Shown here one piece after another: positions 1 to 64,000 of a stretch of DNA of 64,000 nucleotides (within the stretch, counting starts at the first letter, position 1; each line of letters starts with the position of its first letter). The notes beneath the pieces were generated by a model. It did not search any database, was not told the DNA's origin, and saw only the letters and a list, made by a program, of their open reading frames with translations. Position numbers and translations under genes: made by a program. Source of the DNA: an uncultured Alphaproteobacteria bacterium (GTDB lineage: Bacteria > Pseudomonadota > Alphaproteobacteria > CAWJRW01); NCBI GenBank assembly GCA_963845385.1, contig CAWJRW010000006.1, positions 1,224,910-1,288,909 of the forward strand. The letters run 5' to 3'.

Positions 1-1269
1 GTCGTGACGAGAGTCACGATGTCCTTGAAGGAGCCCGCTACGTCGCCGAATTGCTTGGAGCCGGAATCCACGGCCTTCGAGCCGGTCTCGGTCGTCATCA
101 CCGTCGTGTTGACGGCGCTCTGAACCTCGTCGATGAGCGTGCGGATTTCCTTTGTCGATCCGCCGACGCGATCGGCGAGCTTTCGTATTTCGTCGGCGAC
201 GATGGCGAAGCGCTTGCCCGTCTCGCCGGCGCCGGCCGCCTCGATGGTCGCGTTGATGGCGAGAATGTTCGTCTGCTCGGCGAGCTCCGAGACAATCTCC
301 AACACGCCGCCGATCTGTTGCGATTTCCGCCCGAGCTCCAGCATGTGATGGACGATGAGATCGACCTGGCGCCGGATGGCGGAGATCGAATTCATGGGCA
401 CTCTCCACGGTGCCTTGCCCCGAGCGCGCGGCCGTGGAGGTCTGCTCGGCGATTTGGGCGACGCGCTGGGCGCTGCCGGCGATCTGACGCGATGTGGCGA
501 GCAGCTCGTTAATCGTCGTCGTGATCTCGTTCATCGCGGTGGCTTGCTCTTTTGCGCCGGAGGCTTGTTGGTTGGCCGCCGCATGAAGCTCGGCCGACGA
601 GCTTTGCACTTGTCCCACGGCAGAACCGACCTGTGCGCCCAGCGTCCGCGTCAGGAAGATGGCGACGCCGCCGGCGAACAACACCGCAAGGCCCGCGATG
701 ATCATGACGAGCGTCGTGGCCGACGACGCGGTTTTCGTCGCCGCTTCCTTCCGCTCGTCAAGCGCTTTCATCTTGTAGGCCGCAAAATCGTCGATCGCCT
801 CCCGCAATGCGTCCCGTCTCGGTTGCAGCTCGGTCTTGAATGCCTGAACCACGGCCTCCATCGGCGTGTTGGTGGTCCGCAGTGAAATCACCTGGTCCGC
901 AGCCGCCTCGTACGCCGAATTGAGGCGCTCGATCTCCGCCAGGAGGCGGCCAGCGTCATCGGAAGCCACCCGTCCGCGGATACCTTCAAGGACGGATGCG
1001 AGTTCGGCCCGCCGCTCGCGTAGTTCTGCGAGAGTGTCCTCGTCCTTGCTCAACAGGTAGCCCCGCACCGAAATTACGGTTCGCGCCGAGACCGCTGCAA
1101 GTTTCTCGGCATCAATAACGTCCTGCGCCTCGTTCGCGATCGCGGCGTCCTTCGCTTCGACCACGGTGCGGAGCGCGTACATGCCGACGGCGCTGATGGC
1201 GATGACCAAAGCGACCATTGCCGCAAAAGCCACGCCAACCTTCCGTCCAAAGGTCCAATGCTGAGCCAT
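1..1269 (-). CDS. Methyl-accepting chemotaxis protein (3' end runs off the window; one frame break near 395-405)
   Basis: Minus-strand ATG (revcomp of 1267-1269) gives [12 protein letters not shown]..., with two TM segments around a helical sensor. After a frame change the canonical signalling hairpin appears: ...[37 protein letters not shown]... It is absent from the ORF track because it is open at the window edge. Confidence 0.85.
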
Positions 1270-1272
1270 GGC

Positions 1273-1824
1273 TCATTGCTCCCGCTGAGAGTTGGAATCA
1301 CTGCCCTGCGCTTCGATCGCCTCGATCACGGAGGCTATGTGAATGAGCGGCCGCGCGCCGTCCGGCGTCCGGATGATCTCCTTCACGAATCGACGTTGCC
1401 GCTCGCCTTTTTCGTCCGCCGCAATCGCGCTTTGCGGCACTTGGAGGTGTCCCTCGAACCGATCGAAGGCAAGGCCCACGCGCCGCTCGCCGCCCGCCGC
1501 GCCTGCCAGCACGAGCCAGCGCTGCGCGCCGTCGTCGGCGTAGCCCAAGAGAGCGGGAAGCGAGAAGACGGGCACGATGGAGCCTCTGAATCCCGCGACG
1601 CCGAGAAGAGCGGGCGCGCTGGCCGGCAAGGACACGATGGTCTTGTCGGCGAACAGACCCGAGATTTCCGAGAGGCGAATGGCGAATGGATCATGCGCCA
1701 GACGAACGGCCACGAGATTCTCGACAGGTGTCGCGTCCGTGTCCGGCGCCGCGGCAAAGGCGCGGTCGAACGCGTGCCGAAGCTCGGCGACCCTCTCCGT
1801 GAGTGTCACCGTTTCCCCGCTCAT
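1273..1824 (-). CDS. cheW: CheW-like coupling protein
   Basis: Intact ORF 1273..1824 (183 aa). CheW-domain pattern ...VAVRLAHDPFAIRLSEI...LPASAPALLGVAGFRGSIVPVFSLPALLG. Its stop lies 3 nt from the MCP start and it overlaps the cheR stop. Confidence 0.85.
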   Translation of the reverse strand: MSGETVTLTERVAELRHAFDRAFAAAPDTDATPVENLVAVRLAHDPFAIRLSEISGLFADKTIVSLPASAPALLGVAGFRGSIVPVFSLPALLGYADDGAQRWLVLAGAAGGERRVGLAFDRFEGHLQVPQSAIAADEKGERQRRFVKEIIRTPDGARPLIHIASVIEAIEAQGSDSNSQREQ

Positions 1825-3347
1825 GATTTTTCTCCGCAGGCGACGAGCTCACCGCGACACAGCGCGACGAGCGCGTTGCGGCTGAAGCCGCCCCCAAAGA
1901 GAAGCAGACGCGAAGCGTCCTCGCGCTGGAGCAAGGCCAAGGCGAGCCGCAATTCGCGGCGCGCACCCTTGCGATCTCCTTCCCGGCGCATCAGCCTGCC
2001 GAGATGCAGATGCGGCATGGCAAATGCGGGATCGAGATAGGCCGCGACCTGATCGTGCTCGGCGGCTCCCCGTCGATCGCCCTCGCCTTCCCTGCACAGC
2101 GCCAAGACGTAATGCGCGCCGGCATTCAGATCGTCGGCTTTGAGAAGGCCCCGGCACACATGCAGGGCTCTTGAGAACTGGGCGCTCTGCACGAGCAGGA
2201 CGGCCAAGAGCAACAGCACGTCCGGATCGGCCGCGGACTCCGGGGGAAGGTTCTCGACGAGATGGAGCGCGTCGGCAAAACGCTCCTTGCGCAGCAAATC
2301 GATGGGCGCGGCGAGGTCCCATAGGCGCGCGCCCTGCCCGCGCGCGTCGACCTCTTCGAGCGCCGTGTGCCGCGTCGCATCGGCTAGGCGCTCGATGCGC
2401 CCTGATGCCCGGCCGATCGCGTCCACCCAATCGCCGCTCAGTGAAGGGAGCGGCTGGGGAAGCGGCGACACGGCGATTGCGTGCGGCGCCAGACCGATCG
2501 CGCGCCGCGCCGGAGGCTCGATGCGCTCCTTGCGCTCGTAGTAGAACGTGCCGTGGGAATGGCGGAGGTGGAAGTCCTGCGACAAGCCTCGCAGCGTCTC
2601 CGCGTGACCGAGGAACAGATAGCCGCCCGGAGCCAGTGCGCGCGTGAGGCGTTGCACGAGGCCGATGGCGCTTTCGGGCGTGAAATACATGATCACGTTG
2701 CGGCAAAAGACGATGTCATAGGCTTCGGGCTCGAAGAGATCCGGATCGTCGGCGGCCAGGTTTCGCACGTCGAACTTGACCGATGCGCGGATGGCCGCAT
2801 CGAGCACGACGTCGTTCTTCTCGGCTTGAAACCATCGCCCTTGAATGTCGGCAGGTGTCTCGCGCAGCACCCATTTGGAATAGCGTCCCGCTGCCGCCTT
2901 CTTGATCATCTCGGGATTGATGTCCACCGCGCGAATGGAAATCTCCCAACCGGGGTCCACCGTCTCGCGCGCGGCGATCGCGAGCGAATAGGGCTCCTCG
3001 CCGGAGGCGCAGCCCGCCGACAAAATGCGCAATCGCCGCGAGCCCGCGCGCGCGGCCAGCCGCTCCGGAAGCGCCACCGCCGAGAACACGCGGAACTGCT
3101 CGATATTGCGGAAGAAGTAGGTCTCGTTGACCGTCAGGTCCTGTGCCAAAAGCGAGATCTCCGCGAGCCGGGAGTCGGTGCGCAGAGTCTCCAGATAGGA
3201 GTCGCAGGGCAAACCCGTCGCCTCGAGCCTGTTGCGCAAGAGCTCGCCGATAACGGGGAGCTTGCTCTCGTCGAAGTGAAGTCCCAGGCACCGCGTCACG
3301 AGGTCGCGAAACCGCTCCACATCGTCGAGGGCGAGCGCGGCGCTCAT
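1821..3347 (-). CDS. cheR: CheR-type chemotaxis methyltransferase with C-terminal TPR domain
   Basis: Intact ORF of 508 aa. N-terminal CheR region (NETYFFRN, ILSAGCASGEEPYSLA, VFCRNVIMYF) followed by a ~200-aa helical repeat tail typical of CheR-TPR proteins from alternative chemosensory pathways. Confidence 0.9.
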   Translation of the reverse strand: MSAALALDDVERFRDLVTRCLGLHFDESKLPVIGELLRNRLEATGLPCDSYLETLRTDSRLAEISLLAQDLTVNETYFFRNIEQFRVFSAVALPERLAARAGSRRLRILSAGCASGEEPYSLAIAARETVDPGWEISIRAVDINPEMIKKAAAGRYSKWVLRETPADIQGRWFQAEKNDVVLDAAIRASVKFDVRNLAADDPDLFEPEAYDIVFCRNVIMYFTPESAIGLVQRLTRALAPGGYLFLGHAETLRGLSQDFHLRHSHGTFYYERKERIEPPARRAIGLAPHAIAVSPLPQPLPSLSGDWVDAIGRASGRIERLADATRHTALEEVDARGQGARLWDLAAPIDLLRKERFADALHLVENLPPESAADPDVLLLLAVLLVQSAQFSRALHVCRGLLKADDLNAGAHYVLALCREGEGDRRGAAEHDQVAAYLDPAFAMPHLHLGRLMRREGDRKGARRELRLALALLQREDASRLLLFGGGFSRNALVALCRGELVACGEKS

Positions 3348-3838
3348 TGGATCGTCCCGCCCGTTCCGAGCGCCGCCCAGACCGTCTCGGGAATGAGCCG
3401 GCCGCTCTGCAGCAAGAGCAAGAGCTGAGCGTCCAACGTGCCGAGCGCCGAAATCCGCTCACCGTTGCCGTCGCGGAGGAGCGGAGGCAGGTCTTGCAGC
3501 GATTGGGCGGGAATTGTGCGCAATCCGATTACCGCATCGACCGCCAGCGCGACCGTGCGTGCTTCGATGCGAAGCGTGATGAGGCGCGCCGGGTGTGACT
3601 GCGCGGCCCCGAATAGCGCCGCAAGATCGACGACCGGCACGGGCGTCCCGCGAATGATCGACAGGCCCGAGACAAAGGGCGGCACATCCGTCACCGGTTC
3701 GAGCGGCAACGGCCGCATGGTCTCGATTACATCAGCGGCGCGCAGCGCAAAGAGCCGTGCGTCGGCGCGGCACACGAGCCAAGCTTCCCGCCCCACCCCC
3801 GCCACGGTCGGTACGGCGTCGCGTTCCTCTTTGCGCAT
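3344..3838 (-). CDS. cheW: CheW-like coupling protein
   Basis: ORF 3344..3964. I take the internal ATG at 3838 (MRKEERD...). CheW pattern LVCRADARLFALRAADVIETMRPLPLEPVTDVPPFVSGLSIIRGTPVPVVDLAALFG. 4-nt overlap with cheR. Confidence 0.8.
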   Translation of the reverse strand: MRKEERDAVPTVAGVGREAWLVCRADARLFALRAADVIETMRPLPLEPVTDVPPFVSGLSIIRGTPVPVVDLAALFGAAQSHPARLITLRIEARTVALAVDAVIGLRTIPAQSLQDLPPLLRDGNGERISALGTLDAQLLLLLQSGRLIPETVWAALGTGGTIQ

Positions 3839-4322
3839 GTCGAGGCGTCCGTGCGTCAACTTGGCGATCCTTCGCGAAGTGCGCCTCGTAGGCGGACTAT
3901 GGGGAAGCACCGGATCGCGCCGTGTTGGCTCAGAAGCCGTGCAGGCGTAAACCAGCGCACGCACTACGAGCGCGGACTATGCGACGCACAACGTTAACGA
4001 GTGTTTGATAATTGTGTACGTGTGGAGAGGTGTCTCGGCGCGTTGCAGTGGGGCATCGCCAGCGCGCATGGGGATCCTTGGCCCCTCACTCGCATCCGCA
4101 GGGAAGCGCCAAATGTTTCGGTACATCAAAGACTTAAAATCACATGACAGGGCTCGCAACACGTGGTGGGAGAGCCGTCACAAGCGCTTTTGAGCAAAGG
4201 ATCGGGCTTGTTTCGCCGGCTGGCTTCGCCGGAGAGTGCATGGATGATTAGCCTCCCGATCTTCACACTTGCGTGCCGCGACTTAGCTGGCGCCGGGACA
4301 TATCAGGAGGACGCGCGCTCAT

Positions 4323-5136
4323 ATGCCTAATCAAAGCTTCCCCTCGCTCAAGGGCCGAGCCGTGCTTGTCACCGGCGGCGCACGGGGGCTCGGGCGCGAG
4401 ATGGCGCTTGCACTGGCTGAGGCCGGAGCGCGGATTGCCATCACCGCAAAGAGCGACAGCCGCTGCGTTGCACGACACCGCGCGCGCCATTCAGCAGTAC
4501 GGCAGCGAGGGTCTCGCGATCGTGGCCGATGTCCGCTCGACCCTCGACTGCGACCGCGCGGTCCGCACGGTTTGCGAGCGCTTCGGCCGCCTCGACGTGC
4601 TCGTCAACAATGCGGGCCTCGGCATGCGGCCGGTGAGCGAAACTTATATCGACGTTCCGCCGAAATTCTGGGAGGCGGATCCCGCAGCGTGGCGCGACAT
4701 CGTCGACACCAACATCAACGGCGTCTTCAACATGGCCCGCGCGGCCGTGCCAGGCATGATCGCGCGAGCGTTCGGCAAGCTGATCAATATCACGACCAGC
4801 GCCAACACCATGACGCGCAGGGGCTTGTCGCCCTACGGCCCGTCCAAGATCGCGGTGGAGGCCATGTCGCGCATTTGGGCGAAGGATCTCGAGGGTGCCG
4901 GGATCGACGTCAACGTTTTTCTCCCCGGTGCCGCTACGGACACGGACATCCTTCCCGACAAGCGCCGCAAGGACGCCGGTCTTCTTCCGCCCGCCATCAT
5001 GCGCGCGGGAATTCTCTGGCTCTGCGCCGATCAATCGAACGGACAGACGGCGGGGCGCTATGTCGCGAAACTGTGGGACGCAGGGCTTCCGCCGGACAAA
5101 GCCGCCGCCGGCGCGCGCGAAGATTTGCCGATCTAG
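4323..5136 (+). CDS. Short-chain dehydrogenase/reductase (one frame break ~4455-4470)
   Basis: N-terminus MPNQSFPSLKGRAVLVTGGARGLGREMA (TGxxxGxG) is in the 4323 frame. The rest (NNAG, SPYGPSKIAVE = YxxxK) is in the 4273..5136 frame. AGGAGG lies upstream of the ATG. Confidence 0.85.
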
Positions 5137-5678
5137 CGCGCGGCGCCGGCGGGAACGAAGGCGGGCCAGCTCAAATCACGTTCGCTGATCACCGTGACCG
5201 GCAGCGGCCAGGCGATGGCGAAGGCCGGATCGTCGTAGCGATGGCCGGCCGCGGCATCCGGCGCATAGAAGGCGGAGATTTGGTAGAGAATCTCGGCCTC
5301 GTCAGTGAGCGACTGAAACCCGTGCAGGAAGCCTTTCGGAATGTACACCGCCCGCCGATTGCCCGCGCTGAGCTCGAAGCCCTGCCAGCGGCCATAGCTC
5401 GGCGAATGGGGCCTCAAGTCCACGATCACGTCGAAAATCGCGCCATGCACGCAACGGACGATCTTCGTCTCCTCGTGCGGGGCCTTTTGCAAATGCAGCC
5501 CGCGCAGCGTGCCGCGCCGGGTATTGTAAGAGAGGCTTTCCTGCGCGATGTCCGCATCGAGGCTCTGCGCCGCGAGCTCTCGCCCGCACCAAGCGCGCGC
5601 AAAGAAGCCGCGCTCGTCGCGATGCAACTCGAGATCGATCTGCCACGCCCCGTCGAGCTTTGTCGGCGTGAAGATCAT
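5133..5678 (-). CDS. rmlC: dTDP-4-dehydrorhamnose 3,5-epimerase
   Basis: Intact 181-aa ORF. RmlC-like sequence ...HRDERGFFARAW...RGLHLQKAPHEETKIVRCVHGAIFDVIVDLR...AVYIPKGFLHGFQSL... Confidence 0.9.
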   Translation of the reverse strand: MIFTPTKLDGAWQIDLELHRDERGFFARAWCGRELAAQSLDADIAQESLSYNTRRGTLRGLHLQKAPHEETKIVRCVHGAIFDVIVDLRPHSPSYGRWQGFELSAGNRRAVYIPKGFLHGFQSLTDEAEILYQISAFYAPDAAAGHRYDDPAFAIAWPLPVTVISERDLSWPAFVPAGAAR

Positions 5679-5698
5679 TCAGGCCGTCCCGCGCCGGA

Positions 5699-7019
5699 TT
5701 ACGCGACGCACTCGAGAAGGCCTGCGGCTTCAAGCGCGTCGGCGGCCGAACGGATCGCGGCAAACGGCGTGTCCGCGCGCTCCGCCGTATCGAGCAGCGA
5801 GTGCCGGCCGTCGGCCAGGTTGAGCACCCAGAGAAGCGCCATCTGGTCGTAGCCCGCCGAGCGATAGCCTCCCATGGCCGTGTAGAGTCCGCGCCGGCCG
5901 AGCTGCGGCTCGCCTTTGGGATTGAGGCTCCGATAGGTGGCATCCCCCTCGATGACGGCGACGATCTGCTTCAGAATCTCGAGGGAATGCTCGAGGCTTT
6001 GCGGACGGAGCAAGGCGAGATTGTCGGCGGAGCTGTGATATTCCGGATATTGGCCGTTCGGCGTGCGCATCAGGCAGCCGACGGGCAAGTCGAAGCCCGG
6101 CGAGCAGTACTGGCGCTCGTCATAGCCATAGGGGATGAAGGGCGTGATCTTGTGCGGCTGCCCGTCGCGGCCCAACACATGCGCCACGATGCGATCGATG
6201 GCGGCGTCGCCTCGCCGGCTCTGCTTGTAGGTCACGCCGCCCGCATCCCCGAGGCAGGACAGAACGAGGCCGTGGTGGATGCGCGCAAGCTTGTCCTCGT
6301 TGCGCGACAACCACACAAGCGAGCCGATCGTGCCCGGGATGAACAAGAGACGGTAGGTATACCGCCGCGGCTTCCCTTGAAGATGGCGCGCCAGCATCGT
6401 CGCAACGGCGATGCCCGAGAGGTTGTCGTTGGCGAGCGAGGGGTGACAGACATGGCAGGAGAGAAGCACGGTCTCCTCGCTCGCGCCGGGGAGAACGAGC
6501 TCGCCATAGCTGAGGTGACCCTCGTCGCAGCGACGAGTCGATCACGACGCGATAATTCCCGGGTACGAGCGCGTCGAGCGTGCGCTGCGTGAGGCAGAAG
6601 CCCCAATTGTCCTTGTAATAGGAGGTCCGATAAGGAATCCAATCGGGCTGCTCGGGCATCGTGTGCAGATGCGGACGTAGCTTCGCGAGCGGCATCACCT
6701 CGTCCATCGACCGGCTGTAATGCACGATGTGCAAATTGTGGTCCGCGAAATCGACGACGCGCGTGCCGGACGAGTCGGCAATGTAAGCGCTGCGAATGTT
6801 CCATTCCCGCGGCACCGTCCAGTCGAAGGCCGGGGTGCCGGAAGGCACTTCAGACACCTCGATCGGGATGTGGCGTTTCAAGATCGCCAGCGTTTGGCGC
6901 ACACCCTCGCCCGTGATGCTGCGGCATATCGGATACAGTTCCTCGGCAAGCAGCATCATGGCCGTGCCGTCGGAAACATTTGGCGCTTTGCGCCTGCTTG
7001 ATAGCGGCTCGTTTCCCAT
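5699..7019 (-). CDS. Aminopeptidase-like DUF2172/DUF4910 protein (one frame break ~6530)
   Basis: The N-terminal half is in ORF 6120..7019 (LYPICRSITGEGVRQTL...) and the C-terminal half is in ORF 5699..6469 (CHPSLANDNLSGIAV...). This is the family usually found in polysaccharide clusters. Confidence 0.7.
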
Positions 7020-7277
7020 GGCACCGACTCACGCGGCCGGCCGACGCAAACTCCCGTGATTGGACGGTTTGATCAAAGCGACCGCGAGAGACACGTTTAT
7101 CTCCCCTGAAAGCTTGTCGCGCCCTTAACGGGCACGCGGGGAACCGCTGAATCAACCATGATTCGCATCGAGAGCCGTTGCGCATAAAGGTCGCGGCTGG
7201 CCGATGGGTTAGAGGCGCCCGGGCCGCGCGCTGGCGCTTTTCTCGCCCGCCGCGTCCGACGCAGTCTCATGAGTGAA

Positions 7278-7304
7278 CAAGGTCCAGCGCGACGCCGGAC
7301 CTTG
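7278..7304 (-). terminator. Hairpin downstream of cspA
   Basis: CAAGGTCC-N11-GGACCTTG, ~30 nt after the cspA stop on the minus strand. The T-run is weak. Confidence 0.35.
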
Positions 7305-7332
7305 CACCGTCATCAAAACGTCGCAGATGAGC

Positions 7333-7539
7333 TCAATCGGCGAGGGAGAGATTGGCGGCGGAGTCTTTGCCGCGATCGCGCGCGATCTCGTATTTGACCC
7401 GCTGACCCTCTCTAAGGCTGCCGAGGCCTGCGCGCTCGACGGCGGAGATGTGGACGAACACGTCCTTGCCGCCCTCGTCCGGCTGGATGAAGCCGTAACC
7501 CTTTTGCATGTTGAACCACTTGACAGTACCCGTCGCCAT
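7333..7539 (-). CDS. cspA: Cold-shock protein (CspA family)
   Basis: [34 protein letters not shown]... (68 aa), starting at an internal ATG of ORF 7333..7941. Confidence 0.92.
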
Positions 7540-7559
7540 CGCGGCCTCCGTGGATGCGG

Positions 7560-7832
7560 CTAACGCCTGCGGATAAAAGTGCGCCGGCGCGCGGGCGTCG
7601 ACGCCGCCGCCGTGTCCTTGTGCCGGAAAATGATGCGGCCCTTGTCGAGATCGTAAGGCGTCATCTCGACGGTGACGCGGTCGCCGGCAAGCGTGCGGAT
7701 GCGATTCTTTTTCATGCGCCCCGCCGTATAGGCGATGAGTTGGTGTTCGTTGTCGAGCTTCACGCGGTAGCGCCCATCGGGAAGAACGTCGGTCACCACA
7801 CCCTCGAAGGTGAGGAACTCCTCCTTCGCCAT
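7560..7832 (-). CDS. infA: Translation initiation factor IF-1 (with basic C-terminal extension)
   Basis: [72 protein letters not shown] plus an 18-aa tail ending RRR. Starts at an internal ATG of ORF 7560..7937. Confidence 0.92.
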
Positions 7833-8484
7833 AGCGCGCCCTAGCTCCGCAGTCCCGTCTGCGTCCCGATTCCGATCGAGACGAGATGGCCGCCGGCTCG
7901 CAAGCCGCGCCCGCGCAGCTTGGCAAACCCGAAACAATCAAGAGCGGGGAAGATCACGAAAAGCTTGTCCTCATAAACCTCCAAGCGCGCAGAGCACCCT
8001 CGGCTGGACGCCGACACTCACGCGCATGAGGGCAGACGGTGATTGGCATGAATTGTCTCGGACTGAAGCGCCGCCAAGAAGGCCGTGACGCTTCGCGCGA
8101 TCGCGAGCAATTCAGACGCGCGGAACATGGGCACCGGACAACCCGATGTCAAGGGCGCCGCGGCGACCCGAGGCGCGCGGTCCGGGCACGTGCGGGATGG
8201 TGAGATCGGGCAGCGGTGGGCGTTTGGCTCCAAGCCTCGCGCCCTGGAGGCGGCATGGCGCGGAGAAAAGCTGGCTGGCGCTGTCCGAGCTCGTATGGCG
8301 ACGGATGAGGGCCGGGCGACTCGGCACAGGGCCGTGAAGCCGCCGCCTCTCGCTCTCGACAGGGCCTCCCAGGGAAGCCTCGGTGATCATCCGAATCGTC
8401 CGACCAAGCCTGGCCGGCATTGCCGCCACCCGCTGAGATTGCGAGGATCAACATTTTGTGATCGGCGGGGCATCCTTCTACTTT

Positions 8485-8524
8485 ATTTAGAATTAGTCAG
8501 TTGGACTTAATGAGAATTCTTGCG
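8485..8524 (+). promoter_or_regulatory. AT-rich candidate iron-regulator site upstream of the TonB-dependent receptor
   Basis: TTTAGAATTAGTC resembles a half Irr ICE motif (TTTAGAA-N3-TTCTAAA). TTAATGAGAATTCTT matches the Fur-box core TAATGATAATCATT at 11 of 14 positions. The site lies 155-195 nt upstream of the ATG at 8680. Confidence 0.3.
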
Positions 8525-8679
8525 ATTTTCGGTGGAGTCCGTACAGTGAATACGCGAGCTCCGTATGGTCGCGGGGCCTGAAACAAAAACACCGCGCCAA
8601 CCTCTGCAAAAGGGGAGACGGGTGCAGCCCGCTCTGTGTAAATACAAGCCGGGGCAGGCGCGGTGAATTGGGGGAAACA

Positions 8680-11250
8680 ATGAAATCAGCACACTTGTCA
8701 CTCACGACTTGCGTCTCGGCGTGCGCGCTGTTTGCTTTCTTTTCGACGCCGCTCGCCGCGCAAGGAACGGTCGAGACGATGATCGTCACGGCCCAGAAGC
8801 GCGAGCAGGCCCTGCAAGACGTCAGCGCCGCGGTCAGCGCAGTCAGCGCCGAGCGCTTGCAAGAGGCACACATCAGCAACCTCGAAGACCTGCAGGTCAT
8901 CGTGCCGAACATCTATTTCGGCAACGACTTCAACATGGCCAAGACGTTCATTCGCGGCGTCGGTGCGAACACCTCGACCACCGGCAGCGAAACGGGCGTG
9001 GCCATGCATGTGGACGGCGCTTTCGTGGCGCGCGCCGAGGCTCAGCTCACCTCGCTCTTCGATCTCGAGCGGGTCGAAGTGCTGCGCGGCCCCCAGGGCA
9101 CGCTGTATGGGCGGAACGCGGTCGGCGGCTCGATCAACCTGATCACGGCCAAGCCGACGACGGAGTTCGAGGCCTATGGCCGCGTCACCTACGGCAATTA
9201 CCAGCACATCGACGGCGAGGGCGCGGTCAGCGGCGCGATCAACGACACACTGGCTGGCCCGCGTCGCGTTCAAGAGCGAGCATCGCAACGGCTTCGGCAT
9301 CAACCCGGATACGGGCAACGACGTCGACGATTTAAGCCGCACCATGGCCCGTTTGCACCTCAATTGGGTGCCGACCGACAATTTCGACATCCTCCTCACG
9401 CGGCGAGTACTACACGCAGAACGACTCCTCGCGCGCCCTTAAGTTCCGCCGCGATGCGTTTCCGGGTCTTGTGCGCCTTCGCTCCGCCAGCTGCCACAAC
9501 TCTACGTCTCGGCCGGCGGCGTCGGCGGCGGCTATGCCGTCGACCCACGCGACTTGGCCTCCGAGGTCGACCCCGCGACCGAGACCGATACCTGGTCGGT
9601 GACCGGTACGACGACTTGGGACGTGAACGACAACATCTCGCTGGTCAACATCAGCAATTTTCGCGAGATCATCGGCTTCATCACCCAGGACCTCGACCTT
9701 TCGTCTGCCGTCAGTCACTTTTATGGCGACTAGGCAGATCCGCGCAATTTCAACTCCACCATTCAACGGCGCGACATCAAGGCCGGCAGTTCAGCACCGA
9801 GCAGCAATTCAAGTGGTCAAGCGAGCACCTGAATGCCGTGTTCGGCGGCTTCTATTTCAACGAGAAGCAAGACCCGGTCGACACGGTCGGACTTGGCCCG
9901 GTGCTTGGCGAGGCGCATATCTTCGCCGCAATGACGTCACCGGCATTGGATTTCCACCGATCACCGTCGACCGGTTTGCGGTCGACGGCACAACGTTGCG
10001 TTTCCACCGCCGGGCTTCCGCTTGCATCACGCGCTCTTCCTCTGCAACTCGGGCAAGTATCTGGGCGACGGAACCACGAGCGCCACGCCGCCGCCGCCGA
10101 AGCGGGTCTGCATCAAGACCCACCTCACGTCGGAAGCCTGGGCGGTGTTCGGGCAAGCGAACATCAATTTGGGCATTTTGAGCCCTGCCCTTGACACCCT
10201 CGCGCTCAAGCTCGGCGCCCGCTACAGCAACGAGCAAGTCAGCGCCCAGAGCCCGTCCTTCATCTTTGCCGGCCCGCAACGGCTGCGTGGCGCCGATCAT
10301 CCTCACCACGGGGGCGGGCAACTACAACGAGCGCAGCTTCGACAACTTCTCGCCGGAAGCGGGCATCGAATGGAGCCCGACGGACGATCTGCTCCTCTAC
10401 TACACCTATTCGCGGGGCTTCAAAGCAGGGGCGGGTGAGAACAACCAGGGGCCTGACAACGTGCCGCTGCTCGCGTTTCAGGTCGATCATCGTCGATCCC
10501 GAGCAGATCGAGAACCACGAAGCGGGCTTGAAGAGCGAGTGGTTCGACAATCGCCTGATCGTCAATATTGCGGGCTTCACCTACGACCTCGAAGGCCAGC
10601 AGATCAACAAGACGACTCTCGGGCGGCGCGGCAGGCTTCAGCACGATCTTCCAGAACGCGGCCCAGACCTCGGCAAAGGGCGTCGAGCTCGATTTCACCG
10701 CCCTTGTGACCGATGACTTCCGGATGGGCGGCTCGGTCAACTGGCTCGATTCCAAGTACAAGGACTTCTTGACCACCGATCCGCTCAATCCGAGAAACAT
10801 TGCGGGCGGCGTGCCCGGCGGCGATTCCCTGCGCCGTCGGATCCGGTGACCGACCTCGCGGTCCCGCCGCTGCCGGCGATTCAGCTCGCCGGCAACCCGA
10901 CGCGGAATTCGCCCAAGTGGTCGGCGGCCTTACATGCCGAGTACGACATCAGGGGCTGGGATATGCTCGGTGGCGGCTATCTCACGCCGAACATCGATGT
11001 CACCTACAAGAGCGACGTCTTCTTCACCGAGTTCGCGCGTCTCTTGGAGGGACAGGAAGCCTATACTCTCATCGACGGCGGCCTCCGTTACACCTCGGGC
11101 AACGAGAAGCTGACGGCCGATCTGTGGGTGAAGAACGCCACCGACAAGCTCGCCGCGAGCAGCACCTTCCAGCTCGCGACGGCGCGCGTGATCGGCGTCA
11201 CCTATCTGCCGCCGCGGATGTACGGCTTCTCCGTGGGTTACAAGTTCTAA
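8680..11250 (+). CDS. TonB-dependent receptor (at least 8 frame breaks; pseudogene or indel-error casualty)
   Basis: Signal peptide plus plug (TVETMIVTAQKRE...LERVEVLRGPQGTLYGRNAVGGSINLIT). Fragments continue in all three plus frames (9176..9442, 10191.., 10435.., 10568..). The C-terminus ...YLPPRMYGFSVGYKF ends in a terminal Phe. Confidence 0.85.
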
Positions 11251-11259
11251 CTTAAGGCG

Positions 11260-11345
11260 CTGGGGCGCTCGCGCGAGCGCCCCAGCCATCCAAGTCCTCA
11301 AGCGGCCGCTCTCTCGAACAAGAGAGCGGCCGCTCTTCTTTTCTT
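11260..11345 (+). terminator. Two consecutive GC-rich hairpins after the receptor gene
   Basis: CTGGGGCGCTCGCGCGAGCGCCCCAG (11260-11285), then AGCGGCCGCTCTCT-CGAACA-AGAGAGCGGCCGCT followed by CTTCTTTTCTT (11301-11345). Confidence 0.75.
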
Positions 11346-11490
11346 GCGCAAGTCCGCATTGTCCACGGTGCAACGGCGTTGGCACATTCTTGCATTTTGT
11401 TTAGCCGGTCGCGCTCATTGGGCTTCCGTCATCTCCCGGACTGAACGCTTGTTCCGGCAATCCAGGGCGACACGTTCCTTCGCGCTTGAC

Positions 11491-11595
11491 CCTGGATGCC
11501 CGAGACAAGCTCGGGCATGACAAGCGAGAGTGTGATGCGAAGCCGCTGTCCCAAACGAAAGCCTGTCATGCCCGGCATCAGCCGGGCATCCAGGG
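11491..11595. repeat. Inverted pair of 'GGATGCCCG..CGGGCATGAC' REP-like elements
   Basis: CCTGGATGCCCGAGACAAGCTCGGGCATGAC (11491-11521) and its inverted partner TGTCATGCCCGGCATCAGCCGGGCATCCAGGGG (11564-11595). A third copy sits at 37861-37896. Confidence 0.8.
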
Positions 11596-11721
11596 GCCAC
11601 AGGCTCAAGCGCGCGTGGCCGTGGATGCTGCGCATGACAGTCCAAGGGCCGGCAATCCCATGTCTTCATCAAACGAAGAAATGCCAAAGCTAGCCCGTGC
11701 TCAAAATCGGTGGGAGCGGCT

Positions 11722-12818
11722 ATGGTCAAGCCAGTGAAAAACACAGGGGAGCGCCGTCTCATGGCCGTCGATCCAAGAAGCGAGCCCGCAAGCCCACCGG
11801 GAGCCAAGGCCTCTCGCCGCCGCATCGGCACGGAAGAGGCTTTCGCCATTCCGGAGCAGATGGCGGCCCTGCGCGCCATCGGCGAAAGCACCTGGCGCAA
11901 TCTCGACCTCAATCTCTTGCGGCGCAGCACCGACCCCGCGGGGCCGACCTACAAGAGCCTCGTCGACCTTGGCGAAGAGCGCCTACGCGTCATGGACGAA
12001 AACGGCGTCGATATGCATCTGCTCTCGCTCACCTCGCCCGGCGTGCAGTGCTTCGACGCCGACAAGGCTTGCGCCATGGCGAGCCTCGCCAACGACCGCG
12101 TGGCCGAGGCGGTGGCGCGTTACCCGACGCGCTTTGCGGGGCTTGCCGCCTTCGCGCCCCAGGATCCCAAGCGCGCCGTCGTCGAGATGGAGCGCGCGGT
12201 CGGGAAGCTCAAGCTCCACGGCTTCATCCTCAATTCCCATACCGACGGCGAATACATGGACGACCGGAAATACTGGCCGATCCTCGAAGCTGCCGAAGCC
12301 TTGGACCGCGCGATCTACATCCATCCGCGCGCGCCCTCGCGAAGCTCATGGGCAAACCCTATGCCGACTTCGGCCTTTACGCGGCGCTTTGGGGCTTCCA
12401 GGCGGAAGTTTCGCTGCATGCGCTGCGCCTGATGCTTTCCGGCGTCTTCGACCGCTTTCCGAAACTCAAGATCGTCATCGGCCATATGGGCGAAAGCCTG
12501 CCCTACAACATCTGGCGCATGGACCACATGTACACGGTCCACAAGAGCTGGGGCGAGATTCCCGGCAAGCTCAAACCAAGCGAGCTCTTGAAGCGCAATT
12601 TTATGATCACCACGAGCGGCGTCGAGCACGGCCCCGCGCTCAAATATGCCATCGAGGTGCTCGGCGCGGACAACATCCTGTGGGCGATCGACTACCCCTA
12701 CCAGCCCACCGCGCCCGCCGTCGCCTTCATGAACAACGTCGATATCGCCGCCGAAGACAAGGAAAAGATTTTCCACAAGAACGCCGAGCGCGTCTTTCAC
12801 ATCGCGCCTTTGAATTAG
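11722..12818 (+). CDS. Amidohydrolase-2 family protein (ACMSD/LigW-like decarboxylase or hydrolase; one frame break ~12335)
   Basis: The N-terminal part is in ORF 11710..12432 (RRIGTEEAF...MDENGVDMHLLSLTSPGVQ...). The C-terminal part is in ORF 11697..12818 (FPKLKIVIGHMGESLPY...LWAIDYPYQ...). Confidence 0.8.
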
Positions 12819-13021
12819 CGAGGGCGCCATTGCGCTCGATTGCGTGGCGCGTTGGCCGGTCCACGTATCCGCGTCTATCGGGAGATGAAGCGATTATTGG
12901 GGGAACCGCCCTCCGACGTCACAATCTTTCCGTAAACTTTCCTTTGACCTTGCTGCTGTCAAATAGCGAAAGTATTCGGCGCATCGGATTTGTCTCGGAC
13001 GACATCGCGAGGGAAAGCACC

Positions 13022-13636
13022 ATGATGATCAAACTGGCGGGGGCGCTCATCGTCCTAGGGCTTGGCGTTGCTTTCGTCGCGGCCGATGCCGGCGCAGAGA
13101 CCCTAACTCCAGACAACGCCGCTTCTGCGCCGGAAGAGGCAGCGACGGTCGTAAAGGATCCCGCGGCGCTGAGCGCCGACTTTTGGGGCGATTTGAACAA
13201 GACCAAAGCGAGCCCGGAATTCGCGGCGCTGACCGACGCGGCCGGTTGTGCCGATAAGACGCGAGCGGCCGCGGCGAGCGCTGCGAAAAGCAACAAGCAA
13301 GGCATCGTCGATATCGCGATCACGCGCCCGGAAGAGGCGGCCAAGTTCCTGAACGAAATCACGGTTTCGTCAAGTGATCCCGTGAGCAACGGAGCGCTCG
13401 CGACGGTCATCAACATGCGGACCTCGCCTGAGGTTCGCGAAGCGGCGGCGCCGATGATCGCGCCGGAGGCCCAGGCGCGCGTCGAAGAATTTCGCGCAGA
13501 TCTTACGACCGGCATTCCGGGTTTGCCGGGCATCTATCTCGGCGACAATTCCGGCGCCACGAGCGGCGCACGGGCCGAGGCGCCCACGGGATACACGCCG
13601 GTGTCCGGCGGATCGATCGCCTGTCCGTCGCGTTGA
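13022..13636 (+). CDS. Hypothetical exported protein
   Basis: Internal ATG of the 11969..13636 frame. Signal peptide MMIKLAGALIVLGLGVAFVAADAGA followed by an Ala/Glu-rich mature part. No family recognised. Confidence 0.55.
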   Translation: MMIKLAGALIVLGLGVAFVAADAGAETLTPDNAASAPEEAATVVKDPAALSADFWGDLNKTKASPEFAALTDAAGCADKTRAAAASAAKSNKQGIVDIAITRPEEAAKFLNEITVSSSDPVSNGALATVINMRTSPEVREAAAPMIAPEAQARVEEFRADLTTGIPGLPGIYLGDNSGATSGARAEAPTGYTPVSGGSIACPSR

Positions 13637-13656
13637 TCGAGGGTGCCCTCATGACG

Positions 13657-14268
13657 ATGTCAACCCGACGCGTATTCCTCATCGGCGCCATGGGCGCGGC
13701 CGCCGCCGCGATTGCGAGCTGCACGCCGAAAAAGGCTGCTGAGCGGCCAAAGCCGCCACTGCTCGGCGAGCCCGCTGCGCCAAAGCGGTTCGTCATGTGG
13801 GGCAGCTATACGTGCCCGTTCACGGCGCAGCTCGTTGTCATTCTGAACGGCATTGTGGCGAGCATGCCCAAGACCGTGAGTGTGGAATGGCGTCACTTTC
13901 CGATTCATCCCCCGGATCCGGCCCTGCATGTGGCGGGGCTCGCGTTCAAGGATGCGCATTTTTGGGGCTTCACGAATCGCGTGTTGGGCGAGGTGCTCGA
14001 GAAGGGCGGGGACTACACGGGCCTGACGCCGGACAAGCTTGCCGAGTTCGCGAAGGCCGAAGGCGGCTCGGACGACACGCTCGCCGCGGCTTATGCGGAC
14101 AAGGCCAAATGGGATGCGGTCAAAGAGGATCTGCTCGCCGGTCGTTTGCTCGGCGTCACGCAAACGCCGGGGCTGTTCTATCAAGGCTATTTCATGACGC
14201 CGAACGGGTTACCGCTCGACCTTGCGTCATTCGAAAAGTCTTTGCGGACCATGTTGCAGCAGAACTGA
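13657..14268 (+). CDS. DsbA-like thioredoxin-fold lipoprotein with Tat-type signal
   Basis: MSTRRVFLIGAMGAAAAAIASC (twin-arginine motif plus lipobox) followed by a DsbA-like fold carrying CPFT in place of CxxC. ORF 13633..14268. Confidence 0.7.
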   Translation: MSTRRVFLIGAMGAAAAAIASCTPKKAAERPKPPLLGEPAAPKRFVMWGSYTCPFTAQLVVILNGIVASMPKTVSVEWRHFPIHPPDPALHVAGLAFKDAHFWGFTNRVLGEVLEKGGDYTGLTPDKLAEFAKAEGGSDDTLAAAYADKAKWDAVKEDLLAGRLLGVTQTPGLFYQGYFMTPNGLPLDLASFEKSLRTMLQQN

Positions 14269-14284
14269 CAGCCTGAGCAGGGCA

Positions 14285-15469
14285 TCAGGGCCCAAATTGC
14301 GCGACGCTGCGATCGCGCACCGGCTCGCCCTGCGCGGCATCCGCTGGGCGGTGACTGTAGGCCCAAGTGGCGCGCGACGAGCTCCAGTAGTTCCAGAACG
14401 CCGCGCTGATGGCCCCGGTTGCGCCGGCCAGAATCCAACTCACGCCGAAGTGGTTGAGCGACGAGCCGATCATCTCGCTCAAGAGGGCGCCGGCGGAGCA
14501 AGTCACGTAGAAGGCGAGCAGTCCGCGCCACAGCTCACGCCCGCGCAGGCGCAGGTCGCGAAAGGTGAGCGTGTTGTTCAGAAAGAAGTTCGAGCTCATG
14601 GCGCCGCCGATGGCGCCGGCTTGGGCGAGCCAAAACGGCAATGCCGCCGGGCCTTTGAGCAGGCTCAGGATCGCGAGATGGACCACGACGCCCGTCGCGC
14701 CAACGCCGGCGAACATGAAAAACCGTGCGGGCACGATCCCCCGCGTCTTGTTCTGCACGAGCTGCGCGGCGAGCTCCACGACGATCCGTGAGTCGAGCTT
14801 CGATGCACCGCCGATGCGCGACCGCAGCATCGTGGGTCTCTCGACGACGCGTGGCGCGCGCTCGCCGCAGGTAAGGACGTCCACGAGAATCTTGAAGCCG
14901 ACTCCGGACAGCCGCCCGCGAACATGATCGAACCAGGCGCGGCGCATGAAGAAGAAGCCGCTCAAGGGATCGCTCGTCTTGACGCCGAGAGCCGCGTGAA
15001 CAAGGCGCGTGCCGAGGCAACTCAGGCGATGCCGCGACCGGCCGAGGCCCGTATGAGTGCCGTTCATGAAACGTGACGCCATCGCTACATCGGCATGTCC
15101 CGTGACAAGCGCGCCGATCAAGTCCTTTAGGAGACCCGTGTCGTGCTGGCCGTCGCCGTCCATCACGCCGATGATCTCGCCCTGCGCGATGTCCCATCCC
15201 GTGATCGCGGCCGAGGCAAGGCCGCGCACGCCCTTCCGCCGCACAAGCCTGATCCGGTCATCGGCCGCAGCGTGCGCACGCACGACCGAGGCCGTGCGAT
15301 CCTCCGCGGAATCATCGACGACGATGATCTCGTAGGCGATGTCCGAAAGCGCGTCGTGCGCTTCTCGGAGAACGGCCCCAATCGAGTCCGCTTCGTCGAG
15401 CGTGCAAATGACGAGCGACACCGAAGGCTTGTTCGCGCCGGTCCGGATGGGCATCCGCGCGTACGTCAT
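14285..15469 (-). CDS. Polyprenol-phosphate glycosyltransferase (GT2) fused to a GtrA-like membrane domain
   Basis: Intact 394-aa ORF. It has SLVICTLDEADSI, IIVVDDSAED and MDGDGQHD motifs, followed by four C-terminal TM helices of GtrA type. Confidence 0.85.
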   Translation of the reverse strand: MTYARMPIRTGANKPSVSLVICTLDEADSIGAVLREAHDALSDIAYEIIVVDDSAEDRTASVVRAHAAADDRIRLVRRKGVRGLASAAITGWDIAQGEIIGVMDGDGQHDTGLLKDLIGALVTGHADVAMASRFMNGTHTGLGRSRHRLSCLGTRLVHAALGVKTSDPLSGFFFMRRAWFDHVRGRLSGVGFKILVDVLTCGERAPRVVERPTMLRSRIGGASKLDSRIVVELAAQLVQNKTRGIVPARFFMFAGVGATGVVVHLAILSLLKGPAALPFWLAQAGAIGGAMSSNFFLNNTLTFRDLRLRGRELWRGLLAFYVTCSAGALLSEMIGSSLNHFGVSWILAGATGAISAAFWNYWSSSRATWAYSHRPADAAQGEPVRDRSVAQFGP

Positions 15470-15665
15470 GAAGCTCTCCCGATGGATCCCTCGGCGGCCT
15501 TGGGCGAAGGGAGCCGATCGCTCGGAAACTGATTGCGCCGCGGAGAGCTATAGCGGCAAAGCGCAAAAGGCCGGGTTAACGAAAGTGACTAATGGCGCCC
15601 GGCCCCGTGCCGATATGAACGCTTTTGTCATGGTTTACGCGCAGTTTCTCCCGGGGCATTCGCCG

Positions 15666-17122
15666 ATGACTCGATTAAACGAGCTGATAGCGCACCGGTC
15701 CGTTTCGCGCGCACAAGCGTCGCTCATGTGGCCGGTTCTCGCGGCGTTGACGGTCTACGCCGTCGTTCTGTTCGTGCCCGCGGTTCTCAATGACGGCGAC
15801 AGCTATTGGCATCTCGCGGCGGGCGATTGGATGCTCGCGCATGGCGCGGTGTTGCGCGTGGATCCGTTCTCCTTCACGCGTGCCGGCGCGTCCTGGCAGA
15901 CCCATGAATGGCTCTCCGAGATCCTTTTGGCGGGCGCGTACCGCGCGGCGGGCTGGAGCGGCGTCTTGCTCCTCGTCGCGGGCGCGGCGGCATTGGCGAC
16001 GGGCCTCTTGGCCGCACATCTCGGGCGCTGGCTCGACCCGCTTGCGCGACTTGTCGTGCTGGTCCTCGCCGTCGGCTGCCTGGCGCCGAGCCTGCTCGCA
16101 CGGCCCCATATTCTGGCGCTTCCGGTGCTGGAGATATGGGCCGCGATGATCCTCATCGCGCGCGAGGAGAGACGCGCACCGAGCTTGCTCCTTCTGCCGC
16201 TCATGACGCTGTGGGCCAATCTGCATGGCAGCTTCGCCTTCGGCCTTGCCCTCATCGCGCCCTTCGCGCTCGAGGCTTGCATCGAGGACAAGTGGCGCGC
16301 GGCGACGCTCCGGTCCTGGACCATATTTGCGCTTGGCGCCGCGGCGGCGGCGTTGATCACGCCGCACGGCCTCAGCGGCTTCTTGTTTCCACTGAAGCTC
16401 ATGATGATGAAAAGTCTTTCCGCCATTGCGGAGTGGCAGAGCGCGGACTTCTCGACGCTGCAGCCGCTCGAGCTTGCTTGATGGCGGCGCTCTTCGTTTT
16501 TCTGTCTCGCGGCGTGCGGTTTCCGGTCATCCGGCTCGTGACGCTGCTCGTGCTTCTGCACATGTCGCTGCAACACGGGCGTCATCAAATGATTTTGGGC
16601 ATCGTCGGCGCGCTCATCGTCGCCGCGTCCGTGGGCGCAGCGCTGAGGCAAGAGGCGGCGGCCGGCGCAGCGCCCGAGGGCAAGCGCGCGGCGCCGATCT
16701 GGAGCCTGGTGGGCGTCGCGCTGTCGGTTGCGCTGACGCTCGTCCGTCTCGCGAGCCCCGTTGAGCGCGTCGATGGTCCTCAATCACCCATCTCCGCCTT
16801 GGCGCAAGTGCCGCCGGACCTCCGCCGCCGGCCCGTCTTCAACGACTACGGCTTTGGCGGCTATCTGATCAGCCGCGGCTTGAGACCGTTCATCGACGGC
16901 CGCACCGATCTCTACGGTGATGACTTCATGCGCAACTACATGCGCGTGACCCACCCGGACAGGACGGCGCTTGATGAGACGTTCCACAAGTACCGGATCG
17001 AATGGACGATCCTCAGTCCGGACAACCCGCTGGTTGCGCTCTTGGATGCGCGCCCGGGCTGGAGGCGTCTGTATACGGACCAATTCGCCGTCGTGCACGC
17101 CCAGGGCAGCCCCAAGCCATAG
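15666..17122 (+). CDS. Polytopic membrane protein, GT-C-like glycosyltransferase candidate (one frame break ~16475)
   Basis: MTRLNELIAH... with about 10 predicted TM helices. The sequence is split between ORFs 15339..16481 and 15908..17122. It is divergent from the GT2-GtrA gene and has a soluble C-terminal domain. Confidence 0.55.
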
Positions 17123-17175
17123 CCCCGCGCCCCTTGCGGGTGAACATGCGAAGCGGCAGCACGCCGCTTGGGCGC

Positions 17176-17213
17176 GGATCACGCATGCCAAAATCGGGCG
17201 GCATGCGTGATCC
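17176..17213. terminator. 14-bp-stem hairpin between convergent genes
   Basis: GGATCACGCATGCC-N10-GGCATGCGTGATCC. Confidence 0.6.
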
Positions 17214-17224
17214 TAGCGCCACGT

Positions 17225-17725
17225 TTACTTCATCGTGATTTCGCCCGTGATGTTGTTCACGTGCGTCGTCTTGCCGTCTTTGGTGACGTCTGCACCGTGC
17301 CAGGTGCCGCTGCCTTGCGCGGTGCTCCAACGGCCCTCGCCGCCCGCCACTTTCCACTCGCCCGACGGCACGCCCTTTTCGTCAGACGCCGTCGCGGTCC
17401 AGCTCAAGAGCACGGACTTTCCCTTGGCGTCGATCATGCTGCAATAGCCGCCGCCCGTGGTGGCGCCGGCCTTCATTTCCATCATGCCGAAGCAGGACCC
17501 GCTCGCTTTGTTGAGGGGGCTCGACTTCTTCTTGGTCGCCACGGTTTGCTCGTCGTTGGACAAGACGACCGTGTGATCCGCGCCGAGCTTGTAGACGACG
17601 CTCTTGTCGGCGGTGACGGTGGACACGCCGTCGGCGTTGTAGCTCTTGGCGAACGCGTCGTGTGTCGGAACCGTGGCAGCGAGGGCAAGCGTAACAATGC
17701 CCAGCGCCAGACCGATGTGTCTCAT
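17225..17725 (-). CDS. Hypothetical exported protein
   Basis: Intact 166-aa ORF with signal peptide MRHIGLALGIVTLALAATVPTHDAFA. No family recognised. Confidence 0.6.
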   Translation of the reverse strand: MRHIGLALGIVTLALAATVPTHDAFAKSYNADGVSTVTADKSVVYKLGADHTVVLSNDEQTVATKKKSSPLNKASGSCFGMMEMKAGATTGGGYCSMIDAKGKSVLLSWTATASDEKGVPSGEWKVAGGEGRWSTAQGSGTWHGADVTKDGKTTHVNNITGEITMK

Positions 17726-17880
17726 TGGCGAAACTCCTTCCGATTGTGTTTTCGTTGAGGGTCCCGCCGCGAGGGCAATTCAGTTCCAGGGCACGAGGCT
17801 TGGCGGCGCGACCCGCGCGGATGTTAGTCGAACGGCGCGCTTGCCACTAGCAGGCTGCGGAAAAAATTGACTTGCGCGCC

Positions 17881-17990
17881 TCATCCTTCGAGACGGCCGC
17901 TTCGCGGCCTCCTCAGGATGAGGCCGTTCCATATAAACGGATTGCCTCATCCTGAGGTGCGAGCGAAGCGAGCCTCGAAGGATGAGGCCG
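17881..17990. repeat. Inverted pair of 'CATCCTGAGGAGG..CTCGAAGGATGAGG' REP-like elements
   Basis: CTCATCCTTCGAGACGGCCGCTTCGCGGCCTCCTCAGGATGAGG and CCTCATCCTGAGGTGCGAGCGAAGCGAGCCTCGAAGGATGAGG. A related copy sits at 48849-48893. Confidence 0.8.
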
Positions 17991-18016
17991 TGGCACGCGC
18001 ATTTTTCCGCACTCCG

Positions 18017-18879
18017 CTAAAGCGGGCGCTCGCCCATCACCGTCGTGCGGACCATGTGGCGGCGCTCGTTCTCGTAATCGTGAATGCCGCAATGCTGCAG
18101 GAAGCGGTTGTCCCAGACGATGAGCGTGTCGGGCTCCCAGCGAATCCGGCATTGGTATTGAAGCTTGTGGGGCTGCTGAACCAAGTAATCGAGGAGGCCC
18201 TTGCTGTCTTCCTCGCTCCAGCCTTCGAAGCGCTTGAAATAGGCGCCCGTCACGTAAAGGCTCTTGCGCCCGGTCGTGGGATGCGTGCGCACCGCGGGAT
18301 GCGTGTTTTCGAGCTCGTCTTCTTTGAAGCTGTGGCTTTCGCGCAAGCGGAGCTGCTTGTTCTTCTCGAGCTTGGCATTGTCGGACCAGATGGACTTGCC
18401 GCTGTAGACGACCTTGAGGCCGCGCAGCACTTCTTTGAAACCCTCCGAAAGCTGCTCGTAGGCGAGGAACATGTTGGCGAAGGCGGTGTCGCCGCCATAT
18501 TTCGGCACATCGAGCGCGCGCATCACGACGCACAGGGGCGGGCGCGCGAGGAACGGGCTGTCGGTGTGGAAGCGCGTGAACGGCACGACCGAGACGGGCT
18601 CGTGCGCCTCGCGGCGGAGATCCTGCATGTCGGGATGGCCGGGAACGATCGGCGCCTGGGGCAGCTCCATGATCTCGCCGAAATTGCGCGAAAAGGCCTT
18701 GTGCTGCTCGGGCGTGATGGCCTGCCTGCGGAACATGATGACGAGGAAATGCTCGAAGGCCTTCATCATCTCGGCCTTGACCGCGTCGTCCAAGGGCTTG
18801 CGACGACATCGACGCCCTCGATCTCGCAGCCGGCCGCGCCGGTGATCGGCGTCACCTTGATGCGCTTGAACTCGGGCAT
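18017..18879 (-). CDS. TauD/TfdA-family Fe(II)/2-oxoglutarate dioxygenase (one frame break ~18800)
   Basis: ORF 18017..18793 carries FHTDSPF and the C-terminal WDNRFLQH. The N-terminus MPEFKRIKVTPITGAAGCEIEGVD is one frame over, starting at 18879. Confidence 0.8.
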
Positions 18880-19144
18880 CGGCAGCCCTGCGACGACGGT
18901 CCGGCGGACTTCGCTTCGTGCTTCGTTCAAGGCGGCGCTCATGGGGCGCTCATGGGAATCTCCCGGCGGTCTCGCTCAAGCTCATGGAGCACAGGCGCTC
19001 CCTGGCACATGTTACAGCATCGCCCCCCGCCGGCAATCGCCTGGTTGGAAACGAAGAAGACCGGAAAAGAAGAGGGCCGCGGCATGGCCGCGGCCCCTTT
19101 GTTCTCAGTTCCAGCCAATCAAGCTCGATCGGATTTGCAGGCCT

Positions 19145-21930
19145 TTAGTACTTCAGCCGCGCCGTGGCGAACCATTGACGTGGCTCGTTGTAGGAGCCGT
19201 ATATGTTGCCGCCGGCGCGTTGGGCGTTGCCGCTGACGATATAGCGGTCGTCGGTGAGATTGGTTCCACCCACCGCCAGCTTCCCAATGCCCGTTGCCGC
19301 CTTGTAGGTCGCGGAGACATTGAGCTGGTTGGTACGCTGGCCGCAGGAGCTCGACCGTGTTCTCCGTGTCGTTCTGAACGCTCCGTTGTGCGCGTGTAAT
19401 CCAGGTTGAAGACGAGCGCGCCGGAACGGTATCCATATCGATCGTGTATTGCGGACCGAGATCTGAACTTCCATTGGGCGTCTTGCGCAGCGCCGAGCTA
19501 AGCGTGACCGTTCTGCCACCCGCAAGCGTCGCATCGCCGACCGTTGCGGCGAGCCGCGTATACCTCGCATGGGGACAGCCGACGCTCGCGCTGACGATGA
19601 AGTCATCGGTCATGACGGCCTGTCCTTCCGCCTCGGAGCCGTAATGTCGCGTCGCCGGAATTCTGATGGTCGGCGAGATGAAGATGAAGGCGTTCTGCTG
19701 GATCCCCAGATAGTTGGTGCGGAACCCGGCAAGATTGACGCGCAGCCGGTGATCGAAGAATTCGGACTTGATGCCGCTTCGAAGGTCCTGCGCCTTTTCC
19801 GGGCCGAAGCGCGGCGGCCGTCGCGAATTCGGGAACGACAGCCTCGTCGTCCAGCCGCCGGACTTAAGCCCTTGGACCAGGACAAGTAGGCCATCAGGTC
19901 TTCGGTCGGGCTCCATTCCAAGCCGATCTTCGGCGTGAACAGGTAGAAGTGCTGAACATCCACGCCGGCCGGGAAGAAGCGATCCGGTTCGCCCGGATTC
20001 GGGAAGCCGAAATACGCAGGCAGGTCAATTCGCCGCGCCTGGAACAAAGGGCTTCCCGGCGCGGCGTTGGAAATGCCGTGCGGCGAGCCGTAGGGCGGAT
20101 AGTAGAATGCGGAAGCACGATGGGACATGGTACGCATCGCGCCCGGCCCGCAAAGCCAGCTTATATGTGACGAGTTCGGGTCGGACTGGAAGCCCTCGAA
20201 CTCCTTGTGCTCGTCGCTGTAGCGTCCGCCGAGGGTCAGGCTCAGCTCTTCGGTGATCTTGAAGTTGAGGTTGCAGTAGAAGGCGTATGTCCAGGTAGCC
20301 AAGCGTGTTGGGCCCATCGACCTGGAGCAAGCCGCCCGGGAAGGGCACGAGGTCATGCAGATCGCCAGCTTCCGAGAAGTAGTAGCCGCCGACGACATAT
20401 TTCGGAAGCGATCGTTGAAGGCGTGCCTGAGAGCTGCAGTTCCTCCGAGAACTCATGCTGGTGCATGTTGAAGTTGACCGACTAGGATCTCGAGCGGCGA
20501 GCCGTCCAGGTCCATGCCCGCCTTCCACGACAGCCCGCGGAAGGCGGCGATGTTCTTCAGAGCTCGTATGGTCGTTGAGGCTCACATCGACCGTGGCCGA
20601 ATAGCCCCAGGTCTTCATCCAGGCAGAAATTGTGGCCCGTGCAATAGGTGATATCCGGATCGCCCGTATAGAAAGACGGCTGCACGAGGCAGGCCCGATC
20701 ATGACGCCCAGAACGCCAAGCTCTGCAGGGTTGCCGTAAAAGAGCCGGTTGTTGCTCGGGTCGCCGTCGGCTGGGTGGTTAGGTCCAGTGTTTGTCGCGT
20801 CATTCGCAAGTGCCGGCCAGTCGTGCCCGTGGCGTGCAAAGGAATGTAATGATGCAAGCCGCGCCGCCCGCGAAGGTCTGGCCAATAAACGGCCCAGCCG
20901 CCAGAAGGTTATTGTAAAAGCCAATGAAAAGACCGTCCGCGGCGCCGAGCTGTCCCGGCGGGTCAATAAACGCGGACGGACTAGGCTGATTGAACGGGAA
21001 AGGCACGATCGTATCGGGGGCACCGCTAAAATTGTTCTCGAGGATGTTGAGCAGCGAATACGGGACCGAATTCCTCGTCGACCAGCGTGTAGTCGCCGGC
21101 GAGCGTGACTTTCCAGACGTCGTTCGGCTCGAACAGGAACTTCATGCGGAGGTTCCACGAATCCTGGCCGCCCGAGGTATCGCTGGTGTCGTAACCCGCC
21201 AAGCCGAGCTTGTGAATGTCGTCGCCGATGTATGGGGACGAATAGGGATAGGCGATGTGCTTCTGATAGCCCTCGCGCTTCTTCGTCGAGAAGGAGATGC
21301 TGGTGCGGAACTTGTCCGTGATCGGAATATCCGCCGAGGCGCGCATGTCCAAGCGCTGGAAGCTGCCGCCCGTGACCTCGCCGCTCGCCGCGAATTCCGT
21401 TCCCGGCTCGTGGGTCACGATATTGACCGCGCCGCCGATGGTGTTGCGGCCGAACAGCGTGCCCTGCGGGCCTTTCAGAATTTCCACGCGCTCGACGTCC
21501 AACATGTCCGACGTTGGCGCCGACCGAACGGGCGAGATAGACGCCGTCGATATAGACGCCGACGCCGGGGTCGAGGTTGATCGCGAAGTCGTCTTGGCCG
21601 ATGCCGCGAATGGAGGCGGCGAGCACCGCGCTCGTGGCCGAGAAGGGCGTCGAGGCGTCGAAGGTGACGTTCGGCGTGGCGTCGGCGAGCTTCGCGACGT
21701 CGGTGATGCCCTTGGTCTGCAAGGACGCTGCCGAGAAGGCGGTCACCGCGATCGGCACCTTCTGGATGTTCTCTTCGCGTTCTCTGCGCCGTCACGATCA
21801 TCGTCTCGACTGTCGTCCCTGCGCTCGAGCCGCGCCGGCGACCGCAAACGAACCTAGACCAGGGCGGCCGGCATGACCGATCCCAAAAGCCGCGCGCGGG
21901 TAAACAGTTGGCTTGGATTTCACGTTTCAA
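19145..21930 (-). CDS. TonB-dependent receptor (many frame breaks)
   Basis: Plug fragments TVETMIVTAQR..., IAVTAFSAASLQTKGITDVAKLADATPNVTF..., LDVERVEILKGPQGTLFGRNTIGGAVNIVT. The barrel fragments are spread over three minus frames. C-terminus ...EPRQWFATARLKY. Confidence 0.85.
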
Positions 21931-22374
21931 CCCCCTCTACTTGCCGGACGTGACGCCCGGTCATAATTGTTCGCGTTCTAGGTGGACGAGCCCTGGCACC
22001 GCCCAGCAGGGCGCAGTACCCAAGTCGTCCTCAATCGCTTCGCTCATTGGGCAGAAGCCGGCGAAACGGGACAATGCCAGGAAAGGACGGATCAGAGCTA
22101 CAAGATAGTCGTGGACTAAGCCCTACCCCCACCCAATGGCGCTCACGCCATCCTCCTGCAACAACCCCCGCTCCCCACAGCCCGGGACGCCCGAAATTCT
22201 CTTCGGCAAAACCGGTAAATCTTTTAGGAGAGACCCATGCCTGTGACGATGTCAAGGACAGCGCCGCCCGTATGAGAAGGTGTTGCGGCGCGCGCCAAAA
22301 AAGCCACACCCCTGGGAACGCTGGCCTCCCAGCGCGAATTTGACCTCGATTGAGTCAAGCGATGGCTCATTGAC

Positions 22375-22445
22375 CCCCACCCCGCGCCCCCCTTGCATGG
22401 GGAGGTGCTTCCCCTCTCCCTCCGGGCCTTCGCCGCGCCGAAGCG
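22375..22445. repeat. G/C-tract hairpin repeat copy
   Basis: CCCCCACCCCGCGCCCCCCTTGCATGGGGAGGTGCTTCCCCTCTCCCTCC. Belongs to the same family as the copies at 31.9, 37.7, 41.0 and 60.1-60.7 kb. Confidence 0.6.
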
Positions 22446-22661
22446 GCTTCGGCCGCGCAGGCGGGAGAGGATCTGGCCTTCGCCCGCCGAAGCATGGTTG
22501 AAAGGTGTCGGAGGAAGGCTCGGCCCGCGCAGGCGGGGTGAGGGCGAATCGTCGAACAAAATTGCTTTGGGCCCGCCGTCGCCGAAGGCGCGAGCGGCAA
22601 AAAAAAGCGCCGCCTGCGCGTGCATGCGCGAGGCGGCGCGTCGGTTCAGCGACGGCGGGTG

Positions 22662-23906
22662 CTCAGCTCAGATGGATGAGCCAAAGTCGCGCGATCTCGG
22701 CGGTGCCGTCCTTGCCGCTGATGGAGGAAAAGGTCTGGCGCGCCTTTTCCTTCTGATTGGCGAGGAGATAGGCCCGCGCCAAGTTGAGCTTGGCCTCCTC
22801 CGGGCTCTTGACCCCGGCCTTGGCGAGCCCGCGCTGCAGGCCACGATCGCCTTGTCATACATGGCCGTAGCTTGCATAGGCCTCGCCGAGCTGGACGTCC
22901 TTCTCGCCCTGCGGGCGAGGACTTTGCGCGGCGCTTTCGAGTTGCGCCAGGACGTTTTGATCGGCGGCGGCCTGCCTTGGTCGCCATTTCGAGCAGGCGC
23001 TTTGGGTCGGCCGCGCGCCTTGGCTCAGGACACCTATTTGAAGCCCTTCTCGAGGACCATCTTCGCATCGCCCGGGAAACCCGGTGTGGAGCGCGACTTC
23101 GGCCATCGAGGTGTAGTCGGCGGGCTTGACCAGCGCGCCGGTCGCAACTGCAGACGATAGATGTCGAGCGAGCGCTTGTCCAGGTGCCCGGCTTGCGCTT
23201 CAGACTGGAGAGCAGATCGCTCCAGTATTCCGGCTTGGGATACTTGCGCACGAGCCGCTCGAGCGTCTTGTATAGCCTTTGCTGTCGCCGCCTTTGTATT
23301 GGGCGGCCATGAGGAGCTGCAGGGTAGCTTCGTCCGGGCGCCTGCCGGCGCTCTCTTGCAACTGAATAGGCGTTGTTCACGTTCTTCGCCGGCGGTGGCG
23401 TAGTCGCCCATGAGGTAGGCGGACTGGCCCGCGATGACCAGCATGTCGGCGTCCGAAGGATTGGCGGCAAGCCATTGATTGGCGAGGCTCAGCGACTTCG
23501 AATAATTCTTGGTCAGAAGTACATGCTGACGAGCGCCGCTGCCGGACGGTCAAGTCCTTGGCGGCGATCTGGCCGGACTTGAGCACCGCCTCATAGGCCC
23601 GCGCCGCATTGCCGTAGTCGCCAAGCCGCTGATAAAGGAAGCCCTGCAGGTCGTTGATCACGAATTGCTCATAGGCCGACTTGCCCGAGAGATTTGTTGG
23701 CCTCGTTGACCTTATTAAGCGCGTCGCGGAATTTCTGCTCGCGATAAGCTTCTGCGCGTCCTGAAGCGGCTTGCCCACCTTGGCGCTGACGGTTGGACCG
23801 CCCGCAGCCCAGGCGCTCTGGGACAAGGCCGGCTGATGCCGGCGCGCCGAGCGCCAAGGCCGCACCCAGGAAAACAACGGCTATCAAGGCGTTTTCCAAT
23901 CATCAT
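22662..23906 (-). CDS. Exported TPR-repeat protein, last gene of the tonB-exbBD operon (several frame breaks)
   Basis: MMIGKR..IAVVFLGAALALGAPASA signal, then TPR-like fragments (YQRLGDYGNAARAYEAVLK..., LGEAYASYG..., NLARAYLLANQKEKARQTF...) across three frames. Boundaries are approximate. Confidence 0.6.
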
Positions 23907-23978
23907 TGTTCTCCGCAGCGAACGCGAGTTACCAATCATTTTGGTAGAGAATATGTCAGGACAAGGGCGGTAAGGCGA

Positions 23979-24429
23979 TCATTCCAAGAATTGCTCGCTG
24001 CCGACGAGCCCGATCTTGACGACGCCGAGCCGCTGGGCGGTGGCGAGCACACGGGCGACGTGCTCGTAAATGACGAGCCTATTAGCGGTGAGATGGATCT
24101 CGGACTGGGTTTCGACCGGCTTCCGGCCGACGCCCGCAGATAGCCTTGAGCACCTTGTAGCTTGACGGGATCGGCCGGACTGAGCCACGAAGTTGCCGTT
24201 CCAATAGACAGTGCCGTCAAAGTCGACATTGATATTGACGACCTCCGGCAGGAACGTCGGCGGCGGCAACGTTCACTTCCGGCATGTCGAGCTTCACGGC
24301 ATGCGTCTGGATCGGCAGCGTAATGATCAGCATGACCAGAAGCACCAACATCACGTCGATCAGCGGCGTGGTGTTCATCTCCACCATCACTTCTTGCGTG
24401 CCCGAGGTAGGGCCGATACTCATGGCCAT
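23979..24429 (-). CDS. exbD: ExbD/TolR family protein (frame breaks)
   Basis: MAMSIGPTSGTQEVMVEMNTTPLIDVMLVLLVMLIITLP... (ORF 24217..24429). The C-terminus ...IHLTANRLVIYEHVARVLATAQRLGVVKIGLVG is in ORF 23979..24269. Confidence 0.8.
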
Positions 24430-24432
24430 GGC

Positions 24433-24924
24433 TTAAGCGCTCCTGCGACTGTTTCGGCGCCGATCATCGTTGCTCATTACGCACGGCGGCTCGAGAATGA
24501 AGCCGATTTTCGGGGTTCCGGCGCGCTGGGCAGATCACGACGATGCGCCCAACATATCTCGTAGCGCACCCGCAGGTCGGCACGAACATGAACCTCCGGC
24601 AACGGCTTGCCCGCCGTCCGCGGCCCTCTGGTTGGTATCCTTGAGCCGATCTGGAGAAGCGTCCGCGTAGTCCGCGAGATGGTGCATCATTCCAAAACGT
24701 GTTGCCGCTCCTGGTCGATCGCGATAACGATGTTCTCCGGCTTGGTCTGCGTCGGAATGTTGATCTCTGCTGGCAGCTCAACCGGCACCGTCTTCGTGAT
24801 CACCGGCATGGTGATCAGAAAGATGATGAGCAGCACCAACATGACGTCGACGAGCGGCGTCGTGTTGATGGTCGAGTTGAGTTCGTCATCCCCGCTGTCG
24901 GCAGGGACCGACAGCCATCGCCAT
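24433..24924 (-). CDS. exbD: ExbD/TolR family protein (frame breaks)
   Basis: [40 protein letters not shown]... The C-terminal pieces [13 protein letters not shown] / YVGRIVVI / [15 protein letters not shown] lie in three different frames. Confidence 0.75.
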
Positions 24925-25918
24925 GTCAGCCCCGCTTCGGCCGCGCTTTCTGTCGCCAACAGAATGCCGTGAACTCGGGACGCAAAGCCGCGCACGCGCT
25001 CCATGAGGACTCTGATTGCGACGGACCAGCAAGTTGTAGATGAGCACCGCCGGCACCGCGACAGCGAGACCAAGGGCGGTCATGATCAGCGCCTCGCCCA
25101 CGGGACCTGCCACCTGATCGATGGAGGCCTGGCCCGAAACGCCGATCTTGATCAGCGCGTGATAGATGCCCCACACCGTTCCGAACAGTCCGACGAACGG
25201 TGCGGTCGAGCCGACGGTGGCCAAGAACGCAAGCCCGCTCTGCAGCCGGCTGCCCACCGACATCGACGGACGGTTGAGGGCCATCGAGCACCCAGTCGTT
25301 GAGAGTTGATCTGACTGGCAAGGCTCGCATGCTCGCTGGCCGGCCTTCATGCCGTCTTCGGCGACGGCGCGGAAGGCGCTTGCGCCCTCGAGCTGCGCGG
25401 CTCCGTCTTTGACGCTCGCCGCGCGCAAGAAACGGTTGTCGGCGGTGCGCGCGTGTTTCATCACCCGGCCCTGCTCGAGATACTTGGTGAAGAGGAGTAC
25501 CAGGTGCCGACCGACATGATGAGGAGAATGGCGAAGACAGTTCGCGACACCCAGTCACCCTCACGCAAAAGGCGCCGAGGCCGTAAGGATTTTCCACTTC
25601 TTCGTTGCACGTGGCCGGCCACTCGGCGGGCGGCGTCGGCCTCGGCCACCGCACCTTCGGCGGGAACGCCTTCGGCGCCCGGCGTGGTCCCCGGCACCGT
25701 CTCCGTGCCCCGACCGGAGCAGCTTCGCCCGGCGCTGTCGCGGGCGCGACCCCGTGCCAGGCGCGGGGTGGCGGGGGCGCCGTGCTGCCCGGCGCTGTCC
25801 GTTGCGGGCTGGGCGGAGGCCGGCGTGCCGGCGGTCAACACAAAACGAGCGCCGCACAGGCGACACCCGGAACCAATGCGGCCATCCGCCGCCAGCGCTC
25901 GACAATCATGTGTTTCAT
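24925..25918 (-). CDS. exbB: ExbB/MotA/TolQ proton-channel protein with long N-terminal extension (frame breaks)
   Basis: [24 protein letters not shown] signal, an Ala/Pro-rich linker, then ENPYGL...[21 protein letters not shown]..., and the core [27 protein letters not shown]...[22 protein letters not shown]. The 3' boundary is approximate. Confidence 0.8.
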
Positions 25919-25933
25919 CCCACTCGACGTTGT

Positions 25934-26587
25934 TCAGCTTCCACCGTTCAATGGACCATTCGGATCGGCGCCAGCCCGAGGGCAACCCCTCGCGTCGGTC
26001 CGTGCTCCATGTCGACGTCTCAACCGCAGGCATCCTTCTTCGTCCTGCGTCGAACACCGAAATTGCACATTGATCTTGAACCAGTCGACCGCGGGCTCGT
26101 TGCCGAGCCGTCCGGGCGAGAAGCGCCAGGTGTTGAGGCGGTTGTCAGCGCGGATTCGTCCAGCAGCGGAAAGCCGCTCGACTTCGCAACCTTGCCTTGC
26201 CTGACGCTGCCCGTTTCATCCAGGTAAAGGGCGACGAACACATGCCCTCCTCCCGCAGCCGTTGCGAAGCCGGCGGATAAGGAGGCCTCGGGGCTTGACC
26301 TGCTCTTCGGCCAAACGCGATCGCTCGTCACCGCCTGGATCGCGTTGAGCCCGCGCCGATGAATGGTCGATGTCGACCGGCGGCACATAGACCGGCGGTG
26401 GCTTCTCGAGCTCGGGCGGCGGCGGCGGCATGTCCTTCGGCGGCCTGTTCCTGCTCTGCGATGAGCGTGGTCTTGAATCTGCTGTATGAGAGGCGTGAAT
26501 TTCAGGTGCGTGATCGAGCATGGTAATGAGCCCCCACACCATCGCAACATGAAAAGCCCCGACGAAGCCGAAGCTGATTAGACGCAT
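25934..26587 (-). CDS. tonB: TonB energy transducer (frame breaks)
   Basis: N-terminal TM segment MRLISFGFVGAFHVAMVWGLI, proline-rich PPPPPELEKPPPVYVPP, and C-terminal domain YPPASQRLREEG..VFVALYLDETGSVRQGKVAKSSGFPLLDESAL. Confidence 0.8.
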
Positions 26588-26621
26588 GTACTGTTGGGGT
26601 TCGCGGACGATAAGCCATGGC

Positions 26622-26634
26622 GATAATCATTTGA
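26622..26634 (-). promoter_or_regulatory. Fur-box-like sequence upstream of tonB
   Basis: GATAATCATTTGA compared with the right half of the Fur consensus GATAATCATTATC. It lies 35-47 nt upstream of the tonB ATG. Confidence 0.3.
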
Positions 26635-27093
26635 CACAAAGAACTAGGCTCGGGATCAAGAACCCGCGCGGCGTCGCAAAAACATTCGCTCGCAGAGTGA
26701 ACTCCGGCCGCTTACAAACCTGGCTGCCGACGGGGAGCGAGACGGCGCGGCGGCCGCGCAGATTGCCTAGCAACGAACATTTTTCAAGCCAGTCCTCGTG
26801 AATTCCTCCTTAGAGATTTGCCCCCAAACGTACACTGCCCGATTTGTGCGTTTTTATGGCAGATCGGTCCGCACGCGCTAGGCATAACAAGCTCTGATTG
26901 AGCCTAGATAACATGGGACCCCAACGGTATACAAGCCATTGACACCGCCGAATGCGTGGCATCCGGCCATCGCCGCCATTTTCGCCGTGCGCGCCGCGCC
27001 CAACGATGTCCGGAATCGGCGCCTCGCGCTCTAAGCACCCTGGCCTCATCATGAATAACGGTTCATCCTGCTGCCCATCTTCTCCGCTCGCAC

Positions 27094-27548
27094 TTAAGGC
27101 GATTGGGTCGCCGGACGCATCGCACCGACTGCAGACGGCGGCGAGGCGCGCCCGCGCCCGCTCTTCCTCGCCATAAGGCTCCGCGGCACCGTTCGCCCAA
27201 ACCGGCTTCGGCCAGGCCGCGTCCTTCTTGAAGCGAGCGATGACATGAACATGGAGTTGAGGGACTTGACTGCCAAGCGCCGCGACATGCATTTTGTCTG
27301 CGCCGGTCACGATTGCGAGAGGAGGCGGCTTGCGCGCGTCAATTTCTTGCGCGAAGGACGCCCTGATCCTCGCTCGCCAATCGTGAAGTCGCGTAAGCCC
27401 GGACGTTCTGGGACCAGCACGAGCCAAGGAAAGCGGCGGTCGTCCATGAGCGCGGACCTGGCACACACGCCAACGCAGCAAAAACTGCGTCGCCTGCTCG
27501 AGGCGCGGATCGATTTGGAAGGATTCGGCAGGTGCGGTCTCCGGCCAT
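27094..27548 (-). CDS. HIT-family (histidine triad) protein (several frame breaks; 3' end uncertain)
   Basis: Fragments ...ALMDDRRFPWLVLVPERPGLRDF... and ...ADKMHVAALGSQVPQLHVHVIARFKKDAAWPKPVW... carry the HxHxH motif. Confidence 0.7.
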
Positions 27549-27562
27549 CGGCGCAGGATTGC

Positions 27563-27980
27563 CTATTCCTTCTGCGGCTCTGCGCTCTCATAGAGCTCGA
27601 GATGGAAGCGATGCAGCAAGCGCTGGGCCAACGGACCGAAGAGCACCGCGAAAGAAGTGAGAAACGCGACGCCGCTGAACAGAGCATAGGCAGATGCGAA
27701 CAGCTTGGCCGCGCCGTGGGAAGGGGTGAGACGGGGCCCATGCCGGTGAGAATCATCGCCGCGTTGAGCAAGGCATCGACCCAGGGCAGCCCCGCAAAGC
27801 TGTGATAGCCGAGAACACCGAGCCCCAGCGCCGCGGAATGAGCACGCTCCCGACGACGGCATTGCGCAAGAGCGTGCGAAGAAAATGTGCGCCGGGCGGC
27901 GAGCGGCTTGTGACGCAATCTTGGCAGCGCGTACTGTGATCCGCGCGTGAACGGCAGATGACATTGAAATCTCCTCGCAT
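27563..27980 (-). CDS. Small membrane protein with ion-channel-pore-like segment (frame breaks)
   Basis: The pieces ...AALGLGVLGYHSFAGLPWVDALLNAAMILTGMGPV... and ...AAKLFASAYALFSGVAFLTSFAVLFGPLAQRLLHRFHLELYE lie in different minus frames. Confidence 0.4.
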
Positions 27981-28129
27981 GCGCCAGGCGCCGGGCCTGA
28001 CGCGCGTTGGGCGAGCCTAGCATCGGCGGGAACGCGCCGCTCCGGTGCGGGCTGGCTTTCGCCGGGGGCCCGCGGAGTGCGCTAGGCTCTGCGCCGATAC
28101 AGCACGCATTCGCCCATTGCGGGGGATCA

Positions 28130-29207
28130 ATGAGCGCAGCAACGGCGGGCGACGGGCAAGAGGCGGTTGCCATCTCCTTCAGAGGGCGCACGAGCACCAT
28201 GATCGGGCTCGCGCTCAAGATTTTCCTTTTCGGCATCGTCACGCTCACCCTCTACCGCTTTTGGGGCCGGACGGAGGTGCGCCGTTATCTCTGGTCGCAT
28301 ATCGAGATCAACGGCGAGCCGGTCGAATACACAGGCACAGGCCGCGAGCTTTTTCTCGGTTTCATTGTCGTCGTGCTGTCTGATCATTTTGCCGCTCATC
28401 TTCGCCGGCTATGCGATCCAGCTTTCCTACAAGCGAAGGAAGTCCGCAACAAGTGGCGGCCATCGCGGGCATCTACGCAGTCTTGTTCCTGCTCTACATG
28501 GCGTCGGCATCTATCAGGCTTGGCGCTACCGGCTGAGCCGCACGGTGTGGCGCGGCGTGCGCATGGCGCTCACGGGCTCGGTGCTTGACTTACGGCATCC
28601 GCATCGCACTTCTCAATCTCGCCAATGTGCTGCTTCTCGGCTGGCTCACGCCCATCGTCGACATCGCGTTCTTGCGCATGATCGGGCGCAACGCCTAGTA
28701 CGGCGACCGCCGCTTCTCCTTCGCGGCCAAGGCCAGGCAACTCTACGGCGCCTTCGCCGTAAGCTATGGCGTCGGCCTCTTGCTCTTTGCGCTGCTGGCC
28801 TTCGTCCTCGCGTCTCATCATGCCTGCGCTCAAGATCGAGCCGACGGCGCCGGCGGTACCGATCGACCCGCAAGCCATCGCGACCCTGCTGCCGGTGGCC
28901 GCGCTGGCATTCTTGCTCGGGCTACTTTTTCTGATCATCGCGAGCATTTTCTACCGGAAGCGCCGGCTTGCAGATCTTCGGCAGCGCGTTCCGGCTGGGC
29001 GAGCTCTCCTTCAATCTCGAAACGAGCTTCTGGAGCTTTTTCCGGCTCGCGGTCGGCAACCTGCTCGTCGTCATGCTGACCTTCGGCTTCGGCATGCCGA
29101 TCGCGGAGTTGCGCACTTTCCGCTACATCTTCCGCCGCCTGGAAATTCAAGGCAGGTTCGATTTCGCCGGCATCGGCCACAGCACGGGCCCGGCCGCGCA
29201 TCGGTGA
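28130..29207 (+). CDS. DUF898 (YjgN-like) membrane protein (frame breaks plus an in-frame TAG at 28696-28698)
   Basis: MSAATAG...ISFRGRTSTMIGLALKIFLFGIVTLTLYRFWGRTEVRRYLWSHIEINGEPVEYTGTGRELF. A second repeat ...FRLGELSFNLETSFWSFFRLAVGNLLVVMLTFGFGMPIAELRTFRYIF. Confidence 0.75.
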
Positions 29208-29245
29208 GGGCCTCGCAGAGGCGTTTGGTCTCGGGAACGTTTGAC

Positions 29246-30450
29246 GTGACGCATCAGGGCTTATTCTTCGACGGCGAATCCGCGCACGCGCAGCCGGTCG
29301 AGATCACGTTCGAGGCAAGGGATCTCGTCCTCGCCCATGACGGACGGGTCCTTGCGCGCTGGCGCTATCGCACGCTCTTACTCCTCACCCCGGGCGAGCA
29401 CGCGGGCTTGCGCATCGGCTCGCGCAGGGCGGGCGATGCGCGGCTCGTTATCGAAGACGAGGCCGCGGTCGCGGAATTGCGAAGGCGCGCGCCACATCTG
29501 TTTCCCAAGCGCAGCGCGCGCTTGCTGATGCGCCGCGCCCTCCTCTTTGGCGCTGCAAGCGCGGCTGCTCTTGGTCGCCGCTTATTTCGCGCTGCCTTAT
29601 CTCGCCGAGGCGCTGGTGCCCCTGGTGCCGGTCGAGGTCGAGCGGCAGATCGGCGAGCGGATGCATGCGGCGTTCGACGCAGAGCTTCGGCTCCTGCGCG
29701 GGCGAGCAGGACAAGCCCGCGCTCGCCATCCTTGACCGCCTGGCCAAGCGCATCCTCGCTTCGACGCGCACGCCCTTCGACGTCACGGTCGTTGTCTCCC
29801 AAATGAAGCTCGAAAATGCCTTCGCGCTGCCGGGCGGCATCCTGGTGCTGACCCATCAGCTCATCGCGCTGATGGAAAGCCCCGACGAGCTTGCGGGCGT
29901 GCTCGGTCACGAGCTCGGCCATGTGGTGGAGCATCACGCGATGATCGGCATGGTGGAAAGCGCGGGCCTTTCGCTCGGCAGCACGCTTCTTTTCGGCGGC
30001 GGCTCGACCTCGGGCGAGTGGCTCGTCAACGCGGCCTCGACGCTCGCGTCGCTGTCCTATTCGCGGCGTCTGGAAATGCGCGCCGACGAACGCGGCATCG
30101 CGATGCTCGAGGCCGCGGGCATCAGCCCACTCGGTCTTGCGACATTGTTCGAGCGGCTCGAGCACAAGGACGCGGCGGCGAAAGAGGGCGAGAGCGCAAA
30201 GGGCGACGGCAAGACGAACGGCGAGACGGAAGAATTCGCTGTCCGTTTTCTTGAGCAGCCACCCGCCCTCGGCGCTGCGCATCGCGCGCGCGCGGAAGTC
30301 GGCGCTCGCCAAGGCGCCGCCCGCGCTCAGCGGCGAGGAATGGGCGGCCGTGAAGGCGATTTGCGCCCGAGCGAGCACCGCGACGCCGGAGTCACGCCGC
30401 GCGCCGGCAAGCCGCAGCGCCACCCCGCCCGACGAGGGCGGCTCAGCGCA
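29246..30450 (+). CDS. M48-family zinc metallopeptidase with N-terminal accessory domain (frame breaks; 3' end uncertain)
   Basis: The GTG start gives THQGLFFDGESAHAQPVEITFE... The catalytic region ...ENAFALPGGILVLT...LAGVLGHELGHVVEHH...RRLEMRADERG, then ...SSHPPSALRIARA one frame over. Confidence 0.8.
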
Positions 30451-30486
30451 CGCCGCGGACGCTTTCGAAGGCCCGGCCGGGATCGC

Positions 30487-31764
30487 TCACGACGGCGCCG
30501 CCTGCATCACCGGCCCCGGCTTGGCTTTGAGCAGCGCGAGCCCGATGAGGCTGGGCAAGAGCGCGACCAAGAGCGCGAGAAACGCCGCGTCGTAGCTGCC
30601 GAACATGTCGCGCGCGCTGCCCGCAATGAACGCCCCTGCACCCCCGCAATGGTGATGGAGGGCGAGACGAGGCCGAAGGCGCGGCTGAAGCTCGCCGCGC
30701 CGAAGCGCGCCGCGAGCAAGGCGCCGACCAGCGGCAGAACGCCCGCGACCGTGAAGCCCATGACCATGTTGGTGGCCAGAAGAACCCCGTAGCCGGGACC
30801 GGTGGACAGCACACCGAAGCCCGCGACCATCGAAGAGGATGATCAGCATGAGCATCAGCCGGAGATCGATCCGGTCCGCAAATGCGCCGGCCGCCACCGT
30901 GCCGATGACCGCCATCAGCGAGCCTAGGGAAACGACAAGCGCGGCTTGACTCGTCGTGCCGCCCAAATCGGCGACAATCGGGCCGAGATTGAAGAAGTAG
31001 CCGTTGAAGGCGAGAAGCGTCGCCACAAAGATGATGACCGCGCCCCAGAATGTCCGGTCACGGATGATTTCGGCGGTCGTCCACACCCTGTCCTCGGCAG
31101 CCGCGACGCTCTCGGCGCCCGGCGCGGCAGGCTCGGGCGCGACACCTTTTTCTTCGGGCGTGTTGCGCACCAAGAACCAAACCAGCGGCGCGACGATGAC
31201 CACCATCAGTCCCGTGAGCAGAAGATAGGCGGTGCGCCAGCCGTAGAGATCGAGGAGAAAGCCTGCGAGCGGCGGCACCGCGGTGCCGCCAAGCGGCGCG
31301 CCGACGGCCACGAGCCCGATGGCAAGGCCGCGCCGTCTGCGGAACCATTTTACCGCGAGCGTCTGGGCCGCGATCGGGCCGGTCAGCACGAGTCCTGCCG
31401 CGATGAAAAGTCCGTAGATGACCGAGATCTGCCACATGGCGCCAGCCACGGAGACGAGCGCAAGTCCGAGCGCGAGGAGGCCCACGCCGCCAACCATGAG
31501 GAGCCGGATCGAGCGCTTGTCCATCGCGAAGCCCGCGATCGGGCTCAACAGGCCGATGCCGAAATTCGCGAGCATGTTCGCGCCCATGACCTCGCCGCGC
31601 GAGGCGCCGAAAGCCTTCGCCAAAGGCTCGGCCCACAGCGTGAAGGAGAAGAGCCCGATGCCCCAAGCGAACGCGAGCGTGATGAGCGCGACAGCGACGA
31701 TGACCCAGCCATAATAGATGCGCACGAAACGTTCCTCCCGATGTTCGCCGAGTTTTTTCGCCAA
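30487..31764 (-). CDS. MFS transporter (oxalate/formate-antiporter-like; two frame breaks near the 3' end)
   Basis: ORF 30487..31764 has about 12 TM segments. The C-terminal helices are split between it and ORF 30507..30830. Confidence 0.8.
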   Translation of the reverse strand: MAKKLGEHREERFVRIYYGWVIVAVALITLAFAWGIGLFSFTLWAEPLAKAFGASRGEVMGANMLANFGIGLLSPIAGFAMDKRSIRLLMVGGVGLLALGLALVSVAGAMWQISVIYGLFIAAGLVLTGPIAAQTLAVKWFRRRRGLAIGLVAVGAPLGGTAVPPLAGFLLDLYGWRTAYLLLTGLMVVIVAPLVWFLVRNTPEEKGVAPEPAAPGAESVAAAEDRVWTTAEIIRDRTFWGAVIIFVATLLAFNGYFFNLGPIVADLGGTTSQAALVVSLGSLMAVIGTVAAGAFADRIDLRLMLMLIILFDGRGLRCAVHRSRLRGSSGHQHGHGLHGRGRSAAGRRLARGALRRGELQPRLRPRLALHHHCGGAGAFIAGSARDMFGSYDAAFLALLVALLPSLIGLALLKAKPGPVMQAAPS

Positions 31765-31894
31765 GGCGGGCGCGCCGGCCTGTCAAGTTTTTTCTGCGCC
31801 GAATGCTGCACGCGGCAGATGCTGATTGCAAGCAAGGGCTCTCTCGCGACGCGCCCGACCAACGTTTGATTGGATGTGATCACCCGCGACGCGG

Positions 31895-32020
31895 CTCGTG
31901 CCACCTCCCCTTGAAAAGGAGAGGTCGGCGCGGAGCGCCGGGTGGGGATCAAGACCGCGCAAATCGATGGCCGGTCAACCCCCACCCTATCCCTCCCCCT
32001 TTCTGGGGGAGGGAACAAAT
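31895..32020. repeat. G/C-tract hairpin repeat copies
   Basis: CCACCTCCCCTTGAAAAGGAGAGG... and CCCTCCCCCTTTCTGGGGGAGGG. Confidence 0.6.
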
Positions 32021-32069
32021 CTTCAATGTAACCCGAACAGGTTCGGCTCAGGTTCGCTGAACAGAGTGC

Positions 32070-33982
32070 TTACTGCGCAGCGCTGCCGACGTGCTCGTGA
32101 GCCGCATCCGCTTCGGCCGCCACCAGCGCCTCTTCAGCTTCGAGCGCACGGGCGAGCCGTTCGCGGGCGGTCTCGGCTTCCTGCTGGCGCTGCCACATCG
32201 CGGCATAAGCGCCGCCCTTGGCGAGCAAGGCGTCGTGGCGGCCGCGCTCGATGATGCGCCCCCGCTCGAGCACGAGAATCTCGTCCGCATCGACGATGGT
32301 GGAAAGCCGGTGCGCGATGACGAGCGAGGTGCGGCCCGCGGTGACCGCCTGAAGCGCCGCCTGCAGATCGCGCTCGGTGTGCGTATCGAGCGCCGAGGTC
32401 GCCTCGTCGAGCAGCATGATCGGCGGAGTCCTTGAGCACCATGCGCGCGATCGCCACGCGCTGCTTCTCGCCGCCCGACAATTTCAAGCCGCGCTCGCCC
32501 ACCATGGTGTCGTAGCCTAGCGGCAGGCTTTCGACGAAGTCGTGGATCTGCGCCACGCGCGCGGCCGCGTCCACCTCTTCGTCGCTGGCATCGGGGCGGC
32601 CGTAGCGGACGTTGTAGCGGATCGTGTCGTTGAAGAGCACGGCGTCCTGGGGGACCATGCCGATCGCCGCGCGCAAGGACGCTTGCGTCGCCTTGGCGAT
32701 GTCCTGGCCGTCGATCGTGATGCGCCCGCCCGTGACGTCGTAGAAGCGGAAGAGAAGCCGCGAGATCGTGGACTTGCCCGCGCCCGAGGGTCCGACGATC
32801 GCCACCTTGTGGCCCGCCGGCACCGCGAAGGAGAGATGATCGAGGATTTGCCGCTCGGGATCGTAAGAAAAGGAGACGTCCTCGAAACCGATCTCGCCCG
32901 CCGGCACTATCGAGCGGCTTGGCATCGGGCGCGTCGCGGATTTCGGGCGGCACGCCCAAGAGCTCGAACATGTTCTCCATGTCGACCAGCGCCTGGCGGA
33001 TCTCGCGATAGACGGTGCCGAGAAAGTTGAGCGGCTGATAAAGCTGCATGAGCCAGACATTGATGGCGCTGAACTCGCCCACCGTCATCGTGCCGTTCAT
33101 CACGCGCAGCGCCGCGAGCGCGAGAAGCGCGCCCAAGCCCAGATTGAAGATCACCGCCTGGCCCGCATTGAGATAGGCGAGCGATTCCATGGTGCGCACG
33201 GCCGCCGTCTCGTAGCCCGCCATGGACTTGTCGAAGCGGCGCGCCTCGTGGATCTCGTTGCCGAAATATTTGACCGTCTCGAAATTGAGGAGACTATCCA
33301 CGGCCTTGCTGTTGGCGTCGGTGTCGCGCTCGTTCATCTGGCGGCGGAATTTCGTGCGCCATTCGGTAATGGAGAAGGTGAACCAGACATAGATGACAAC
33401 GGTCGCGAGCGTGATCGCCGGAAACAGCGCGCCGAAGAGATACCAGAAGAGCCCGGTGAGGATGACGAGCTCGATGATGGTCGGCGCGACGTTGAAGAGC
33501 GTGAAGCGGATCAGGAACTCGATGCCCTTGACGCCGCGGTCGATGACGCGCGACAGCCCGCCGGTGCGCCGCTCGAGATGGAAGCGCAGCGAAAGCGCGT
33601 GCAGATGCTCGAAGGTGACGAGGGCCACGCGCCGCACGGCATATTGGCTCACGGGCGCCGCGAGGTAGTCGCGGACCTGCGCGAAGATGATCTGCAGCAC
33701 GCGCCCGAGCGTGAAGGCCAGCACAAGGCCGATGACGAGCTTGAGCGGGGTGCTCGTCTTGAGCGCATCGATCGCGCGGCCGAAGTAGACGGGCGTCACG
33801 ACGGTCGCGATCTTGGCGACGAGGAGCGCCAAGAGCGCGAGCACGGTGCGGCGTTTCAAGTCGCCGCGGCCGCGCGGCCAGAGATAGGGCGCGAGCGCTT
33901 CGAGCGTCCACAAGATCCGCCGTCCTTTTGGCCGGTCGGCGAAAAGCGTCGGACGCTTCATGAGATGCACCTTACGGATCAT
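32070..33982 (-). CDS. ABC transporter permease/ATPase, Atm1/HMT1-like exporter (two frame breaks)
   Basis: The TMD is in ORF 32048..34141 (start [11 protein letters not shown] at 33982). The NBD is in ORF 32134..33060 ([22 protein letters not shown]) and ORF 32070..32417 ([11 protein letters not shown]...). Confidence 0.88.
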
Positions 33983-34029
33983 GGCGCCATCATCGGCGAC
34001 GCGAGCGCGCGCGGAAAAGCCCTCGCAGC

Positions 34030-34947
34030 TCACGGCCTGGGCTCGGGTATGGGCAAGGGATCGATAGCCCGCGTCGCGTCGGCCGCATAGATGGTCGTCC
34101 GATGGACTTGGCCTTCGCCGTCGCGCCAGCCGATGCGCCACTGCTTGTCGTCCGCCAGGATGCGGGCATAGGCCGTCTCGGCCAGCGCGAATTTGCCCGC
34201 AGGCAGCGGCAGGGCCGCGCCCACCCGCGCGCGCTCATTGCCGGCCTCGTCCTTGATGACGAGACGAAGCTCCTTCGGGTCGTCGGAATCCTCCGCAAGG
34301 AGGGCCGCGTCGACGGCGAGCGCCCAGCGCCCGTCCCCGCCCGCTTGCGCGGTGCCGAGGGCCGCCTCGCCGCGGAAGACATGCACCGTGGCGCCGGGCT
34401 CGGCGCGTCCGGAAAGCAGAGCCGAGCCGTCGCTCCGGTAATCCGTGGCCTCCATGAGCAAGGACGGCCCGCCCGCGCCGCCCGGCGCCTGGAGAAGGCG
34501 CGAAGGCCCGTCTACGCGCACCAGCGCGATGAACGGCGCGCCGAAGGATCGCCTGGGGGCGGAGACGACCGCCATGGTTTCGGAGGCCTGCTCGCGCGCA
34601 TCGGGGAGGCGCATGTCGAGGCTGACGCCGTAGTCGCCCGGCCTGAAGGCATCGGCGAGCACGAGCAGCCACTCGCCGCGCTCGTCCGCCCGCAATTGCA
34701 CGCGCGGCTTGCCGTCGACGCTCAGCGTCACCGTAGCGCCCGGGGCGGCCAGGCCCGAGGCCGAAAGCGCGCCGTCCGCGCCCAAGCTCACGACCGAAAA
34801 GCTCGGCGGCTCGACGGGCTTGAGGGCGCTGGGCGTCGTGCTTTCCGCGACGCCGCGCACCGTCTCTTCGCCGCCCCAATAGAAAAGTGCGGCGATCAGA
34901 ATGCTCGCCGCCACCGCGCCAACCCCCAGTACGATCCACCAGCGCAC
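34030..34947 (-). CDS. Membrane-anchored hypothetical protein with Ig-like repeats
   Basis: Intact 305-aa ORF. N-terminal TM segment MRWWIVLGVGAVAASILIAALF followed by repeated beta-rich segments (ATVTLSVDGKPRV..., ATVHVFRGEAALGTAQAGGDGRWAL...). Confidence 0.55.
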   Translation of the reverse strand: MRWWIVLGVGAVAASILIAALFYWGGEETVRGVAESTTPSALKPVEPPSFSVVSLGADGALSASGLAAPGATVTLSVDGKPRVQLRADERGEWLLVLADAFRPGDYGVSLDMRLPDAREQASETMAVVSAPRRSFGAPFIALVRVDGPSRLLQAPGGAGGPSLLMEATDYRSDGSALLSGRAEPGATVHVFRGEAALGTAQAGGDGRWALAVDAALLAEDSDDPKELRLVIKDEAGNERARVGAALPLPAGKFALAETAYARILADDKQWRIGWRDGEGQVHRTTIYAADATRAIDPLPIPEPRP

Positions 34948-35112
34948 GAAATCGCTCCTGCCCCATACCGGCTTTTGTCCGCCGCAGCCAAAAGGCGCGG
35001 GACTCCGAAAGCGGGTACGAGGCTCGCCAAGCCCGTGGTCTACCCCTTAATTTGGCCGCACGGGGCACCCAAATTAAGTCTCCCCCCTCCGTTAACCCGG
35101 CGCAAAGCTTGA

Positions 35113-35767
35113 ATGAGCGAGCCTCGGGTGGTGGGGAAAGGAAAACAAATGGCCGCCTTGCGCAGTCCAGAAAATGGCGGGGGAAACCCGGGCAGTGGAA
35201 GACCGAAGACCCTTTGCGTCTTCTGCGGCTCCCAAGTGGGCAACGACAGGCGTTACGCGGCCGCGGCCGAGCGCCTGGGCAAGCTCTTGGCCAAGGCGCA
35301 TGTGCGCCTCGTCTATGGCGGCGGGGGCATCGGGCTCATGGGCGTGCTGGCGCGCAGCGTCCTTCAGGCGGGCGGGCTCGCCATCGGCGTGGTGCCGGGC
35401 TTCTTGCGCGAGCTCGAGGTGCAGCAGCAGGGCTTAACCGAGCTCGTCGTCACCGAGACCATGCATGAGCGCAAATTCCTCATGTACGACATGGCCGACG
35501 CCTTCGCCGTGCTGCCGGGCGGCATCGGCACGCTCGAAGAAATCACCGAGCTCATAAGCTGGCGTCATCTCGGCGTGCATGTGAAGCCCATCGTGCTCAT
35601 CGATGTCGCCGACTATTGGCAGCCCTTCTGTCGAGCTCATCGAGCATGCGGTGTCGGAAGGCTTCGCCGCCGAAGCCGTGCGCCGCGACTTCGGCGTCGT
35701 CGAGCGCATCGAAGACGTGCTGGCCGCCGTGGGCCTCGCCGGCGCCCGCCGCGCCGGTCAAGGCCTA
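35113..35767 (+). CDS. LOG-family (TIGR00730) nucleotide phosphoribohydrolase (one frame break ~35625; 3' end uncertain)
   Basis: LCVFCGS...VYGGGGIGLMG...MHERKFLM...AFAVLPGGIGTLEEI. The tail ...ELIEHAVSEGF... is in the 35603 frame. Confidence 0.8.
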
Positions 35768-35978
35768 AAGTCCGCATCTGATAGATTTCACGTCTCCCGG
35801 CATGCTGATTGTGCAACTTCCCCTGGGAAAGCGGACGGTCGGCGCGAAGCGCCGGGTGGCGATCGGAACTGCGCGATTTTTGCTCGTGCTCGAACAATTG
35901 AAGTCTGATCAACCGCGCCACGGCAGCCCTGCCGCTTTCGGGCGAACCGGCAGTCCGGGATCGAGCTGCAAAAAATTT

Positions 35979-37615
35979 TCAGAGCGCCTTCTTCGCTTTC
36001 GTCTTCGCCTCTTTCTCGGCCGCGAGGTCGTGGAAGAGCTTGTAGGTGATCGAAGTCGGCGAGCGCCTCGAAGGAGGCGTCGACGATGTTGGGCGACACG
36101 CCCACCGTGAACCAGCGCTTGCCCTTCCCGTCCTTGCTCTCGATGAGCACGCGCGTCACGGCCTCCGTGCCCGTGGTGAGGATACGCACCTTGAAGTCCA
36201 CAAGCTCGAGATCGTCGATATAACGCTGATACTTGCCGAGGTCGCGGCGCAGCGCCTGGTCGAGCGCGTTGACGGGGCCCACGCCCTCGCCCACCGAGAA
36301 GAAGGTCTCGCCGTCGATGGTGAGCTTGACGGTCGCCTCCGAGACGGTCTTGAGCCGGCCCATGGCGTCGAAGCGGCGCTCCACCAAGACGCGGAAGGAT
36401 TCCACGCGGAAGAACTCCGGCACCTGGCCGAGCGCGCGCCGCGCGAGAAGCTCGAAAGAGGCCTCCGCGCCGTCATAGGAATAGCCCAGAAACTCGCGCT
36501 CCTTGACCTGATCGAGAAGCAGCCGCACGCGCGGATCGTCCGCATGCAGATTGATGCCGAAGGCCTCGAGCCGCGAAAGAATGTTCGAGCGCCCGGCCTG
36601 ATCGGAGACGAGCACGTGGCGCTCGTTGCCCACCCATTCCGGCGGAATGTGCTCGTACGTGCGCGGGTCCTTCTGCACCGCCGAGACGTGGAGCCCGCCC
36701 TTATGCGCGAAAGCCGAGGCGCCGACATAGGGCTGATGGCGGTTCGGCGCGCGGTTGAGAATCTCGTCGAGCAAATGGGAGACGCGCGTGAGATCCTTCA
36801 CGCCCTCGCGCGTAACGCCCGTCTCGTAGCGCTCGGCAAGCGCGGGCTTCAAGCGCAAGCGAAGCGATGAGCGAGATGATGTTGGCGTTGCCGCAACGCT
36901 CGCCGAGCCCGTTGAGCGTGCCCTGGATGTGGCGCACGCCAGCCTCGAGCGCGGCGAGCGAGTTCGCCACCGCGTTCTCCGTGTCGTTGTGGGCGTGAAT
37001 GCCGAGCCTGTCGCCGGGAACGTGCTGCGTCACGTCGCGGACGATGCGCGCGATCTCGAAGGGCAACGTGCCGCCGTTGGTGTCGCACAGCACGATCCAG
37101 CGCGCGCCGGCCTCGAAGGCCGCTTTGATGCACTCGAGCGCGTAAGCGCGGGTTGGCCTTGTAGCCGTCGAAGAAATGCTCGGCATCGAACAGCGCCTCG
37201 CGGCCCGCGCCGACGACGGCCGCGATGGATTCGCCGATGGAGTCGACGTTCTCCTTGTTGCGAGATGCCGAGCGCGACCTCGACATGAAAGTCCCAGGTC
37301 TTGCCCACGAGGCATATCGCTTTCGCCTTGGAATTCAGCAGCGCCGCAAGCCCCGGATCGTTGGCGACGCTCCTCCCTGTGCGCTTGGTCATGCCGAAGG
37401 CCGTGAAGCGCGCGTGCTTCAAGCCCGGATCCTGCGAGAAGAATGTCGTGTCCGTTGGATTGGCGCCGGGCCAGCCGCCCTCGACATAGTCGAGGCCCAA
37501 GTGCATCGAGCGTGCGCGCGACGAGCTGCTTGTCGTCGACGGAAAAATCCACGCCTTGCGTCTGCGCGCCGTCGCGCAGCGTGGTGTCGAGGAGAGTGAC
37601 GCGCTCTTTAGGCAT
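35979..37615 (-). CDS. cimA: Citramalate synthase / LeuA-related (several frame breaks)
   Basis: [29 protein letters not shown]...[19 protein letters not shown]... Catalytic and LeuA-dimer regions are spread over ORFs 36701..37687, 37030..37896 and 35788..36858. The reconstructed tail is ...[24 protein letters not shown]. Confidence 0.8.
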
Positions 37616-37689
37616 GACGACGCGTCCACACGCCTGTCGCACTCGCCCCTTCCAGGCGCGCGGGGCTGTGGCATGCTGGATGCGCACTC

Positions 37690-37735
37690 GGCCTCATTCC
37701 TCCCCCTGCAAGGGGGAGGATAGGTGGGGGTCGTG
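37690..37735. repeat. G/C-tract hairpin repeat copy
   Basis: CCTCCCCCTGCAAGGGGGAGGATAGGTGGGGG. Confidence 0.6.
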
Positions 37736-37860
37736 TCTCGGCGCACATGACGCACGCAGGCCCACCTCAAACAAAATCGCGTCATCGCCGGGCTCGCCCC
37801 GGCGATCCATTGATGGCGGACGCCATCCGGCGTCAACAGCCACACGCTCCCACGCAAGCG

Positions 37861-37896
37861 GCCCCTGGATGCCCGCGACAAGCGCGGGCATGACAT
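37861..37896. repeat. 'GGATGCCCG..CGGGCATGAC' REP-like element
   Basis: GCCCCTGGATGCCCGCGACAAGCGCGGGCATGACAT. Same family as 11491-11595. Confidence 0.75.
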
Positions 37897-37914
37897 ACTC
37901 AGTATGCGGAGCGC

Positions 37915-39464
37915 TCACCGCTTCAACTCCCACGTCGTGCCTTCGGGCGTGTCTTTCAACAAGATGCCTTTCTCTTCGAGCTCTTTGCGAATGCGATCGG
38001 CTTCCTTGAAGTTCTTCGCCTTGCGCGCCGCGTTGCGCGCCTGGACTAACTCGTCTGCCATTCGACGAACGACATTTCCGGATTGCCTCTGAGCTCGCGT
38101 GCAGCACGTCTCCATCGTAGATGCGTGCAATCCAAAGCTCAATTTCGCCGAGATAATCATTGGCATCCTGTCACGATCCTAGCTTGTCACGTGATACTGC
38201 CGTGCCATCCAAATCGCGTTATCGCCTGCGAAGCCTGACGATCAAATTAGGACTGCCGAGAAGTATCCGGCTTGTCTAGTGGCGAAGGCCCAAGAACCGC
38301 GCGCACTGAGCAAGCTGAAACGCTGTGTCACGATCAGATTGCGCAGCGCTAGCAATCTCGTAGGCGATGCTATCGCCTTGGGGTGTTGAGATCGTCGAAT
38401 ACCGCGACAAAGAACTCCGGATGTAGGCCTGATTGATCTCGCGATTTAGCTCTTGCCCAATTCGCGTGTCCGTCATGACTTCTGCCCATGACATCAACTC
38501 GTTGCGTGCATGTCAAGACTCGTCATAGTCCAATCGATCGGTTGTCGATAATGCGTCTTGAGCATCGCGAACCGAATTGTCGTCCAGACCATGGAATTCC
38601 TTGCCATCCCCGAACAGCTCACGCATCGTCACGAAATTCCCGAGGCACTTGGACATCTTCTGTCCTTCGACTTCCAAGAAGCCGTTGTGCATCCAGAATT
38701 TCGCGAGCGGCGCGCCGTTATGCGCGCTTTCGGATTGCGCGACTTCGTTCTCGTGATGGGGAAAGACGAGATCGATGCCGCCGCCATGGATGTCGAAGGT
38801 CTCGCCGAGCAGCGCCTCGCCCATGGCCGAGCATTCGATGTGCCAGCCGGGCCGCCCGCGGCCCCAGGGTGAATCCCAACCGGGCTTGCTCGGGCAGAAG
38901 ACGGCTTCCACAACACGAAGTCCATCGGGTGCTTCTTGTAGGGCGCGACCTCGACGCGCGCGCCCGCGATCATCTCGTCGGTCGAGCGGTGGGCGAGCTT
39001 GCCGTAATCGGGCTTGGTCGTGACGTCGTAGAGCACGTGGCCGTCCGCCACATAAGCGTGGCCGGTCGCGATGAGCTTTTCGATCATCGCGATCATCTGC
39101 GGAATATGCTCGGTCGCGCGCGGCTCGAAGGTCGGTTCAAGGCAGCCGAGCGCCGCCACATCCTCGTGGAATGCTTTGGTCGTGCGCTGCGGTGATCTCG
39201 TCGATCGAGCACGCCCTCTTCCTTCGCCGCGGCGATGATCTTGTCGTCGACATCGGTGATGTTGCGGACGTAAGTGACGTGCTCCTCGCCATAGATGTGG
39301 CGCAGCAAGCGGAACAGCACGTCGAAGACGATGACGGGCCGCGCATTGCCGATATGGGCGTAGTCGTAGACCGTGGGCCCGCAGACATACATGCGCACGT
39401 TCGCAGCGGCATCGAGAGGCGTGAACACCTCCTTCTTCCGCGTCAGCGTGTTGTAGAGCTTCAA
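37915..39464 (-). CDS. cysS: Cysteine--tRNA ligase (many frame breaks; 3' third of unusually low GC)
   Basis: [16 protein letters not shown]...[21 protein letters not shown]; ...[15 protein letters not shown]...[15 protein letters not shown]...KMSKCLGNF; [17 protein letters not shown]; [11 protein letters not shown]; the tail ...[44 protein letters not shown]. Confidence 0.88.
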
Positions 39465-39652
39465 GTTCCATCGTTCAGTCCACGAATCGACACGTTAAAG
39501 GCTCGGCTTCCCGCCGCCCTTCGTCAATTTCATCTCTTAATGGAAATGCGCGAGCGGGCGGCGAGAGGGTCTAGCCACCAATAATCAGAATGCAGCATGT
39601 GCGTGCCGCTCTGACCTGTTCCAGGATCGTCCGATCCAAATCCATTTGGCCC

Positions 39653-40996
39653 TCAAGCCCGCTTGCCCAGAAGCCGCGCCCGTGCGCGCTCGGGGCCGAT
39701 GAGCAGTAGCAGCTTTTTCATTTCCGGTCCATCCGCGCGGCCGGTGAGCGCAAGCCGCAGGGGATGAAAAAGCGCCCGGCCCTTGGCGCCGGTCGCCGCG
39801 CTCAAGGCCTTGGTCCAGGCGCTCCAGGTTTCTTCGCGTATAGGGCGCCATCGGGCAGAAGCCCCGCCGCCGTTTCGGTGAGCGCCTTGTCCTCGATCAC
39901 GGGCTCGATCGGGCCGTTCACCACCTGCCACCAGACTTGCGCGTCGGCGAGCTTGCCGAGATTGCCGCGCACGGCTTCCCAGAACTGCACATCGGCGGGG
40001 ATGTGAAGCGCGGCCAAGCGCGGCGCGGCATCCGCGAAGGCCATGCGATGCAAGGCCCGCGCGTTGAGCGTCTTCAGCTCCGCCTCGTCGAAGCGCGCGG
40101 GCGCGCGGCCGATCTTGGCGAAGTCGAATTCCTTCGCGAGCGCTTCGAGCGAGGCCGCGGGCTCCACCGCATCGGAGGTGCCGATCTTGGCGAGGAGACT
40201 CAACAGCGCCAGCGGCTCGTAGCCTTGCGCGCGCAAATCCGCGATCGAGAGACTGCCCAAGCGCTTCGACAGCGGCCCGCCGTCGGCCGCGAGCAGCAGC
40301 GGATGATGCGCGAAGGCGGGCGGCTCGGCGCCGAGCGCCTTGAAGAGCGCGATCTGCGGCGCGGTGTTGGTGACGTGATCCTCGCCGCGGATGACATGGG
40401 TGATGGAAAGCTCGATATCGTCGACGACCGAGGGCAGCGTGTAGAGAAACTGTCCGTCGGAGCGCAGGAGCACGGGATCGGAGACCGAGGCGAGATCGAT
40501 CTCGACCCGCCCGCGGATGAGATCGTCCCACGCCACCGCGCCTTCGCCCAAGAGGAAGCGCCAATGGGGCTTCAGTCCTTCCGCTTCGAGCTTCGCGCGT
40601 TCGTCGCTCCGAGAGCTTCAGCGCCGCGCGGTCATAGACCGGCGCCAGCCCCGCGCGCCATCTGCGCGCTTGCGCTTGCGCTCGAGCTCGCTCTGGCGTC
40701 TCGTAGCAGGGATAAAGCCGCCCTGCCGCTTTCAGCTTCTCCGCCGCGGCCGCGTAGCGCACGACGCGCGCCGACTGGCGCGCGACGTCGTCGTAAGTCG
40801 AGCCCGAGCCAAGCCAAGTCTTCCATGATCGCGGCGACGAATTGCTCCTGCGAGCGCTCCGATCCGTGTCGTCGATGCGCAAGAGAAAGCGCCCGCCCTC
40901 CTTGCGCGCGAAGAGCCAGTTGAAGAGCGCCGTGCGCACATTGCCGACATGCAGGAGCCCCGTCGGGCTCGGCGCGAAGCGGACGGTGACGGTCAT
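39653..40996 (-). CDS. gltX: Glutamate--tRNA ligase (many frame breaks)
   Basis: [46 protein letters not shown]. The core [26 protein letters not shown]...PLSKRLGS is in ORF 39802..40551. The tail ...[26 protein letters not shown]. Confidence 0.9.
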
Positions 40997-40999
40997 CGC

Positions 41000-41100
41000 G
41001 CCCCCTCACCCCATCCCTCTCCCCAAGGGGAGAGGGAATGCATTTTGCACGCCCCACGCATTCCCTCTCCCCAACGGGGAGAGGGCCAGGGTGAGGGGTT
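41000..41100. repeat. Two G/C-tract hairpin repeat copies
   Basis: CCCTCTCCCCAAGGGGAGAGGG and CCCTCTCCCCAACGGGGAGAGGG, lying between gltX and nadE. Confidence 0.7.
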
Positions 41101-41101
41101 G

Positions 41102-42766
41102 CTACCGCGCATCGCGGAAGCCGTTGATGATGGGATAGCGCCGGTCGCGGCCGAAATTGCTGCGCGTGATCTTGACGCCCGGCGGCGCCTGGCGGCGCTT
41201 GTATTCGGCCGTGTAGAGCATCTGCTCGACGCGCTTGACGATCGGCAAGATCGTGGCCGCGCGCCACGATCTCCTCGACGCCCATCTCGCCCTCGACAGG
41301 CACTCCAAGATGTCGTCGAGCACGCGGTAGGGCGGCAGCGAATCCTCGTCCGTCTGGTTGGCGCGCAGCTCCGCGGTCGGCGCCTTGTCGATCACGCGCT
41401 GCGGCACGACGCGGCCCGCAGGCCCCAGCGCATGTTTCGGCAGGTTCTGATTGCGCCAGTCCGACAGCGCGTAGACCTTCATCTTGTAGATGTCCTTCAG
41501 CACATTGAAGCCGCCGCACATGTCGCCATAGAGCGTGGCATAGCCCACCGACATCTCCGACTTGTTGCCGGTGGTGAGCACCATGGGCCCGAACTTGTTC
41601 GACACCGCCATGAGGATGAGCCCGCGCACGCGCGCCTGGATGTTCTCTTCGGTGTGGTCGGCCGCGCGGCCGGCGAAGAGGGGCTTCAGCATCTGGCCGA
41701 AGGCTTCGACCGCGGGCTCGATGGGCACGGTGTCGAGCGCGATGCCGAGACAGGCGCGCGACCGCTTCGGCGTCCTCGACGCTCTCCTTCGCCGTGTAGC
41801 GCGAGGGCATCATGAGGCAGCGCACGCGCGAAGGACCCAGCGCATCGACCGCGACAACCGCGGTGAGCGTCGAATCGATGCCGCCCGAAAGCCCGAGCAC
41901 CACGCCCGGAAAGCGGTTCTTGTTCACATAGTCGCGCAAGCCCAGCATCATCGCCTGATAGATCGCCGCGAGGCCTTCCTCCGCCGGCACGCGCAGGCCG
42001 GGCGCGCAGCGAAAGCCGTTCGCGGTTCGCGTGCCAATGCGTGACAACGAGGCTTTCCTCCCAGGCGGGAAGCTCGGCGGCCAGCGCGCCGTCGGCGTTC
42101 AGCACGAACGAGCCGCCGTCGAAGACGAGCTCGTCCTGGCCGCCGACCTGATTGAGATAGACGAGCGGCAGGCTTGTCTCCGCGACGCGCGCCTTGGCGA
42201 TGCTCAAGCGCACGCCGAGCTTGTCCGTCTCGAAGGGCGAGCCGTTGAGGGACGAGAAGCTCGGCGCCCGCCTTCTTCAACTGCGCCACGACCGCGCCAG
42301 CCCAGATGTCCTCGCAGATCGGCAAGCCGAGGCGCACGCCGCACACGCTCACGGGCTCGGGCATGGGTCCTGCCGCGAAGACGCGCTTCTCGTCGAAGAC
42401 GCCGTAATTCGGCAGATTGTTCTTGGTAGCGGACGGCCGCCACCTTGCCCTGCTCGAGCACGGCGATGGCGTTGTAGGGCTTGCCGCCGTCGCGCCAGGG
42501 CGTGCCCATGAGCACGGCGGGCCCGCCATCGGCGGTTTCCGCAGCGAGCTTCTTCACCGCCGCTTCGGCATCGGCGAGCAGCGCGGGCTTGAGCACCAGA
42601 TCCTCGGGCGGATAGCCCGTGATGAAAAGCTCGCTGAAGACGATTGCGTGCGCGCCTTCCGCCTCGCGCGCAGTCTGCGCGCCGAGCGCGCCTTTTCGAG
42701 ATTGCCTTCGATGTCGCCGACGACGGGATTGAGCTGGGCGAGCGCGAGCGCGAAGCGGTCGGTCAT
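41102..42766 (-). CDS. nadE: Glutamine-dependent NAD+ synthetase (many frame breaks)
   Basis: N-terminal nitrilase domain [23 protein letters not shown]...LPICEDIW. C-terminal synthetase domain ...[21 protein letters not shown]...[30 protein letters not shown]...[13 protein letters not shown]. Confidence 0.9.
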
Positions 42767-42866
42767 GGCCTCGTTTTAGCCCTAGGACCCACGCCCGGCA
42801 ATGCGCGCGGCCTTTCGTGCCCACCGAAAGTGGACTACGATGGTTAACTCTGATCGGGAGGGGACC

Positions 42867-43319
42867 ATGAACATCAAGAACGCACTCGTCTCGGCTTTCC
42901 TCGGCATGGCGGTATTGGCCCTGCCCGCCGCGGCGGAAGAGCTTTCCGGCGAAGGCCAGACGCCAGGCAGCAAGGTCGTGATCACCAGTCTCAAGCGCGA
43001 CGCCGGCGGCACGGTCACGCTGCGCTTCCAGCTCATCAATGACGGCGAGCAAGAGGTCAGCACCTATGGCGTGTTCGGCGAATTTTTCGGGCTCGAGTAT
43101 CTGAGCTTGGTCGATAGTGCCAACAAGAAGAAATATCTGGTCGTCAAAGACAGCGCAGGAGGATGCCTTTGCAGCAATTTCAAGGCAGACGTCGTTCCCG
43201 GCAGCCGCTTCAATCTGTGGGCGAAATTCCCGGCGCCGCCTGACACCGTGCAAAAAATCACGGTCGTGATCCCGACTTTCGAGCCCATCGAATCCGTGCC
43301 CATTACCGCCGCGCCTTGA
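42867..43319 (+). CDS. Hypothetical exported beta-rich protein
   Basis: MNIKNALVSAFLGMAVLALPAAA signal. 150 aa from an internal ATG of ORF 42801..43319. GGAGGGGA lies upstream of the ATG. Confidence 0.6.
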   Translation: MNIKNALVSAFLGMAVLALPAAAEELSGEGQTPGSKVVITSLKRDAGGTVTLRFQLINDGEQEVSTYGVFGEFFGLEYLSLVDSANKKKYLVVKDSAGGCLCSNFKADVVPGSRFNLWAKFPAPPDTVQKITVVIPTFEPIESVPITAAP

Positions 43320-43335
43320 GCGAAAGGCGCGTGCC

Positions 43336-43873
43336 ATGCCAAGGCTTGCCCTGGGGCTTCTCGCAGTCCTCGTCGCCGCGTCCGCGTTTGCCGCCGAGAG
43401 CAATGTGCGCGACCTGGTTTTCAAGACGCAGGATCTTGTTTTCAAAACGCAGGACCTCGTCTTCAAGGTCGAGGATCTCTATCGCGTCGTGGAGACCGCG
43501 AAAGAGACGACGATCGAGCTGCCCGCCGACGTCCTCTTCGACTTCGACAAGTCCGAGATTCGCCCCGACGCCGCGCTGGCGCTCAAGGAGGCCGCCAGTA
43601 TTCTTCGCGAGCGGGCGAAGGGTACGGTGCGCGTCGAAGGCCACACCGATGCCAAGGGCTCGGCGTCCTACAACCAGACGCTCTCGGAAGCGCGCGCCAA
43701 TTCGGTGAGGCAGTGGCTTGATCGACAAGGAAGGGCTCACGGGCCTCACTTTCACCATCAAGGGCTTCGGCGCCACCAAGCCCGCCGCGCCCAACACCAA
43801 TCCCGACGGCTCGGACAATCCCGAAGGCCGCCAGAAGAACCGCCGCGTGGCGCTCGTGTTCGGCAAGAGCTGA
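43336..43873 (+). CDS. OmpA-C-like (peptidoglycan-associating) exported protein (one frame break ~43715)
   Basis: Signal MPRLALGLLAVLVAASAFA, a DLVFKTQ x3 repeat, then ELPADVLFDFDKSEIRPDA...VRVEGHTDAKGSASYNQTLSEARANSVRQWL and ...GFGATKPAAPNTNPDGSDNPEGRQKNRRVALVF. Confidence 0.8.
43411..43479 (+). repeat. 21-bp tandem repeat (3.3 copies) inside the OmpA-like gene
   Basis: GACCTGGTTTTCAAGACGCAG / GATCTTGTTTTCAAAACGCAG / GACCTCGTCTTCAAGGTCGAG / GATCTC, encoding DLVFKTQ-DLVFKTQ-DLVFKVE-DL. Confidence 0.9.
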
Positions 43874-43914
43874 GTTCGCATCGGTCGATAAAGAGAACCA
43901 GAGATAGAGCGCCG

Positions 43915-44309
43915 ATGTTCGACTCACGGCAGCGAACCGCCTTTGCAGCCTCGGCGCGCTCGCCGTCCTGGCGCTTCTGATCACGCCCGCTCGCGTGCAC
44001 GCGCGTTGTCTCAACCCTCAGTGCACGCCCGTTTACGACGCCCACATCATCTGCTGCAACCAGCTCGTCTATACCCCTGGTGTGGAAGGCTTCGGTGCTG
44101 ACCGGAGCGTCGATTGCGACGACTATATTGAGAAATCGCGCGACGCCCGAAGAGGCGCAGGCGCATATGCCAACCAGCTAAGCGCATGCCAATCCCGTCT
44201 GCCCCGCGGCGGCAGCAAGCCTGCCTATGACCCCAAGAAGGCCGGAAATAATTGTCCGCAAAATATGGACCCGCGCCGCAAAGGACCGCCCGAATCTATA
44301 TCCCAATAA
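43915..44309 (+). CDS. Small cysteine-rich exported protein, hypothetical (needs one frame change after the start)
   Basis: The ATG at 43915 is followed, one frame over, by ...LCSLGALAVLALLITPARVHA|RCLNPQCTPVYDAHIICCNQL...DCDDY...ACQS...NCPQ (ORF 43995..44309). Confidence 0.35.
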
Positions 44310-44710
44310 CCGAGGCGGCAGATACAACATGCCGCTCTTTGACGGGCCATCGGAGACCGGGACGTGGAGACATGTCGAGCCGCCTGCTGTGGCGGGCCCC
44401 AGCTGCCATGGGGCACCCAATTGGAGTACATGAAGTGAGCAGGTTAACGGGGAGACTTGGTATCACGTGAGCAAACCGATTGAATCTGGGCGAAGGGTCC
44501 CCGTGTATGGCTCGCAATCGAAGGATCGGAACGGTAGGCGTCGCTTTTCCGGGAGGGGGCTCCCGGACGCGAAGCGGCGATTTGGAAACTTCAAGGGCTG
44601 GGTCAAGAGGGCGGGATGTTTCCTGCACGCGTCCATCGACCGTGCCGCCGCCATCAAGCCGCATATGATCCGAACCGCCTGGTCGGATTGTCTTGTGCGT
44701 GCGCAACTGA

Positions 44711-45543
44711 CTATTTCGGCAGGAGGTCCAGCAATCGTTTGGCGATGTCCGGATCGAGACTTTCCAAGATGTGCTGCTGCGCCTTCGCGGCGGCGATATC
44801 GCCGCTCTTGAGAAAGGCGAAGCCCAGCTGGTAATGCCCCGCGGCTAAGCTCGGGTTGAGGCGCAAGCCTTCCTTGCAAGCCTTGATCGCTTCGCTGTGC
44901 TGTCCGAGAAGATTATACGCCGCGCACAGATTGACATGCGCCCCGGCCATCTTGGGGTCGAGGCGAAGTGCCTCCTTGAATTGTGACGCCGCCTCCTCCG
45001 CGCGATTCAACGCAAGCTCCGCCAAGCCGAGATCGAACTGTGCGCGTGCGTCGTCGGGCTTCAGCCGCAGAGCCTCGCGATACGCATCGGCAGCCGCTTG
45101 ATAATCGCCGAGGTAAGTGTAAGCGGTGCCGAGAAGGACGCGGGCGTCAACGTCAAGCGGATTGATGCGAATAGCCTGGCTCAGAGCTTCCACGGCCCGC
45201 TCATAATCCTCGAGCGCAAGGCGCGCGAGGCCTTGCCAGCGCATGGCTTCGGCGTCGGCCGGCTTGAACTTCGATGCGAGCAGAAAATGATTGAGCGCAT
45301 CGAGCGGGCGATTCGAGCTGAAAATAGGCGTAGCCGAGCTGGAAATGCGCATCGGCATCTTTGGGATTTTCCTTGACCGCCTGCTTCAAGACCTCGATCG
45401 CTTCCGGCCAGCGCTGCAGCGCCGATATAGCGCGAGGCGGCATTGTAGAGATCCGGCGGTGGCAGCTCAGCCACATGCCGCGGCCGGGGCAGCAAAGGGC
45501 GATAAGAGTAGCGCGCCGGCGAGCGCATAGGCGATCCAGAGCA
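44711..45543 (-). CDS. Exported TPR-repeat protein (frame breaks near the 5' end)
   Basis: ORF 44711..45358 contains about 5 TPR units (LGTAYTYLGDYQAAADAYREALRLKPDDA...). Upstream pieces are in ORFs 45201..45557 and 45181..45528. Signal MLWIAYALAGALLLSPFAAPAAA begins at 45543. Confidence 0.75.
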
Positions 45544-45570
45544 TTTGTCTCTCTCATGCGGTTTCCCCCT

Positions 45571-46070
45571 TCAGCCCGAGCCGAGAAAAAGGCTGTCCTC
45601 GGGCTTTGTCGGATCGAGCTTGATGGCGACGGTCTGGCCCGGCTTGAAGTCGGCCACTTGCGGCCCGGGCAGCGCGCGGCTCTTGCCCTCGAGCTTCTTG
45701 CCGTTGAACTCGTAGCGGTAGCAGACGTTCCAGCGGATCTGACGATTGATCCTGATCGGGCTTTCGCGGATGTCGGTGACGGTGGCGGTGAGCGAAAGGC
45801 CGCTTTCCATGAGCCGCTTGTCGCGGGCCGCCGTCTTCACGCGCGCGATAAATGATAAAGCCGCCCGCGCCCAGTCATGGCGAGGCCCGCCAGCGTGAAC
45901 ACCCAAAGCGGCGGCCCGTCCGCGTTCATCGCCGCGGGATCGACGAATGCCGTCACGCCGAGGCTCATGAGCACAAAGCTCGCGCCGACGACGAACCAGA
46001 TGCCGCCGAAGAGGTACCAAAAGAGCTTGTCCCCGCCCATGGGCCATCCTAGCGCCACGCGGCGGACCAT
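45571..46070 (-). CDS. DUF3592 membrane protein (one frame break ~45850)
   Basis: N-terminal TM part in ORF 45837..46070. The C-terminal part ...TATVTDIRESPIRINRQIRWNVCYRYEFNGKKLEGKS...QTVAIKLDPTKPEDS is in ORF 45571..46122. Confidence 0.7.
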
Positions 46071-46105
46071 GAAAAGGGCGCCGTTTGGCGGTACAGTCGA
46101 GCGCC

Positions 46106-46642
46106 GTGACCCACATCCTCATGAGCTATGCGCCAGCCGACCGCGCGACGGTCGCGCGCATCGTGCAAGTCCTGGAGGCGCAAGACTGGTCGGTGTGGTG
46201 GGATCCCCAAGCCGCCGAGGATCAGAGCATCGACGTGTTCCTCTCCGATCTTGACGGCGAGCGGCTCTGCGTGATCGCGGTGTGGAGCAAGCGCTCGGCG
46301 CACACGCGCAAGCTGCGCCACATGGCGCGCGACGCGCACCAGCTCCGCCTTCTCGTTTCGGTGCGCATCGACCGCGTGCCGCTGCCGTTGGAGCTGCGCG
46401 TGCGCGGCGCGACGGCAAGCGACCTTTCGCGCTGGCAGGGCGAGCCCGATCATCCGGGCTTGCGGGCGTTTCTCACCGAAGTGGCGCGCAAGCTGCAGAC
46501 GCGCGCGGATTTCACGCGCGTGCCGCGCCTCAAGCCGCCGCGCCGCGGCGGGCGACGCGGGCGCTTCGGGCTCAATCTGAAAGTCACCTTCGCTCTTGCC
46601 GCGCTCTTGGCGCTCGTCATTGCCGCGCTGCGCTGGCTGTGA
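46106..46642 (+). CDS. TIR-like (TIR_2-type) domain protein with C-terminal membrane anchor
   Basis: ORF 46085..46642. THILMSYAPADRATVARIVQVLEAQDWSVWWD...CVIAVWSKRS...LLVSVRIDRVPLP...DLSRWQGEPDHPGLRAFL, then a basic linker and the TM segment VTFALAALLALVIAALRWL. The GTG start is a guess. Confidence 0.65.
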   Translation: MTHILMSYAPADRATVARIVQVLEAQDWSVWWDPQAAEDQSIDVFLSDLDGERLCVIAVWSKRSAHTRKLRHMARDAHQLRLLVSVRIDRVPLPLELRVRGATASDLSRWQGEPDHPGLRAFLTEVARKLQTRADFTRVPRLKPPRRGGRRGRFGLNLKVTFALAALLALVIAALRWL

Positions 46643-46650
46643 GCGCGTGT

Positions 46651-46839
46651 TCAACGCCGCGCGGTGAAGCCGAGAAGCGAGAGAACGAGAAGCGCGGCGG
46701 CGATTCCCCAGCTCCAGTTCACCGGCACCGAGAATTCGTTGATCTGCACCGGCCAGGCCAGATAGGCGCGCGTCGTTTGAATCCCGGCGAGCACGAGAAA
46801 CAGCGAGGCAACGAGAGACGAATAGCTCTTTGCGGACAT
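46651..46839 (-). CDS. Small two-TM membrane protein, hypothetical
   Basis: MSAKSYSSLVASLFLVLAGIQ...WSWGIAAALLVLSLLGF, from the internal ATG of ORF 46651..46863. Confidence 0.4.
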   Translation of the reverse strand: MSAKSYSSLVASLFLVLAGIQTTRAYLAWPVQINEFSVPVNWSWGIAAALLVLSLLGFTARR

Positions 46840-46919
46840 GATGCATCCCCCCTCAAGCTTCACATCGTAGCATGAGTATCTGCGCCTCGCACGGGCGAGG
46901 CGCAGCGAACGCTCGGCGC

Positions 46920-47246
46920 TTACGCCTTGCGGCCCGGCGCTTCGTAAGCCACGCCCTTTTGCAGCGCGCGGTCGACCTCATCGACGGTGAGAAGCGCCGT
47001 GGTCTTGGTGCGCACCAGTCCGGTCGCCGAAGCGGCCAAGGAGAAGCTCGCCGCGGTTATGGCATCGGGCAGATCGACGATGCCGATCACGTCGCGCTCG
47101 CCCAGCGCGAAATAGAAGCCTTCGAGCTTGCCGCCGAGCGCTTCGACGGCCTTGGTGACCGCGGCCTTGCGGCCCGAGGCCTTGTCCTTTTGCAAACCCT
47201 TCAAGCCGTCGGCGGTGTAAGACGCTTCGATCAGATATTTGGGCAT
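46920..47246 (-). CDS. GYD-domain protein
   Basis: Intact 108-aa ORF. MPKYLIEASYTADGLKGLQKDKASGRKAAV...GFYFALGERDVIGIVDLPD... Confidence 0.75.
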   Translation of the reverse strand: MPKYLIEASYTADGLKGLQKDKASGRKAAVTKAVEALGGKLEGFYFALGERDVIGIVDLPDAITAASFSLAASATGLVRTKTTALLTVDEVDRALQKGVAYEAPGRKA

Positions 47247-47285
47247 GGCGGGGGCTCCTCTGCGAAAGAGAAGCGAGCTTAGCAG

Positions 47286-48694
47286 CTATTTGCCGAGCGC
47301 GGCGAGGAGATCGGCGGCGAACTCCGACAGCGTGTCGTCGCGCGCGCCCATGATGACGATGCGGTCGCCGGGCTTGGCGAGCGCGAGGAGCTTGTCGCCG
47401 CAGGCCGCGCGCTCGGCGAAGGCATAAGCCTCGCGCCCGCGCGCCTGCACGCCCCGCACGATGTCGTCGCTCGTCACGCTGCGGTCGACCGTGCCGCCGA
47501 AATAGACCGGCTCCGGCATGATGAGCACGTCGTCCCCGCGCATGTTCGTGGCGAAGCAGTCGATGAAGGCGTCCTTCATGAGCTTGAGCGGCCCGAAGCC
47601 GTGCGGCTGGAACATGAGCAGAAGCCGGCCCGGAAAATCGTGCAGCGTGGCCAGCGTCGCCGCGATCTTGTCCGGGTTGTGCGCGAAATCGTCGATGACC
47701 GTGACGCCGTTCGCCGTGCCGACAAGCTCCAAGCGCCGCCTGATGCCGGCGAAGCTTTCGAGCGCGGCGGCGGCTTTCTCCAAGCGACACGCCGCAGGCG
47801 CGCGCGGCGCCGAGCGCGGCCAAGCGCGTTCGCGACATTGTGACGGCCGGGCACTTTCAGCCGCACTTGCGCGTTCTCACCCGTACCGCGCTCGCGCACC
47901 TCGAAACGAAATGCCGTCCGGCGCAGGCGCGAGCTTCTCGCCCAGAAGATGGGCGCCCGGATTCGTCAGGCTGTAGGTGATGGCCTTGCCCGGCGGCTCC
48001 ATCGCGGCGAGCGCGGCGGTCTCGTCATTGTCGAGATTGAGCACCGCCGTCTTGGCCTTGCCGACGAAATCGCGGAACAGCGCGCGCAGCTCGTCCAGCG
48101 ACTTGTGGTCGAGCGCGACATTGTTGAGCACGGCGATGCGCGGCGTGTAGAGGGCGATCGAGCCGTCGCTCTCGTCGACCTCGCTGACGAAGACGTCGCT
48201 CTTGCCCACCACGGCGCTGGCGAAGGGCGTCTTCGTCCGTGACGAAATTCTTCATCACCGCGCCGTTCATGATCGTGGGGTCGCGCCCCGCTGCGTGCAA
48301 GATCCAGCCGATCATGCCGGTGGTGGTCGACTTGCCGCTGGTGCCGCCGACGGCGATGCTTTCGGGCGCGGCGTTGAACAGCTCGGCGAGCAGCTCGGCG
48401 CGCGTCGTCATGGTGGCGCCGACGCGGCGCGCGGCCTGCACGTCCGGCACCGTCTCCTCCACCGCGGCCGAGGTGACCAGGATCTGGTCGGCGCGCGTGA
48501 CGCCGCTGCCGTCTTGGCGGAAAAGCGCGATGCCCTGCGCGCGCAGGAACTCGAACTTCTGCGCCGGTGCGGCCCTGGTCGAGCGCGCGGTCCGAGCCCG
48601 CGACGGCGAAGCCCTTGGCCCGCAGGATCAGCGCGAGCGGCAGCATGCCGCTGCCGCCGATGCCGCAGAAGAAATAAGATCGCGCGTGATTCAT
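47286..48694 (-). CDS. Mur ligase family protein (MurC/Mpl-like; many frame breaks)
   Basis: [35 protein letters not shown]; [20 protein letters not shown]; [10 protein letters not shown]; NVALDHK; the C-terminal domain ...[16 protein letters not shown]...IMGARDDT is in ORF 47286..47783. Adjacent to ldcA. Confidence 0.8.
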
Positions 48695-48848
48695 CGGCGA
48701 AGGCTATAAGGCGATGGTTTCGGCGACAAGGACCGGACGCACGGTCACAACTCCGTTTGAAAATGCTGTTGCAACGCCTCATGGTTCGAGACGCCCACCC
48801 TTCGCTGCGCTTCGGGTGGCTCCTCACCATGAGGCTCTACTCAACACT

Positions 48849-48893
48849 CCTCATCCTGAGGAGGCCCCGCAGGGGCCGTCTCGAAGGATGAGG
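48849..48893. repeat. 'CATCCTGAGGAGG..CTCGAAGGATGAGG' REP-like element
   Basis: CCTCATCCTGAGGAGGCCCCGCAGGGGCCGTCTCGAAGGATGAGGG. Confidence 0.75.
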
Positions 48894-48931
48894 GCATTTG
48901 CGAACGGTCTCACTCAACGGGTAAAGACAAC

Positions 48932-49765
48932 ATGAAGATCGGTGTCGTGGCCCCCGGCGCGCGCATCGAGCCAGCGGTGGCCGAGAGCGTGCAGGCGCTC
49001 GCGGCCAGGCTTTATCCCGACGACACGCCCGAGATCGTCTTCCATCCGCAATGCTTTCTCGCCGAGGGCCATTTCGCCGGCGACGATCAGGCGCGCGCGC
49101 TCGCCTTTCTCGAGGTGGCGAACGACGCGAGCGTCGATGCCTTGTGGTTCGCGCGCGGCGGCTACGGCTCCTGCCGCGTGGCGTTGGAACTGATCCCGCT
49201 GTTGAGCGCCGCGGCGCGCAAGAAGACCTATCTCGGCTACAGCGACGCGGGCTTTCTCTTCGCGGGCCTCTACAAACGAGGCTTCGCGGGGCTCGCCCAC
49301 GGGCCGATGCCCGCCGACATGCCGCGCGCGGGCGGCGAGGCGGCGGTCACGCGCGCGCTCGCTTTTCTCGTCGATCGCGCGCCCGAGACGCTCGAGCCCA
49401 CGCTTTCGCCCGAGACGCCGGCCGCGGCCTTCAACATCACGATCTTGAGCCACCTCCTCGGCACGCCGCTCGAGCCCGATCTCACGGGCCACGTGCTCAT
49501 GCTGGAAGAAGTGGCCGAGCACATGTACCGCATCGACCGCGCGCTCTTTCACATCACGAGCAATCCGGGCATCCGGCGCGTCGAGGGCATCCGGCTCGGG
49601 CGCTGCAGCGCCATCCCGCCCAACGAGCCCGATTTCGGCGAGAGCGAGGAGGAGGTGGCGAAGCACTGGTGCCGCGCCTCCCGCATCCCCTATCTCGGCC
49701 GCGCCGACATCGGCCACGACGGGGACAACAAGGTGGTGCCGTTTGGAAGGTGGAGTGGCGCTTGA
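48932..49765 (+). CDS. ldcA: LD-carboxypeptidase (peptidase S66)
   Basis: Intact 277-aa ORF. ...FAGDDQARALAFLE...DALWFARGGYGS...YLGYSDAGFLF...MLEEVAEHMYRIDRAL...GHDGDNKVVPFG. Confidence 0.85.
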   Translation: MKIGVVAPGARIEPAVAESVQALAARLYPDDTPEIVFHPQCFLAEGHFAGDDQARALAFLEVANDASVDALWFARGGYGSCRVALELIPLLSAAARKKTYLGYSDAGFLFAGLYKRGFAGLAHGPMPADMPRAGGEAAVTRALAFLVDRAPETLEPTLSPETPAAAFNITILSHLLGTPLEPDLTGHVLMLEEVAEHMYRIDRALFHITSNPGIRRVEGIRLGRCSAIPPNEPDFGESEEEVAKHWCRASRIPYLGRADIGHDGDNKVVPFGRWSGA

Positions 49766-49822
49766 CCGAGCCACTGAATGTAAGATATTCTTACGTCTTA
49801 CCTTCCCGCAGGGAGCCCGGCC

Positions 49823-50038
49823 TTGTCCATCTATTCCAAAGTCACGTCCAAGGCGCAGACCGTGATCCCGAAGGAAATCCGCAAACGCCTCGGGCTCAAG
49901 CCCGGCGACATGATCCGCTACAAGGTGACGGGCAAGGCGGTCGAGATCGAGCGCGCGGGCGCGCCCGCCGACGATCCCTTCGCGAGCTTCACCGAATGGG
50001 CGAGCGATGCCGACGAAAAGGCGTACGGCAAGCTCTGA
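49823..50038 (+). CDS. AbrB/MazE/SpoVT-type antitoxin
   Basis: Intact 71-aa ORF with a TTG start. SKVTSKAQTVIPKEIRKRLGLKPGDMIRYKV is a swapped-hairpin motif. Its stop overlaps the downstream toxin frame. Confidence 0.8.
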   Translation: MSIYSKVTSKAQTVIPKEIRKRLGLKPGDMIRYKVTGKAVEIERAGAPADDPFASFTEWASDADEKAYGKL

Positions 50039-50386
50039 CAGTCGCCCGCTACGCGCCCTGGGACGTCGTCATCGTCCCGTTTCCCTATGCCGACAAGCTC
50101 GCCGAGAAGCGCCGCCCCGCCCTCGTCGTCTCCAAGCCCGCGCTCGAAAAGGACCACGGCCTCATCTGGCTCGCCATGATCACGAGCGCGGAGAACCGAG
50201 GCTGGACGGGCGATGTGCCCATCGCCGATCTTGCGCGCGCAGGACTGCCCGCGCCCTCGCTCGTCCGGCCTGCCAAGATCGCCACCGTCGAGAGCGACGC
50301 GCATCCTCATGCGCGTGGGCACGCTTTCCGCCGCCGAGCGGCGCGGCGTGGCTCAAGCGATGGGGCGCTATGCAGTCGCCGATTGA
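50035..50386 (+). CDS. PemK/MazF-family toxin (start codon unclear; one frame break ~50300)
   Basis: ...YAPWDVVIVPFPYADKLAEKRRPALVVSKP...IWLAMITSAENRGWTGDVPI...GLPAPSLVRPAKIATVESD, then ILMRVGTLSAAERRGVAQAMGRYAVAD* one frame over. Confidence 0.75.
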
Positions 50387-50505
50387 TTGCCGTTCAAGTG
50401 CCATTTCGATGAAGGAGCCTGCCTCAAAACGCGCGAAAAAATTCAACTAGCCTTGAACCCCATTTGCATTCGAACCTCTTTCAAGGGGTTTCTCTTGACC
50501 CCTGG

Positions 50506-50844
50506 TCATCCCTGGTAATTAAAATGTCTTCCTTCACCAAAGTCATAAAGCTGAATGCTCCGGCCATTGATAGAGCCTTGGAAGTGGCAGCCGGAGTTGT
50601 AATCGTAGCCCGAAAATGAGTTCCCATTAATTGCGAGGCTAATGTGTTGTCCCAACCCATGATGATAAAGGGTTGCGCCGTTACCAGAAACATGGGCTCC
50701 CGCCTGATGATCATAAAAATTGTCAGCGCTACCGCTCATGTTGATATGTCGGCCTTCCGAATAGCTGTAGATCGAGTTCGGTGAATGACCTGTGGCACGA
50801 GCCAATACAGCGAACGCAATTGCACGACGGGTCTCTTCGTTCAT
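50506..50844 (-). CDS. Hypothetical 112-aa protein with five degenerate ~18-aa 'Y-x4-G-x-H-(I/V/F)' repeats; low-GC
   Basis: ORF 50506..50856. The ATG at 50844 is preceded by GGAGGTGA. The repeats are SYSEGRHINMSG / FYDHQAGAHVSGNG / LYHHGLGQHISLAING / GYDYNSGCHFQGSING / LYDFGEGRHFNYQG. The gene lies 21 nt downstream of the LexA-like gene. Confidence 0.6.
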   Translation of the reverse strand: MNEETRRAIAFAVLARATGHSPNSIYSYSEGRHINMSGSADNFYDHQAGAHVSGNGATLYHHGLGQHISLAINGNSFSGYDYNSGCHFQGSINGRSIQLYDFGEGRHFNYQG

Positions 50845-50865
50845 GAAAACACTCACCTCCAGTGA

Positions 50866-51495
50866 TCATTCAAATGGCTTCGAGACTGTGGCAATGACTA
50901 CGCCCTGCACCATGAAATCGCGCTCTAAAATGATTGGTTGATGTCTTGTGTCGTTCGAATGCGGTGTGAGGACAACTTTATCGCCTCGGCGCCCGAACTT
51001 CTTGATGGTCGCGGCATCGTCAATAAGCGCAACGACGACCTCACCGTCTTGTGCGACCGGTTGTTGACGAACAAGCACGAGATCGCCGTCTTCAATACCC
51101 CCTAGATTCATCGAGTTCCCAACCGCACGAAGAAGGAAATAGCTCGCCCCGGGTCGTGCGAGCCGCTGAGAGACGGGAACCATGGCCTCGATGTTTTCCT
51201 CGGCGAGCATTGGCAACCCACAAGGCACTGCTCCCACGAGCGGAATTTCGATCGTCCGCTCCATATGCATCTCGTCGACAATGTCGCGGATAAGTCTAAG
51301 TTTCCCCGTCGGCGTGCGCGCGAGATAGCCCTTCTTGATGAGGCGCTCGATTAGCAGCGATGCCGATCGGCGGGATTTGAAGCCCACATGATCACAGATC
51401 GCTTGAAGAGTGGGCGCCCGCCCGCGGTACAGAATGCTGTCGCGGATGAGGCCTAAGCCCCTAATTTCATTTGGTTTATTCCCTATTGTAGCCAT
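50866..51495 (-). CDS. LexA-family (winged-helix + S24 peptidase) repressor paralogue; low-GC
   Basis: Intact 209-aa ORF. LexA-type wHTH (APTLQAICDHVGFKSRRSASLLIERLIKKGYL), linker IPLVGAVPCGLPMLAEENIE, Ser motif AVGNSMNLGGIEDGDLVLV and Lys in ATIKKF. Confidence 0.85.
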   Translation of the reverse strand: MATIGNKPNEIRGLGLIRDSILYRGRAPTLQAICDHVGFKSRRSASLLIERLIKKGYLARTPTGKLRLIRDIVDEMHMERTIEIPLVGAVPCGLPMLAEENIEAMVPVSQRLARPGASYFLLRAVGNSMNLGGIEDGDLVLVRQQPVAQDGEVVVALIDDAATIKKFGRRGDKVVLTPHSNDTRHQPIILERDFMVQGVVIATVSKPFE

Positions 51496-51497
51496 GG

Positions 51498-51510
51498 TAT
51501 CCAGAGGATA
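51498..51510. promoter_or_regulatory. Perfect 13-bp palindrome abutting the LexA-like start codon (candidate operator)
   Basis: TATCC-AGA-GGATA, 3 nt upstream of the ATG (51495). It sits in the 75-nt divergent spacer toward the small plus-strand ORF. Confidence 0.3.
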
Positions 51511-51569
51511 TACTTTGTCTACTAGCGGTGCAAGTCCGCGTCAGGACCAGCGGTCAGTGGAGACGATTC

Positions 51570-51716
51570 ATGGCTCGAAAGCAGAAGCCACCCGATTGGA
51601 ACAAGGCGCAGCCACACCATGTGGTGACTGGCAAGATCACCACCAGAAAGTTCGCCGATGCTCACCCAGAGAAAGTTGAGTGGGTGAGAGGGAAAAAGCC
51701 CAAGGAAAAGGGATAG
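51570..51716 (+). CDS. Small basic hypothetical protein (48 aa), divergent from the LexA-like gene
   Basis: MARKQKPPDWNKAQPHHVVTGKITTRKFADAHPEKVEWVRGKKPKEKG. GGAGA lies 7 nt upstream of the ATG. It is part of ORF 51528..51716. Confidence 0.35.
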   Translation: MARKQKPPDWNKAQPHHVVTGKITTRKFADAHPEKVEWVRGKKPKEKG

Positions 51717-51937
51717 CGGCGACTTTCGCAGCGCTGCCAAGGGTTAAGGCGCACGATTTGCCTGTATTCCTCACGGCCTGCGACGGGCCGTCCGAGTAGC
51801 GGCCGCTCGGAAAGCAGCCTCGCCTTTTCCATGATTTCGGCCGCAGCGATGGCCGCAAGGTTGGGATGATGCTCGTGGAGAAACAGGGCGAAACGGTCGA
51901 GGTCGGCCAGCGCCTCGGCCGACCATTCGAGCTTCAT
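51662..51937 (-). pseudogene. ParE/RelE-family toxin, divergent copy with aberrant 3' end
   Basis: MKLEWSAEALADLDRFALFLHEHHPNLAAIAAAEIMEKARLLSERPLLGRPVAGREEYRQIV..., but the expected ...Y..Y....I.ILRV.H tail is missing in all frames. ATGA overlap with the upstream antitoxin. Confidence 0.6.
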
Positions 51938-52209
51938 TGGTCGCGCCATGCGCGGAAAGCGGGCGTGCCCCAGCTTTCGAGACAGCGCACGACCTTTTCG
52001 TGGGGGACGGTCTTGCCGCCCGTCTCGACGGATTTCCAACGCCGATCAAGCTCGGCGACCGTTTCCGCCTCGGAAAATCCCGGCGCAGTCTCGGGCGCCA
52101 CAAGCTCAGCGAGGAGCTCGGAAACCGTGATCCCCCGCGCCGCCGCGCGCGCTTCGAGCGCGTCGGCGGTCGCGGCATCGATCTCGATCTTGCGCAGCTT
52201 GATGGTCAT
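51934..52209 (-). CDS. Ribbon-helix-helix antitoxin (ParD-like), divergent copy
   Basis: Intact 91-aa ORF. MTIKLRKIEIDAATADALEARAAARGITVSELLAEL... The N-terminal 35 aa are nearly identical to copies 2 and 3, while the C-terminal half is different. Confidence 0.75.
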   Translation of the reverse strand: MTIKLRKIEIDAATADALEARAAARGITVSELLAELVAPETAPGFSEAETVAELDRRWKSVETGGKTVPHEKVVRCLESWGTPAFRAWRDQ

Positions 52210-52267
52210 AGAAAAAGCCTACGCCCGAGCCGGTAAATTGTCGAGAAAGCGCCCCGGCGCACGCCCC

Positions 52268-52404
52268 TCACCCAATCCCCACCGCTTTCATGCGCTCCAC
52301 CACATGCTCGACAGTGCGGCGCACTTTGGGCGCGATGAGGCGGTTCGAGGGATAGACGGCGTAGATGCCGCTTGTGGGTGTGGGGAAATCTTTGAGCACG
52401 CGCG
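52268..52404 (-). pseudogene. Fossil 3' end of a LysR-family regulator gene
   Basis: The minus frame reads ...ALTRVLKDFPTPTSGIYAVYPSNRLIAPKVRRTVEHVVERMKAVGIG*. There is no upstream part, and it abuts the parE stop. Confidence 0.65.
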
Positions 52405-52689
52405 TCAGCGCGCTTCGCGGCCGTGCCAGACGCGGAGAATGACGATCGTGTCTCTCTGCGTCAGGTGCGCATAGCGCAACACGTAAGCCGACGCGCCGAA
52501 TGGCACGACGAGCTCGCGCACGCCGGGAATGCCGGATGGGCGGCCGCGAGCGGGAAAGATTTCCAGGGATTGTATGGCAGCGTCGAGAACATCGGCGATC
52601 TGTTGCGAAGCCGATGCGCTCTTGTCTTCAAGAAACGTGTGCAGCCGCTCGAGGTCCGCAGCGGCGGCCTGAGAGACGATCAGCCTCAC
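52405..52689 (-). CDS. parE: ParE/RelE-family toxin (tandem copy 2)
   Basis: A GTG start overlapping the antitoxin TGA gives (M)RLIVSQAAAADLERLHTFLEDK...FPARGRPSGIPGVRELVVPFGASAYVLRYAHLTQRDTIVILRVWHGREAR. Confidence 0.85.
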   Translation of the reverse strand: MRLIVSQAAAADLERLHTFLEDKSASASQQIADVLDAAIQSLEIFPARGRPSGIPGVRELVVPFGASAYVLRYAHLTQRDTIVILRVWHGREAR

Positions 52690-53006
52690 AGCTTGCGCGG
52701 CTTCGGCGGCGGAAGCTCGTTCGGCGTGCCCCAGCTTTGCATCCAGGCCTTGACCTCGTCCCAGGGCACGCCGAGCCCGTTGCGCTCGAACTCGGCAAGC
52801 CGTCGCGCATCCTCGGCGAGGATTTCGGGCGCCCACGGGCCGCGGCCCGCGGCACGCATGGTTTCGAGGTCGGGCGGCAGGGATTCTTCGGTTTGGGCAA
52901 TCTCGGCAAGAAGCTCGGCGACTGAAATTCCACGCGCCGCGGCGCGTGCTTCGAGCGCATCGGCCGTCGCCGCGTCGATCTCGATCTTGCGCAGCTTGAT
53001 GGTCAT
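52686..53006 (-). CDS. parD: Ribbon-helix-helix antitoxin (ParD-like; tandem copy 2)
   Basis: Intact 106-aa ORF, identical in protein sequence to 53523..53843. Confidence 0.8.
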   Translation of the reverse strand: MTIKLRKIEIDAATADALEARAAARGISVAELLAEIAQTEESLPPDLETMRAAGRGPWAPEILAEDARRLAEFERNGLGVPWDEVKAWMQSWGTPNELPPPKPRKL

Positions 53007-53104
53007 GCAAACAGCCTACGCCAGCGCGAGTTAATTGTCGAGAAAATGCCCGGGCTTGCGCAATGCCCTCGCCTCGGTCCGGCAAAGCTTTCGCGCCCCT
53101 CCCC

Positions 53105-53241
53105 TCACCCAATGCCCACCGCCTTCATGCGCTCCACCACGTGCTCGACAGTGCGGCGCACTTTGGGCGCGATGAGGCGGTTCGAGGGACAGACGGCGAA
53201 GGCGCCCCTTGTGGGTGTGGGGAAATCTTCGCGCATGCGCC
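53105..53241 (-). pseudogene. Fossil 3' end of a LysR-family regulator gene (second copy)
   Basis: ...ALRRMREDFPTPTRGAFAVCPSNRLIAPKVRRTVEHVVERMKAVGIG*. Diverged from the copy at 52268-52404. Confidence 0.6.
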
Positions 53242-53526
53242 TCAGCGCGCTTCGCGGCCGTGCCAGACGCGGAGAATGACGATCGTGTCTCTCTGCGTCA
53301 GGTGCGCATAGCGCAACACGTAAGCCGACGTGCCGAATGGCACGACGAGCTCGCGCACGCCGGGAATGCCGGATGGGCGGCCGGGATCGGGAAAGATTTC
53401 CAGGGATTGTATGGCAGCGTCGAGAACATCGGCGATCTGTTGCGAAGCCGATGCGCTCTTGTCTTCAAGAAACGTGTGCAGCCGCTCGAGGTCCGCAGCG
53501 GCGGCCTGAGAGACGATCAGCCTCAC
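53242..53526 (-). CDS. parE: ParE/RelE-family toxin (tandem copy 3)
   Basis: Same as copy 2 except for AR->DP and A->T substitutions. It lies exactly 837 bp from copy 2. Confidence 0.85.
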   Translation of the reverse strand: MRLIVSQAAAADLERLHTFLEDKSASASQQIADVLDAAIQSLEIFPDPGRPSGIPGVRELVVPFGTSAYVLRYAHLTQRDTIVILRVWHGREAR

Positions 53527-53843
53527 AGCTTGCGCGGCTTCGGCGGCGGAAGCTCGTTCGGCGTGCCCCAGCTTTGCATCCAGGCCTTGACCTCGTCCCA
53601 GGGCACGCCGAGCCCGTTGCGCTCGAACTCGGCAAGCCGTCGCGCATCCTCGGCGAGGATTTCGGGCGCCCACGGGCCGCGGCCCGCGGCACGCATGGTT
53701 TCGAGGTCGGGCGGCAGGGATTCTTCGGTTTGGGCAATCTCGGCAAGAAGCTCGGCGACTGAAATTCCACGCGCCGCGGCGCGTGCTTCGAGCGCATCGG
53801 CCGTCGCCGCGTCGATCTCGATCTTGCGCAGCTTGATGGTCAT
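53523..53843 (-). CDS. parD: Ribbon-helix-helix antitoxin (ParD-like; tandem copy 3)
   Basis: Intact 106-aa ORF. Its start lies 26 nt downstream of the rpoD stop. Confidence 0.8.
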   Translation of the reverse strand: MTIKLRKIEIDAATADALEARAAARGISVAELLAEIAQTEESLPPDLETMRAAGRGPWAPEILAEDARRLAEFERNGLGVPWDEVKAWMQSWGTPNELPPPKPRKL

Positions 53844-53868
53844 GCAAAAAGCCTACGCCAGCGCGTCC

Positions 53869-55992
53869 TCAATTGTCCAGGAAGCTTCGCAGCTTCCGCG
53901 ACCGGCTCGGGTGCTTGAGCTTGCGCAGCGCCTTCGCCTCGATCTGGCGGATGCGTTCGCGCGTCACCGAGAACTGCTGACCCACTTCTTCGAGCGTGTG
54001 GTCGGTGTTCATGCCGATGCCGAAGCGCATGCGCAGCACGCGCTCTTCGCGCGGCGTGAGCGAGGCGAGCACGCGCGTGGTCGTCTCGCGCAAGTTCGAC
54101 TGGATCGCGGCGTCGATGGGCAGGATCGCGTTCTTGTCCTCGATGAAGTCGCCGAGATGGCTGTCCTCCTCGTCGCCGATGGGCGTTTCGAGCGAGATCG
54201 GCTCCTTCGCGATCTTCAAGACTTTGCGCACTTTCTCGAGCGGCATGGCGAGCTTTTCGGCGAGCTCCTCGGGCGTGGGCTCGCGGCCGATCTCGTGCAG
54301 CATCTGGCGCGACGTGCGCACGAGCTTGTTGATAGTCTCGATCATGTGCACGGGAATGCGGATGGTGCGCGCCTGATCGGCGATCGAGCGCGTGATGGCC
54401 TGCCGGATCCACCACGTGGCGTAGGTCGAGAACTTGTAGCCGCGGCGGTACTCGAACTTGTCCACCGCCTTCATGAGGCCGATATTGCCTTCCTGGATGA
54501 GATCCAAGAACTGCAGCCCCCGGTTCGTGTATTTCTTGGCGATGGAAATGACGAGGCGCAGATTGGCCTCCACCATTTCTTTCTTGGCCTGGCGGGCTTC
54601 CTTCTCGCCCTTCTGCACCGTCTGCACGATGCGGCGGTACTCGGCGATCTCGAGCCCGGTCTCGCGCGACAGCTTGTGAATCTCGTTGCGGATTTCCTTG
54701 ACGGCGGCGCGCTCGACCTGCACGTACTCCTTCCAGCCCTTGCCCGCGAGGCGGCCAACGCGGCGCGTCCAATTCGGGTCGAGCTCGTTGCCGAGATACT
54801 GCTTCAGAAAATCGTCGCGGCTCACGCGGTGACTTTCGGCGAGCCGCAGAAGCTTGCCTTCGAGCGAGACGAGCCTGCGGTTGATGCCGTAGATCTGATC
54901 GACCAGCGCCTCGATGCGGTTGTTGTTGAGGCGCAGGCTCTTCATGAGATCGACGAGGCCGCCGCCGAGCTTGTTCAGGCGCCGGCCCTGGCTCGTGGAA
55001 ATGTCTTCGTTCTTGAGCTTCGCGCCGACATTGGCTTCCTGCAGCCGGCGCAGCTTTTTGTACTCGCCCGCGACCTTGTCGAAGATCTCGAGCACTTGCG
55101 GCTTCAGCGCGATTTCCATGGCCGCGAGCGACATCGCGTTCTCGTCGTCGTCGCCGAAATCCTCTTCGCCCTCGGGCAGCTCAGGCTCGTCGCTGCCGTC
55201 CTTCTGGCCTGCCACGGCGGCGGGCGCGGGCGCGGGCGCGGGATCGGGCGCCGCACCCATGATTGCGGGAGCGGCTGCCGCCGGCACCACCACCACCGCC
55301 GCCGCCGCCGCCGGCACCGGCACCGGCACCGGCGCCGCACCGGGCTGGGGCACGCCGTCCGGGCCCTGGCCATAGGTGGCGTCGAGATCGATGACGTCAC
55401 GGAGCAGAATGCGCCCCTCGTTCAGCTCGTCGCGCCAGATGGTGATGGCGCGGAAGGTGAGCGGGCTCTCGCACAAGCCGCCGATCATGGTCTCGCGGCC
55501 GGCCTCGATGCGCTTGGCGATGGCGATCTCGCCCTCGCGGGAGAGGAGCTCCACCGAGCCCATCTCGCGCAGATACATGCGCACCGGGTCGTCCGTGCGG
55601 TCGAGCACCTCGGCCTCGGGCTTTGCCGTGAGCGCACCGTCCTCGCGCACGGCCGGCGGCTCGGGCTCGGCCTCGGCCTCTTCCTGCTCCTCGGTCTCGA
55701 CCACGTTGATGCCCATCTCCGAGAGCATGGACATGGTGTCCTCGATCTGCTCGGAGGACACCTGCTCGGAGGGCATCACCTTGTTCAGCTCGTCATAAGT
55801 GACATAGCCGCGCGTCTTGGCCTTGGCGATCATCTTGCGCACGGCCTGATCGTTGAGATCGAGGAGCGGCTGGTCTTGCGTCTCGGCGCCGGGCTCCGCC
55901 GCGCCACCTGGGGTGGGGGTCGCGGGCTTGGCGCCGGCACGCGGCTCGGGCGCGCGGCGCTTCGTCTTCGTCTGTTCCTGCTCACGCGCCAT
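53869..55992 (-). CDS. rpoD: RNA polymerase primary sigma factor (sigma-70)
   Basis: Intact 707-aa ORF. Regions 1.1-4.2 are recognisable ([57 protein letters not shown]...[42 protein letters not shown]). Confidence 0.97.
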
Positions 55993-56055
55993 GGATGTCC
56001 GGACTCCTTAATGAAAAGCGGCGGCGCCCAGCCCCCGGGGCTTCACGCAATGCTC

Positions 56056-57962
56056 CTACCCTATGGGGCGAGAGCTCTCGGTTGTCAGAGCCTGCCACTC
56101 CAGGACGAGCGCCCGGAGCCGCAACAACGTGGATTCGTCCTCGCCTTGGCTCAAATCGGCAGTCGCCTGGTCCAAATCCGCGCGCAGACGGCGCCCGCGC
56201 GCCAGCCGCTCGGCGGCGCGCCGCCATTGCCGTTCCGCCTCGTCAACCGAAAGACCCACCCAATTCGCGCTCATTCTGCGCACGACATCTCGCGCGAAAA
56301 GACTCTTCCGCGGCATCGATCAGGCCGCGATTCCTCAAGTGGTCCTTGAGCAAGAGCGTGTCAAGGCTTCCCCCGCGCGAGGTCAGGTCTATGAGTTCAT
56401 TGGACAATCGGTCAAGCTCGGGGGCCGAGAAAGAGACCTCCGTCAGGGCCTCGCCGACCCGCTCCAAAAGCTCGGGCAGCGCGATGAGGGTCGCCATGAG
56501 GGCGCCCTCCACCTCCTCCAGAAAGGCCGGCGGCAGGGCCGCGTTGTTGAGCCCCGCCCGCACCAGGGGCGAGCGGCGCAGGCCCGGGCTTGCGGCCGGC
56601 GGAGATGGCCGGCGTCCTGTTCCCCCTTTCGTGAAGGCGGAAGAAAAGAGCGCGCTCAGGCGCTCGGCAAAGGCGCGGCCGTAATTGAGCCGAACCCCGG
56701 GCTCGGCGATCCGGCGCACAAGCGCCCGCAAGCGCTCCTCGAACTCGGCCCGGCGCTCGGGCGTGTCGAGTGGCTGGGCCGCAACCTCGCGTTCCCAGAG
56801 AAAATCGACCAGCGCGTCGGGCGAGCCGAGGCATGCCTCCATGGCCGCGCGCCCGCGCTTTCGTATGAGATCGTCGGGGTCGAGCCCCTCGGGCAGCAGC
56901 GCGAAGCGCAAGGAGCGCCCGGGCTTCACGTGAGGGAGCGCGAGATCGGCCGCGCGCAAGGCCGCGCGCTTGCCCGCCTCGTCGCCGTCGAAGCACAGAA
57001 TGGGCTCGGGCGCGGCCTGCCAGAGAAGTGCGAGCTGATCTTCGGTGAGCGCGGTGCCGAGCGGCGCCACGGCGTTGGTGAAGCCCGCGCCATGGAGCGC
57101 AATCACGTCCATGTAGCCTTCGGCGACGATGAGCGTCCCCGCCTGCGCGGCCGAAGCCACTTCGGCGCGGCGAAGGCCCGTCTCGCGCGCGGCCTTGCGC
57201 GCGGCGGCGAAGTTGAAGAGGAGCTTGCCTTTGTGGAAGAGCGGCGTCTCGGGCGAGTTGAGATATTTCGGCACTTGAGGATCGCGCGACAGCGTGCGCC
57301 CGCCAAAGCCCGCGAGCCGTCCCCGCGCATCGCGAATGGGAAAGATCACGCGCTCGCGGAAACGGTCGTAAGCGCCGCGCTCGGCGTCGGCTATGACAAG
57401 CCCCGCCTCGACCATGAGCGGCTCCTTGTAGCCCGCGCGCTTCAGATGATCGAAGAGCGCGGTGCGGCTCGCCGGCGCGTAGCCGAGCTCGAAGCTTTGC
57501 CAGAGCTCGGGCCCGCAGCCGCGCCCGGCAAGATAAGCGCGCGCCTCGGCGCCCTCTTGGCCGCGCAACGCCGCGACGAAGAAGCTCTGCGCCGCCTCGA
57601 GCACTTCGGCGAGCGCCGCGCGCCGCTCGTCCACCGCCTCGGATCTCGGCGTCGCGCTTGGGCAGCGAGAGCCCCGCGGTTTCCGCGAGCCGCTCCACCG
57701 CCTCGACGAAAGAAAGATTGTCGATGGCCATGGTGAAGCCGATGGCATCCCCGCTCACGCCGCAGCCGAAGCAGTGATAGAAGCCCTTGGCGTCGTCGAC
57801 ATGGAAGGACGGCGTCTTCTCGCCATGGAACGGGCAGCAGGCCCAATAGTCGCGCTTGCGCGCATTGGACTTGCGCGGATCGAAGCTCACGCGCTGACCC
57901 ACGATCGCGGCCAGCGAGATGCGGGCGCGCAGCTCGTCGAGAAACTCGGGCGGAAAGTTCAT
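56056..57962 (-). CDS. dnaG: DNA primase (two frame breaks, ~57660 and ~56290)
   Basis: Zinc finger ...DYWACCPFHGEKTPSFHVDDAKGFYHCFGCGVSGD. The TOPRIM region ...IVAEGYMDVIALHGAGF...CFDGDEAGKRAA is in ORF 56243..57748. The tail is in ORF 56056..56316. Confidence 0.92.
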
Positions 57963-58083
57963 GCGGCGGCGGCGCCGATCAGCGTGAAAGGGAGTCGTTA
58001 TCTATGGGCTGATTCGCGCAGGCAAGGCGAATCAGCACCGCGTCTGGTGTGATGAAAGGAGCGAGAACGCGGCGTTGCGCGCA

Positions 58084-58542
58084 CTACCCGTGGCTCAGGA
58101 TTTCCTTCACGATGGCCGAGGCTTTGCCGAAATCCATGCGGCCGGGATAGCGCTCCTTGAGCGCGCCCATGCACTTGCCCATGTCGCGGAGGCCCGAGGC
58201 GCCGAGCTCGCCCACCACTTCCTGGCAGGCGCCGCGCGTCTCATCGGGCGAAAGCTGCTTCGGCATGAAGGATTCGATGATTGTGATCTCCTCGCGCTCT
58301 TGGGCGACGAGATCGGGCCGGTTGCCTTTCTCGAAGGCTTCGATCGATTCCAGGCGCTGGCGCACCATCTTGGCCAGGAGCTGCAGGATCTCGTCATCGG
58401 TGACGCCGCCTGCGCGATCCTCCCCGCGCGCGGCGATGTCGCGATCCTTGATAGCCGCGAGGATGAGACGCAGCGTCGATGTCCGGCGCTGCTCGCGCGC
58501 TTTGAGCGCGTGCTTCAAGGCCTCGCTGAGCTCGGTACGCAT
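58084..58542 (-). CDS. GatB/YqeY-domain protein
   Basis: MRTELSEALKHALKAREQRRTSTLRLILAAIKDRDIA...MGKCMGALKERYPGRMDFGKASAIVKEIL, from the internal ATG of ORF 58084..58635. Confidence 0.85.
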   Translation of the reverse strand: MRTELSEALKHALKAREQRRTSTLRLILAAIKDRDIAARGEDRAGGVTDDEILQLLAKMVRQRLESIEAFEKGNRPDLVAQEREEITIIESFMPKQLSPDETRGACQEVVGELGASGLRDMGKCMGALKERYPGRMDFGKASAIVKEILSHG

Positions 58543-58742
58543 GATGCCTCCATGTTGCACTGCGAAAGCGGGGACTCTAGTCCGAGTCCGGCTCTCCCGC
58601 AATCGCGCAATTAATTTACAACTTATTGAATTCATTAGTCTTTCTTCGACACCGGCGGCTTGACGCCAACCGACTGCTTCCCTTAAGGTCCGCCAAGCCG
58701 GCGGCGCGGACGGTTGCTCGCGACTGCCTCCGGAGTTCCCGA

Positions 58743-59936
58743 ATGAGCCAAGGTCTGCCCACCGCCACCGATCCGGCGGAACGTTTCGTGCGCGCGGCGA
58801 CGGGTGCCCTTGTGCTCGCCGATGGCACGATGTTCAGCGGCCAGGGTCTCGGCGCCGCGGGCGAGGCCGTGGGCGAGGTGTGCTTCAACACCGCGATGAC
58901 CGGGTATCAGGAGATCCTCACGGACCCCTCCTATGCCGGCCAGATCATCACCTTCACCTTCCCGCATATCGGAAATGTGGGGGCGAACGACGAGGACCTG
59001 GAAGCCGCGACGCCCGCGCTGTGCGGCGTGGTCCTGCGCGCCGACATCACGGCGCCTTCGAGCTACCGCGCCCTGCACCATCTCGACCAATGGCTCAAGC
59101 GGCGTGGCATCGTGGGCTTAAGCGGCATCGACACGCGCGCGCTGACGCGCCTCATCCGCGAGCGCGGGAGCCCCAAGGGCGCCATCATCCATGCGCCGGA
59201 CGGCGTGATCGACGACAGGAAGCTGCGCAAACAGGCGCAGAGCTGGAGCGGGCTCGAGGGCCTCGATCTCGCGAAAGACGTCACCTGCCGCCAGCTCTAC
59301 GCTTTCGACGAGACGCGCTGGCTGTGGGGCAAAGGCTACGGACGGCAAGAGCATCCGACTCGCCACGTCGTCGCCATCGATTACGGCATCAAGCGCAACA
59401 TCCTGCGCATGCTCGCCTCGGCGGGCTGCCGGCTCACGATCTTGCCCGCGACGGCAAGCGCGGACGACGTGCTCGCGCAAAAGCCCGACGGAGTCTTCCT
59501 CTCCAACGGCCCGGGCGATCCCGCCGCCACCGGCGAATATGCGGTGCCCATGATCCGCGGCGTCATCGACAAAGGCGTGCCGCTGTTCGGCATCTGCCTC
59601 GGCCATCAGATGCTGGGGCTCGCGCTCGGCGGGCGCACGGTGAAGATGCACCAGGGCCATCACGGCGCGAACCATCCGGTGAAGGATCTCGCGACCGGCA
59701 AGGTCGAGATCGTGTCCATGAATCACGGTTTCACGGTCGAGCGCGCATCATTGCCGAAGACCGTGATCGAGACACACGTCTCGCTTTTCGACGGCAGCAA
59801 TTGCGGGCTGGCGCTGAACGATAAGCCGGTCTTCTCCGTGCAATATCACCCCGAAGCCTCCCCCGGCCCCCACGACAGCCATTATCTCTTTGAACGATTC
59901 ACAGCGGCGATTGACAAGCGAGGACGCCAACGGTGA
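58743..59936 (+). CDS. carA: Carbamoyl-phosphate synthase small (glutaminase) subunit
   Basis: Intact. ...[34 protein letters not shown]...[18 protein letters not shown]...HGANHPV...[13 protein letters not shown]. From the internal ATG of ORF 58626..59936. Confidence 0.95.
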
Positions 59937-60070
59937 CGACGAGCGAGCCGGTGAACGCGGATGGTCCGGTGGTCGATCCGGACTTCGACGCAGCCTTGCT
60001 CGCTCTGGCAAGCTTAGCCTTCGACGATGGGAACAGCCCGGAAGCCGATGAAGCGTTCAAGGATCTCTGA

Positions 60071-60345
60071 TCCGTTCACCCCCCTCCCCAGCCCTCCCCC
60101 TCAAGGGGGGAGGGGGAAGAAGAGAGTCCCTCCCCCTCATGGAGGGAGGAAGAGAGCTACCGTCCGGAATCAAGGTGAACAGGACGACATCAAGCACGCG
60201 TCACAAAAGCGTGCCGCTATAGACGACACGGGATCAACGGTCTCGTCCCCCTCCCCCCTTGAGGGGGAGGGATAGGGAGGGCACGGCGGGCGGGCAGATC
60301 ACGATCATCGGATCCCCTCCCCCCTTGAGGGGGAGGGATAGGGAG
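60071..60345. repeat. Cluster of four 'CCCTCCCCC-N4-GGGGGAGGG' hairpin repeats (a fifth at 60690-60722)
   Basis: CCCTCCCCCTCAAGGGGGGAGGG (60.09 kb) and CCCTCCCCCTCATGGAGGGAGG (60.13 kb). There are also two direct copies of CCCCTCCCCCCTTGAGGGGGAGGGATAGGGAGGG, at ~60245 and ~60312. Confidence 0.85.
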
Positions 60346-60726
60346 GGGGGTCCGCGCAAAGCAACAGCGAAGGCACGTGTGTTGCGGCGCAGTTCGACGG
60401 ACGCCGAACACAAGCTCTGGCTTGCGCTGAGGCGCAATCGGCTTGGCGTGCACTTCCGCCGCCAACAGGCGATCAACCGCTACATTGTCGACTTCTTCTG
60501 TCCATCGGCGAAGCTGATCATCGAGCTTGACGGCGGACAGCACGCGGAAATGCAAAAGGCGTACGATGACGCGCGCACTGCCTGGCTGAATGCACGCGGC
60601 TATCGCGTGTTGCGTTTCTGGAATGACGACGTGCTGAAGAATATCGACGGTGTGGTCGAAGCGATCGGCACGGCTGTCGCCGCTACCCCCCTCCCCAACC
60701 CTCCCCCTCAAGGGGGGAGGGAGTAA
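60259..60726 (+). CDS. DUF559 (Vsr-like endonuclease fold) protein embedded in hairpin repeats; true start unclear
   Basis: ORF 60259..60726. ...[59 protein letters not shown]...[24 protein letters not shown]. Both termini ([10 protein letters not shown] / [12 protein letters not shown]) are translated repeat sequence. Confidence 0.8.
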
Positions 60727-60740
60727 GTCGTCTCGCGGCC

Positions 60741-64000
<3,260 letters not shown>

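Follow-up and report, generated by a model that had tools for sequence, protein, structure and literature searches.

The 4-kb interval between ldcA and rpoD is accessory: it holds ordinary toxin–antitoxin (TA) modules, one set of which is tandem-amplified locally, and a 1.4-kb foreign fragment with a LexA-type repressor. This interval (positions 49823-53868 of the window, the whole stretch of 64,000 nucleotides that was analysed) contains a mazEF-type pair, a low-GC block and three parDE units. An earlier note had listed a MazE/MazF-like pair, a LexA-like low-GC operon, a divergent small ORF and three ParD/ParE units; all of them lie where it placed them, its TA assignments were borne out by Pfam and PDB matches, and its count of 10 genes becomes 11 ORFs. 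Its description of the patch as accessory also holds, in view of the lack of metabolic genes, the synteny break, the gene remnants and the compositionally foreign block. For this patch, gene identities, truncations, repeats, composition and homologue contexts were observed directly.

The flanking housekeeping gene rpoD (53869-55992, minus strand), recognised from the ORF listing and its homologues, is the source of duplicated remnants inside the patch, which derive from its 3′ end. Among 80 relatives, the mpl–ldcA pair is the only conserved synteny here; it breaks off just past ldcA in every one of them, and rpoD lies within 10 kb of ldcA in none. The closest homologues available were 74% identical for LdcA and 77-78% identical for RpoD. 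GC3 is 0.88-0.90 in ldcA and rpoD, host-like in mazEF (0.88), mildly lower in parDE (0.74-0.79) and 0.48-0.65 in the low-GC block.

All three parDE units lie on the minus strand, directly after rpoD. The parD3–parE3 operon (53242-53843; parD3 53523-53843, parE3 53242-53526; Pfam ParE E 4.5e-15) starts 25 nt past the rpoD stop codon, and a terminator scan between this stop and parD3 found no terminator-like site. In the parD2–parE2 operon (52405-53006; parD2 52686-53006, parE2 52405-52689), the two genes share a GTGA overlap, the toxin matches Pfam ParE_toxin with E 2.1e-15, and ParD2 and ParE2 match chains of PDB 7ETR, a RelE/StbE toxin with a CopG regulator. ParD3 does not differ from ParD2, and ParE3 shares 96.8% identity with ParE2. 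The two units repeat with a period of 837 bp and differ at 3 positions in 600 nt of parDE and at 12 in ~140 nt of lysR′; identity is lost beyond 53030.

Each of these two units ends in a 43-aa C-terminal remnant of a LysR-type regulator, beyond which lies a degraded duplicate of the 3′ end of rpoD. Remnant 1 (52268-52399, minus strand), the last 43 codons of such a gene, matches positions 166-208 of 209 of Pfam LysR_substrate (PF03466) with E 4.7e-4, below the gathering score, and tblastn matches of lysR′ fall under annotated LysR genes on plasmids. Remnant 2 (53105-53236, minus strand, 43 codons), within the 837-bp repeat, shows 86% amino-acid identity to remnant 1. Upstream of parD2, the last ~92 nt of rpoD recur as a decayed copy with a 27-nt deletion (53030-53097, minus strand), whose local alignment scored 41 against 15.3 ± 2.4 (maximum 25) for shuffles. 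The short sequence GCTTTCTCGACAATT upstream of parD1 (52236-52251, minus strand) resembles the last rpoD codons; its score of 20 against 13.8 ± 2.2 for shuffles is not significant alone, and it is the position that argues for homology. The statement in the earlier note that no direct repeat is visible does not hold, given the 837-bp tandem duplication and the decayed rpoD ends preceding parD2 and parD1.

Unit 1 is a different combination. Its antitoxin gene parD1 (51934-52209, minus strand; 91 aa, ribbon-helix-helix type, with weak RHH_1 and Unstab_antitox matches in Pfam) has its first ~107 nt and its upstream region in common with parD2 and parD3, while the remainder is divergent. It overlaps parE1 via ATGA and is an orphan beside a truncated toxin gene, parE1′ (51752-51937, minus strand, coordinates from tblastn), which matches positions 1-58 of 89 of Pfam ParE_toxin. 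Homology covers the first 62 codons only, and the ORF then runs on into the foreign block.

Local tandem duplication accounts best for the parDE part. The repeated unit would reach from ~90 nt inside the rpoD 3′ end, via parD–parE, to the LysR gene stub, so that the first copy of the array would keep rpoD intact and later copies would bear a decaying rpoD tail. This tail was probably co-duplicated because it holds the parD promoter. The proposed promoter, T[C/G]GACA-N17/18-TAGGCT reaching the ATG, scores 8/12, and the last rpoD codons CTGGACAAT resemble a −35 element and may serve as such for parD3; the promoter scan flagged neither. Near-identity of units 2 and 3 across parDE points to a recent event or gene conversion. 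Against a single simple recent duplication, the genuine rpoD end and its tail copy upstream of parD2 share only ~82% identity, in contrast to 99.5% between the adjacent parDE copies; we assume gene conversion or a two-step history to account for both. Unit 1 would share only the promoter and the ParD DNA-binding N-terminus with units 2 and 3, and its different antitoxin C-terminus and toxin imply recombination with another allele.

In accordance with ParDE type II TA systems (PF05016; PDB 7ETR), a ribbon-helix-helix antitoxin gene lies upstream of the toxin gene with a 4-nt overlap, the toxin match spans the whole ParE profile, and both proteins match two chains of one solved complex. The biggest differences are the three-unit tandem array directly after rpoD with pieces of rpoD and lysR co-duplicated, the truncation of one toxin gene, and the joining in unit 1 of the shared DNA-binding N-terminus to a different toxin-binding part and toxin (~26-30% identity by eye). 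Chromosomal-integron TA cassette arrays likewise have several TA modules in one orientation with repeated boundary sequences between them, but here there is no integron integrase, the boundaries are remnants of neighbouring genes instead of attC, and there are only three units. ParD would act as repressor of its own operon and as antidote to ParE; toxins of the ParE family are gyrase poisons.

At the ldcA side, a mazE-like gene for an AbrB/SpoVT-type antitoxin of 71 aa (49823-50038, plus strand; Pfam MazE_antitoxin E 1.7e-9, TIGR01439 E 2.4e-11) is followed by a PemK/MazF-like toxin gene (~49996/50035-50386, plus strand). The start of mazF is uncertain: an ATG at 49996 falls inside mazE, and no canonical start codon stands beside the mazE stop. 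As assembled, the ORF matches positions 3-86 of 109 of the Pfam PemK profile, and after a +1 frame correction at 50300/50301, where tblastn locates the frame change, positions 3-104; the last ~20 profile positions are lost because the reading frame is broken there. Frameshifts also occur in dnaG, cysS and a Mur ligase gene of the same assembly, hence that of mazF is likely an assembly error. The promoter scan gave a promoter-like site upstream of mazE (49762-49794, plus strand), with the hexamer TTGACC (49762-49767) overlapping the ldcA stop codon, and the palindrome GTAAGATATTCTTAC, read from the sequence at 49780-49794, is a candidate operator. MazE would bind this palindrome in its own promoter, repressing the operon, and neutralise the MazF-type RNase. 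As in MazEF/PemIK type II TA systems, an AbrB-type antitoxin gene precedes a gene for a PemK-fold toxin, and the promoter contains a palindrome; the broken toxin frame, possibly an assembly error, and the missing canonical toxin start are the differences.

The low-GC block of ~1.36 kb (~50390-51748; GC 0.42-0.58 in 60-nt windows against ~0.65 around it) is foreign by its sequence features, and we regard it as a predicted fragment of a mobile-element regulatory module. It carries a LexA-family gene, a downstream 112-aa gene and a divergent 48-aa gene, and its right end, ≤35 nt past the 48-aa gene, coincides with the cut of parE1 at ParE profile position 58 of 89. No direct repeat flanking the block was found, only an 8-nt inverted match. 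Both its junction with parE1′ and that with the mazF 3′ end are gap-free in the independent short-read contig L001 (1.87 kb, 99.8% identity). The suggestion in the earlier note of a decayed integrative element is favoured for this block only; it is disfavoured for parDE, where local tandem duplication is the best explanation, and for mazEF with its host-like GC3.

The LexA-family gene (50866-51495, minus strand) encodes a predicted self-cleaving repressor of 209 aa, with 151 bits to TIGR00498 (cut-off 111), Pfam LexA_DNA_bind and Peptidase_S24 domains, and full-length alignment to LexA repressor chains in PDB, best 7b5g. Its family shows no variation at the Cys-Gly site, the GNSM Ser or the TIKK Lys; the protein has its full length, its catalytic residues are intact, and it should cleave itself at Cys-Gly upon RecA activation. 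It resembles LexA in the order of its domains, in its catalytic Ser and Lys and in aligning over the full length, but the cleavage site is Cys-Gly, as in UmuD, not Ala-Gly. The composition of the gene is foreign, and its close relatives are found on mobile elements instead of serving as SOS master regulators of a host. Alignment of 8 homologous upstream regions showed, in the divergent 74-nt control region (51496-51569), a conserved TTGC box and a GTATAT-N5-GGATAC inverted repeat ending just before the LexA-like ATG. These boxes are putative operators, and the promoter scan gave a promoter-like site, TAGACA-16-TACCAT, in the same region.

There are 2349 homologues at E<=1e-10; among those with names, the nearest belong to Rhodanobacteraceae and Blastocatellia and not to Alphaproteobacteria. 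Genomic contexts were read for nine loci with homologues 62-69% identical. Eight of the nine belong to elements with an integrase or serine recombinase or adjoin Bub, SMODS, DUF2188 (YegP-like) or KAP-NTPase genes: serine recombinases occur at four loci, a tyrosine integrase with AlpA at one, a divergent Bub operon at three, SMODS at two, and an MBL-fold gene at two, both from one homologue cluster. DUF2188 lies directly downstream at three; after it comes SMODS at one of them and a KAP NTPase at the other two, which are near-identical. A relative at 57% identity, located among metabolic genes, counts against the mobile-element reading.

The conserved 48-aa gene (51570-51716, plus strand, real start ATG 51570) was recognised from homologous ORFs at the same divergent position (L139, 66% over 47 aa, E 3e-16; L141/L142, 70% over 33 aa, E 2e-13). 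It is present and divergent in only three of the nine related loci, and its product matches no Pfam, NCBIfam or PHROG family. In the Acinetobacter umuDAb–ddrR pair, DdrR is a co-repressor (PMC7273328), and there too a short control region is shared by the repressor gene and a small divergent gene; this likeness is one of gene arrangement. The 48-aa protein may possibly be a co-repressor of this kind. The 112-aa gene (50506-50844, minus strand, real start ATG 50844) begins 21 nt downstream of the LexA-like gene with a GGAGG ribosome-binding site, and belongs to an unnamed conserved family of 579 representative clusters at E<=1e-3, whose homologues align from ORF residue 5. In its AlphaFold2 model (pLDDT 97.7), a helix at the N-terminus precedes 10 beta-strands, which suggests a helix-in-barrel protein. 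Structure searches of PDB and BFVD gave no match at E<=1e-3, and the protein has no Pfam, NCBIfam, PADLOC or PHROG match. None of 55 other loci of this family has a LexA-like neighbour; the pairing of LexA and 112-aa cargo is therefore specific to this locus.

Other histories were weighed. Integrative elements bring replacement gene tails at tRNA genes or guaA, and the parDE units might similarly be small mobile cassettes that integrated serially at an att site in the rpoD 3′ end, each with a replacement rpoD tail. In favour of this, all units have an rpoD-tail copy at one end and the same lysR′ stub at the other, the parD C-terminus and parE of unit 1 are different cargo within similar boundaries, and the remnant upstream of parD2 is more diverged than recent local duplication predicts. 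However, the window contains no integrase or other recombinase and no tRNA, as the earlier note had observed; ParDE homologues ~60% identical (L037, L073) lie between unrelated genes, not beside rpoD; and both lysR′/rpoD-tail junctions look like one joint with later deletion, as unequal crossing-over gives. To our knowledge, a 0.8-kb cassette integrating with an rpoD tail has no described precedent, and we consider serial insertion unlikely. Very improbable is an ancient core locus fixed in the lineage, or mis-assembly of the parDE repeats from a single copy. Host-like GC3 of mazEF, the mild deviation of parDE and indel errors in essential genes of this assembly would fit, but the low-GC block is clearly foreign and synteny is lost just past ldcA in all relatives. 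The repeat copies differ at 15 positions (3 in parDE, 12 in lysR′) and in their flanks, and hence are not a collapsed or doubled identical repeat; L001 stops at 52207, within the 5′ segment that the parD genes share, as expected for an assembly interrupted by a multi-copy repeat.

A further alternative is a functional defence or abortive-infection island, with TA modules and the LexA-like operon acting jointly against phage and kept by selection. The ability of TA systems to take part in phage defence, the intact parDE2 and parDE3 and the Bub, SMODS and KAP-NTPase operons flanking LexA-like homologues on mobile elements speak for it. Against it, one toxin gene is truncated and one frameshifted, those neighbouring operons are absent here, where the block ends so soon after the 48-aa gene, and the lysR and rpoD remnants point to rearrangement, not selected architecture. 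The earlier label of defence island also found no backing in a defence-system check, as no PADLOC model matched any of the proteins, and we judge this reading quite unlikely. The interval is probably a selfish and accessory mosaic that built up where synteny breaks immediately downstream of rpoD; it would be no coherent defence system and no single integrated element.

For such a mosaic we infer where promoters and operators lie, in what order events took place and what each part does; it would be composed of three components: a mazEF-type module, the three-unit parDE array and the 1.36-kb foreign fragment. The latter would have replaced the 3′ part of parE1, and would carry the regulatory core of an integrative-element family, namely the LexA-type repressor, the divergent 48-aa gene and one downstream cargo gene, all three de-repressed by DNA damage. 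We call it stranded because the recombinase and larger cargo operons of its relatives are missing here. CapW/BrxR, CapH+CapP and CapK+CapS are DNA-damage-responsive controllers of adjacent immune operons (PMC11601596, PMC13373217); LexA-type regulators are not mentioned in these two papers. Similarly, on mobile elements the genes for relatives of the present protein lie beside the promoters that serve Bub operons, SMODS and YegP/DUF2188-like genes, and a DNA-damage signal is its expected input. The present protein differs in protein family, in the expected RecA-stimulated self-cleavage instead of ssDNA binding, a partner protease or a kinase, and in that the immune operon is missing from the window. 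In our verdict, the patch is a mosaic of addiction modules with a stranded mobile-element regulatory fragment rather than an active defence island, and the relatives of its LexA-like repressor adjoin anti-phage gene clusters on mobile elements.

The patch between ldcA and rpoD (49823-53868) is a small graveyard of addiction modules together with a fragment of a mobile element, and it adjoins rpoD directly. Its elements, as the earlier note had listed them, were confirmed by ORF listing, by the sequence itself and by profile searches. Beyond ldcA (48932-49765, with Peptidase_S66 domains), which forms the left flank, the plus strand carries a mazE-like gene (49823-50038; MazE_antitoxin, E 1.7e-9) and, by ORF listing and profile search, a PemK/MazF-like gene with its stop at 50386. 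On the minus strand lie a LexA-family gene (50866-51495; TIGR00498, 151 bits, cut-off 111) and, from ORF listing and profile searches, three parD-parE pairs, the nearest of which stops 25 nt short of the rpoD stop codon (53869). Clearly foreign composition is confined to about 50390-51748. GC in 60-nt windows is 0.42-0.58 there and about 0.65 on either side. The genes of this block have GC3 values of 0.48 (a 112-aa gene at 50506-50844, minus strand), 0.60 (the LexA-like gene) and 0.65 (a divergent 48-aa gene at 51570-51716, plus strand); ldcA, mazE and mazF stand at 0.88, rpoD at 0.90 and the parDE genes at 0.74-0.79.

The earlier note saw no integrase or tRNA, and this was borne out: no recombinase came up in the window when serine and tyrosine recombinases of related loci served as tblastn queries, and ARAGORN found no tRNA in the whole of it. 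Flanking att repeats are likewise absent; around the low-GC block, an 8-nt inverted match is all that appears in the way of direct repeats, target-site duplications or inverted ends. The note's interpretation of the patch as a defence or addiction island or a decayed integrative element holds in part. The patch consists of addiction modules and is accessory DNA, and one part of it is a mobile-element relic, but it is not a defence island: in the defence-system search that the note had called for, none of eight patch proteins matched a PADLOC-DB model at E<=0.01. The TA modules themselves are unremarkable representatives of ParDE and MazEF.

A scan of genome contigs based on LdcA gave 80 loci with identities of at most 74%, among which the divergent mpl-ldcA pair is kept in 76-78, and nothing else of the window between 36 and 64 kb, not even rpoD, is found less than 10 kb from ldcA in these loci. 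Since mpl-ldcA is the sole conserved pair near ldcA in relatives, the patch sits at a synteny break. An exact look-up of LdcA returned no match, and in the RpoD search the closest homologues were 77-78% identical, with none above 78%. The rpoD product, of 707 aa, is about 100-150 aa shorter than these best homologues (850-860 aa, 77-78% identity), and the gene includes a Pro/Ala-rich low-complexity stretch with GC 0.745 at 55200-55400. Homologues of ParDE2, about 60% identical, are found in two Micropepsaceae-like genomes between a 639-aa gene and an efflux-pump-like gene, away from rpoD.

Reading frames in this window need care. Single-base frameshifts split three essential genes, dnaG, cysS and the Mur ligase gene adjoining ldcA, so indel errors in the assembly are likely, and they affect the reading of any frameshift in the window. 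In dnaG (56243-57962), one frame encodes the zinc ribbon and another the DNAG_N/Toprim catalytic core, with the switch near 57640; cysS (37915-39471) is in four pieces that match profile positions 8-70, 76-177 and 177-268 and the C-terminal domain consecutively; the Mur ligase gene (47286-48694) is in three pieces. What looks like another frameshift, to judge from the translated sequence, is the ORF at 39653-40996, whose beginning resembles a glutamyl-tRNA synthetase and whose remainder is Arg-rich nonsense. The 3' half of cysS (37900-38800) also forms a second compositional dip, with GC 0.52-0.55 against about 0.65 around it, which was not in the earlier list.

The mazF gene is a case in point. 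The MazF/PemK toxin exceeds the profile cut-off, yet as assembled its ORF covers only profile positions 3-86 of 109; a +1 frameshift correction at 50300/50301 extends this to positions 3-104 of 109, with the stop codon at 50384-50386. We had considered this frameshift as a sign of toxin decay and withdrew the idea in view of the similar frameshifts in dnaG, cysS and the Mur ligase gene; because assembly indel errors are likely, it is not counted as decay. In contrast to such frameshifts, the truncation of parE1, the remnants of lysR and rpoD and the duplication described below do not rest on single bases. Upstream of mazE, a -35-like hexamer, TTGACC, overlaps the ldcA stop codon (site 49762-49794) and is followed by a perfect palindrome, GTAAGA-TAT-TCTTAC (49780-49794), which is likely the MazE operator.

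The parDE array records its own growth. A repeat search of the window found an 837-bp direct repeat, and ungapped comparison at this offset gave 3 differences in 600 nt between 52410-53009 and 53247-53846, which hold parE and parD, then 12 differences in the approximately 140 nt after parE, and a collapse of identity beyond 53030. All three differences in the parDE part fall in parE, so that ParE2 and ParE3 differ at three residues. Both toxins match PF05016 well (57.5 and 56.4 bits, cut-off 23, profile positions 2-88 of 89), parD and parE overlap by 4 nt (GTGA and ATGA, read directly from the sequence), and PDB 7ETR, in which a RelE/StbE-family toxin is paired with a CopG-family regulator, matches ParE2 and ParD2 with its two partner chains; the RHH_1 match of ParD is below the gathering score. 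The segment of about 140 nt that follows parE2, and likewise parE3, codes for the C-terminal 43 residues of a LysR-type regulator (positions 166-208 of 209 in the LysR_substrate profile, E 4.7e-4); its tblastn matches on plasmids coincide with annotated LysR genes.

Between this lysR stub and the next parD sits a decayed copy of the rpoD 3' end. In front of parD2, a stretch of about 65 nt can be aligned with the final 92 nt of rpoD, with a 27-nt deletion, and ends TTTTCTCGACAATTAA where the real rpoD ends TTCCTGGACAATTGA. This local alignment scores 41, compared with 15.3 +/- 2.4 (maximum 25) for shuffled sequences. In front of parD1, GCTTTCTCGACAATT is all that is left; it is non-significant alone and matches the rpoD remnant of parD2 in position, and it looks like the same joint after further deletion. 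The minus-strand order is rpoD, parDE3, lysR stub, rpoD remnant, parDE2, lysR stub, rpoD remnant, parD1 and truncated parE1. Such an order is the mark of tandem amplification, with an amplified unit that apparently starts inside rpoD and ends in the lysR stub.

Retention of the rpoD tail may be explained by transcription of the antitoxin gene. Just before each parD ATG lies T(C/G)GACA, a 17-18 nt spacing and TAGGCT, and the first hexamer is made by the last rpoD codons. The tail would thus be kept in the duplicated units because it carries the putative parD promoter. Since the consensus promoter scan did not flag this site, we treat such a promoter as hypothetical. Alternatively, parD3 may be transcribed by read-through from rpoD, which is consistent with a terminator scan that found no terminator-like site separating the two genes.

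Unit 1 probably has a different history from units 2 and 3. What it has in common with them is limited to the upstream region and the 5'-terminal ~107 nt of parD, at 82-84% identity; overall, ParD1 and ParD2 are 53% identical, and the retained part of ParE1 is, by eye, only about 26-30% identical to ParE2. This abrupt change of identity implies that unit 1 probably arose by recombination with a different parDE allele, not by gradual divergence. ParE1 is also truncated: it matches ParE profile positions 1-58 of 89 only, its homology stops at 51752 by tblastn, and the ORF continues into the low-GC sequence. The block itself starts right after the frame-corrected mazF stop codon and ends within 35 nt of the 48-aa gene, and any operon that once followed this gene is now gone from the window. 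An independent 1870-bp contig from public run ERR11592905 (L001) is 99.8% identical and gap-free over 50338-52207, hence the low-GC block and its junction with truncated parE1 are real. This contig terminates inside the parD 5' segment common to the units, as expected for a multi-copy segment.

The LexA-like protein encoded in the block belongs to the LexA family by sequence, and is not the host SOS regulator by context. It contains a winged-helix DNA-binding domain (PF01726) and an S24 peptidase domain (PF00717), scores 151.2 bits with TIGR00498 (cut-off 110.95) and aligns over its full length with PDB LexA repressor chains, best with 7b5g, which we take from its residue pattern to be Escherichia coli LexA. 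In that alignment GNSM stands opposite GMSM, TIKK opposite TVKR and VPCG opposite VAAG; the nucleophile Ser (in GNSM) and the general-base Lys (in TIKK) are thus conserved, and together with the Cys-Gly site they are invariant in all 11 family members aligned. The Cys-Gly cleavage site is presumably of the UmuD type. Homologues are numerous (2349 proteins at E<=1e-10), with one match at 86% identity and all others at 70% or below, and those with named sources come from Rhodanobacteraceae and Blastocatellia. Direct reading of 51496-51569 found no GTTC or GAAC repeat. The foreign GC3 of the gene (0.60, against 0.88-0.90), the closest relatives on mobile elements of other phyla and the missing GTTC/GAAC repeat together argue that this protein is not the master repressor of the host SOS response. 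A phage origin of the gene was also considered and rejected: neither the protein nor the family alignment found anything in IMG/VR, and all that the phage and plasmid databases contain is canonical LexA, 35-41% identical.

In aligned family members, the 60 nt upstream of the LexA-like genes contain an invariant TTGC and a repeat, GTATAC-N5-GnATAC (n = A/T), that ends 1-2 nt before the ATG, and the promoter scan placed TAGACA-16-TACCAT in this control region. From its position, the repeat is likely an operator overlapping the promoter. On the other side, the divergent 48-aa gene starts at 51570 behind a GGAG ribosome-binding site. A homologue in the same divergent position occurs at the related locus L139 (66% over 47 aa, E 3e-16) and at loci L141 and L142 (70% over 33 aa, E 2e-13), where it is the first gene on the strand of a Bub operon.

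Nine neighbourhoods of LexA-like homologues were obtained, which is a small and non-systematic sample. A Bub operon (Multi_ubiq, ThiF/DUF6791, BubE) is divergent from the regulator in 3 of the 9, SMODS genes occur in two, DUF2188 is directly downstream in three (with SMODS next in one and a KAP NTPase next in the other two, which are near-identical), and an MBL-fold gene is downstream in two, both from one homologue cluster. Altogether, eight of these nine non-systematically sampled loci have Bub, SMODS, DUF2188 with KAP NTPase, an MBL-fold gene or a ParB-methyltransferase adjoining the regulator, and the only relative among metabolic genes is the 57% one. Large serine recombinases lie within a few kb in four loci, and a tyrosine integrase with AlpA in one. 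The DUF2188 (YegP-like) genes directly after the LexA-like gene are at L140 4645-4890, L143 4650-4892 and L144 3447-3689. A gene of the DUF2188 kind has been found behind capK-capS in 57 cases (PMC13373217); as it follows both regulators, different regulator families seem interchangeable in front of the same cargo. In our window only the 112-aa gene follows the regulator, and there is no immune operon.

The 112-aa gene begins 21 nt after the LexA-like gene, with a GGAGG site. Its family is large: 579 representative clusters match at E<=1e-3 and 252 at E<=1e-10, and members typically have 108-121 aa. A word-based homologue search came back empty, and the protein has no match in Pfam, NCBIfam, PADLOC or PHROGs. 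It contains five ~16-residue repeats of the type YDxxxGxH, and the AlphaFold2 model (pLDDT 97.7, pTM 0.90) places an N-terminal helix before ten strands. Foldseek gave no match to this model at E<=1e-3; the best match, a weak one, was the helix-in-barrel BT domain of acyl-CoA carboxylases (TM 0.53, E 0.014), followed by LolA and FABP-like barrels. The family-wide alignment has no conserved stretch of 7-10 residues, and a seven-member alignment was used for gathering loci. An obligate partnership with the LexA-like gene was rejected, because a LexA-like neighbour was present in 0 of 55 other loci; judged from gene order, the 112-aa gene here appears to be simply the gene placed under the repressor. 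In one clade (L091, L093-L095, L102-L113 and L117) the gene is accompanied by a MarR-type regulator, by a glycine/alanine-rich membrane protein of ~110 aa encoded immediately upstream and by a lipoprotein-like gene of ~160 aa downstream, and this fixed neighbourhood suggests a chromosomal, envelope-related role in that clade. Elsewhere, an element containing DUF2924 and a large serine recombinase (locus L083, 1017-7368) carries a 52%-identical relative directly after two unannotated genes (377 and 232 aa) and before a DpnII/MboI-family gene; the sole plasmid match is a hypothetical protein beside inositol catabolism genes.

These observations can be compared with known damage-responsive regulators. 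In umuDAb-ddrR of Acinetobacter, DdrR is a co-repressor (PMC7273328), and by analogy the 48-aa gene, likewise small and divergent from its repressor, may encode a protein of that kind. CapW/BrxR, CapH+CapP and CapK+CapS control Bub, CBASS and YegP-like genes upon DNA damage (PMC11601596, PMC13373217), and the neighbourhoods of the LexA-like relatives recall theirs. Neither of these two papers mentions a LexA-type regulator, and in the literature searched, whose coverage is incomplete, we found no description of a LexA-type controller of immune operons. We tentatively consider that the LexA-like repressor and the 48-aa gene could be a fourth, undescribed class of damage-sensing controller stranded in the window; taken as a whole, this reading is possible, and we would sooner expect it to fail in some part than to hold entirely. 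Such a class would act on adjacent immune or stress operons of integrative elements alongside CapW/BrxR, CapH+CapP and CapK+CapS, would respond through RecA-stimulated self-cleavage at the Cys-Gly bond, and would use the 48-aa protein as a DdrR-like co-repressor. The operons observed beside the family so far are Bub, SMODS/CBASS-like, YegP/DUF2188 and KAP NTPase. The copy in the window would now control only the 112-aa helix-in-barrel protein, which could itself be a damage-induced effector.

For the source genome, the patch means little. The parDE array gives an unusually clear view of the way in which TA arrays on a chromosome can expand: the 3' end of the essential gene upstream is carried along in the duplicated unit, probably for the antitoxin promoter in it, and datable scars in the form of rpoD tails and lysR stubs are left behind. 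The stranded regulator is a lead to a family of self-cleaving repressors encoded next to the Bub, SMODS and YegP-like genes of integrative elements, which, if confirmed, would directly link SOS/RecA signalling to the control of mobile defence cargo.

Follow-up and report, generated by a model that had tools for sequence, protein, structure and literature searches.

A low-GC cassette among toxin-antitoxin genes

In the window, the 64-kb stretch of DNA that was analysed as a whole, a gene for a small repeat protein is the distal gene of an imported cassette. The cassette consists of a basic 48-aa ORF, a LexA-like repressor gene divergent to it and the repeat-protein gene behind the repressor gene. 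Its features and the gene remnant next to it are as follows, with positions of the window:

50440-51735, no strand assigned: imported low-GC three-gene cassette, approximate extent (GC profile, homology to locus L156)
50506-50844, minus strand: gene of the predicted five-hairpin repeat protein, 112 aa (ORF, 579 family representatives, AlphaFold2 model, five motifs)
50845-50865, minus strand: 21-nt spacer between the stop codon of the LexA-like gene and the ATG of the repeat-protein gene (from the sequence; Shine-Dalgarno motif GGAGG at 50860-50856)
50866-51495, minus strand: LexA-type self-cleaving repressor, 209 aa, winged HTH and S24 peptidase (TIGR00498, PF00717, PF01726)
51497-51513, no strand assigned: candidate operator, palindrome GTAT-N9-ATAC (sole copy in the window; conserved in L156 and L157)
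51570-51716, plus strand: very basic 48-aa ORF (MARKQKPPDWNKAQPHHV...), divergent (GGAG ribosome-binding site; conserved in L156)
51752-52039, minus strand: remnant of a ParE/RelE-family toxin gene (similarity to an intact paralogue ends at residue 62, ..RQIV)

The GC content of the cassette is 47-58 %, compared to about 65 % in the flanks, and the right end was estimated from this GC profile only. As described in the initial annotation, toxin-antitoxin (TA) genes flank the locus; they comprise MazE at 49823-50038, RHH antitoxins and RelE/ParE toxins. Judging from the sequence, the cassette is inserted in a ParE-type toxin gene and truncates the toxin ORF, which runs on into cassette DNA past residue 62. 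The RHH antitoxin of the truncated gene is located at 51934-52209, and the intact paralogue of the remnant matches RelE/StbE (7etr_C). Convincing direct or inverted repeats were not found at the cassette ends, scanning the region for Rfam families and tRNAs returned nothing, and there are no prophage genes near the cassette.

All three cassette genes are also present at a locus from a second sample (L156), with about 80 % nucleotide identity and dN/dS values of 0.09, 0.11 and 0.13. The repressor is 86 % identical at the amino acid level and the repeat protein 81 % over 53 codons. The 48-aa ORF, which has neither a Pfam nor a plasmid match, reaches 73 % with a dN/dS of 0.13. Homology to L156 starts about 15-30 nt past the stop codon of this ORF, and the left flanks of the cassette differ between the two loci.

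The 112-aa repeat protein

The distal ORF is a genuine small gene encoding an uncharacterised repeat protein. It starts with the ATG at 50844-50842 and ends with the stop codon at 50508-50506 of the minus strand. The longest ORF in this frame starts at a GTG at 50856, but homologues begin with M-[NK]-E-E and the ATG is therefore the correct start. The coordinates, strand and start codon of the initial annotation were thus borne out by the sequence and the homologue starts. The same holds for its five repeats: the protein contains five copies of the motif Y-[SDH]-[YHF]-x2-G-x-H-[IVF], at residues 26, 44, 60, 80 and 100, and none of 200,000 shuffles of the protein contained two or more copies. 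This pattern was set after inspection of the sequence, yet the repeats are also conserved across the family. No transmembrane segment was found in the protein, in agreement with the first description (maximum Kyte-Doolittle mean of 0.63 over 19 residues). Downstream of the gene, a scan detected no intrinsic terminator, and one potential hairpin does not fold better than shuffled sequences.

A LexA-type repressor and its candidate operator

The upstream gene had been described as a cleavable repressor, and its product is indeed of the LexA type. It matches TIGR00498 with 151.2 bits (cut-off 110.95) as well as Peptidase_S24 (PF00717) and LexA_DNA_bind (PF01726), and aligns with E. coli LexA over the full length. 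At the position of the Ala84-Gly85 cleavage site it has Cys-Gly, as in the natural cleavage site of UmuD, and the equivalents of Ser119 and Lys156 are retained. The aligned pairs, each with the repressor first, are VPC-GLP/VAA-GEP, GNSMN/GMSMK and TIKKF/TVKRL.

The proposed co-transcription of the repressor and repeat-protein genes is very probable. The gap between them is 21 nt long and has a GGAGG motif, and no terminator is predicted in it. An identical 21-nt gap and a similar GAGG motif precede the repeat-protein gene in L156. The sole promoter-like match at the spacer, TTGCCA-18-AATGAT, is not conserved there.

The palindrome GTAT-N9-ATAC lies 2 nt short of the repressor ATG and overlaps a -10-like TATATC in the repressor promoter region, where a -35-like TTGCAC is located at 51528-51533. 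It occurs once in the 64-kb window compared to 0.01 expected copies. Its arms and position are kept across three orthologous loci (the window, L156 and L157), whereas the spacers differ. These properties point to a candidate operator through which the repressor may regulate its own expression.

A second lexA gene was not found within the 64-kb window, and the low GC content of the cassette (48-55 % compared to 64 %) suggests that the repressor is an extra, imported lexA copy. Searches for relatives of the repressor returned none in IMG/VR and none in plasmids at E<=1e-40. At L157, an orthologue with 69 % identity is encoded without a gene of the repeat-protein family and divergently to a Multi_ubiq/ThiF/BubE operon. 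Since this orthologue stands beside a ubiquitin-like operon, the repressor clade adjoins different cargo.

A widespread family with a predicted five-hairpin fold

The initial annotation could not assign the repeat protein to a family, and no covering model exists in Pfam, NCBIfam, PADLOC or PHROGs. Nevertheless, the protein does not stand alone: an exhaustive HMMER search returned 579 cluster representatives at E<=1e-3, of which 254 reach E<=1e-10 (clusters defined at 50 % identity), drawn from at least several phyla. A single-protein query for related loci yielded only two genome loci; family loci were gathered with a hand-made degenerate DNA pattern, and 148 of the 150 loci then collected encode a member, 126 of them at full length, with GC contents of 25-68 %. 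Apparent N-terminal fusions in long homologues were rejected, as the extensions look like mis-called starts or read-through.

Library searches were conducted with 69 members. None matched a component HMM of PADLOC-DB 2.0 at E<=0.01 or a toxin or TA family, and the SulA model of Pfam matched neither these members nor the window protein. Similarity of the family to DinI or RecX was not found either. In the PHROG scan, the best match was the marginal phrog_5766 (E 7e-4, 3/69 members). The members matched 31 Pfam families at E<=1, and the 25 of these that were listed include neither MORN nor Rhs-YD nor any other named hairpin repeat. An hhalign comparison with a neighbouring 4-fold beta-flower ('Bflower') protein indicated no relation (probability 0.2).

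The repeat unit of the family can be written as [YF]-D-[YHF]-x2-[GS]-x-[HY]-hydrophobic. Across 333 members, D45, D81 and D101 are conserved in 98 %, R6 in 95 % and A10 in 93 %. The conserved Asp, Gly, Arg and aromatic residues look structural, and no catalytic constellation is apparent in the repeat protein. Metal binding by the regularly spaced histidines, which had been suggested, is unlikely because His and Tyr are interchangeable at these positions across the 333 members (position 107: Y56/H28).

The profile search and structure prediction that had been recommended were run and revealed neither a characterised family nor a significant structural neighbour. The AlphaFold2 model (pLDDT 97.7, pTM 0.91) has a helix at residues 3-18, consistent with the helical N-terminus described initially, followed by ten strands in five hairpins. 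Foldseek searches of PDB and BFVD gave no match at E<=1e-3 (best E 0.02), and a PDB sequence-profile search returned no match at E<=10. The best Foldseek geometry was seen for BT domains of acyl-CoA carboxylases with a helix-in-barrel arrangement, a designed barrel and LolA/FABP barrels (TM 0.45-0.47), none of them significant. In the most likely arrangement, the Ala-rich N-terminal helix would be enclosed by the five hairpin repeats, which would form an up-and-down sheet or barrel; this helix-inside-barrel geometry was derived from the secondary structure and weak Foldseek analogues. The beta-solenoid considered earlier is unlikely: behind the N-terminal helix, the modelled chain meanders up and down through ten antiparallel strands paired in five hairpins, and its best analogues are up-and-down barrels. 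Family members have a median pI of 6.4 and no transmembrane segment. As the family is well populated, has no model or detectable structural neighbour and is predicted with a very confident fold, it is a clean target for structure determination and a DUF-level definition.

Genomic neighbourhoods of the family

A survey of genomes for co-occurrence of the repeat protein with S24/LexA-like genes had been proposed, and a conserved pairing was not found: such a gene is located upstream in only two of the 77 informative loci, defined as those whose upstream sequence extends over 800 nt or more, and the L156 cassette was found separately. LexA-like genes precede distant members at L122, where they are adjacent, and at L120, at a distance of about 385 nt. 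The view of the two genes as a repressor-effector module can therefore be retained only in part. The same arrangement in L156 and the upstream LexA-like genes in L122 and L120 agree with it, whereas the pairing in 2/77 loci and the L157 repressor without a family gene do not.

The other neighbours are heterogeneous, and many are island, mobile-element or defence genes. They include OLD/AriA-like, TIR, CapP-like M78 (adjoining two family genes), AbiTii-like and SLFN/AlbA_2 proteins, type I S subunits, reverse transcriptases, integrases and transposases. In 84 % of loci, the GC content of the family gene is below that of the flanks. This association with islands and defence genes is qualitative; many contigs are short, and neighbouring ORFs were called in a crude way. 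Certain clades have a native rather than island-borne appearance, such as one with a MarR-106aa-family-SecDF_P1_head operon and a GC3 of 0.84. Many homologues are solitary, and some follow a housekeeping gene at a short distance, for instance nrdJ at 3-54 nt or iolE at 7 nt. Because of these short gaps, such family genes are probably expressed with nrdJ or iolE.

Islands with integrases, transposases and defence genes alongside would fit a protein with which a mobile element counters defence systems, for example by inhibiting restriction or immunity. A small, near-neutral to acidic, non-enzymatic-looking protein would suit this role, and 13 IMG/VR contigs carry a family gene, two of them with a phage portal protein gene next downstream. 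However, a search of 50,697 GenBank phage genomes returned nothing for the family, one of 72,556 plasmids returned just four distant matches, and the PHROG match is not significant. We therefore rate an anti-defence function as highly improbable. Given its absence from the phage genomes and its near-absence from plasmids, the term mobile cargo for the family refers here to chromosomal islands only.

NrdJ is the commonest upstream neighbour, with 8 loci in about 4-5 lineages and gaps of usually 3-54 nt. This could indicate that the protein assists class II ribonucleotide reductase or nucleotide metabolism as an accessory factor, and two loci with NT5C downstream and one with a nearby HD-domain gene are compatible with it. 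However, the family genes at the nrdJ loci have a GC content of 0.42-0.51 and a GC3 of 0.33-0.62, while the 1.5 kb upstream, including nrdJ, have a GC content of 0.53-0.64. Downstream, the DNA is usually low in GC, and the loci checked have variable defence-like genes there (SLFN/AlbA_2 with DUF3644, a CapP-like M78 peptidase, AbiTii-like). Based on this contrast and the variable downstream genes, the family gene appears to be the first gene of an island 3' of nrdJ. Such an insertion was preferred over a functional link to NrdJ. In addition, a ribonucleotide reductase neighbour is lacking in over 90 % of family loci, and such an accessory role is hardly credible.

A connection to the SOS response was considered as well, in which the repeat protein would be an SOS-induced modulator as in lexA-sulA, binding a central protein of the cell cycle or of repair (FtsZ, RecA or LexA) and, during damage, delaying division or tuning the response. 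The gene order matches that of Pseudomonas lexA-sulA, the repressor looks autoregulated and cleavable, and its cargo is small, soluble and non-enzymatic-looking. SRAP and UvrD are found among the single neighbours of family genes. The motif GAAC-N7-GAAC shows a mild enrichment in the 250 nt that precede family genes (5 matches; 0.163/kb compared to 0.026/kb). This excess is weak and stems from 4-5 loci, of which two are related, and ribosome-binding sites overlap two of the matches. SOS boxes of the Cheo, gamma, cyanobacterial and Xanthomonas types were not found upstream of family genes. Given the lack of similarity to the SulA, DinI and RecX families and of a LexA linkage for most members, such a modulator is very unlikely.

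The initial annotation had put forward, as speculation, a repressor-gated toxin or abortive-infection effector, a harmful protein that the LexA-like protein would keep silent or neutralise until phage attack or DNA damage sets it free. Several observations are in line with this idea: a three-gene cassette conserved under purifying selection and located amid TA modules, LexA-like genes upstream of two distant members, and frequent defence-like neighbours around family genes. Damage-responsive regulators of immune operons are, moreover, an established theme (CapH/CapP, CapW, CapK/CapS). On the other hand, the repressor is paired with the family in 2/77 loci, most homologues have no conserved partner, and several are probably expressed with nrdJ or iolE. 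The 69 members searched have no PADLOC, Pfam, TA or toxin match, no defence HMM matches the protein, and the conserved residues look structural rather than catalytic in a protein that lacks a membrane segment. The repressor would act at transcription and not as an antitoxin, since in a lexA-X operon it would govern transcription of X together with its own, which follows SOS or cI-rex logic. The idea of a repressor plus a toxin is accordingly weak, and we judge it unlikely.

Proposed function

The reading preferred here, held with moderate confidence, is that the repeat protein, carried as cargo of islands, acts by binding and is not an enzyme, and that in this genome it is placed under the DNA-damage-responsive LexA-like repressor of an imported cassette. 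It would be a soluble, cytoplasmic and probably non-enzymatic member of an undescribed widespread family, whose members would travel mostly as single-gene cargo of acquired islands rich in defence, TA and mobility genes. The repressor, presumably co-transcribed with the repeat-protein gene, would bind GTAT-N9-ATAC overlapping its own promoter and undergo RecA*-stimulated self-cleavage via the Cys-Gly site and the Ser/Lys dyad. Because the repressor has this site and dyad, derepression of the operon would be expected upon DNA damage or in the presence of phage-induced ssDNA, and the repeat protein would then become more abundant. Alternatively, under a lambda-CI-like logic, the repeat protein may be expressed in the uninduced state.

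Under the preferred reading, the induced protein may bind a partner via its Tyr/Ser/Gly/His-rich surface and serve as an accessory stress or immunity factor, acting by binding rather than by catalysis or membrane damage. A more far-reaching version describes a DNA-damage-gated single-protein stress or immunity effector or sensor with a new five-hairpin helix-in-barrel fold. In this version, the LexA-like clade and GTAT-N9-ATAC would form a portable damage switch on varied island cargo, with the repeat protein here and the ubiquitin-like operon in L157. This version we regard as quite unlikely. The finding as such is a solid lead rather than a surprise.

Comparison with known systems

Among known families, the closest resemblance in sequence is to DUF5334 (PF17268), a family of unknown function for which no mention was found in the literature. 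Weak matches from 34 of the 69 members span one or two hairpin units and suggest that both families have a similar [YF]-D-Y...G repeat unit. However, these matches stay below the gathering score (best 22.2 versus 25 bits) and cover 20-40 of the 71 model positions, and the window protein has no match at E<=1. In structure, the best Foldseek matches (TMq 0.30-0.47) are the BT domain of 3-methylcrotonyl- and propionyl-CoA carboxylases, LolA, FABP/CRBP and lipocalins, with antiparallel meander sheets around a helix or ligand, as in the model. At about 10 % identity, an rmsd of 6-11 A, E-values of at least 0.02 and without five sequence repeats, they are at most analogues and not homologues.

The gene arrangement resembles several regulatory systems. 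It shares with type II TA systems the compact pairing of two small genes and has genuine TA loci around it, but the pairing is found in 2/77 loci, there is no toxin-family match, and a full LexA protein is encoded upstream instead of a labile antitoxin. In Pseudomonas lexA-sulA and lambda cI-rexA-rexB, a cargo gene lies behind a self-cleaving repressor. The cassette shares with them a small gene directly after an S24 repressor gene and a divergent small gene across a control region of about 75 nt, although SulA and RexAB are unrelated to the repeat protein and prophage genes are absent nearby.

CapH/CapP, CapW/BrxR and CapK/CapS are DNA-damage-responsive regulators of immune operons. The similarity lies in a predicted damage-sensing repressor that is encoded beside variable cargo. 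These systems use an XRE and M78 pair, a WYL protein or a kinase pair, while the sensor here is a LexA/S24 protein and the cargo a single small uncharacterised protein. The cassette would thus add a LexA/S24-type sensor to the damage-responsive switches found beside island and defence cargo, and it supplies a concrete candidate operator.

The 112-aa protein and its family

The 112-aa protein is encoded behind a LexA-type repressor, and both genes belong to a cassette with a divergent 48-aa ORF:

50506-50844, minus strand: 112-aa protein gene, ATG at 50844, stop at 50506 (ORF reading)
50866-51495, minus strand: LexA-type repressor, 21 nt upstream of the 112-aa gene, with LexA_DNA_bind and Peptidase_S24
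51497-51513: palindrome GTAT-N9-ATAC, candidate operator, ending 2 nt before the repressor ATG
51570-51716, plus strand: highly basic 48-aa ORF (MARKQKPPDWNKAQPHHVVTGKITTRKFADAHPEKVEWVRGKKPKEKG) with a GGAG ribosome-binding site, divergent to the repressor
51752-52039, minus strand: truncated ParE/RelE-type toxin, left flank of the cassette; RHH antitoxin at 51934-52209

Since homologues begin with M-[NK]-E-E, the ATG is the correct start, rather than the GTG at 50856 from which a longer reading is possible. The observation made on this gene in the initial annotation is confirmed, including its ORF and start codon and the toxin-antitoxin (TA) genes on both sides of the pair. The five repeats described there are reflected in the motif Y[SDH][YHF]..G.H[IVF] at residues 26, 44, 60, 80 and 100; two or more copies occurred in none of 200,000 shuffles of the protein. 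No hydrophobic segment was found (highest 19-residue Kyte-Doolittle mean 0.63), in line with the reported lack of a TM segment, and no family could be assigned either, as scans of Pfam, NCBIfam, PADLOC and PHROGs gave no match. The sole library signal was that single repeat units resemble Pfam DUF5334; this was seen in 34 of the 69 members scanned and always below the threshold (best score 22.2 bits, threshold 25). DUF5334 itself is uncharacterised, and no mention of it was found in the literature library searched.

The protein is no orphan, as it is a member of a large undescribed family. A word-indexed search returned six relatives only, and an exhaustive search with HMMER, covering 1.84 billion cluster representatives, returned 579 at E<=1e-3, 254 of them at E<=1e-10. 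Nearly all of these matches are 108-121 aa long; where longer database entries extend at the N-terminus, their starts appear to be mis-called. With a degenerate DNA pattern made from the most conserved columns of the family, 13 IMG/VR stretches and at least 120 metagenome stretches were retrieved. A member is encoded in 148 of the 150 loci gathered, whose metagenome part consists of the matches listed, and the 126 full-length loci among them range from 25% to 68% GC. Among the sources that carry a name are Bradyrhizobium, Corallococcus, an Acidobacteriaceae MAG and a record with the label Arthrobacter citreus; where members are named, the annotation is 'hypothetical protein' throughout.

Residue conservation was computed over 333 non-redundant members. 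D45, D81 and D101 are conserved in 98%, R6 in 95% and A10 in 93%, and the first aromatic in every repeat unit is Y/F. The positions of the regularly spaced His residues are occupied by H or Y (33: H47/Y33; 51: H67; 67: H73; 87: H89; 107: Y56/H28). This exchange, together with the conservation pattern, argues against the His-based metal site that had been considered as an alternative and favours structural roles. The composition comprises 13% Ser, 11% Gly, 9% Tyr and 5% His, with a median pI of 6.4.

Predicted structure

The profile search and structure prediction that had been proposed yielded a confident model and neither a known family nor a significant fold match. The AlphaFold2 model, based on a 69-sequence alignment, has a mean pLDDT of 97.7 and a pTM of 0.91. 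In it, residues 3-18 form a helix, and the ten strands after it pair into five hairpins, an architecture that does not support the beta-solenoid suggested earlier. A profile search of PDB sequences with the family gave nothing at E<=10, and Foldseek with the model gave nothing at E<=1e-3 in PDB and BFVD. The closest geometric analogues are non-significant (TM 0.45-0.47) and comprise the BT domains of 3-methylcrotonyl/propionyl-CoA carboxylases, in which an antiparallel barrel encloses a helix, as well as one de novo barrel and LolA/FABP/lipocalin barrels. In the 112-aa protein, the helix at the N-terminus is Ala-rich and nearly all apolar (RRAIAFAVLARA). Together with the barrel analogues, this suggests that a five-hairpin up-and-down sheet or barrel may wrap around the helix. 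The predicted fold of the family is confident yet unmatched.

An imported cassette in a TA locus

The three-gene cassette is conserved, imported and inserted in a TA locus. The GC content dips to 47-58% at about 50400-51700 between flanks of about 65%, with 48% in the 112-aa gene, 55% in the repressor and 54% in the 48-aa ORF, compared to 64% in the whole window. P0268, the nearest relative of the repressor (86% aa identity), is encoded on the 1.1-kb contig L156, which carries a second copy of the cassette with the same layout: a basic 48-aa ORF pointing away from the repressor gene, the repressor gene itself, a 21-nt gap and a family gene, of which the first 53 codons precede the contig end (81% aa identity). 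Both copies share about 80% nucleotide identity. All three are constrained coding genes, as indicated by dN/dS values of 0.09 (repressor), 0.11 (family gene) and 0.13 (48-aa ORF). The 48-aa ORF, kept in L156 with 73% aa identity, had no Pfam hit and no match in plasmids; it may be Cro-like or a second regulated gene of the cassette.

Homology between the window and L156 begins 15-30 nt past the 48-aa ORF's stop codon; the two loci have unrelated left flanks. The similarity of the truncated toxin to an intact paralogue ends at residue 62, after which the frame runs into cassette DNA, showing that the cassette was inserted into the toxin gene and truncated it. The cassette ends bear no convincing terminal repeats and neither a tRNA nor an Rfam element. 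The insertion leaves the RHH antitoxin with a disabled toxin.

TA genes seem to have accumulated across the entire ldcA-rpoD interval. An RHH-antitoxin/ParE-RelE-toxin module looks tandemly duplicated with an offset of 837 bp (52405-53112 and 53242-53847, minus strand); its two 106-aa antitoxins (52686-53006 and 53523-53843) have the same sequence, whereas the paired toxins differ by a few residues. Beside MazE (49823-50038), a putative MazF/PemK-like toxin ORF at about 50035-50386 (plus strand), assigned by sequence reading and with no PDB sequence match, appears to be split across two frames near 50295-50305. Either a frameshift or an error in sequencing would explain the split, and the ORF is possibly a pseudogene.

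Repressor and candidate operator

The repressor is a LexA-type protein, predicted to be cleavage-competent. It scores 151 bits on TIGR00498 (cut-off 111) and aligns over its full length with E. coli LexA (E 1e-26). At the position of LexA Ala84-Gly85 it has Cys-Gly, the natural cleavage site of UmuD, and the equivalents of Ser119 and Lys156 are kept.

The palindrome occurs once in 64 kb (expectation 0.01). L156 and L157, the latter a locus with a 69% identical repressor orthologue, have the same arms at the corresponding position; in L157 the palindrome lies 1 nt before the ATG. The spacer differs in each of the three loci. A conserved TTGC(A/G)C is located 15 nt upstream of TATA(T/C) at the palindrome loci. 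This arrangement is the signature of a candidate operator overlapping a promoter, which possibly gives a nearly leaderless mRNA.

A divergent gene begins about 75 nt away in all three loci. At L157 (4467-5624) it is the first gene of a Multi_ubiq/ThiF(E1)/BubE ubiquitin-like operon, and the family gene is absent. The LexA-like clade thus adjoins different cargo across genomes and, to judge by the L157 layout, may be a portable switch of the LexA type that serves defence-like cargo.

Co-transcription of the 112-aa gene with the repressor, as claimed initially, is likely: no terminator lies between them, and a promoter-like hit within the repressor 3' end is not conserved in L156.

Genomic neighbourhoods of the family

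A conserved pairing with S24/LexA-like genes, for which a co-occurrence survey had been proposed, was not found. Every ORF in the family loci was searched with the window repressor, and among 77 full-length loci with at least 800 nt upstream, such a gene lies upstream of the family gene in L122 (adjacent, 32% identical to the window repressor) and L120 (about 385 nt off, cut by the contig end) only. Their family proteins belong to a subfamily other than that of the window (38-45% identity to the window protein), and the nearest relatives of these have an OLD-family nuclease or a tyrosine recombinase upstream. The LexA-type link therefore recurs but is sporadic.

No dominant partner emerged from a Pfam scan of the neighbours (103 upstream, 98 downstream).

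Pfam assignments of neighbours (number of loci)
Upstream: class II RNR 5, MarR 3, TIR 2, AAA_15/OLD 2; single loci: RT, transposases, DUF4411, SRAP, SWI2/SNF2, others
Downstream: DUF3800 3, NT5C 2, YaaC 2, portal 2, type I S subunit 2; single loci: nSTAND3, integrase, UvrD, terminase, others

PADLOC models match pairs of neighbours (RmrA, type I S, mad5, Old/AriA, type IIG, CapP). Among the long-contig examples, IS630-type transposases flank the family gene in Corallococcus, and elsewhere it shares an island with an integrase, a MerR-helicase and an HD protein. The GC of the family gene is below that of its flanks in 84% of loci. The family is absent from 50,697 GenBank phages, and among 72,556 plasmids tblastn gave distant matches (23-27% identity) on four sphingomonad replicons of 0.4-1.8 Mb only. 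On the one inspected, Novosphingobium capsulatum plasmid NZ_CP140001.1, a distant member with about 24% identity (L158, 153472-153885) closes an inositol-catabolism operon, 7 nt behind iolE.

Family genes lie 3-54 nt after nrdJ on contigs from Bradyrhizobium and other alphaproteobacteria (L001/L002, L015-L017, L077, L109, L087). There, the family gene has a GC of 0.42-0.51 and a GC3 of 0.33-0.62, compared to a GC of 0.53-0.64 in the 1.5 kb upstream with nrdJ; the downstream DNA is usually low in GC too, and the next gene at the loci checked varies (SLFN/AlbA_2 with DUF3644, a CapP-like M78 peptidase or AbiTii-like). This contrast and the variable downstream genes indicate a positional link, and the nrdJ 3' end looks like an island hotspot in alphaproteobacteria with the family gene first. 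The association does not point to a role as an RNR accessory factor. The location suggests that expression behind the housekeeping nrdJ is tolerated, which argues against constitutive toxicity.

One soil-metagenome clade (L005-L008, L111, L092, L136, L050) has a conserved, native-looking operon of MarR, a 106-aa glycine-zipper membrane protein, the family gene and a SecDF_P1_head-like protein. Its family-gene GC3 is about 0.76-0.84 where measured, a context unlike the island loci. At another locus (L068), a small repeat protein of Pfam 'Bflower' (4-fold beta flower; 685-1047) is encoded directly downstream of the family gene; hhalign showed no relation between it and the family (probability 0.2).

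Interpretation

The repressor/antitoxin and effector pair originally proposed is supported in part, as a local arrangement that recurs; neither a conserved two-gene system nor a toxin is supported. In the window, RecA*-stimulated cleavage of the repressor would derepress the operon, and the 112-aa protein would act by binding, not catalysis, as an island-borne stress or immunity accessory. We consider it rather improbable that a portable LexA-type damage switch drives a new single-protein effector.

The family and its fold are undescribed, and they are set in a new version of a known regulatory theme. In layout, the operon parallels the known lexA-sulA and cI-rexAB operons, and in theme it parallels CapH/CapP, CapW and CapK/CapS, which are DNA-damage-responsive regulators of immune operons.

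Follow-up and report, generated by a model that had tools for sequence, protein, structure and literature searches.

A second LexA-family repressor with a Cys-Gly cleavage position as the probable switch of a small imported cassette in an alphaproteobacterial genome

Introduction

The window analysed here (the whole stretch of 64,000 nucleotides from an uncultured alphaproteobacterium) encodes a LexA-like repressor that an earlier note, made from the sequence alone, had taken to be the second of its genome. Our reading, to which we give a probability of about 0.7, is that the gene encodes an accessory, horizontally acquired repressor of the LexA family which controls a small mobile cassette as its switch and is not the SOS master regulator, by which the second lexA of the genome would be explained as imported cassette control and not as a duplicated SOS system. 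Judging from the usual place of its relatives, directly in front of anti-phage defence operons, the protein probably turns on a small private cassette upon DNA damage. Researchers are actively asking how bacteria silence abortive infection and other costly defences until the moment of need, and three regulator classes have already been described before such cargo (CapW/BrxR, CapH+CapP and CapK+CapS).

Results and Discussion

The LexA-like protein and its predicted cleavage site

The gene and the assigned parts of its product are the following:

50866..51495, minus strand: LexA-like repressor gene of the Cys-Gly clade, 209 aa (ORF list, Pfam, TIGR00498, AF2 and Foldseek)
51307-51456, minus strand: winged helix, aa 14-63 (PF01726)
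aa 85-201, minus strand: S24 domain (PF00717)
51217..51222, minus strand: codons of the predicted scissile bond Cys92-Gly93 (alignment to Ala84-Gly85 of E. coli LexA)
51112..51114, minus strand: codon of the predicted nucleophile Ser128 in GNSM (alignment to LexA Ser119; invariant column)
51001..51003, minus strand: codon of the predicted general base Lys165 in TIKKF (alignment to LexA Lys156; invariant column)

Pfam recognizes LexA_DNA_bind (34.3 bits against a cut-off of 23.7; E=2.1e-8) and Peptidase_S24 (E=2.1e-26) in the protein and no other domain, and with the NCBIfam lexA equivalog TIGR00498 the sequence reaches 151.2 bits, above the model's curated cut-off of 110.95. In HMMER alignments to the LexA chains of the PDB, the stretch 'plvgavpcglp' pairs with 'plvgrvaagep', which places Cys92/Gly93 on Ala84/Gly85, and Ser128 and Lys165 fall on Ser119 and Lys156. 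The description given in the earlier note, that of a 209-aa protein with a LexA-type winged helix, the Ser (GNSM) and Lys dyad of S24 peptidases and Cys-Gly in place of Ala-Gly, is thus borne out by Pfam, TIGR00498 and the alignment to LexA structures. A Foldseek search with the AF2 model returned full-length LexA structures as best matches (3k2z, 3jso, 1jhh and 8trg). The N-domain of the model has a pLDDT of 80-90 and the linker and cleavage loop (residues 74-103) one below 51, and therefore the modelled geometry gives no support for cleavage. The reading frame pairs with its relatives over the full length, despite assembly indels elsewhere, and PADLOC has no model that matches the protein. 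The LexA-like protein keeps all the sequence determinants of self-cleavage.

A Cys-Gly bond has a precedent in E. coli UmuD, which is cleaved at Cys24-Gly25 (PMC5342242, PMC8565304) in a RecA-dependent manner (PMC5342242), so that Cys-Gly is competent as a RecA*-dependent site. UmuD has the S24 domain and a C-G-(F/L)-P cleavage motif in common with the LexA-like protein but lacks a DNA-binding domain, being a polymerase subunit and not a repressor.

A canonical lexA elsewhere in the genome

The genome has another lexA at C6:975476-976201, about 300 kb from the LexA-like gene, with two alphaproteobacterial SOS boxes immediately upstream, and recA was also found. The gene in the window is therefore indeed the second LexA-like repressor that it had been called, and the case in which it would be the only, canonical lexA of the organism does not apply. 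Boxes of the GTTC-N7-GTTC type number 56 across the whole genome; neither GTTC-N7-GTTC nor GAAC-N7-GAAC occurs in 50300-51800, in agreement with the earlier note, which had seen no alphaproteobacterial SOS box there.

In the assembly the reading frame of the canonical lexA is shifted from about aa 44 to about aa 83, across the DNA-binding helix, which would leave the LexA-like protein as the functional SOS master regulator. We consider this hardly credible. The essential rpoB is broken over three frames in the same assembly, so the indels are assembly errors, the 56 genome-wide boxes are there for the canonical protein, and the operator motif described below lies neither at recA nor at other SOS genes. 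For the LexA-like protein we found neither the use of an SOS box nor control of recA, uvr or lexA. The proposal that the canonical lexA is truly inactivated, with the LexA-like gene as the working LexA, was rejected on the same evidence of rpoB.

A Cys-Gly clade and the foreign origin of the gene

The replacement of Ala-Gly by Cys-Gly, which the earlier note recorded for this gene, is not peculiar to it: a Cys-Gly (xCG motif) occupies the cleavage position in all 120 of the closest relatives, in line with the UmuD precedent. The G-x-S-M motif is likewise present in 120/120 and A-T-x-K in 115 of the 120, and the columns of Ser128 and Lys165 are invariant in the clade alignment. The tree separates the Cys-Gly clade as a monophyletic group from the canonical LexAs (SH-aLRT 98); phyla are intermixed within it, and the LexA-like protein groups with sequences of Bacteroidota, Planctomycetota, Nitrospirota and others, apart from the canonical LexAs. 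The clade, of roughly 2,300 members, is widespread and phylum-hopping, and it is apparently undescribed. Genomes outside the Bacteroidota that have clade members possess a canonical LexA together with one to four clade members each.

Close homologues were not found in 40 genomes of the same class, where the best match (33% identical) is a canonical LexA, and among 400 genomes sampled from the phylum a clade member is present in one and absent from 399. A test for vertical inheritance with the host lineage came out negative. On the basis of low GC (see below), sparse distribution and the tree, we judge that the LexA-like gene is foreign and horizontally acquired.

Compared with canonical LexA (E. 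coli; TIGR00498), the LexA-like protein has the same winged helix and S24 domain, Ser/Lys dyad, cleavage position, fold and autoregulatory layout. It differs in its identity of only about 34%, in Cys-Gly for Ala-Gly and in belonging to a separate clade, and its gene in being horizontally acquired, in having no SOS box, in a single private putative target and in apparently being leaderless.

A putative operator embedded in two divergent promoters

Upstream of the LexA-like gene we propose three elements:

51497..51513, minus strand: putative operator GTATATCCTCTGGATAC, ending 1 nt before the ATG, at a 17-bp position common to relatives
51505..51533, minus strand: putative promoter of the LexA-like operon, TTGCAC (51528-51533), 17 nt, TATCCT (51505-51510)
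51486..51514, plus strand: putative divergent promoter, TTGTAG (51486-51491), 17 nt, TATACT (51509-51514)

The perfect palindrome TATCC-TCT-GGATA (TATCC-AGA-GGATA on the plus strand) at 51498-51510, which had been proposed as the protein's own site 3 nt from the start codon, exists as described, except that it lies 2 nt from the ATG (51493-51495). It is nested in the putative operator with its centre 1 bp off. A perfect 5+5 palindrome of this kind is expected about once per genome and was found exactly once, and because of this expectation the palindrome alone is weak evidence; it gains weight because it lies inside an element that relatives conserve, equally far from the start codon. Only the element, however, is conserved: the inner arms TATCC/GGATA are not kept in a relative of 80% identity (L104), which reads GTATACAGGTATGATAC and retains the outer GTATA-N7-GATAC. 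The pattern GTATAY-N2-T-N2-G-N-RTAC stands at the identical 17-bp position in six further relatives (L006, L008, L009, L090, L091 and L093). Close relatives conserve the outer GTAT-N9-ATAC (RTAC in some) and distant members have ATACA-N3-TGTAT, and among relatives the inverted repeat overlaps the promoter at a conserved distance from the start codon. In the family register the operator pairs at 4 of 8 positions here, a weak palindrome, and part of the conserved sequence could be kept as a promoter -10 and not as an operator.

The putative operator pattern occurs once in the genome (3.09 Mb); a genome-wide search gave no further copies, and one other GTAT-N9-ATAC site lies within a coding region, a number below chance expectation. 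With the element present once in the genome, the regulon appears to be local, and the private specificity suggested in the earlier note is upheld to that extent.

The ATG of the LexA-like gene sits 9 nt past the -10 and is not preceded by a Shine-Dalgarno sequence, so that its mRNA is probably leaderless. A layout of TTGC/TTGAC, 17 nt and TAYNCT at a fixed distance from the ATG is found family-wide. Among 32 clade loci, 31 are without a Shine-Dalgarno sequence, and in 23 the -10 stops 5-11 nt short of the ATG; the missing Shine-Dalgarno and the promoter abutting the start codon suggest leaderless mRNAs for clade members. The putative divergent promoter shares sequence with the operator and with the opening codons of the LexA-like gene, and the left half of the operator also serves as its -10 TATACT, which 8 of 9 close relatives keep; the -35 is variable (TTGTAG here and TTGTCG, TTGCAC or TTGTGC in others). 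A consensus promoter scan of the window called neither of these two promoters and called TAGACA-16-TACCAT instead.

A conserved three-gene cassette in a low-GC islet

The surroundings of the LexA-like gene contain:

50440..51721, no strand: low-GC islet with the three-gene cassette (GC and homology to L104; left edge approximate)
51570..51716, plus strand: divergent small gene with a GGAG Shine-Dalgarno, encoding a basic 48-aa protein (MARKQKPPDWNKAQPHHVVTGKITTRKFADAHPEKVEWV...), with homologues at the same position in relatives
50506..50856, minus strand: downstream repeat-protein gene, 112 aa from the likely ATG at 50844 or 116 aa from the GTG at 50856

The islet is about 1.3 kb in length with a GC of 0.49-0.58, against 0.63-0.72 in the flanks, and is wedged in a patch of toxin-antitoxin genes. 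Its right edge is given by the homology to L104, which runs from 50684, where the contig of L104 stops, to 51721; the neighbouring ParDE units, which share 158 nt, gave no breakpoint. According to the ORF list and Pfam the islet contains no phage, integrase or transfer gene.

The repeat-protein gene begins 21 nt past the stop codon of the LexA-like gene, a gap that makes co-transcription likely. The consensus scan shows a promoter-like site at 50865-50894, in the 3'-terminal part of the LexA-like gene, from which the repeat gene could also be expressed independently, and a consensus terminator scan found none within the islet. The product has five hairpin-like Y-x-x-x-x-G-x-H repeats; it has no match in Pfam (also at E<=1), NCBIfam, PADLOC or PHROGs, and a word-based homologue search for it was empty. 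The 48-aa protein belongs to a family of 31 clusters in 1.84 billion representatives and is modelled by AF2 at pLDDT 78, with nothing under E=2 in a Foldseek search of the PDB and no match in Pfam, PHROG or PADLOC. In each of L104, L006, L091 and L093 a homologue of its gene is found at the same divergent site, and the small ORF is missing beside most clade members. In the window the only gene that comes after it is ParE-like and convergent. The earlier note had mentioned neither the divergent gene nor the leaderless architecture nor the association of the clade with defence operons.

Together with the LexA-like gene, the divergent 48-aa gene and that of the 112-116-aa repeat protein form a conserved unit. 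L104, an independent metagenome contig, has the three genes in the same arrangement, 80% identical in nucleotides, with no ORF of the three interrupted and no Bub; its repeat-protein gene again follows the LexA-like gene, and the first 53 aa are about 80% identical. These data bear on the view that the locus is a decayed remnant of a defence island, such as a Bub operon headed by the small ORF, in which the module only autoregulates or is silent and has no useful output. The small ORF is in fact the first gene of Bub operons in L006 and L093, where the window has just the ParE-like gene after it, and the toxin-antitoxin surroundings would also suit a remnant. The same three-gene set nevertheless recurs without Bub in L104, where homology stops directly past the small ORF, L091 likewise has the small ORF without Bub, and the catalytic residues of the LexA-like protein are all intact, so we hold a remnant to be unlikely, albeit the least unlikely of the alternatives treated here.

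From these features we infer DNA binding, self-cleavage, RecA dependence and leaderless transcription for the LexA-like system, together with roles for the repeat protein and the 48-aa protein. A dimer of the LexA-like protein would bind the single inverted repeat at 51497-51513, which would overlap the -10 and start site of its own leaderless promoter as well as the -10 of the back-to-back divergent promoter. Because the operator overlaps both promoters, the bound dimer would repress the divergent 48-aa gene as well as the operon of the LexA-like and repeat-protein genes. RecA-ssDNA filaments arising upon DNA damage or phage replication would then induce self-cleavage at Cys92-Gly93 through the Ser128/Lys165 dyad, upon which the winged helix would part from the dimerisation domain and both promoters would be derepressed.

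Neighbourhoods of clade members and comparison with known switches

Clade members lie directly upstream of, or divergent from, operons of CBASS, Bub, Dsr1, TIR, methylases and translesion polymerases. Bub operons adjoin them five times, as does CBASS (type II included), and Dsr1, TIR, Abi_C, methylases and PDC-M48B are also among the adjoining defence genes, and UmuDC and ImuB-DnaE2 adjoin members as well, with those of Bacteroidales preceding them. The window's own cargo has no PADLOC match, and the link to defence comes only from the relatives.

Second S24 repressors with private operators and RecA-controlled cassettes include LexA2 of P. putida (imuA-imuB-dnaE2 cassette), PrtR and AlpR of P. 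aeruginosa and SetR of SXT, of which PrtR, AlpR and SetR have CI-type HTH domains. The cargo of the LexA-like gene differs from theirs in being an uncharacterised repeat protein and a 48-aa protein. The earlier note had likened the private specificity to that of phage CI or ICE SetR-type repressors, and an immunity repressor controlling lysogeny or element transfer would agree with the private operator, typical of S24 repressors in phages and ICEs, with the integrase or serine recombinase genes that several relatives have a few kb away or less, and with PHROG matches to 'transcriptional repressor' and 'UmuD-like' over the S24 domain. The N-terminal domain, however, is a LexA winged helix and not a CI-type HTH, the islet of three small genes has no lysogeny or transfer module and no phage or ICE gene, and the operons adjoining relatives are defence or polymerase cassettes and not lysis, lysogeny or transfer modules. 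We regard an immunity repressor as very improbable.

A signal other than RecA, with the 48-aa protein as antirepressor or with modification or oxidation of the invariant Cys, could also inactivate the repressor, its S24 domain then serving mainly for dimerisation or for a slow gated cleavage. That P1 is strictly Cys in 120/120, when LexA manages with Ala there, points to selection on the Cys as such, and a conserved small partner gene lies beside several clade members. UmuDC and ImuB-DnaE2 are classic RecA/LexA-controlled functions, however, and clade members precede operons of both; conservation extends to the Ser-Lys dyad and to the Gly at P1', as real cleavage would lead one to expect; and the small ORF is absent from most of the clade. 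Together with the RecA-dependent cleavage of UmuD at Cys-Gly (PMC5342242), this makes a non-RecA signal improbable, slightly more so than a decayed remnant.

Regulation by RecA-stimulated self-cleavage, which we prefer, would set the LexA-like protein beside the Cap regulators. The reported cargo of CapH/CapP matches the neighbour set of the clade (10.1101/2022.04.27.489752). CapH+CapP, CapW/BrxR and CapK+CapS have a genomic role like that of the clade relatives, being encoded just upstream of or divergently from CBASS, Bub/ubiquitin-like, DUF2188 and DUF3892 cassettes, and a DNA-damage signal is expected for CapH/CapP, CapW, CapK/CapS and the clade alike. CapH/CapP consists of an HTH protein and a separate ssDNA-activated metallopeptidase, CapW has a WYL domain and CapK/CapS is a kinase system (STAS/GHKL), whereas in the LexA-like system one protein would both detect RecA filaments and cleave itself; homology to any of the three was not found. 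The papers on Bub and CBASS regulators that we consulted make no mention of LexA.

Although tentative, and in our estimate somewhat short of an even chance, it is attractive to think that the Cys-Gly clade is an undescribed class of portable regulators that wire immune operons (CBASS including type II, Bub, Dsr1, TIR and restriction-modification methylases) and mobile mutagenesis cassettes to RecA filaments by self-cleavage, as a one-protein counterpart of CapH/CapP, CapW and CapK/CapS. The conserved Cys and the leaderless, operator-embedded promoter might then set a high induction threshold, and the cassette in the window might be a new minimal effector module triggered by damage or phage. 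If this is true, a LexA-type regulator at such sites would mean that the classical RecA-LexA switch, too, has been taken up by immune cassettes as a mobile, self-contained component, and induction would gain a simple handle in one protein and one operator.

To our knowledge, Bacteroidota genomes have been reported to be without canonical LexA; the clade shows that they do have winged-helix LexA-type genes beside UmuDC, ImuB-DnaE2 and CBASS operons.

A LexA-type protein with Cys-Gly at the cleavage position

The 209 aa encoded by the minus-strand ORF 50866-51495 (ORF list) comprise a LexA_DNA_bind domain (aa 14-63) and a Peptidase_S24 domain (aa 85-201; Pfam), and score 151.2 bits against TIGR00498, the NCBIfam lexA equivalog, versus a cut-off of 110.95. 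HMMER alignment to PDB LexA chains pairs PLVGAVPCGLP with PLVGRVAAGEP of LexA, placing Cys92-Gly93 at LexA Ala84-Gly85 (also alignment A1), and equates Ser128 (GNSM) with LexA Ser119 and Lys165 (TIKKF) with LexA Lys156. Pfam, TIGR00498 and the PDB LexA alignment thus bear out the LexA-type winged helix and S24 Ser/Lys dyad proposed in the earlier note. The AlphaFold2 model has a mean pLDDT of 75.9 (80-90 in each domain, <51 in the linker, residues 74-103), and Foldseek ranks full-length LexA structures as its best matches. A role as a phage or ICE immunity repressor is very improbable: the N-domain is not of that type, and the islet lacks phage or ICE genes.

The earlier note also had Cys-Gly replacing Ala-Gly, which agrees with the alignment but is not a local substitution. 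Approximately 2,350 proteins match the LexA-like protein at E<=1e-10, and x-Cys-Gly occupies the cleavage position in all of the top 120 (mostly about 205-215 aa, 52-86% identical), making it a clade trait; G-x-S-M is likewise found in 120/120 and A-T-x-K in 115/120. UmuD of E. coli, cleaved at Cys24-Gly25, resembles the clade in this respect and is a precedent for a Cys-Gly site (PMC5342242; PMC8565304).

A second, imported copy

The LexA-like gene is a second copy, and imported. We found recA in the 3.09-Mb genome (10 contigs) as well as another lexA (contig C6:975476-976201) some 300 kb from the LexA-like gene, with two alphaproteobacterial SOS boxes, GAAC-N7-GAAC and GTTC-N7-GTTC, directly upstream; the LexA-like gene is therefore, as proposed earlier, not the organism's only lexA. 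It lies in an islet with a GC content of 0.49-0.58 versus 0.63-0.72 in the flanks, between a MazEF-like pair on one side and ParDE-like units on the other. None of 40 same-class genomes holds a close homologue (the best match, 33% identical, is canonical LexA), and a clade member turned up at E<=1e-40 in just 1 of 400 genomes sampled evenly across the phylum. Maximum-likelihood analysis unites 38 relatives in a single group (SH-aLRT 98) and sets them apart from the genome's own LexA, E. coli LexA and Bacillota LexAs; this group mixes sequences from Bacteroidota, Planctomycetota, Nitrospirota, Acidobacteriota, Pseudomonadota and candidate phyla. Non-Bacteroidota genomes with clade members have a better-scoring canonical LexA plus 1-4 clade copies; the sampled Bacteroidota genomes have clade copies only.

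The canonical lexA (also locus L002, 1150-1875) runs in the +1 frame between about aa 44 and aa 83, spanning the recognition helix and wing, through two compensating changes: CATC[A]GGCTC contains one A too many, and a base is missing near CCAAAAGGG. Because rpoB (C6:453369-457414) is also split, over three frames, in the same assembly, the frame changes in both genes are probably assembly artefacts, and such indel error would probably also account for the completeness estimate of 73%.

LexA-type winged-helix genes above the TIGR00498 cut-off were seen in Bacteroidota (L014, L016, L017, L019, L021, L025, L026, L028, L030, L032, L034), including the isolate Gillisia lutea, adjoining UmuDC, ImuB-DnaE2 or CBASS operons; Bacteroidota have been described as without canonical LexA homologues (PMC8565304).

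A conserved three-gene cassette

The repeat-protein gene begins at ATG 50844, 21 nt past the LexA-like stop codon and preceded by GGAGG. On the other side lies a small gene:

51570-51716 (+), 48-aa basic protein, divergent from the LexA-like gene, Shine-Dalgarno GGAG

Its homologues occupy the same divergent position in L104, L006, L091 and L093, and a profile search of 1.84 billion representatives returned 31 clusters of 38-55-aa proteins. No PDB entry significantly matches the AF2 model of the 48-aa protein (pLDDT 78; strand, strand, helix, strand), and the family has no Pfam, PHROG or PADLOC match. Its 45-49-aa, basic, conserved members, which read K..DW.KAQPH...TG.ITT..YA..HP.KVEWV, lie divergent from Cys-Gly LexA-like genes, and in some relatives the gene is the first of a Bub operon.

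All three genes recur, in unchanged order and at 80% nucleotide identity, in L104, a locus from an unrelated sequencing run, with homology stopping at window position 51721, which argues that the cassette is a unit and not a local accident. This conservation also speaks against a decayed remnant, which we consider unlikely. By analogy with relatives, the repeat protein and the 48-aa protein may serve a stress/defence cassette as effectors or accessory components.

A promoter-like site (TTGCCA, 18 nt, AATGAT; 50865-50894, minus strand) falls in the 3' end of the LexA-like gene, immediately ahead of the repeat-protein gene. It could allow repressor-independent expression of the latter or have arisen by chance (roughly one such match is expected per region). 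Of the 89-position ParE_toxin profile, the adjoining ParE-like ORF 51662-52039 (minus strand) matches positions 1-58 only. The 3' end of this ORF runs into the end of the 48-aa gene, and the C-terminus of the toxin may therefore have been replaced by the islet edge.

Putative promoter architecture and operator

In the window and close relatives (L006, L008, L009, L090, L091, L093, L104) the ATG lacks a Shine-Dalgarno sequence and is preceded at a fixed distance by TTGC-N2, 17 nt, TAYNCT, while a 17-bp element, GTATAY-N2-T-N2-G-N-RTAC, stops 1 nt short of it:

51497-51513, window copy of the 17-bp element, reading GTATATCCTCTGGATAC
51498-51510, palindrome TATCC-TCT-GGATA, 2 nt from the ATG

In more distant clade members, drawn from many phyla, the arrangement is TTGACA, 17 nt, TACACT, and the palindrome ATACA-N3-TGTAT stands at the same place. 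A Shine-Dalgarno-like motif is absent in 31 of 32 loci and the best sigma-70-like -10 stops 5-11 nt before the ATG in 23 of the 32 (mode 9 nt), which suggests that clade mRNAs are leaderless. Lambda cI is transcribed from PRM as a leaderless mRNA, and the predicted state of the clade genes is likened to it.

The previously noted palindrome is present, with a gap to the ATG of 2 nt rather than 3. It is nested in the 17-bp element with its centre 1 bp off, and L104, which reads GTATACAGGTATGATAC, does not preserve its inner arms; common to the window and L104 is GTATA-N7-GATAC. The opposite strand carries a -10, TATACT, that 8 of 9 close loci keep. It lies 17 nt after a variable -35 (TTGTAG in the window) and overlaps both the 17-bp element and the repressor gene's first codons. 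One bound dimer could consequently shut both promoters; since the element's conservation may derive partly from this -10 rather than from an operator, the exact half-sites are putative.

A search of the 3.09-Mb genome returned a single copy each of the 17-bp pattern and the palindrome (one other GTAT-N9-ATAC lies inside a coding region), which implies a local regulon and supports the private specificity suggested before. As also anticipated, neither GTTC-N7-GTTC nor GAAC-N7-GAAC occurs in 50300-51800. The unique putative operator and the presence of canonical lexA exclude the LexA-like gene as the real SOS regulator.

A predicted RecA-coupled switch

The best-supported reading is a one-protein, RecA-coupled switch. 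The earlier interpretation is largely right, with corrections. A dimer at 51497-51513 would repress its own leaderless operon (repressor and repeat protein) and the divergent small gene; RecA filaments arising from DNA damage or phage replication would trigger Cys92-Gly93 cleavage, and both promoters would then open. We infer DNA binding, cleavage, RecA dependence and transcription start sites alike. A trigger other than RecA, such as the small protein or a chemical change at the conserved Cys, seems unlikely.

Immune and translesion-polymerase cargo of the clade

About 35 clade loci were surveyed for cargo, either co-directional within tens of nt downstream or divergent from a shared promoter.

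Cargo beside clade members
Bub operons (Multi_ubiq, ThiF/DUF6791, BubE): L006, L008, L093, L105, L024
Type II CBASS, phospholipase-cyclase-E1/E2: L014
Type II CBASS, cyclase-E1/E2-JAB: L034
DUF2188, cyclase, NucC: L090
DUF2188, TM effector, cyclase: L023
CBASS cyclase: L025
Dsr1: L029
DUF2188, TIR: L019
PDC-M48B MBL-fold protein: L091
Abi_C: L013
DNA methylases: L010, L015, L011, L018
HNH plus Prok-E2_E: L022
DUF3892: L092, L033
UmuD-UmuC: L016
ImuB-like plus DnaE2-like: L017, L021

Integrases or serine recombinases are found close by in several of the loci. Translesion polymerases are a classic SOS-controlled function, and their presence speaks for a real response to damage. The defence cargo matches that reported for CapH/CapP, namely CBASS, DUF2188, DUF3892 and ubiquitin-like operons (10.1101/2022.04.27.489752), and reported Bub operon regulators are CapW, CapH+CapP and CapK+CapS (10.1101/2024.11.21.623953; PMC13373217). 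LexA is unmentioned in these three papers, and targeted full-text literature searches returned no description of a LexA-type regulator family before immune operons. What sets the clade apart is its invariant Cys-Gly, its predicted leaderless promoter with embedded putative operator, and its place before immune operons.

An approximately 81-aa DUF2188 protein directly follows the LexA-like gene in 6 of about 30 loci (L012, L019, L023, L026, L031, L090), followed, where the contig goes on, by a CBASS cyclase, NucC, a TM effector or a TIR protein. A Goldiibacteriota MAG (G448, the genome of L029) has four LexA-type matches within about 100 kb of contig C47 (91542-92156, 113752-114351, 118515-119111 and 187184-187567), one of which fronts Dsr1; this stretch is a possible defence island housing several cassettes gated by LexA-like proteins.

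Follow-up and report, generated by a model that had tools for sequence, protein, structure and literature searches.

In canonical ParD-ParE systems the antitoxin autoregulates, and several insulated ParD-ParE paralogues can coexist in one alphaproteobacterial genome. Duplicated copies are known from the Vibrio cholerae superintegron, where parDE1 and parDE3 have identical antitoxins and near-identical toxins; there the copies are integron cassettes, dispersed within the integron and bearing attC sites. The closest solved complex to the proteins considered here is ParESO-CopASO, from the Shewanella oneidensis prophage CP4So (PDB 7ETR; PMC8706911), in which residue H91 of ParESO is needed for toxicity (PMC8706911).

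The DNA analyzed here, a 64,000-nt stretch from an uncultured alphaproteobacterium (the window), carries three ParE/RelE-type toxin-antitoxin units in tandem, head to tail on the minus strand, directly 3' of the rpoD gene for the housekeeping sigma-70 factor (a 707-aa ORF; 53869-55992, minus strand). The toxin nearest rpoD (T3) matches 7ETR_C with E = 2.4e-10, and residues 61-98 of its antitoxin (A3) match 7ETR_A with E = 8.5e-4.

The array and its proteins

Unit 3 adjoins rpoD. A 25-nt leader (53844-53868), with a -10-like TAGGCT at 53850-53855, is followed by the genes for antitoxin A3 (106 aa; 53523-53843), with an RHH-like N-terminal domain and a RelB3_C-type toxin-binding C-terminus, and for toxin T3 (94 aa, GTG start; 53242-53526), of the ParE/RelE superfamily. 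Behind the toxin lie a gene fossil consisting of the last 43 codons and stop of a LysR-type regulator gene (tail A; 53101-53241) and a junction leading into a fossil of the rpoD tail (f2; 53029-53100). Unit 2 has a leader that also carries a -10-like TAGGCT and marks the right-hand end of a near-identical tract (53007-53028), antitoxin A2 (106 aa; 52686-53006), toxin T2 (94 aa; 52405-52689), and a second LysR tail (tail B; 52264-52404). Unit 1 begins with a short rpoD-tail fossil (f1) and its leader (CTTTCTCGACAATTTAC...GGCGTAGGCT; 52210-52263), followed by a chimeric antitoxin, A1 (91 aa; 51934-52209), and residues 1-62 of a type-1 toxin, T1 (51752-51937; the whole open frame is 51662-51937). 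All of these are on the minus strand. The T1 truncation point is the right edge of an islet of lower GC content (50440-51751; 0.57-0.58, vs. about 0.65), which has Pfam matches to Peptidase_S24 and LexA_DNA_bind and includes a LexA-like S24 repressor gene (50866-51495) among others. In each unit the antitoxin gene comes first and overlaps the toxin gene by 4 nt (GTGA in units 2 and 3, ATGA in unit 1).

An ORF check returned the same unit coordinates as the initial annotation, with every unit on the minus strand. The array is a real three-unit tandem set of type II toxin-antitoxin operons, a copy number which, like the count of differences between units 2 and 3 given below, comes from one metagenome-assembled genome (73% complete, 10 contigs). 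Searches of this genome for additional copies of the toxin-antitoxin, LysR tail, LysR, or cupin genes found none. Tandem Repeats Finder reported no repeat at the array, because the longest period searched was 500; an Rfam scan of 50.0-56.5 kb found no RNA family, and a terminator scan found none between rpoD and the units or from unit to unit.

T2 and T3 match PF05016 (cut-off 23 bits) with 57.5 and 56.4 bits (E = 4.5e-15 for T3) over profile positions 2-88 of 89, although sequence alone cannot tell ParE-type from RelE-type activity. T1 scores 27.4 bits over positions 1-58 of 89 only, and is therefore truncated. NCBIfam gave no match for the window's four proteins, and a sub-threshold RelE_StbE match for the type-1 relative only. 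T2 looks fully intact, retaining the consensus FPxRGRP motif and His89; in T3, R48P sits where nearly all close homologues have R. His89 of T2 and T3 aligns with H91 of ParESO and is almost fully conserved across an alignment of 39 sequences; T1 lacks it.

The antitoxins had been described as ParD-like. This proves too loose, because they match no ParD family in Pfam (E <= 0.1) or NCBIfam; they are of an RHH-like plus RelB3_C (PF27535) type. PF27535 is assigned to A3 and to 120 of 120 listed homologues, and also in the called genes, in all cases as the database's own precomputed domain rather than an independent rescoring. Matches to the RHH_1, RHH_4, and FitA-like Pfam families are below cut-off (15-18 bits). 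An AF2 model of A3 has a pLDDT of 82.9, with helices at 12-24 and 29-42 at about 95; its best Foldseek hits, all with E > 1 and none significant, are to RHH antitoxins and repressors, among them the N-terminal domain of CopASO.

The last codons of rpoD (TTC CTG GAC AAT TGA) overlap a -35-like TGGACA at 53874-53879 in front of unit 3, and the arrangement TCGACA-N17-TAnnnT recurs upstream of homologous antitoxins in three non-rpoD contexts (loci L007, L009, and L012). Since none of the leaders was recognized in a strict promoter scan, the unit 3 promoter is given as a candidate. Units 2 and 3 are predicted to be redundant and cross-neutralizing, because their antitoxins are identical.

Uneven divergence and gene fossils

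Units 2 and 3 align in an exact 837-bp register (52264-53028 vs. 53101-53865), a repeat of 765 bp without indels. As first described from the window, the two antitoxins (106 aa each) are identical and only three residues distinguish the two toxins (94 aa each); the antitoxin identity extends to the DNA (100%), and the toxin changes (A47D, R48P, and A66T) arise from nucleotide differences at 52494, 52547, and 52550. There is one leader difference, at 53012. No synonymous differences separate T2/A2 from T3/A3 in 606 coding nt, the cassette cores are 99.4% identical, and the longest identical run is 461 nt. The contrast between cassettes and spacers that the initial annotation had drawn is real: there are 4 differences in the 624 nt of cassette and leader, a count from which assembly polishing could have erased a few true differences between near-identical copies, vs. 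12 in the 141 nt behind the toxin. The uneven split has a Fisher p of 9.5e-7, and a run of 461 nt was reached in 1 of 100,000 permutations (p about 1e-5). On alignment the spacers are thus clearly more diverged than the genes, and identity within the tract is significantly above that of the flanks of the same duplication, as is expected of conversion between tandem paralogues.

The toxin stop codon is precisely where the high-identity tract ends, and this position might reflect something besides a randomly placed conversion end point.

The spacers themselves had been described simply as diverged. They are fossils of the ends of rpoD and LysR genes, recognizable in part by comparison with an orthologous metagenome contig of 4.3 kb, independently assembled from another sample (L008). 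Its order is rpoD, cupin, full LysR, rpoD fossil, antitoxin, toxin, and LysR tail, and it is 87% identical at the nucleotide level to the distal flank of the array. Behind each of T2 and T3, the C-terminal 43 codons of LysR are fused directly to the toxin stop. Tail A is 79% identical to residues 252-298 of the L008 LysR by tblastn (79-88% at the amino acid level for the two tails), and tail B is 90.5% identical to the tail of the intact L008 LysR gene. Tails A and B are 91.2% identical to one another (8.8% different). In f2, 53054-53096 aligns to rpoD 53919-53962 and 53030-53045 (TTTTCTCGACAATTAA) to the rpoD end, with 27-nt and 1-nt deletions relative to rpoD in a MAFFT alignment; this fossil, which precedes unit 2, has indels and matches the genuine rpoD tail ahead of unit 3 at only about 78-80%. 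Its local alignment score to the rpoD tail is 41, compared with 15.5 +/- 2.7 for shuffles, none of 2000 of which reached 41. The possibility that “FLDN*” similarity reflects merely a promoter -35 box was rejected for f2 by this shuffle test. The sequence comprising f1 and the unit 1 leader is orthologous to the L008 spacer between LysR and antitoxin (L008 2731-3040 matches 52413-52110 of the window at 89%); for the short f1 and L008 fossils, an rpoD origin is argued from their homology to f2. At the joint between toxin and LysR, a 7-nt microhomology, GCGCGCT, is found in both the toxin 3' end and the LysR interior. A search of metagenome contigs for the exact 27-nt LysR-tail pattern gave no matches.

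Unit 1 was said to share the first part of its antitoxin and its leader with the other units almost exactly. At the protein level 33 of the first 36 residues are indeed common, but this is overstated for the DNA: A1 is 84% (84.3%) identical to A2/A3 in its initial 108 nt, and 82% when the leader is included (158 nt). From its leader through those 108 nt, A1 shows 90.7% identity with the L008 antitoxin and 69.4% with type 1; for the 3' part the figures are 60.7% with type 1 and about 50% with type 3. Judging from these identities, A1 is a chimera, with leader and codons 1-36 (the DNA-binding domain) from the local type-3 lineage and the remainder a type-1 toxin-binding domain; the earlier suggestion of a mosaic antitoxin produced by recombination in the 5' region is thus borne out by other genomes. 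A1 has weak Pfam matches to Unstab_antitox and RHH families. By similarity T1 belongs to a second paralogue type that adjoins rpoD in other genomes, for example at locus L022, whose full-length toxin is 73% identical to T1 over residues 1-62 only. Homology stops after residue 62, at nt 51752, in keeping with the 3' damage noted earlier; the open frame continues to 51662 through unrelated sequence, and T1 is missing roughly 32 residues at its C-terminus, the conserved His region among them. Unit 1 is probably an orphan antitoxin whose DNA-binding domain still recognizes shared operators; the C-terminus of A1 should not be expected to neutralize T2 or T3.

The toxin-antitoxin family adjoins rpoD in 18 of 74 related loci. 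The rpoD of the window is 94% (amino acid) and 89% (nucleotide) identical to that of L008, and 67-98% identical to those of the 18 related loci. Arrays of type-1 and type-3 units beside rpoD are found at L021, L022, L073, L074, L079, and L080, while the cupin/LysR pair occurs in other contexts in other organisms. On the loci compared, the rpoD 3' side is a recurrent home of this toxin-antitoxin family in Hyphomicrobiales-like alphaproteobacteria. Among 40 relatives, and among 400 genomes sampled evenly from the class, none had an antitoxin homologue, and the species genomes compared included no close relative of the source genome; the A3 and the T2/T3 protein clusters each occur on one contig only. 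A search for literature on rpoD-linked toxin-antitoxin systems, or on concerted evolution of tandem toxin-antitoxin genes, found nothing relevant.

Possible histories of the array

The reading preferred here, with a probability of roughly 0.7, is an old tandem duplication of the segment comprising LysR tail, fossil, and toxin-antitoxin genes, joined at a microhomology, followed by recent gene conversion of the toxin-antitoxin core. With fossil tails 8.8% and ~20-22% diverged, the duplication must be old, and it would be about as old as the split from L008 (87-90% nucleotide identity). The layout of L008 appears to show the ancestral arrangement, and the proposed order of events depends on this single close relative. 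The ancestor would have carried rpoD followed by the toxin-antitoxin genes. A cupin-LysR pair may then have entered between them, leaving the old rpoD tail as a fossil in front of the toxin-antitoxin genes, a state that would survive in L008. The segment running from LysR tail through rpoD fossil, promoter, and antitoxin to toxin would next have been duplicated in tandem at GCGCGCT and copied once more. The cupin-LysR body would have been lost here, most simply by recombination of the real rpoD tail with a fossil tail. The distal unit presumably became a chimera of local leader and RHH-like domain with second-type toxin-binding domain and toxin, after which the inserted islet would have removed the last third of its toxin. 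Recently, gene conversion would have homogenized the core of the unit 2 and 3 cassettes, while the fossil flanks remained 9-22% diverged. In L008 the joint between toxin and LysR tail is at a different position (24 codons vs. 43), which needs an extra deletion or an independent event.

The initial annotation had offered recent duplication and gene conversion as alternatives; of these, conversion is favored. That the 837-bp unit was duplicated in its entirety very recently, and that the spacer differences are later mutations, is barely credible: such a duplication would account for the exact register and the lack of indels over 765 bp, but 16 random differences would not place 12 in 141 nt and leave a 461-nt run (p about 1e-6 to 1e-5). 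Purifying selection, moreover, cannot erase synonymous differences, yet there are none between the coding regions, and the sequences upstream of the leaders are a functional rpoD end in unit 3 vs. a decayed, indel-bearing fossil in unit 2. Nor is the array probably an artefact of assembly. The source genome is a metagenome bin, and no independent assembly has the same proteins, so that mis-assembly of strain variants or repeat expansion might have produced the second or third copy, or further copies might have collapsed; this is very improbable, however, given that the junctions are unique and biologically sensible, that the joints of tail A with f2 and tail B with f1 differ by large indels, and that f2 has no allelic counterpart elsewhere in the genome. 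The array lies on a contig of 2.19 Mb, and in the independent L008 assembly, too, a LysR tail comes after the toxin.

The units might instead have accumulated serially as independently inserted mobile cassettes. A circle carrying LysR or rpoD tail, promoter, antitoxin, and toxin would loop out between flanking direct repeats and re-integrate beside a resident copy or the rpoD 3' end, by homologous recombination or a trans-acting site-specific recombinase. Such behavior is suggested by the LysR-tail direct repeats that bracket the toxin-antitoxin genes in L008; by L011, where these genes and then a second segment are each trailed by an rpoD-tail fossil (3735-3806 and 4890-4973); and by L043, where an rpoD-tail fossil accompanies the antitoxin at a site without rpoD. 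The near-identical cores, too, would be explained if a circle from unit 2 had re-integrated very recently, but such a circle should bring an identical LysR tail, and there are 12 differences between tails A and B in 141 positions. Neither an integrase gene nor an attC-like inverted repeat lies within the array or next to it (no integrase-like ORF in the ORF list for 50.5-55 kb), and the family is found on none of the 72,556 plasmids in the collection searched. Serial insertion is accordingly considered unlikely, and it differs from the duplication and conversion reading mainly in mechanism, since circle integration and unequal crossing-over have formally the same products. Integron gene cassettes were considered and rejected: the inverted repeats detected are palindromes inside the antitoxin gene, with none flanking the units.

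A further, tentative idea is that the conserved rpoD 3' end acts as a recombinase-free landing pad for segments bearing an rpoD tail, these toxin-antitoxin cassettes among them. They could loop out between real and fossil tails and re-insert at rpoD by homologous recombination, whether in the cell of origin or in a different one; elements, each with a fossil tail in front, would pile up behind rpoD, and the addictive toxin-antitoxin genes would retain them. If true, this would explain the adjacency to rpoD in many lineages, the two fossils in L011, and the L043 fossil far from rpoD.

Significance and comparison with known systems

With duplication and conversion as the preferred reading, the trapped dead gene ends serve as a built-in neutral clock, by which the toxin-antitoxin cassette would have been kept near-identical by conversion long after its duplication. 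The antitoxins appear also to have been rebuilt, with the toxin-binding half swapped behind a common DNA-binding half, and the array provides material for questions of cross-regulation and cross-neutralization between paralogous toxin-antitoxin units. It points as well to a so far unremarked link between a toxin-antitoxin family and the 3' end of rpoD in Hyphomicrobiales-like bacteria. As a whole it is a clear example of gene-family evolution, though an ordinary one, and not a new kind of system.

The resemblance to ParESO-CopASO extends from the ParE/RelE fold of the toxin, with the same length and motif layout, and the probable N-terminal RHH DNA-binding domain and the C-terminal toxin-binding extension of the antitoxin, to the gene order, with antitoxin first and stop and start overlapping. 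Sequence similarity is distant, however; the array is chromosomal, beside rpoD, rather than in a prophage; there are three tandem copies; and the antitoxin C-terminal domain is classed as RelB3_C (PF27535). With canonical ParD-ParE systems (RK2 ParDE, Caulobacter ParDE1, Mesorhizobium ParD3-ParE3) the units share type II organization, a PF05016 toxin, and probably an RHH antitoxin, but the array antitoxin has no ParD Pfam or NCBIfam match, and gyrase poisoning is a trait of ParE sensu stricto. Unlike parDE1 and parDE3 of V. cholerae, the copies here are strictly tandem, with no attC sites or integrase, and fossils of neighboring genes record a segmental duplication. In its near-identical paralogue tract inside older, more diverged homologous flanks, the array resembles the concerted evolution of tuf genes or rRNA operons; it differs from these in that conversion acts on a selfish or addictive module, and the flanks are dead gene fragments that provide a neutral clock.

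Layout and family assignment of the array

All features of the array are on the minus strand, directly 3' of rpoD (53869-55992). Unit 3, nearest rpoD, has its antitoxin at 53523-53843 and its toxin at 53242-53526, followed by unit 2 (antitoxin 52686-53006, toxin 52405-52689) and unit 1 (antitoxin 51934-52209, toxin ORF 51662-51937); antitoxin stop and toxin start overlap by 4 nt in all three. The toxins of units 2 and 3 (T2, T3) match the whole Pfam ParE_toxin profile (PF05016; 57.5 and 56.4 bits, respectively), and that of unit 1 (T1) positions 1-58 of 89 only (27.4 bits). The antitoxins (A1-A3) had only sub-threshold ribbon-helix-helix (RHH) matches in a local Pfam copy; in a large protein database, they and all their homologues are assigned to PF27535, “RelB3_C.” The initial annotation as ParD/ParE-like thus holds for all three toxins and is loose for the antitoxins: the units are ParE/RelE-type type II toxin-antitoxin (TA) operons with a probable RHH-type antitoxin, not a strict ParD.

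The nearest solved structure is the ParESO-CopASO complex (7ETR) of Shewanella prophage CP4So, matched by T3 at E = 2.4e-10 and by the A3 C-terminus at E = 8.5e-4. The nearly invariant His89 of T2 and T3 aligns with ParESO His91, which is required for toxicity (PMC8706911). In an AlphaFold model of A3 (pLDDT 82.9), two confidently predicted helices at the N-terminus precede three others; the folds it most resembles belong to RHH antitoxins and repressors, the CopASO DNA-binding domain among them, with no match statistically significant.

Duplication and core identity of units 2 and 3

Units 2 and 3 had been described as offset by exactly 837 bp, with identical antitoxins, toxins differing at three residues, and cassettes better conserved than their spacers, all of which was borne out. 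The 837-bp register runs without an indel for 765 nt (52264-53028 vs. 53101-53865), with 12 differences in the 141 nt behind the toxin stop, three in the 285 nt of the toxin, none in the 321 nt of the antitoxin, and one in the 22-nt leader. Their spread is far from even (Fisher p = 9.5e-7), with as many as 461 nt in a row identical (permutation p ~1e-5). All three toxin differences are non-synonymous (A47D, R48P, A66T). Close homologues almost always carry Arg at position 48; T2 is consensus-like here and T3 has an unusual change. Codons 47-48 of T3 (53384-53387) put Pro48 within an FPxRGRP motif, and T3 is possibly an attenuated toxin.

The spacers are gene fossils recording the history of the array. 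The 141 nt behind T3 (53101-53241; fossil A) and behind T2 (52264-52404; fossil B) code for the C-terminal 43 residues of a LysR-type regulator, and upstream of each leader is a degenerate copy of the 3' end of rpoD. The upstream spacer of unit 2 has a local alignment score of 41 against the final 120 nt of rpoD (dinucleotide shuffles gave 15.5 ± 2.7, and 0 of 2000 reached 41); deletions of 27 nt and 1 nt aside, it runs collinear to the real end of rpoD at unit 3. The shorter unit 1 spacer, and that of the orthologous locus of a relative (L008, a 4.3 kb JGI metagenome contig), are both homologous to this spacer of unit 2 and carry additional deletions.

L008, the one close relative on which the order of events is based, has 89% DNA identity in rpoD and 87% at its far end (to 49402-49746). 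Between these anchors lie first a cupin gene, in opposite orientation, and then a full-length LysR gene. Next come a short remnant of the rpoD tail carrying the same leader, genes for an antitoxin (76% identity to A3) and a ParE toxin (71%), and, right behind the toxin stop, another LysR tail, this one incomplete. By this gene order, the LysR tails in the window derive from a state with LysR immediately upstream of the TA genes. At the toxin/LysR-tail joint, GCGCGCT occurs both in the end of the toxin (GAAGCGCGCTGA) and inside LysR (GGCGCGCTCGTGCGCGTGCTC...). This fits a tandem duplication, illegitimate and microhomology-mediated, of the segment from the LysR tail through fossil, leader, and antitoxin to the toxin; since both joints in the window are at the same position, the joint presumably arose once and was then copied. 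No other LysR or cupin copy was found in a search of this genome, and the cupin/LysR pair of other organisms is in unrelated contexts, suggesting that the pair was inserted between rpoD and the TA genes in the shared lineage and was subsequently lost here, most simply through recombination of the real rpoD tail with the fossil one.

Either recent duplication or gene conversion had been proposed for the near-identity of the cassettes. The antitoxin-toxin cores are indeed 99.4% identical; fossils A and B, however, are only 91.2% identical to each other, and 86.1% and 90.5% to the L008 LysR tail, the latter at genome background (87-90%), and the rpoD fossil upstream of unit 2 is ~80% identical to the real tail, with indels. 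These values make the duplication roughly as old as the L008 split, ruling out a recent duplication of the whole unit. Purifying selection as the source of core identity is likewise ruled out, there being no synonymous difference in the cores. Core gene conversion, or an equivalent non-reciprocal replacement, can account for the pattern as read from these alignments, and this half of the proposal stands.

The source genome is a metagenome bin (73% complete, 10 contigs), and a protein database search found no second assembly with these exact proteins. Unique, biologically coherent junctions and the independent L008 contig argue against an assembly artefact; further near-identical copies may have been collapsed in assembly. 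Comparison with species genomes found no same-order member, the 40 nearest relatives all being only “same class”; metagenome contigs at 87-89% nucleotide identity do exist (L008, L019).

Unit 1: a chimeric antitoxin and a truncated toxin

The leader and N-terminus of unit 1 had been called almost exactly shared, which is true of the protein (33 of 36 residues) but somewhat too strong for the DNA (82-84%). Two paralogue types of the family are relevant here, type 3 (A2, A3) and type 1 (T1). Over the leader and first 108 nt, A1 is 90.7% identical to the L008 antitoxin (with the first 33 residues identical), 84.3% to A2/A3, and 69.4% to a type-1 antitoxin from another contig, L022; for the rest, the values are 49.8, 51.2, and 60.7%, the ~50% level with other type-3 antitoxins being alignment noise. 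Type-1 and type-3 units adjoin each other beside rpoD at other loci (L021, L022/L073/L074, L079, L080), so the chimera would most simply come from recombination of adjoining units, with a crossover inside the conserved RHH-coding region. Both the composition of A1 and these mixed arrays support the cassette swapping initially suggested.

T1 is 3'-damaged, as had been noted: residues 1-62 are 73% identical to the full-length L022 type-1 toxin, after which homology ends (nt 51752) and the frame continues through unrelated sequence. A search found the missing third, including the conserved His region, nowhere else in the window. The break coincides with the edge of a lower-GC islet (50440-51751, GC 0.57-0.58, its right edge exactly at the loss of homology) with a LexA-like S24 repressor (50866-51495, minus strand) and a small divergent ORF (51528-51716, plus strand); in L008 the corresponding place is taken by ~375 nt of unrelated sequence. 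Between the array and islet and the ldcA side is a further TA pair (49823-50412), a MazE/AbrB-type antitoxin (49823-50038, plus strand; PF04014, E = 1.7e-9) and a PemK/MazF-type toxin (about 50035-50412, plus strand; PF02452, E = 1.7e-10), absent from L008.

Proposed working and wider distribution

A -35/-10-like pair is conserved in each unit (TCGACA or TGGACA, 17-18 nt, TAGGCT), with the -35-like box of unit 3 inside the last rpoD codons; corA contexts of the family have clearer -10 boxes. A terminator scan found no terminator-like site between rpoD and the array or between units, making read-through from rpoD into the array plausible. By analogy with ParESO-CopASO (PMC8706911), an antitoxin dimer would repress its own promoter via the RHH domain, and the C-terminal extension would fold onto the toxin. 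Units 2 and 3 may be redundant and mutually protective, and unit 1 may supply an orphan antitoxin whose DNA-binding domain is essentially that of the other two but whose toxin-binding domain differs.

The antitoxin was retrieved at 74 loci. Of these, 54 are on metagenome contigs and 17 on named MAG contigs, nearly all of which are Hyphomicrobiales-like; look-ups supplied the other three contigs, one of which is identical to the contig of a MAG locus. A real rpoD is ≤3 kb upstream in 18 of the 74, many remaining contigs being too short to tell, and ≤30 nt away in seven; further antitoxin-family copies are behind corA. Neither a plasmid collection nor an even sample of 400 genomes from the class yielded the family. 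Behind rpoD in L011 (2980-4980) are two successive inserts, first a TA pair and next a pair of unknown genes in the opposite orientation, and both inserts end in a decayed rpoD tail (3735-3806; 4890-4973); a paralogue of one of the unknown genes is behind the second fossil (5005-5400). In L043 (393-950), an rpoD-tail fossil immediately precedes a homologous antitoxin, a long way from any rpoD; upstream the contig lacks rpoD, a toxin was not found downstream, and the other strand has a phage Gp37-like gene. L021, labelled as from an Acidobacteriota bin, has an rpoD end with 83-100% protein identity to the alphaproteobacterial rpoD here and several frameshifted genes, and is likely a mis-binned, error-rich long-read contig.

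Toxins at the retrieved loci are often truncated or absent, with the antitoxin kept (truncated, frameshifted, or absent beside an intact antitoxin in L010, L030, L034, L037, L043, L049, and others); this pattern fits a toxin-first decay of the module. A literature search found no paper on rpoD-linked TA, and the recurrent link of this family to the rpoD 3' end is a mildly novel side issue. The array itself is a well-documented but ordinary case of TA family dynamics.
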